Origin: Thermotogota bacterium
GTDB lineage: Bacteria > Bipolaricaulota > Bipolaricaulia > UBA7950 > UBA9294
Assembly: GCA_039679545.1 (NCBI GenBank)
Contig: JBDKUT010000018.1
Coordinates: 1 to 15,237 of the forward strand
Direction: 5' to 3'
Length of the DNA: 15,237 bases
Of the stretch, positions 1 through 15,237 are shown piece by piece. The notes beneath the pieces were generated by a model. The model ran no database searches. It was not told the DNA's origin and saw only the letters and a program-made list of their open reading frames with translations. The position numbers and the translations under genes were made by a program. Every line of letters begins with the position of its first letter. Within the stretch, counting starts at the first letter, position 1.

Positions 1-507
1 GGCCACGTCGCGGTTCCCGGACTCGTCGAGGTCGAGATGGGAACTCCGCTCCGCAGGATCATCGGGGAGTATGGCGGCGGAGTTCGCGGCGGGAAGAGGT
101 TCAAAGCGGCGTTGATCGGCGGTGCCGCGGGAGGATTCGTCGACGAGTCGCAGCTCGACGTCGCGATGGACTTCGACGGCCTCAAGGAGTATGCAAGCGT
201 GCTGGGATCGGGGGCGATCCTTGTGGTCGACGAGGACACGTCGATCGTCGAGCTGCTCCATGGGATCTTGCGGTTCTTCCGGCACGAGTCGTGTGGACAG
301 TGCGCTCCGTGCCGCACGGGGACGGTCGCGCTCGTCCAGCTCTCCGAGGCCATCCGCACGGGGAAAGGCGGCCCGAACGATGTCGACCGTATGGTCGACA
401 TCGCTCGTACAATGCAGGCGACGTCGTTGTGTCCGCTCGGGCAATCGCTCATCCTGCCGGTGAAGAGCGCCGTTGACCGCTTCCGAGCGGAGTTCCAGAC
501 GGTGTAA
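1..507 (+). CDS. 5'-truncated NuoF/HoxF/HndC-family NADH-binding flavoprotein subunit (SLBB domain + C-terminal 4Fe-4S domain)
   Basis: Frame is open from base 1 (GHVAVPGLVEVEMGTPLRRII). Contains IGGAAGG, LGSGAILV and the NuoF 4Fe-4S motif ESCGQCAPCR...SLCPLG. Stop TAA at 505-507. Whether it belongs to complex I, a hydrogenase or a formate dehydrogenase cannot be told from this fragment. Confidence 0.88.
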   Translation, partial: GHVAVPGLVEVEMGTPLRRIIGEYGGGVRGGKRFKAALIGGAAGGFVDESQLDVAMDFDGLKEYASVLGSGAILVVDEDTSIVELLHGILRFFRHESCGQCAPCRTGTVALVQLSEAIRTGKGGPNDVDRMVDIARTMQATSLCPLGQSLILPVKSAVDRFRAEFQTV

Positions 508-534
508 GCTCGACGTCGAGGCTCGTAGAACGGA

Positions 535-576
535 CGGCGCGGTCGGCGTGCAAAGCCGGCCGTGCCGCTTTTGTTT
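535..576 (+). terminator. Rho-independent terminator after the nuoF-like gene
   Basis: 13-bp stem CGGCGCGGTCGGC (535-547) / GCCGGCCGTGCCG (555-567) with two G-U pairs, a 7-nt loop, then CTTTTGTTT. Confidence 0.8.
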
Positions 577-604
577 GTACGGCGGCGGATGGGAGTCGTG
601 CTTG

Positions 605-633
605 TTGCAGCGTGGACGTCGTCTGAGTACAAA
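605..633 (+). promoter_or_regulatory. Possible sigma70-type promoter for guaB-purB
   Basis: TTGCAG (605-610), 17-nt spacer, TACAAA (628-633). The -10 lacks the conserved last T, so support is weak. Confidence 0.3.
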
Positions 634-659
634 GGGACATGGACAATCTGGGAGGTTCG

Positions 660-2150
660 ATGGCACGTCGCGTACGCATGGAACCCTCGAGAACGTTGAC
701 CGAGTTCCGACTCCTTCCCGGCCTCACCACGCGGGAGACGTCGATTGACCGGATCTCGCTCGAAAGCCCGCTCGTTCTGCGACCGGACGGAGGGGGCATC
801 GCCCTCAAGACGCCGCTTCTCGCAGCGGCGATGCAGTCCGTGTCGGGCCCGCGGATGGGGATCGAGCTCGCGAGGCTCGGCGGGGCGGCCGTCATCTACT
901 GCTCGCAGTCGATCGTCGACGAAGCGGCGATGGTTGCGGCGATCAAGGCGCACAAGGCCGGATTCGTCGAGCCTCGGACGATCGGGCCGGACGTCCGCCT
1001 GCGGGACGTCGAGGCGCTCCGACGGCAGTACGGGTTCTCGACGTTCCCCGTCGTGTCGCCGGACGGCCGGCTGCTCGGATTGATCACGCGCCGCGACTAC
1101 GACGCGCGCATCCACGCCGACGTCCCGGCGAAGGAGCGGATGGTTCCACGCGCCCAGCTCGACGTCGGTGTCGGGATCACCGACCTCGAAGCGGCCAACG
1201 CGCTGCTCATCGAGGGACACCGCGCCGTCCTTCCGATCGTGGATCGAGACGACCGATTGTTGTCGCTCGTCTTCCGCAAGGACATCGAAGACCACCTCGA
1301 CAACCCCGACCAGGTGGTCGACGAGAAGAAGCGGCTCCTGGCTTTCGCCGCCGTCAACACGCACGACTACGAGAGTCGCGTCCCGGCCCTCGTTGAGGCC
1401 GGCGTCGATGTCCTCGTCATTGACTCGTCGGACGGCCACACGACGTTCCAGCGGGACACCCTCCAGTGGATTCGCCGCCGCGCTCCCAACCTCCCGGTGA
1501 TCGGCGGAAATGTCATCACCGGCGAAGGGTTCGACTACCTCGTCGCCGCCGGCGCGGGGGCGGTAAAGGTGGGCATGGGCGGCGGCTCCATGTGCATCAC
1601 CCAGGAGCAGAAGGGCACCGGACGCGGACTCGCGACGGCTGTGATGGAGGTGGTCGCGGCTCGCGACCGTCACGAGGCGAAGACAGGCGTTCACGTCCCC
1701 GTGATCGCGGACGGCGGCGTCGTGAACTCCAAGGACGTCATCATCGGCCTCGCCCTCGGGGCGGATGCGATCATGATGGGGCGCTTCTTCGCGCGCATGG
1801 AGGAATCGCCGACGGAGACGGTTCGCATCAACGATCGCGTGATGAAACCGTACTGGGGCGAGGGGTCGGCGCGGGCGCGGGAGTGGAGCCCCGCCCGATA
1901 TCGGCAGGCCGCCTTTGTGGAAGGAGTCGAAGGGTTCGTCGAGTACGCGGGGAAACTGCGCGACAACCTCCCCCTCATGATCAGCAAGGTAAAGTCGGCG
2001 ATGTCGTCGTGCGGCTGCCGAACGATCGCCGAGCTGCACGCGAACGCCGAGCTCGAACTGGTGTCGGCGCTGGCGATCCGAGAGGGAAAGGTTCACGACA
2101 TCCTGCAGCTCGGCGGCGAGGCCGACTCTCTGTCGAGTTGGAGCACGTAG
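660..2150 (+). CDS. guaB: Inosine-5'-monophosphate dehydrogenase with tandem CBS domains
   Basis: Catalytic loop KVGMGGGSMCIT, IADGG, MMGRFFAR, YWGEGS, the flap Arg-Tyr dyad (SPARY) and EGVEG. CBS pair present (FSTFPVV...LPIVD). Start set at ATG 660 behind GGAGG (651-655); ATG 639 is an alternative. Confidence 0.95.
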   Translation: MARRVRMEPSRTLTEFRLLPGLTTRETSIDRISLESPLVLRPDGGGIALKTPLLAAAMQSVSGPRMGIELARLGGAAVIYCSQSIVDEAAMVAAIKAHKAGFVEPRTIGPDVRLRDVEALRRQYGFSTFPVVSPDGRLLGLITRRDYDARIHADVPAKERMVPRAQLDVGVGITDLEAANALLIEGHRAVLPIVDRDDRLLSLVFRKDIEDHLDNPDQVVDEKKRLLAFAAVNTHDYESRVPALVEAGVDVLVIDSSDGHTTFQRDTLQWIRRRAPNLPVIGGNVITGEGFDYLVAAGAGAVKVGMGGGSMCITQEQKGTGRGLATAVMEVVAARDRHEAKTGVHVPVIADGGVVNSKDVIIGLALGADAIMMGRFFARMEESPTETVRINDRVMKPYWGEGSARAREWSPARYRQAAFVEGVEGFVEYAGKLRDNLPLMISKVKSAMSSCGCRTIAELHANAELELVSALAIREGKVHDILQLGGEADSLSSWST

Positions 2151-2158
2151 GAGGCGCC

Positions 2159-3514
2159 ATGCGCGAGATCTCGCCCCTGGATGGGCGCTACGCCGACTCC
2201 GTCGGCCACCTCTCCACGTACTTCTCGGAGTTCGCCCTGATGGCGGCTCGGTGCGAGGTGGAGCTCCGATACCTCGTCGCTCTGGACGAGATCGGCGTCT
2301 TCCCGAAGCTGACTCGCGCCGAGAAAGCGCGCATCGAGGCGGCTCGGGTGCTTGCGGACGGGGACTTCGGGCGGATCAAGGAGATCGAGGCGACGATCCG
2401 CCATGACGTCAAATCGTGCGAGCTCTTCCTTCGCGAGAAGCTTGAGCTTGCACACCCGAACCGGATCCACTTCGCGCTGACGTCCGAGGACGTCAACAAT
2501 CTCGCCTACGCGCTTCTCCTGTCGCGGTACCGAGACAGGGAGCAACTGCCCCAGCTACGGCGCCTTGTCGCCGCGCTCGCCGATCGTGTGGAGCGCTGGA
2601 AGTCCGTTCCGTTCCCGGCACGAACGCACGGACAGGCGGCGTCTCCCACGACGTTCGGGAAAGAGTTGGCCGTCTTCCTCCACCGACTCGTGCGCCAGGG
2701 GCGCCAGCTCGAGGCGCTCCGGTTCCGCGGGAAGCTGTCCGGGGCGACGGGAACCTACGCCGCGGCCGTCGCGGCGCGGCCGGATGTCGACTGGATTGGG
2801 TTTGCGGAGCGGTTCGTGGCGATGCTGGGCCTGGAACCGATGGCGTGCACGACCCAGATCGACGACGGCGACGGACTGGCCGAGTACTTCGCGGTGACGT
2901 CGCGAATCAACAACATCGTCCTTGACCTCGACATCGACGTGTGGGAGTACATCTCGCGCGGCGACCTTGTGCATCGGGCCGCCTCCGGCGAGGTGGGATC
3001 GTCGACGATGCCCCATAAGGTGAACCCGATTCGGTTCGAGAACAGCGAGGGGAACTTGGCCGTATCGACGGCGCTCCTGCACGCTCTCGCCGATAAGTTG
3101 ACGCACTCCCGAATGCAGCGCGACCTCTCCGACTCGACGGCGAAGCGGAACATTGGAGTCGCCCTGGCTCACGCCTACCTTGCGCTCGAAGAGACGCTCG
3201 GCGGACTCGACCGCGTCGACCTGGACCCGGCGGAGCTGCGGGCGCGCGTCGACGCTGCTCCGGAAGTGCTTGCCGAGGCGTACCAGACGCTTCTTCGCGT
3301 CGCGGGGATGGGGGACCCGTACGAAGCCCTTCGCGGTCTCACGCGCGGGAAGACGATTACGTTGGCGGAGCTCCACGAGTGGATCGAGGGCCTGCCTGTC
3401 GACGCCAGGCTCAAGGCCCGGATGAAGGCGCTCCGTCCCTCCGCGTACGCCGGCCTCGCTCCGTCCCTGTGCGAGCGGGTGGCGGCCGAGGCCGCCGCCT
3501 GGCTGGCTGCGTAG
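2159..3514 (+). CDS. purB: Adenylosuccinate lyase (E. coli-like type, 451 aa)
   Basis: ISPLDGRY, HDVK, HFALTSEDVNN, RTHGQ, the fumarase-superfamily signature GSSTMPHKVNP and SRMQRDLSDST. ATG 2159 follows AGGAGG overlapping the guaB stop. Confidence 0.96.
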   Translation: MREISPLDGRYADSVGHLSTYFSEFALMAARCEVELRYLVALDEIGVFPKLTRAEKARIEAARVLADGDFGRIKEIEATIRHDVKSCELFLREKLELAHPNRIHFALTSEDVNNLAYALLLSRYRDREQLPQLRRLVAALADRVERWKSVPFPARTHGQAASPTTFGKELAVFLHRLVRQGRQLEALRFRGKLSGATGTYAAAVAARPDVDWIGFAERFVAMLGLEPMACTTQIDDGDGLAEYFAVTSRINNIVLDLDIDVWEYISRGDLVHRAASGEVGSSTMPHKVNPIRFENSEGNLAVSTALLHALADKLTHSRMQRDLSDSTAKRNIGVALAHAYLALEETLGGLDRVDLDPAELRARVDAAPEVLAEAYQTLLRVAGMGDPYEALRGLTRGKTITLAELHEWIEGLPVDARLKARMKALRPSAYAGLAPSLCERVAAEAAAWLAA

Positions 3515-3557
3515 GGCGCCCCAATCGCCGTAGAGGATTCCGGGATATCCGTCTTCG

Positions 3558-3577
3558 AATGTGACATTGGTTACGTT
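3558..3577. promoter_or_regulatory. Weaker CRP/FNR-family operator-like site
   Basis: AA-TGTGA-CATTGG-TTACG-TT: perfect left half-site, 3/5 right half-site, AA/TT flanks as in the CRP consensus. Confidence 0.45.
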
Positions 3578-3602
3578 CCGATGTCGCTCGCGCGCTGCTC
3601 CA

Positions 3603-3622
3603 GGTGTGATGAAGATCACACC
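3603..3622. promoter_or_regulatory. CRP-type operator (TGTGA-N6-TCACA)
   Basis: GG-TGTGA-TGAAGA-TCACA-CC: an inverted repeat with perfect 8-bp arms, 14/16 identical to the CRP consensus TGTGATCTAGATCACA. It is intergenic, upstream of the surface-protein operon. Confidence 0.72.
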
Positions 3623-3737
3623 CCCGCTCGCCGAGGGTCACCCCTCGTTCTTCCTTTCCCAACTACTCTTAACGCGGATGGCCGCCGGCGCACCGTGCTG
3701 GCGGCAGGGGCTCTGGGTGCGTGAAGGAAGTGGTGCG

Positions 3738-4790
3738 ATGAACGATCGAACGAGGCGTTCGAGACGAAGCAGGGGAGTGCTTCTGGGGGGAGTTGCGGTC
3801 GCCGTCGTGCTGCTCGCCGGGCTGAGTGCCGCCGCCGAGGATCCGTGTCTGAAGCAGCCGGATCTGTGGTTCCCGGCGCCGGGCGTGGTCCTCTCGGGCG
3901 GCGTCACGTCGGTCCAGGAGATTTCAGGCGATGTCTGCCAAGGCGGAACCGTGACGATCACGGTCACGATCGACAACCTGAGTTGCGGGGATGCAGGCCC
4001 GTTCGACGTGACGGCCTATTGGGACAGCACCTCGCACCCGATCCAGACAAAGCACGTGGATGGGCTTCCTGGGTGTGAATTCGTGAAACTGACGTTCACG
4101 TGGGACACGGACGGAGTCCCGGCAGGGCCTCACACAATCATTGTGCGGGCCGACACCGGGTCGACCGTCGCCGAGCTCAACGAAGGGAACAACGAGTACA
4201 GGTTTGACGTTCTCATTCGCCCGAACGCACCGATGCTGGAGGCCACGAAGCAGTACATCGACGTGAACGAGGGGACGGTGAATCCCGGCGACACGGTCCG
4301 CTACGAGGTCGTGATCGTAAACGACGGCTGCATCGACCTCAAAGACGGTCCCGGCCACGAGTATACCGACGAGCTCGCCGATTTGATCGAGCCGACGGGG
4401 TACGTGCAGGCCACCCGCGGCATGATCGCCCTCGACGGGACGACGATCGTCTGGGACGGCAGCATTCCGGCGGGCGGATCGGTGACGCTCACCTACCGAG
4501 TGACGGTCGCGGAGGACGCCGAGATCGGCGTTGAGATCTGCAACCAGGGGTACGCGCATTGGGACGAGAATAGAGACGGCGCGCTGGATGCTTCGGAGCC
4601 AACGGACGATCCGACCACATCGGAGGATGACGACCCGACGTGCTTCACGGTCGACGAGCCCGTCGGGCCGATCCCGCTCTGCGGGACCATCGACGCTCCG
4701 AGTCTCTCGGGGTGGGGTGCGATTGCGCTCGGCGCACTCCTTGCGACGGCCTTCGGCTGGGCGCTTTGGCGCCGGCGGGCGGCAGCATGA
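3738..4790 (+). CDS. Secreted CARDB + DUF11 domain protein with IPTL-CTERM-like sorting signal (350 aa)
   Basis: Signal peptide (basic N-region, GVLLGGVAVAVVLLAGLSAAA). CARDB-like domain (VTITVTIDNL...ADTGSTVAELNEGNN) and DUF11-like domain (ATKQ...VNPGDTVRYEVVIVNDG...IPAGGSVTLTYRVTV). Tail APSLSGWG + TM helix + RRR. ATG 3738 follows GAAGGAAG. Confidence 0.85.
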   Translation: MNDRTRRSRRSRGVLLGGVAVAVVLLAGLSAAAEDPCLKQPDLWFPAPGVVLSGGVTSVQEISGDVCQGGTVTITVTIDNLSCGDAGPFDVTAYWDSTSHPIQTKHVDGLPGCEFVKLTFTWDTDGVPAGPHTIIVRADTGSTVAELNEGNNEYRFDVLIRPNAPMLEATKQYIDVNEGTVNPGDTVRYEVVIVNDGCIDLKDGPGHEYTDELADLIEPTGYVQATRGMIALDGTTIVWDGSIPAGGSVTLTYRVTVAEDAEIGVEICNQGYAHWDENRDGALDASEPTDDPTTSEDDDPTCFTVDEPVGPIPLCGTIDAPSLSGWGAIALGALLATAFGWALWRRRAAA

Positions 4791-5335
4791 GACAACCGAA
4801 CGAAGCGATCGAGAAAAGATACGCGGCGTCCGGACCCCGAACGCGGGGCCGTGCCGCATCGACGCTTGCCGCCGTCGTGGTGGTGGGTGGCGCGTGGATC
4901 GCGCTGCTCGTGAATGAGACAGCGCTCGGGTGGGTGCAGCGCGCCTTCGCCCTTGCAACCAGTGCCGTGCTCGGAACGCTTGGGTGTGGGACATCCGTCG
5001 TGGGGACGTCGATCGTCTCTGAGCAGTTCGGCATTTCTGTGGTCACTGCGTGCACCGGACTGTTCGCCATGGGCCTCTACTTGATCGCCGTTCTTCTCTT
5101 CCCGGCCTCGTGGCGGGCACGCCTCGCGGGCTGCGTCGGGGGTGTCTGCGTTCTGTTCGTCGTGAACGTTGTCCGCCTCGTCAGCCTCTACTACGTCGGC
5201 GTGCACTGGCCGTCTGCCTTGGATGTGGTGCACCAGGTCGTGTGGCAGTCGCTCGTCATCGCGATCGTCGTCGCCATGTGGCTCCTGTGGGCGGGACGGG
5301 CATCGCAGCGGCCCGAGCGAAGGGGAGTGTCATGA
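4787..5335 (+). CDS. xrtH: Exosortase H-like (IPTL-CTERM-specific exosortase/archaeosortase family) transpeptidase, 182 aa
   Basis: Multi-TM protein with the Cys-Arg-His triad in family context: VVTAC89TG, FPASWRAR, NVVR130LVSLYY, VVH149QVVWQ. ATGA overlap with the upstream IPTL-like substrate gene. Confidence 0.85.
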   Translation: MRQPNEAIEKRYAASGPRTRGRAASTLAAVVVVGGAWIALLVNETALGWVQRAFALATSAVLGTLGCGTSVVGTSIVSEQFGISVVTACTGLFAMGLYLIAVLLFPASWRARLAGCVGGVCVLFVVNVVRLVSLYYVGVHWPSALDVVHQVVWQSLVIAIVVAMWLLWAGRASQRPERRGVS

Positions 5336-5949
5336 ATCGGCTCGTGAAGCGCGTGGGGCGGTTCTTCCTCCTGTTCGTGCTGGCGTTGGCGGTGCTGACG
5401 CCGTTGTGGAACCTTGCGGTGCCGTACTACACCGGGCTGGTCGGCGGGGTCGCGAGGCCGCTGTTCCATGCGGTCGAGAAGGCGGACGTGACCGTCGTGG
5501 ACGCGCGGGATGGAGAGGTGTGGATCCTCCGTCGGCTCGACGGGCAGCGGGTCGCGCCGTTCTTGTACTTCGATCGATACACACTCTTCGCTGTGATCCC
5601 TCTCGTCGCCTTGTTTGTGGCGACGCCGGGTCTTGGAGGCGGACGGCGCGCGGTTCGAGCCTTGTTGGGAATTGTCTCGCTGTTCGTTTTTCAGGTGGGG
5701 TACCTCGTTGCCGCCGTCGAGCTGTCGTATGCCGCCGCAGGTCTCTCGACGTGCGGGGCGTTTCTGTCGAGAACCCTCGAGGGGTGGCAGGTGTTGGTCC
5801 GCGTCCTCTGGGAGGCCGGGCCGCTCTTGATTTGGATCGCTCTCTCGGCGAGCGCGTGGAAGCGCTTCTGGCGCGACCTCCGTTCGCCGATCGGCGTGCC
5901 CGGGGACCTTGTGCGCGAAGCGGCGCCCGCGGGCAGCGAGCGGGGGTAG
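5332..5949 (+). CDS. Exosortase-associated integral membrane protein (205 aa)
   Basis: About 4 hydrophobic helices. The segment LVALFVATPG...RR...LLGIVSLFVFQV resembles membrane proteins encoded next to exosortase H. ATGA overlap with xrtH, preceded by AGGGGAG. Confidence 0.7.
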   Translation: MNRLVKRVGRFFLLFVLALAVLTPLWNLAVPYYTGLVGGVARPLFHAVEKADVTVVDARDGEVWILRRLDGQRVAPFLYFDRYTLFAVIPLVALFVATPGLGGGRRAVRALLGIVSLFVFQVGYLVAAVELSYAAAGLSTCGAFLSRTLEGWQVLVRVLWEAGPLLIWIALSASAWKRFWRDLRSPIGVPGDLVREAAPAGSERG

Positions 5950-5971
5950 GCGGTTTGGACACAAGGGAAGG

Positions 5972-8900
5972 ATGGCTGAGGTGAAACGAGCAGGAAGGGC
6001 CGCCGCGATCGCTGTGCCACTCCTCTTGTTGCTTTGCGTCACCACCGCCTGGGCCACGGAGGCCGAGCTCTACTTCTCGACCGACAGCCACGGCGAATCC
6101 CGGGTGACCAAGGTGCGGGAGGGCGAACAGATCTGGATCGTTGTCTACGATCCCGACGAGGACATCGACTGTGATGTGCGCGACAAGGTGTGGACGGACA
6201 TCAAGGTCCTGGATGCCAAGACCGGAGCACACATTGTCTGGAAGAGCTACCTGGATTCCGGGGGAGTTGACACGAACGGCGACGGGTCAGGTGACGCCAT
6301 CTTCGGCGATACGGACTACGTTCCGTACAAGGGGCACTGGCCGGGCGACAGCGGGGGGTGGACTGGGGCGGACTACCTTGAGGAAATCGAGCGTGGCGCG
6401 GGGCTGTTCGTGAGCAGCCGCCCGTTCCAGATCGGAACCCGCGTCAAGTACTCGCACGATGGACGCGACCAGGCTCACATCGTCGGACCGTATGTGAAGG
6501 TCGGCCCCTTTGACGACACCGGCGGCGGAGCTGTCGACCCGACGGACTTCCAGTGGGGCGGCTACCTGTACGCCGCGGCCGATGACGCCCCGGAAGAGGG
6601 GGTGGGCGACGATCGAGTCTGGATCCACGGACTCTTCAGCCCTATGGACGGGCACTTGAGCTTTGTGGATGCACTCCCAATCGGGGTGGACACCGTCCCG
6701 ACCGGGTGGGAACTCCCGCTCGGGAGTGCGTACCTCCCGCCGGGGAAGAAGCTCCTTGCGGGCCAGGGGCACATGCTCGGGCGCTTCGAGAACATGGACA
6801 CGCTGGTCGGTCTCTACGCCGACCAAGACGATCCGTCCGACGTCGCCCTCGCGCTCGCGAAGATCGAGGACACCGAAGCGGAGATCCGCTGGGACGAAAC
6901 CATGTACTCGGACGGAAACGAGGCGGCGACGATCACGGTCGTCGATCCGGATGAGAACCTGAGCTGCAATGATGTTGAGATGGTTCCGATCTTCGTCATT
7001 GTGAACCCCGGATCGTGGAATTGGCAGAACGAGCCGACCAGCGCCTCGGACTTCTGGGGCCTCAACCGCTGGGGCGGGGTTGTGGACACAAACGGAGAGC
7101 CGGCGAACCAATCGCTCATCTGGTGCAACATCTATAACAGCGGTCGGTACATCGACCTGGACAGCCGTCAGCCGAACAAGGAGGGCACGTACTACATCCA
7201 CTACCCGACGGCCGGCGACAACGGGCTCGTGGCCTTCGACACGCTGAGCAATTCCGGGGTAACTCGAGTCATGTTCTACGCGACGGAGACGGGCCAGAAC
7301 ACCGGCGTGTTCGAACTGAAGCTGAACAGCATCCTGCGCGATCTCGGATTCCGCACGCTGAACGTGCGCGACGTTCTCGTCGCGTACTACCTCGATCCGA
7401 ACGACCAGGACGACTTCAAGCTTTCGGTGGCCTACATCTCCGAGAAGAAGCACAGCAGTCTTCGCTTCACGGACTACGCGCGGAACAGCCAGAGCCTCTT
7501 CTGGCTCGGCCGTGACCCCGTCTACGTCGAGGTGGTCGATGAGAACGCGAACCAAGAAGCGTGCTGTCCCGAGAGGGTTGTCGTTCAGGTCGTCGACCCT
7601 CACGAGGTGGACGACACGGAGTGGCTGATCCTGGACGAGCTGTCCAGCAACTCGTCCACCTTCTTCACGAACCAGGGAATGGAGCTCCTCTCGGTCTGGG
7701 ACGCCCTTGGGGTCGGCGATCCGGGGACGCACGGCGGCTACTCGCTCGAGCTGGACAACTGGTCGCTCGAAGCGTTCAACGAGGACTCGATCTATGTTCG
7801 GTACAACGACGTGAAGTACACCGATGCGGCGCTTGCGGGTCTTGGGGATCGAAACATCGCAACGGCGTTCCCTCCGACCATCGAAGCGGTCCGCTCGGCG
7901 AACGACGTAGCGTTCTCCGTGTTCGAAGTCGCGGACACCCAGGTCTACGACGGCTCGACGGTGCAGATGTACTTCCTCGACCGAAACGGCAACCGGGTCT
8001 CCGGCTATGCGAACAGCGACTGCGTCTTTATTGAGGTCGTCGATCCCGACCAGAACGAGGACACCATGCGGCGCGAACGCGTGGCGGCCTTTTGGGACGG
8101 GACGTCGGGCGAGGGACAGAACATCCCGCACGGCCCGATGAACTACGCCGAGAACCACCTAAATAGCTGCGGATTCCTTGACTCGAAGACGCACATCGTC
8201 AACGAGCTGCTCGGCGACACGAACATCTTCAACGCCGGTACGTGGGGCAAGATCTACATCCTGAACCCGCGGAACGGGCGCTGGGCATCCTCGGACCTGT
8301 TCGAGACGGGGACGAACGCGGGCGATTTCGTGAGCGTGTCGTGCGTGGACCTTGTCAGCCAGTACGAGTGCACGCCGTCCCTTGGCGTTCTGCCGGGCGA
8401 CACGATCCTTGCGGCGTACCAGGATCCGTCGAACCACTCGGACATCGCGTGGATCTCGATCAAGGTCTCCGTGGGCGGAACGCAGCCGGTCAAGGGCTCG
8501 ACGACGCGGTTCGTCGACGAGTTTGGAACGCCGGTCTCCGCGTACATCGAGGGCGACCTCATCTACGTTCGCGTGGACGACCCAACGCTTGCGGGTGCGG
8601 GAACGGTGCCGAATGCCGTGACCATCGACGAAGTCACGTTCGATCTCTCCCCTCTGGCCACGGCCTCCGCAGGCGCGTTCATCACCGAAGGAATCGACCT
8701 CGCCTCGGTCGGCTATGCAACAGGGGACACGGTCACGGCGACGTACGTCGATCCGGGCGATTCGAGCGACACGAGCTCGGCGTCGGTTCCGATCGTCGCA
8801 GGCGAGTTCTCCGTCGAGGAGTTCTACACGGCTCCGAACCCATTCAGCGACGTGGTCCGCTTCGCCTATCACGGCGAGGGGCTCGCGGAGACCTTCTTCG

Positions 8901-9088
8901 TCTCCGTCTACGACCTCGCCGGACACCTGGTGTGGTCGACGACGGCGAGCGACGTCCTGTCCGTGGAGTGGGACGGCCGGTCGAACGACGGGGATGCGCT
9001 AGCGAACGGCGGCTACATCTACGTCGTCCTCGCGTCCTCCGGGGAGAAGGAGTTCCCCGGGAAGGGCATCCTCTTCATCAATCGCTAG
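5972..9088 (+). CDS. Large secreted acidic surface/S-layer-like protein (~1038 aa) with five repeated beta-rich modules and a C-terminal FlgD-Ig/T9SS-CTD-like domain
   Basis: Signal peptide ending TAWA. Repeated V-x-D-P-D-x-N / E-T-G-x-N-x-G-x-F / Y-x-D-P modules. C-terminus FYTAPNPF...VSVYDLAGHLV...WDGRSNDGDALANGGYIYVV. Start is ATG 5972 or GTG 5981. Confidence 0.8.
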   Translation: MAEVKRAGRAAAIAVPLLLLLCVTTAWATEAELYFSTDSHGESRVTKVREGEQIWIVVYDPDEDIDCDVRDKVWTDIKVLDAKTGAHIVWKSYLDSGGVDTNGDGSGDAIFGDTDYVPYKGHWPGDSGGWTGADYLEEIERGAGLFVSSRPFQIGTRVKYSHDGRDQAHIVGPYVKVGPFDDTGGGAVDPTDFQWGGYLYAAADDAPEEGVGDDRVWIHGLFSPMDGHLSFVDALPIGVDTVPTGWELPLGSAYLPPGKKLLAGQGHMLGRFENMDTLVGLYADQDDPSDVALALAKIEDTEAEIRWDETMYSDGNEAATITVVDPDENLSCNDVEMVPIFVIVNPGSWNWQNEPTSASDFWGLNRWGGVVDTNGEPANQSLIWCNIYNSGRYIDLDSRQPNKEGTYYIHYPTAGDNGLVAFDTLSNSGVTRVMFYATETGQNTGVFELKLNSILRDLGFRTLNVRDVLVAYYLDPNDQDDFKLSVAYISEKKHSSLRFTDYARNSQSLFWLGRDPVYVEVVDENANQEACCPERVVVQVVDPHEVDDTEWLILDELSSNSSTFFTNQGMELLSVWDALGVGDPGTHGGYSLELDNWSLEAFNEDSIYVRYNDVKYTDAALAGLGDRNIATAFPPTIEAVRSANDVAFSVFEVADTQVYDGSTVQMYFLDRNGNRVSGYANSDCVFIEVVDPDQNEDTMRRERVAAFWDGTSGEGQNIPHGPMNYAENHLNSCGFLDSKTHIVNELLGDTNIFNAGTWGKIYILNPRNGRWASSDLFETGTNAGDFVSVSCVDLVSQYECTPSLGVLPGDTILAAYQDPSNHSDIAWISIKVSVGGTQPVKGSTTRFVDEFGTPVSAYIEGDLIYVRVDDPTLAGAGTVPNAVTIDEVTFDLSPLATASAGAFITEGIDLASVGYATGDTVTATYVDPGDSSDTSSASVPIVAGEFSVEEFYTAPNPFSDVVRFAYHGEGLAETFFVSVYDLAGHLVWSTTASDVLSVEWDGRSNDGDALANGGYIYVVLASSGEKEFPGKGILFINR

Positions 9089-9104
9089 ACACGGTGTGCA
9101 TGCT

Positions 9105-9144
9105 GGGCCGTCGGCGCCGCGAGGTTCCGACGGCCCTCTCTGTT
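9105..9144 (+). terminator. Probable intrinsic terminator of the surface-protein operon
   Basis: Perfect 10-bp stem GGGCCGTCGG (9105-9114) / CCGACGGCCC (9127-9136), inner stem closing a GCGA tetraloop, followed by a weak U tract TCTCTGTT. Confidence 0.65.
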
Positions 9145-9173
9145 GCCGTGTCCCGCTCCCGCGGGAGTAGAAT
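9143..9173 (+). promoter_or_regulatory. Possible promoter for the cyclase gene
   Basis: TTGCCG (9143-9148) and TAGAAT (9168-9173) with a 19-nt spacer (longer than ideal) that contains the palindrome CTCCCGCGGGAG. Confidence 0.35.
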
Positions 9174-9199
9174 CGGTCGGGTTCGGAGAAGGAGGCGTG

Positions 9200-10117
9200 G
9201 TGGCGAGCGGCGAGCCGTTGGCGGTGGGGTTCAGCGACCTGCGGGGGTTCTCGAGCTTCACGGCGCAACGAGGCGACGAGGCGGCGCTCGAAGTTGCGCG
9301 TGTCTTGCAGAGGCTCGTGGAGGAGCAGGTCGCGCGGAACGGCGGTCGACTCCTCAAGACCTACGGCGACGGCGTGATGACCTCGTTCGACGACGCCGAG
9401 AGCGCCATCGCGTGTTCTGCAGGAACCCAGCAGGCGTTGTCCGTCTACAACGAATCACGCGGCGACGACGCCGCCTGCGCCGGGATCGGGCTCACGTGGG
9501 GACCTGCGATTCGGACGGGCGACGACCTGTTCGGTAACTCGGTGAACCTCGCGAAGCGTCTGGCCGACGCCGCGAAGGGGTGTCAAATCGTCGTCGACGG
9601 GTCGATTGTCGAGCAGACCCACCATCGTGCAGACCTGCACTTCCGGGACCTCGGGGAGAGAGACCTCAAGGGCCTCGGCCCGTATCGTCTCTACGAGTTC
9701 GTGTGGCGGGACGAGGTCGAGAAGCTGTCGCTTGCGGACGACAGCCTCGATCTGGTCCTGACCGAAGACCACAAGCTGGTCCTGGAGTTCGCGAAGCCGC
9801 TCGAAGATACGCTCGAGGTGATCCGCGCACGGCTCGAGCCGGCGGAGGGAGAGAGGGGCGCGGTCGCGGCTCTCAAGCGTAGGCTCGCGAACCGCCTTAC
9901 GAAGGACTTGCCGAAGTGGATCTCGACCCTACAACGGTACGGAGGAGGACTGGAGCAGCGGCTGGATGGAGTTGAGGCGGAGTTCCGAGACGGAGAGCTC
10001 CGCATTCAGCTGCCCGACGGGCGCGCTCTGGCGTTCGGCCGGGGTCAGATCCGCACCGCGGACGCCCGCAGGTTCCTCGAACGGCTCGCGAGTCTGCGTG
10101 GGAAGAAGCCTGCGTAG
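9200..10117 (+). CDS. Soluble class III adenylate/guanylate cyclase with an uncharacterised C-terminal domain
   Basis: Metal-binding Asp residues (FSDLRGFS, KTYGDGVM), ATP-specifying Lys (LLKTYGD) and Asp (DLFG), transition-state Asn/Arg (VNLAKRL), and the LKGL motif. GTG 9200 follows AGGAGG (9190-9195); GTG 9197 is an alternative. Confidence 0.9.
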   Translation: MASGEPLAVGFSDLRGFSSFTAQRGDEAALEVARVLQRLVEEQVARNGGRLLKTYGDGVMTSFDDAESAIACSAGTQQALSVYNESRGDDAACAGIGLTWGPAIRTGDDLFGNSVNLAKRLADAAKGCQIVVDGSIVEQTHHRADLHFRDLGERDLKGLGPYRLYEFVWRDEVEKLSLADDSLDLVLTEDHKLVLEFAKPLEDTLEVIRARLEPAEGERGAVAALKRRLANRLTKDLPKWISTLQRYGGGLEQRLDGVEAEFRDGELRIQLPDGRALAFGRGQIRTADARRFLERLASLRGKKPA

Positions 10118-10118
10118 G

Positions 10119-10964
10119 CTAGCGGGCGTGCCGCATCCTCCCCCACTTCCATAGCTCCCGAACGCTCGGCGCCTTCCCGTACATCAGGAGCCCGATCTCG
10201 AAGATGCGAGCCGCGAACCGCATGGTGAGAAGGACTCCCACCGTGAGGGAGACGAGGCTCAGTGCGATCTCCCACGTCGCGGCGGCGCCCACGCCGACGC
10301 GGAGCAGCATCACCGACGGAGTGAAGGGCGGGATGAACCCGGCGATGCGCACAAGCACGTGGTTCGGGTTCTCGATGATGAAGGCCGAGAACATGATGGG
10401 AACGTAGGGAATGAGTCCAACGAGTCCCGAGGCGCCGCCGGACTGAACGTCCTTCATCACGGCACCCGTGGCGGCGTAAATCGAGGCGATGAGCATGAAC
10501 CCGAGGACGAAGTAGAGCGGGTACGTGATCCAATGAACAGGGCCCAGCGCGGCGAGGGAGATCGGCGTGAACCGGCTCGCCACGAAGTAGGCGGCGGCGG
10601 CCCACACTGCAACCTGGATCAGGCCCGCGATGCCGAGGCCGATGACCTTGCCCGCCATCATCTCCTGCGCCGAAATGCTCGACAGAACAAGCTCGACGAC
10701 GCGGCCCTGCTTCTCCTTGACCACGCTGTAGAGCGTCATGACGCCGGAAAGGAATGCGCCCATGAACAGGATCATCGCGAGGATCAGGGCGACGACGGAC
10801 GGCGGTGGCGGTTCGTGCAGGCTCTGCTGCGCGCCCTTGCCGGCCGAGGTGGCGGCGAAGATGGCGATGGCCACCATGGCGGGGATGAGGAGGGAGATGA
10901 TGAGGAACTGCTTGCTCTGGATCGTGCGGAGGAACTCCCAGCGGATGACGCTACGCAGCCTCAT
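10119..10964 (-). CDS. ABC-2 type exporter permease (NatB/YhaP-like)
   Basis: VVKEKQGRVVELVLSSISAQEMMAGKVIG motif, about 6 TM helices, IPPFTPSVMLLR, C-terminal GLLMYGK. The start overlaps the ATPase stop. Confidence 0.9.
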   Translation of the reverse strand: MRLRSVIRWEFLRTIQSKQFLIISLLIPAMVAIAIFAATSAGKGAQQSLHEPPPPSVVALILAMILFMGAFLSGVMTLYSVVKEKQGRVVELVLSSISAQEMMAGKVIGLGIAGLIQVAVWAAAAYFVASRFTPISLAALGPVHWITYPLYFVLGFMLIASIYAATGAVMKDVQSGGASGLVGLIPYVPIMFSAFIIENPNHVLVRIAGFIPPFTPSVMLLRVGVGAAATWEIALSLVSLTVGVLLTMRFAARIFEIGLLMYGKAPSVRELWKWGRMRHAR

Positions 10965-11871
10965 GGTTCTCCTTCTCGATGGCGCGCACGAAGATGTCGT
11001 GTAGCGGAGGCCTCGTTACGGAGAGCTCGCGCACGGTGAGTGCCGCGGGCAAGGAGCGCACGAACGCGTCGGGGGACGCTCCCCGCCCGAGGCGGAGGGA
11101 CGCGCGGTCGCCGCGAACCGCGAGGCTCTCGACCCCGGGAAGCGCGGCGAGCGACTCGGCCGATCCCTCGAATCGAAGGCGAACGACGTGCTCGCCATCC
11201 CGGGACTTGATCTCGTCGAGGGTTCCGTAGAAGACCTGGCGTCCTCGGTGGATGAGGAAGACCCGGTCGCACAGCTCCTCGACCTGGTTCATCTGGTGCG
11301 CCGAGAGCAAGACGGCGGTGCCCGCATCCCGCAGCTCGCGGATGACGTCCTTCAGAAGATCCTGGTGGAGCGGGTCGAGGCCGGAGAAGGGCTCATCGAG
11401 GACGAGCAGGTCGGGCTCATGGGCCACGGCGGCGATGAACTGTACCTTCTGCTGCATGCCCTTCGAGAGCTTCTCGACCTTCTTGTGGGCCCACGGAACC
11501 AGGTCGAACCGTCCGAGCCAGCGGAGCACGCGCTCGCGGGCATCGGCGCGGCGTAGGCCCTTTAGTTCCGCGAAGTAGACGAGCGCGTCGAGCACCGTAG
11601 CGTCCGAGTAGAGGCCCCGCTCTTCGGGCAAGTAGCCGGTCCGCTCCTTCAGAAGGCGGCCGGTGAGCCCGCCGATGCGGATCGAGACCTCTCCCTCGTC
11701 GGGCTCGAAGATCCCGAGGATGATGCGGATGGATGTCGTCTTCCCCGCGCCGTTCGGGCCGAGGAAGCCGAGGATCTCGCCCCGGCTGGCCTCAAGGCTG
11801 ATCCCGTCGACGGCGCGCAGTCCGTCGAAGTCCTTGACGATTTCGTGCACGCGAAGCGCGGTGCGGTCCAC
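10951..11871 (-). CDS. ABC transporter ATP-binding protein (NatA/YhaQ-like)
   Basis: Walker A GPNGAGKTT, GYLPEERGLY, signature LSKGMQQK, Walker B LLVLDEPFSGLDP, H-loop LSAH. Probable GTG start at 11871; the longer ORF extension overlaps the upstream gene. Confidence 0.92.
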   Translation of the reverse strand: MDRTALRVHEIVKDFDGLRAVDGISLEASRGEILGFLGPNGAGKTTSIRIILGIFEPDEGEVSIRIGGLTGRLLKERTGYLPEERGLYSDATVLDALVYFAELKGLRRADARERVLRWLGRFDLVPWAHKKVEKLSKGMQQKVQFIAAVAHEPDLLVLDEPFSGLDPLHQDLLKDVIRELRDAGTAVLLSAHQMNQVEELCDRVFLIHRGRQVFYGTLDEIKSRDGEHVVRLRFEGSAESLAALPGVESLAVRGDRASLRLGRGASPDAFVRSLPAALTVRELSVTRPPLHDIFVRAIEKENHEAA

Positions 11872-11909
11872 AGCGGAGTTGATTCCCCCTTGTCCGAAGA
11901 AGCGGGAGT

Positions 11910-13151
11910 TTACCCCGCCACGCGCGATGCGTGCCAGGCCGTGGCGGCGGCCTCGTCGACGAGGTCGGACGCCGGACGGTCGCGCCACTCTCGTAGAGCG
12001 CTGCGCATTCGCTCCAATCCCTCGATGAGCATCGCCCGCGGGCAGGCAAAGTTCAGCCGAACAAACCCGTCGCCCTGGGGCCCAAAGATCGCTCCGGGGA
12101 TGGTCGCGACGTGGGCCTCGCGGAGGAAGAACTCGTAAGGGTCGCCCGGGATCCCCGCGTTCCTGCAATCGAGCCACGCCAAATACGTGGCCTCAATCGG
12201 AGTGACCCCGATGCCCGGCATCTCGGACCGAACGTAGTTGATCACGAAGTCGCGATTGGCGCGAACATATGAGAGGAGCTGGGCGAACCACGCGTCGCCG
12301 TCGCGGTAGGCGGCGAGCGCCCCGGCATAGCCGAGCGCACTGACAGACGGAACGAGGCCTCGCTTGGCCTGTACGTACTGCTCGCGCAGGTCCTTGTTCG
12401 GGATCACGGCGACGGCGAAGTGAAGCCCGGCTGTGTTGAACGCCTTCGAGGGAGACGTCAGGGTGATGGTTCGCGCCGCGATTTCCGGTCCAAGGGACGC
12501 GATTGGCGTGTGTCGCCGTCCGTCGTACACGAACGCTGCGTGGATCTCATCGGAGCAGATGAGAAGGTTGTGCTCCACGGCGATGTCCGCAACCCGGCGG
12601 AGCTCCTGCTCCGAGAACTCCCGTCCCACAGGGTTGTGTGGATTGCATTGCATGTAGAGGCGCGTGCGGTCCGTGAGGGTTCCCTCGAGGCGGTCGAAGT
12701 CGATCTCGTAGTGGCCGCTGGATGAACGGAACAGTGGGCAGTGCAGGGCCTCGGCGCGCGCGTTCTTCGGCGCCGCAAGGATCGGGTAGTAGACGGGAGG
12801 TTGGACGATGACGCCGTCGCCCGGTCGCGTCACCGCCTGGCACGCGAGGTTGAAGCCGACGACGACGCTCGGAAGGAACACGAACGCATCGGGGGCTACT
12901 CTCCACGAGTAGTGGCGCTCCAAGTATTCGACGAGGCGAGGGCGCAGCTCTTTGGGTTCGACCGTGTAGCCGAAGACCCCGTGCTCGACGCGACTCCTGA
13001 GCGCCTCGATGATGGAGGGAGGACAGAGGAAGTCCATGTCCGCAATCCACATCGGAAGAATGTCTTCATCGAAGGAGCTCCACTTGGTGCTGTCGGTGCC
13101 TCGTCGATCGATGATCTCGTCGAACAGGCCTGCAGGCATCTGGTTTGCCAT
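11910..13151 (-). CDS. PLP-dependent MalY/PatB family cystathionine beta-lyase / C-S lyase
   Basis: DRRGTDSTKW, LPMWIADMDF, HGVFGY, CNPHNPVGR, SDEIH, the PLP-lysine motif SPSKAFNTAGL, EATYLAWLD and FVRLNFACPR. ATG 13151 follows GAGGGGG. Confidence 0.93.
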   Translation of the reverse strand: MANQMPAGLFDEIIDRRGTDSTKWSSFDEDILPMWIADMDFLCPPSIIEALRSRVEHGVFGYTVEPKELRPRLVEYLERHYSWRVAPDAFVFLPSVVVGFNLACQAVTRPGDGVIVQPPVYYPILAAPKNARAEALHCPLFRSSSGHYEIDFDRLEGTLTDRTRLYMQCNPHNPVGREFSEQELRRVADIAVEHNLLICSDEIHAAFVYDGRRHTPIASLGPEIAARTITLTSPSKAFNTAGLHFAVAVIPNKDLREQYVQAKRGLVPSVSALGYAGALAAYRDGDAWFAQLLSYVRANRDFVINYVRSEMPGIGVTPIEATYLAWLDCRNAGIPGDPYEFFLREAHVATIPGAIFGPQGDGFVRLNFACPRAMLIEGLERMRSALREWRDRPASDLVDEAAATAWHASRVAG

Positions 13152-13299
13152 AACCCCCTCACTCACCCGCCGTTGGTCTCAGCATTCTTGTTGGGTGGGG
13201 CGCTACGTGCAAGGGCGTCTGTCCATCCCAACCCAGGTGCGGAGTGGGCTCGGGAAAGAGGACGGGTTCCATCGACGGCTGTAGGTGAGTCCAGGAGGC

Positions 13300-13332
13300 A
13301 AAGAGAACGCGGCCGACTAACCATCGGCCGCG
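13300..13332 (-). terminator. Intrinsic terminator downstream of tmRNA
   Basis: Minus strand: CGCGGCCGA-TGGTTAG-TCGGCCGCG (perfect 9-bp stem) followed by TTCTCTTT. Confidence 0.8.
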
Positions 13333-13337
13333 CGTCG

Positions 13338-13697
<360 letters not shown>

Positions 13698-13717
13698 ATG
13701 TCAAAGACCACACAACG

Positions 13718-13746
13718 ATGATAGTCCGAACCGCCTCGGCGAGCAA
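13718..13746 (-). promoter_or_regulatory. sigma70-type promoter of ssrA
   Basis: Minus strand TTGCTC (13746-13741), 17-nt spacer, TATCAT (13723-13718), 20 nt upstream of the mature 5' end. Confidence 0.65.
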
Positions 13747-13822
13747 GATTGCGATGGGGTTCAGGCCGTGGGCGCATCGCGCCGAGCTGCGCCATGGATG
13801 ACAATCGTATGGTCGAAGGAGG

Positions 13823-13851
13823 TTGACCGAACGAGCCGCGCGCTCTAGGCT
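13823..13851 (+). promoter_or_regulatory. sigma70-type promoter of dprA
   Basis: TTGACC (13823-13828), 17-nt spacer, TAGGCT (13846-13851), 8 nt before the ATG. Confidence 0.6.
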
Positions 13852-13859
13852 TCTGCGCC

Positions 13860-14957
13860 ATGAACCGAACCGACAAGGAATGCCTCATCGGGCTGAACTT
13901 GATCCCGCAGCTGACTCCGAAACGGGCCAAGCGCCTGTTCGCGCACTTTGAGTCATTCTCGGCGATTTGGGACGCGCCAGCGGGCCGGTTCAGCGAGCTG
14001 TTCGGGTCGGCCGTGCTCGGAGAAGCCATCGCGTCGGGGCGGAGCGACTCCGCCGTCGACGAGGAGATGGAGAAGGCCGAGAAGGCGGGAGTGCGGATCG
14101 TGACGCTTGTCGATTCGGAGTACCCGGCGCTGCTCCGGGAGATCGACGATCCGCCGCTCGTTCTCTACGCTCGCGGTCGTCTTCCGGTCGACACGTCGAC
14201 GGCGATCGCGGTGGTCGGCACCCGTCGCGGGACGCAGTACGGGAAGATGGTTGCGGCCAAACTGGCGAGTCAGCTTGCGCTTCGCGGGATCAGCGTCGTG
14301 AGCGGACTCGCGGCCGGAATCGACGCCGCTGCGCACCAAGGCGCGCTCGACGTTGGCGGTCAGACCGTCGCGGTTCTCGGCTGCGGAGTGGATGTCCCGT
14401 ACCCGAAGCGGAATCAAGCGCTGTATGAGCGGATCGCTGTCGAAGGGACCGTGCTCTCCGAGTACCCGCTCGGGATGAGGCCGGCGAAGTGGACGTTCCC
14501 GCAGCGGAACCGGATTCTGTCCGGCTTGTCACGCGGCGTGGTGGTCGTGCAGGCTCCGGAGCGGAGCGGCTCGCTGATCACGGCGCGTCTTGCCCTCGAG
14601 CAGGGCCGCGAAGTGTTCTCGGTTCCGGGGAACATCTCGACGACGACGTCGGCAGGAACGAACCGCCTGATCAAGCAGGGAGCGAAGCTCGTCGAGTCGG
14701 TGGACGACATCCTCGAGGAGTTCACCGACCTACGGCGGATCGTCCGGGGCGCGGCGCCCGCCGAGGAGGCCGAGGTGACCCTGACCGATCGGGAACGCCG
14801 TGTGTATGAGCTGATCAATCTTGAACCGGTTCACGTTGACGATATCATTGCCCGTGCGGATCTCTCGCCCACCGAAGCGTCGCATGTCTTGCTCCTTCTT
14901 CAGTTGGAGGATCTCGTCGTGGAGGTGGAGGGAGGGTGCTACGTGCGCAAGCCGTAG
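13860..14957 (+). CDS. dprA: DNA-processing protein DprA (Smf)
   Basis: [76 protein letters not shown] and a C-terminal winged helix. Confidence 0.96.
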
Positions 14958-14971
14958 GAGGAAGAACAGGG

Positions 14972-15237
14972 ATGGCCATACAACGAACGCTCGTCTTGTG
15001 CAAGCCTGACGCCGTGCAGCGCGGTTTCGTCGGGCGGATCATCTCTCGCTTCGAAGAGAAGGGGCTGAAGATCGCCGGGCTGAAGATGCTTCAGGTGGAC
15101 GAAGAGTTGGCCGGGCAACACTACGCGGAGCACCTCGAGAAGCCGTTCTACCCCGAGCTTCTCGCGTTCATCACGGCGTCTCCGGTCGTGGCCCTGGCCG
15201 TCGAGGGGGAAAACGCCGTCGAGGTGGTGCGGAACCT
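14972..15237 (+). CDS. ndk: Nucleoside diphosphate kinase (3'-truncated by the window)
   Basis: Manual translation [39 protein letters not shown]...[40 protein letters not shown] lies upstream. It is absent from the ORF track because there is no stop in the window. Confidence 0.95.

Follow-up and report, generated by a model that had tools for sequence, protein, structure and literature searches.

Four adjacent genes in the 15,237-nt stretch of DNA analysed here (the window) may form a surface-coat operon in which an IPTL-CTERM protein serves as anchor and which is activated by a CRP-family regulator, probably without cAMP from the neighbouring adenylate cyclase; we put this overall reading at roughly 0.5. 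The host genome, 93.55% complete, is assigned to the Bipolaricaulota, and the cassette is conserved as a gene set within one family of deep-branching bacteria.

Layout and conservation of the cassette

The promoter region, the four genes and the adjoining cyclase are arranged as follows.

3560..3575 (no strand): upstream CRP-type box, 2 mismatches, PWM score 16.2 bits, 45 bp 5' of box 2
3605..3620 (no strand): box 2, perfect TGTGA-N6-TCACA, the best-scoring site genome-wide; centred at about -63.5, predicted as a class I activator site
3664..3669 (+): predicted -10 hexamer (TAnnnT) of the cassette, beginning 44 nt 3' of box 2, a spacing found in 23/26 loci
3738..4790 (+): IPTL-CTERM-type secreted protein, 350 aa, with signal peptide, CARDB and DUF11/DUF7927 Ig-like domains; candidate anchor
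4787..5335 (+): short XrtH-like exosortase with invariant Cys89/Arg130/His149; single match in the genome
5332..5949 (+): partner membrane protein, 205 aa, four TM segments; weak likeness to the XrtH-associated membrane protein
5972..9088 (+): large secreted acidic protein, 1038 aa, nearly all-beta, with repeated Ig-like modules and a T9SS type A CTD-like end (about residues 944-1038)
9105..9144 (+): terminator-like hairpin ending the cassette, stem at 9105-9136, T tail to 9144
9168..9173 (+): predicted -10 hexamer (TAnnnT match) of a separate cyclase promoter
9197..10117 (+): class III adenylate cyclase whose C-terminal domain (about 170-306) is uncharacterised; a neighbour, likely outside the unit

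A preliminary description of this DNA had proposed a tightly coupled four-gene cassette, and its layout was recovered as described, with ATGA overlaps at 4787-4790 and 5332-5335 and a 22-nt gap between the stop of the partner gene (5949) and the ATG of the giant gene (5972). The terminator that it placed at 9105-9144 was likewise found, as a hairpin at 9105-9136 whose 10-bp stem is followed by a weak T tail reaching 9144. The segment 9095-9150 folds at -29.9 kcal/mol (z -3.2, equalled by 1/200 shuffles), and a hairpin is present in the gap between cassette and cyclase in all 22 loci folded; a simple terminator scan of the window did not list the 9105-9144 hairpin among its calls.

The cassette is intact in every scorable GTDB relative (30/30, 33/33 and 32/32) and in 72/72, 68/68 and 51/51 metagenome loci among the best 80 of 170 metagenome matches. 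The IPTL-CTERM gene adjoins the exosortase gene in 30/30 GTDB loci, the large gene directly follows the partner gene in 32/32 GTDB loci and in 51/51 metagenome loci among the matches listed, and in a tree built with a quick search setting the cassette copies of the large protein form one clade with support of 100. The gene set is thus kept together across scorable relatives, in agreement with the cell-envelope cassette first proposed, and it is highly probable that the four genes constitute a conserved cell-envelope operon under CRP-family activation. A literature search, beyond whose reach lay most subscription papers and all supplements, returned no description of the operon or its regulon, and in three RNA runs from the same study the cassette was without coverage.

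CRP-type boxes, candidate regulators and the neighbouring cyclase

The CRP operator reported upstream of the cassette is present and comprises two sites: the one at 3605-3620 matches TGTGA-N6-TCACA perfectly, and the one at 3560-3575 departs from it at 2 positions. Within the window, six matches at no more than 2 mismatches compare with a shuffle mean of 3.45, and 31/200 shuffles reach six; because this window-only count is not above chance, the significance of the boxes is drawn from conservation. A box with at most 1 mismatch occurs in 16/16 loci that had been held out, compared with 7/1470 control windows, so that the boxes, whose conservation had been named as a check, are indeed kept across relatives, and at least two are present in 18/25 GTDB loci. 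The -10 hexamer lies at +44 from the box in 23/26 loci, and this fixed spacing, together with the conservation, upholds the proposed CRP-family control; the operon is probably switched on through these sites. Two secreted adhesin genes have the -10 at +22. If the hexamer is taken to lie at -12, the box centres fall at about -63.5 and -41.5; class I and class II CRP activators bind at -61.5 and -41.5, respectively. A promoter scan returned no sigma-70 site at the cassette.

The CRP-type boxes, those of the two adhesin genes included, are part of a genome-wide regulon. In the host genome, 28 sites reach at least 15 bits with the true spacer, compared with 2-12 when the spacer is shifted in seven ways, and 16/27 top sites are intergenic, compared with about 15% non-coding DNA. 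Genome-wide enrichment of the box is weak in cyclase-free genomes (44 sites, compared with 30 for a lengthened spacer and 16 for the reversed form).

Directly downstream of the cassette, at 9197-10117, lies the class III cyclase with ATP-specifying residues that the preliminary description had recognized. In a register set from Ma1120, D14, K54, D58, D110, N117 and R121 are invariant in 40/40 aligned sequences; we take these to be the two metal Asp residues, the ATP-selecting Lys/Asp and the Asn/Arg. The predicted fold is class III (Z 23.2, rmsd 1.8, 162 residues aligned to Rv1900c), and the enzyme looks catalytically intact. Its C-terminal domain had no Atlas match, and the fold search barely covered it. 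Synteny with the cassette, another of the checks suggested, is frequent (22/27 GTDB loci and, among the matches listed, 30/36 metagenome loci). Adjacency maps to a single nested clade of cassettes; earlier-branching cassettes have no adjacent cyclase and keep their boxes, which persist without an adjacent cyclase in 5/5 and 6/6 loci. The cyclase is transcribed separately, as had been suspected, from its own predicted promoter past the hairpin (TAnnnT 22-50 nt 5' of the start in 22/22 loci), and it travels with an unrelated ABC/patB block (both in 21 loci, neither in 3).

The genome encodes three CRP-family proteins (C154, C130 and C78), which we compared at the key CRP residues given in the available text of PMC11253593. 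The C154 regulator gene is found in 41/41 genomes, and its own promoter carries the box in 26/29, across a TTGG-N17-TACAAT promoter. In 30/30 C154 orthologues the pocket is altered (R82 to H, Y or N; R123 to E; T127 to F; S128 to Q); an equivalent of S83 is missing from 30/30 as well, and R180 and E181 are absent. Its recognition helix, S-K-T-A-I-R, thus has neither of the R180/E181 contacts through which TGTGA is known to be read, which counts against it. In C130, S83, T127 and S128 are replaced in 30/30 orthologues, E72 is kept in 27/30, R82 in 29/30 and R123 in 27/30, and the helix keeps R180/E181 in 30/30 and has lost R185. C78 is without E72, R82 and R180 in an alignment judged by eye. 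The full pocket (E72, R82, S83, R123, T127 and S128) together with the R180/E181/R185 helix is found in 0/3 of these proteins. A cAMP-binding CRP had been expected; at the sequence level, none of the three keeps the cAMP pocket. The proposed chain from neighbouring cyclase through cAMP and CRP to the cassette is therefore unsupported, given also the separate promoter, the co-travel with ABC/patB and the nested-clade adjacency. We regard it as likely that the cassette is independent of the adjacent cyclase, and the activator probably acts without using that enzyme's cAMP.

As binder of the boxes we incline slightly towards the universal C154 regulator. The R-E-helix regulator on C130 is a second candidate, possible though less probable; it was demoted from first choice because no orthologue was found in 9/41 genomes and, in the five of these nine that were tested, the regulon is kept and strong (91 sites versus 6 control). 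A class III cyclase was not found in 5/5 genomes keeping both regulators, and three of these five cyclase-negative genomes keep the C154 autoregulatory box. Incomplete assemblies could explain some of the C130 orthologue absences. Rex, also considered as binder, was not found in the genome by a search whose control was found in 7/14. DdrI and SdrP are cAMP-independent CRP-family regulators (PMC11253593) and, in the available text of that paper, resemble the present case in that TGTGA-N6-TCACA sites go with a regulator carrying substituted adenine-contact residues; the substitutions differ, however, and the regulator favoured here has a non-canonical helix, S-K-T-A-I-R.

An indirect cAMP input could exist, since the cyclase adjoins the cassette in 22/27 loci and the genome encodes a stand-alone 142-aa domain with a canonical cAMP pocket and C-helix. 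It is nevertheless very unlikely that the operon responds to cAMP made by the adjacent cyclase, whether directly via CRP or indirectly via this lone protein. The intact enzyme, the canonical domain and the largely retained E72, R82, R123 (27-29/30) and R180/E181 (30/30) of C130 speak for such control, but the lone domain is paired with another cyclase paralogue in 24/25 family genomes, the cyclase has its own promoter and an adjacency of single origin that it shares with unrelated genes, boxes occur without it in the 5/5 and 6/6 loci above, and the regulators are retained in genomes in which a class III cyclase was looked for and not found. In two genomes the C130 gene is separated from the lone cAMP-binding gene by 2.2 kb; an opposite-strand gene stands between them, so that the pair is not an operon.

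The exosortase pair and the large secreted protein

The exosortase exceeds the cut-offs of TIGR04178 (49.8 bits, cut-off 23) and PF09721 (32.3, cut-off 25.7), and its C89, R130 and H149 are invariant in 11/11 members. It reaches 65.5 bits on the XrtH model TIGR04177 (cut-off 86), on which five orthologue fragments score 60.6-85.9 and the best of 11 members matches at E 3.8e-28, and scores higher on XrtX (78.9, cut-off 170). The IPTL tail, the sole one of its type found in the genome, scores 17.0 on TIGR04174 (cut-off 20.5), which matches 11/11 tails and exceeds its cut-off in 4/10 orthologue tails; the tail falls below the hydropathy threshold, although a hydrophobic run before RRR is readable. 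The pairing of exosortase and IPTL substrate in the preliminary description thus stands, whereas the names exosortase H and IPTL were slightly generous, both lying below their cut-offs. The partner, which has four TM segments and the right position, scores 14.1 bits on NF041730 (cut-off 35), matched by 3/10 orthologues (best 20.7). The set resembles the exosortase H system (TIGR04177/TIGR04174/NF041730) in its three parts, one enzyme per substrate and Cys/Arg/His triad; it differs in an enzyme and a partner below cut-off, an always attached, tail-less 1038-aa fourth gene and a fixed CRP-type promoter. An exosortase was found in 20/41 genomes. It is not a phylum-wide coat anchor, since it was not found in 9/24 family genomes or in families f2, f6 and f7.

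The large protein is predicted with a pLDDT of 91.3, and the N. maritimus S-layer protein accounts for its first four Foldseek hits (E 1.7e-21; next unrelated hit, 3.6e-10). The VIA fold alignment gives Z 11.3 and rmsd 6.7 over 228 residues at 18% identity; whole-chain TM is 0.15, so that the likeness holds at fold level only, and generic Ig folds also score Z 8-10. A PDB profile search did not find the archaeal S-layer protein at E≤1, and in PDB sequence searches only the CTD matched. The nearest named family in the Atlas, PF28202 (SlaA-like, 0.82), rests on 16% of cluster members and is a lead only. Asp makes up 10% of the protein versus 5.8% of the proteome, and the Ig module recurs in multi-repeat proteins of 1500-3700 aa. 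By codon usage the gene ranks 656 of 1688 (GroEL, 627) in a genome with almost no codon bias, so that the rank is uninformative about expression level. Taken as a whole, the large protein is rather more likely than otherwise to be a surface-displayed coat or scaffold.

Export may follow a type IX-like route. The protein combines a signal peptide with a C-terminal T9SS type A CTD fold (Z 11.6, rmsd 3.2 and 93 residues aligned to PorU), comparable to known type A cargo (PorU 6ZA2, mirolase CTD 8QB1 and PorZ 5M11; Z 10-11.6), and its relatives occur in 38/41 genomes of the class, many via the CTD only. The genome has candidate PorV/PorQ-family and SprA-like barrels, which would parallel systems with PorV and SprA and are suggested by matches far under the cut-offs (NF033709, E 1e-17 and 1.6e-8; TIGR04189, E 6.7e-6), and an SprA-like gene is present in 40/41 genomes. 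Unlike the T9SS of Bacteroidota, the present case lies outside that phylum, its SprA-like protein is 1329 aa, no barrel stands beside the cargo, and no C25/PorU match was found in a search whose control was silent. Pfam searches of the genome for PorV, SprA_N and C25 (PF01364) gave no match, two of them, PF01364 included, with silent controls.

A PorV-like barrel follows 10/16 non-cassette homologue loci versus 0/58 cassette loci; five non-cassette loci, including the C75 paralogue of the host genome, adjoin neither barrel nor cassette. This bears on the reading that the operon encodes two envelope proteins that act independently, one an XrtH substrate and the other a T9SS-like cargo adhesin, and that share a promoter but neither make contact nor build a lattice. 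Other regulon targets are ordinary adhesins, Ig repeats are frequent in adhesins, and cassette-free paralogues exist. We consider this reading unlikely, however, given that cassette and PorV-like barrel exclude each other as neighbours, that the large gene comes after the partner gene in all 32 GTDB loci and all 51 metagenome loci among the matches listed, and that the cassette copies form one clade with support of 100.

Proposed assembly and known coats

In the assembly that we favour, a CRP-family dimer would bind both TGTGA-N6-TCACA boxes, of which the proximal has its centre near -63.5 as the conserved geometry suggests, and would activate a single transcript extending from the IPTL gene as far as the 9105 hairpin. 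Judged by their signal peptides, both secreted proteins would cross the inner membrane by Sec. From what is known of the families, the exosortase (Cys/Arg/His) and its partner would cleave the IPTL tail and re-anchor the CARDB/DUF11 protein, and the tail-less large protein could be exported by its T9SS-type CTD through the PorV-like and SprA-like barrels. In the least-supported step, the IPTL protein would hold the large protein, replacing the dedicated PorV-like barrel of other lineages. The cyclase would have arrived in a single rearrangement and would be a neighbour with its own transcript.

That the exosortase-processed IPTL-CTERM protein anchors the large protein is a tentative proposal to which we give somewhat less than an even chance. 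The CARDB domain may resemble SlaB, a likeness on which this proposal does not draw. A complex prediction for mature residues 262-1010 of the large protein and residues 35-285 of the IPTL ectodomain, with the N-terminal 261 mature residues omitted, scored 0.00 in both runs and gave no verdict either way. The scheme leaves unexplained the route from an inner-membrane-processed protein to a surface-exported one, which counts against it.

The closest structural parallel is NmSLP (PDB 8C8K-8C8R; PMC11153153), which in the available text is likewise an Asp-rich, Lys/Arg-poor chain of Ig-like domains and has a minor SlaB-like anchor, comparable to the smaller membrane-tailed partner gene here. It differs in being archaeal and of 1734 aa, compared with 1038 aa in a bacterial diderm host; it forms a lattice, whereas the large protein here is known from its sequence and predicted fold, with a different domain arrangement (TM 0.15), a T9SS-type CTD and no detectable sequence match. 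A two-part S-layer on the archaeal plan would combine an NmSLP-like Ig canopy, compact type IX-like export, a SlaB-like, exosortase-processed IPTL-CTERM stalk in place of an ancestral PorV-like barrel anchor, and a class-wide, cAMP-independent CRP-family regulator reading canonical boxes with a non-canonical helix; as a whole this is doubtful.

The only cultured member of the Bipolaricaulota is reported to bear a hexagonal S-layer; its sheath has a hexagonal protein layer, spaced at 6.25 nm in strain J31, whose subunit is unnamed in the available text (10.1101/2025.11.21.689855). If J31 has the cassette, that spacing looks small for a 110-kDa subunit and would better suit a small one. Alternatively, then, the small IPTL-CTERM protein could itself be the lattice S-layer protein and the large one a co-regulated accessory adhesin or scaffold. 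The small protein is encoded first in the operon and is the sole IPTL substrate found. Like it, mela_00855 of Methylomirabilis lanthanidiphila, a 316-aa S-layer protein, is small and secreted and carries IPTL-CTERM in a diderm (PMC8671808). There, however, the small protein is the lattice, and the available text describes no giant partner. The likeness to a solved S-layer protein lies with the large protein and not with the small, and relatives of the large protein are class-wide (38/41 genomes, many by CTD only) compared with an exosortase in 20/41, which makes a small-protein lattice distinctly unlikely.

With the large protein as candidate subunit and the IPTL-CTERM protein as candidate anchor, the operon offers a concrete candidate pair for the Bipolaricaulota coat and brings an exosortase route and a type IX-like route of sorting together on a single transcript. 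An exosortase cassette has apparently taken the place of a PorV-like barrel, which is relevant to the anchoring of diderm coats and to XrtH function, and for a phylum with one cultured strain the promoter analysis defines a regulon of envelope genes together with a regulator that is highly conserved. If true, the archaeal-plan reading would name a candidate for the hexagonal coat on Bipolaricaulota.

The exosortase cassette is a conserved operon

The genome carrying the window (contig C18) is 2.35 Mb, with a completeness of 93.55%, and those large-protein homologues that have names belong to Candidatus Bipolaricaulota. The layout in the preliminary description, with genes overlapping at both 4787-4790 and 5332-5335, 22 nt between the partner and the large gene, two boxes ahead of the genes, and a hairpin after them, was borne out.

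3560-3575 and 3605-3620, CRP-type boxes (TGTGA-N6-TCACA)
3738-9088 (+), four-gene cassette: IPTL-CTERM-type protein (350 aa; signal peptide, CARDB and DUF11/DUF7927 domains), exosortase (182 aa), partner (205 aa), large protein (1038 aa)
9105-9144, hairpin
9197-10117 (+), class III adenylate cyclase
13337-13697 (-), tmRNA gene

The model for IPTL-CTERM-type tails matched all 11 tails of the 350-aa protein and its orthologues, 4 of them above the cut-off. In the exosortase, C89, R130, and H149 are invariant, the same residues as the suspected triad in 10.1101/2023.06.07.544157; it scores under the XrtH cut-off, and the partner weakly matches an XrtH-associated model. The whole genome yielded a single exosortase match and a single IPTL-CTERM-type tail, from which the two would be a dedicated one-to-one system, and we infer that the exosortase processes the tail.

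The four genes form a conserved operon. A GTDB sample gave 55 loci with an exosortase alignment, 34 from close relatives and 21 from other phyla; neighbors were counted only where the flank was sufficient. Among close relatives, the IPTL gene lies 5' of the exosortase in 30/30 loci, the partner comes next in 33/33, and the large gene follows in 32/32, versus 0/18, 1/21, and 0/20, respectively, in other phyla. For 80 of 170 metagenome matches, the corresponding counts were 72/72, 68/68, and 51/51. The exosortase was found in 15 of 24 other genomes of the family and in 4 of 16 outside it. Two loci, L044 (genome G011) and L243, encode IPTL proteins roughly double the normal length; in L044, the extra length comes from repeated DUF11-type domains. 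Protein P0182 (1540 aa) matches the module of the large protein in 12 stretches and ends in an IPTL-CTERM tail; both can share one chain elsewhere.

CRP-type boxes and promoter geometry

Taken by themselves, the boxes in the window show no excess over chance. With a matrix trained on 17 boxes from the loci of nine relatives, site 3605 ranks first in the genome. Genome-wide half-site scoring found 28 sites of at least 15 bits at the true spacer, versus 2 to 12 at seven shifted spacers, and 16 of the 27 top sites are intergenic by crude gene calls in a genome that is 85% coding. The boxes proved conserved at loci held out of matrix training, where a site with at most 1 mismatch occurs 60 to 260 nt upstream in 16/16, versus 7/1470 control windows.

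The promoter geometry is likewise conserved: a TAnnnT hexamer begins exactly 44 nt past a box in 23/26 loci. On this spacing, the box sits at about -63.5, near the -61.5 of class I activators. Several relatives have a third box overlapping the -10. Elsewhere in the genome, the hexamer lies at +22 from the box at two adhesin genes, which is the class II position, and at +24 at a predicted outer-membrane barrel gene; at most remaining intergenic sites, no hexamer was seen at such spacing.

Other box-bearing regions were noted. Four boxes share a 110-bp stretch of intergenic DNA (contig C107, 3141-3251) on the downstream side of a reverse-strand cluster, which has three genes in our own gene calls. 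On contig C99 (L259:810-910), a c-di-GMP-I riboswitch (55.2 bits) lies ~130 nt downstream of a box and precedes the gene for a 1034-aa secreted beta-helix protein, a likely adhesin that is likely under dual control. On contig C20 (L258:173-2578), an SLH protein gene is followed by a predicted barrel gene preceded by a weak box (13.8 bits; -10 at +24), a pair resembling the phylum's split Omp-alpha/Omp-beta tether as presented in 10.1101/2021.05.31.446380.

The adjoining cyclase and the candidate regulators

It had been proposed that the adjoining cyclase feeds cAMP to a CRP-type regulator that switches the cassette on. The cyclase looks active from its residues and predicted fold, and its synteny stood in part: it directly follows the large gene in 22/27 GTDB loci, but this arrangement is confined to one nested group. 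A tree of 39 large proteins was computed by a quick search and rooted at the midpoint, with two distant rows across the root from the rest. All 28 copies from cassettes group together (support 100), and the 22 cyclase-adjacent rows make up a single group nested among them (support 99). The six cassette rows outside this nested group have boxes and no adjoining cyclase (five scored directly; in the sixth, the cyclase orthologue sits in another context). The adjacency has a single origin, most simply read as one rearrangement that came when the regulated cassette was already in place. The hairpin separates the cyclase from the large gene, and a TAnnnT of its own precedes it in 22/22 loci. It also moves with an ABC/patB block (21 loci with both, 3 with neither); two metagenome loci retain the block and lack the cyclase. 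The cyclase's C-terminal domain (9700-10117), beta strands with a helical insert conserved in both paralogues, had no family match.

The genome encodes three CRP-family proteins, including two candidate regulators named here by contig, C130 and C154.

G000:C154:1161-1951 (L002), C154 regulator gene; orthologues L337-L366

In C130, the R180/E181 helix is present in 30/30 orthologues; E72, R82, and R123 are mostly kept, and S83, T127, S128, and R185 are substituted in 30/30. According to PMC11253593, such residues make cAMP and DNA contacts, and DdrI, whose adenine contacts are substituted, needs no cAMP to bind the same box. No C130 orthologue was found in 9 of 41 genomes searched; in five of these nine the regulon is still strong, with 91 sites against 6 in the control. 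C154 occurs in 41/41 genomes (identity 61 to 99%), lacks R82, R123, T127, and S128 in 30/30 orthologues, and has an invariant, non-canonical pocket (H-N-A; E/F/Q helix) and a non-canonical recognition helix (S-K-T-A-I-R). A box lies 5' of its own gene in 26/29 scorable loci, versus 4/30 for C130. This C154 box covers a conserved promoter (TTGG-N17-TACAAT), the placement that self-repression would call for. As the box binder, distribution favors C154 and helix chemistry C130; C154 is a candidate class-wide master regulator. Judged by sequence, both cAMP pockets are degenerate and neither protein looks like a cAMP receptor, so the proposed cAMP-binding CRP link found no counterpart in either. 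The class III cyclase search found none in five genomes that have both regulators; three of these retain the box at the C154 gene, and genome-wide box enrichment in these genomes is weak.

At G000:C101:3906-5379 (L003), a paralogous cyclase gene and the gene for a lone 142-aa cNMP-binding protein are divergently oriented. This small protein has a canonical pocket and a canonical C-helix but no DNA-binding domain; the two genes adjoin in 24/25 family genomes and appear to be the family's conserved cAMP module. Through this lone domain, cAMP may reach the cassette indirectly. Direct wiring through the adjoining cyclase is disfavored by its own TAnnnT, its movement with the ABC/patB block, the single-origin adjacency, and the degenerate pockets, and is probably a neighborhood effect.

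The large protein, its export, and the coat

Five proteins in the genome share the C-terminal domain (CTD) of the large protein. Two of their genes are followed by a PorV/PorQ-family barrel gene, and one such barrel by a 1329-aa barrel-type protein weakly matching SprA. The latter occurs in 40/41 genomes, with a PorV-like gene upstream in 20/25 loci; PMC10994853 describes T9SS as a Bacteroidota system.

Compact T9SS-like module, at two loci:
L253:583-7566 (C21), CTD-bearing S8 protease, PorV-like barrel, and 1329-aa SprA-like protein
L254:542-4637 (C2), CTD-bearing PKD protein and PorV-like barrel

At non-cassette loci, a PorV-like gene directly follows the large-protein homologue in 10/16 (some matches weak; 5 lack such a gene, and in 1 the contig stops there), versus 0/58 cassette loci; the exosortase cassette and the PorV-like barrel are mutually exclusive neighbors of these homologues. 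The large protein is presumably exported by the CTD route.

The folds are predicted. An AlphaFold2 model of the large protein (149 sequences; pLDDT 91.3) is nearly all-beta, with repeated modules. Foldseek ranks N. maritimus S-layer structures in the top four places, with E-values between 1.7e-21 and 2e-16 (3.6e-10 for the match that follows) and low whole-chain TM scores. VIA matched mature residues 464-806 to N. maritimus S-layer domains (Z 11.3, rmsd 6.7, 228 residues, 18%) and residues 916-1010 to T9SS C-terminal domains (Z 10.2 to 11.6), versus Z 8 to 10 for generic Ig folds. The protein is Asp rich (10%) and Lys/Arg poor, resembling NmSLP as described in PMC11153153, a trait shared by the genome's adhesins. 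Its top Atlas match is an unnamed archaeal cluster (0.94), and two full-length-type relatives bear archaeal labels that could reflect binning errors.

We infer that the cassette proteins form and anchor a coat. The small IPTL protein, rather than the large one, could form the lattice: the cultured Bipolaricaulota strain J31 has a hexagonal layer (10.1101/2025.11.21.689855), and the Methylomirabilis S-layer is an IPTL-CTERM protein according to PMC8671808, which counts for a small-protein lattice; the S-layer matches above are those of the large protein. In the coat-forming operon that we propose, the parts are already known, and the combination itself is new.
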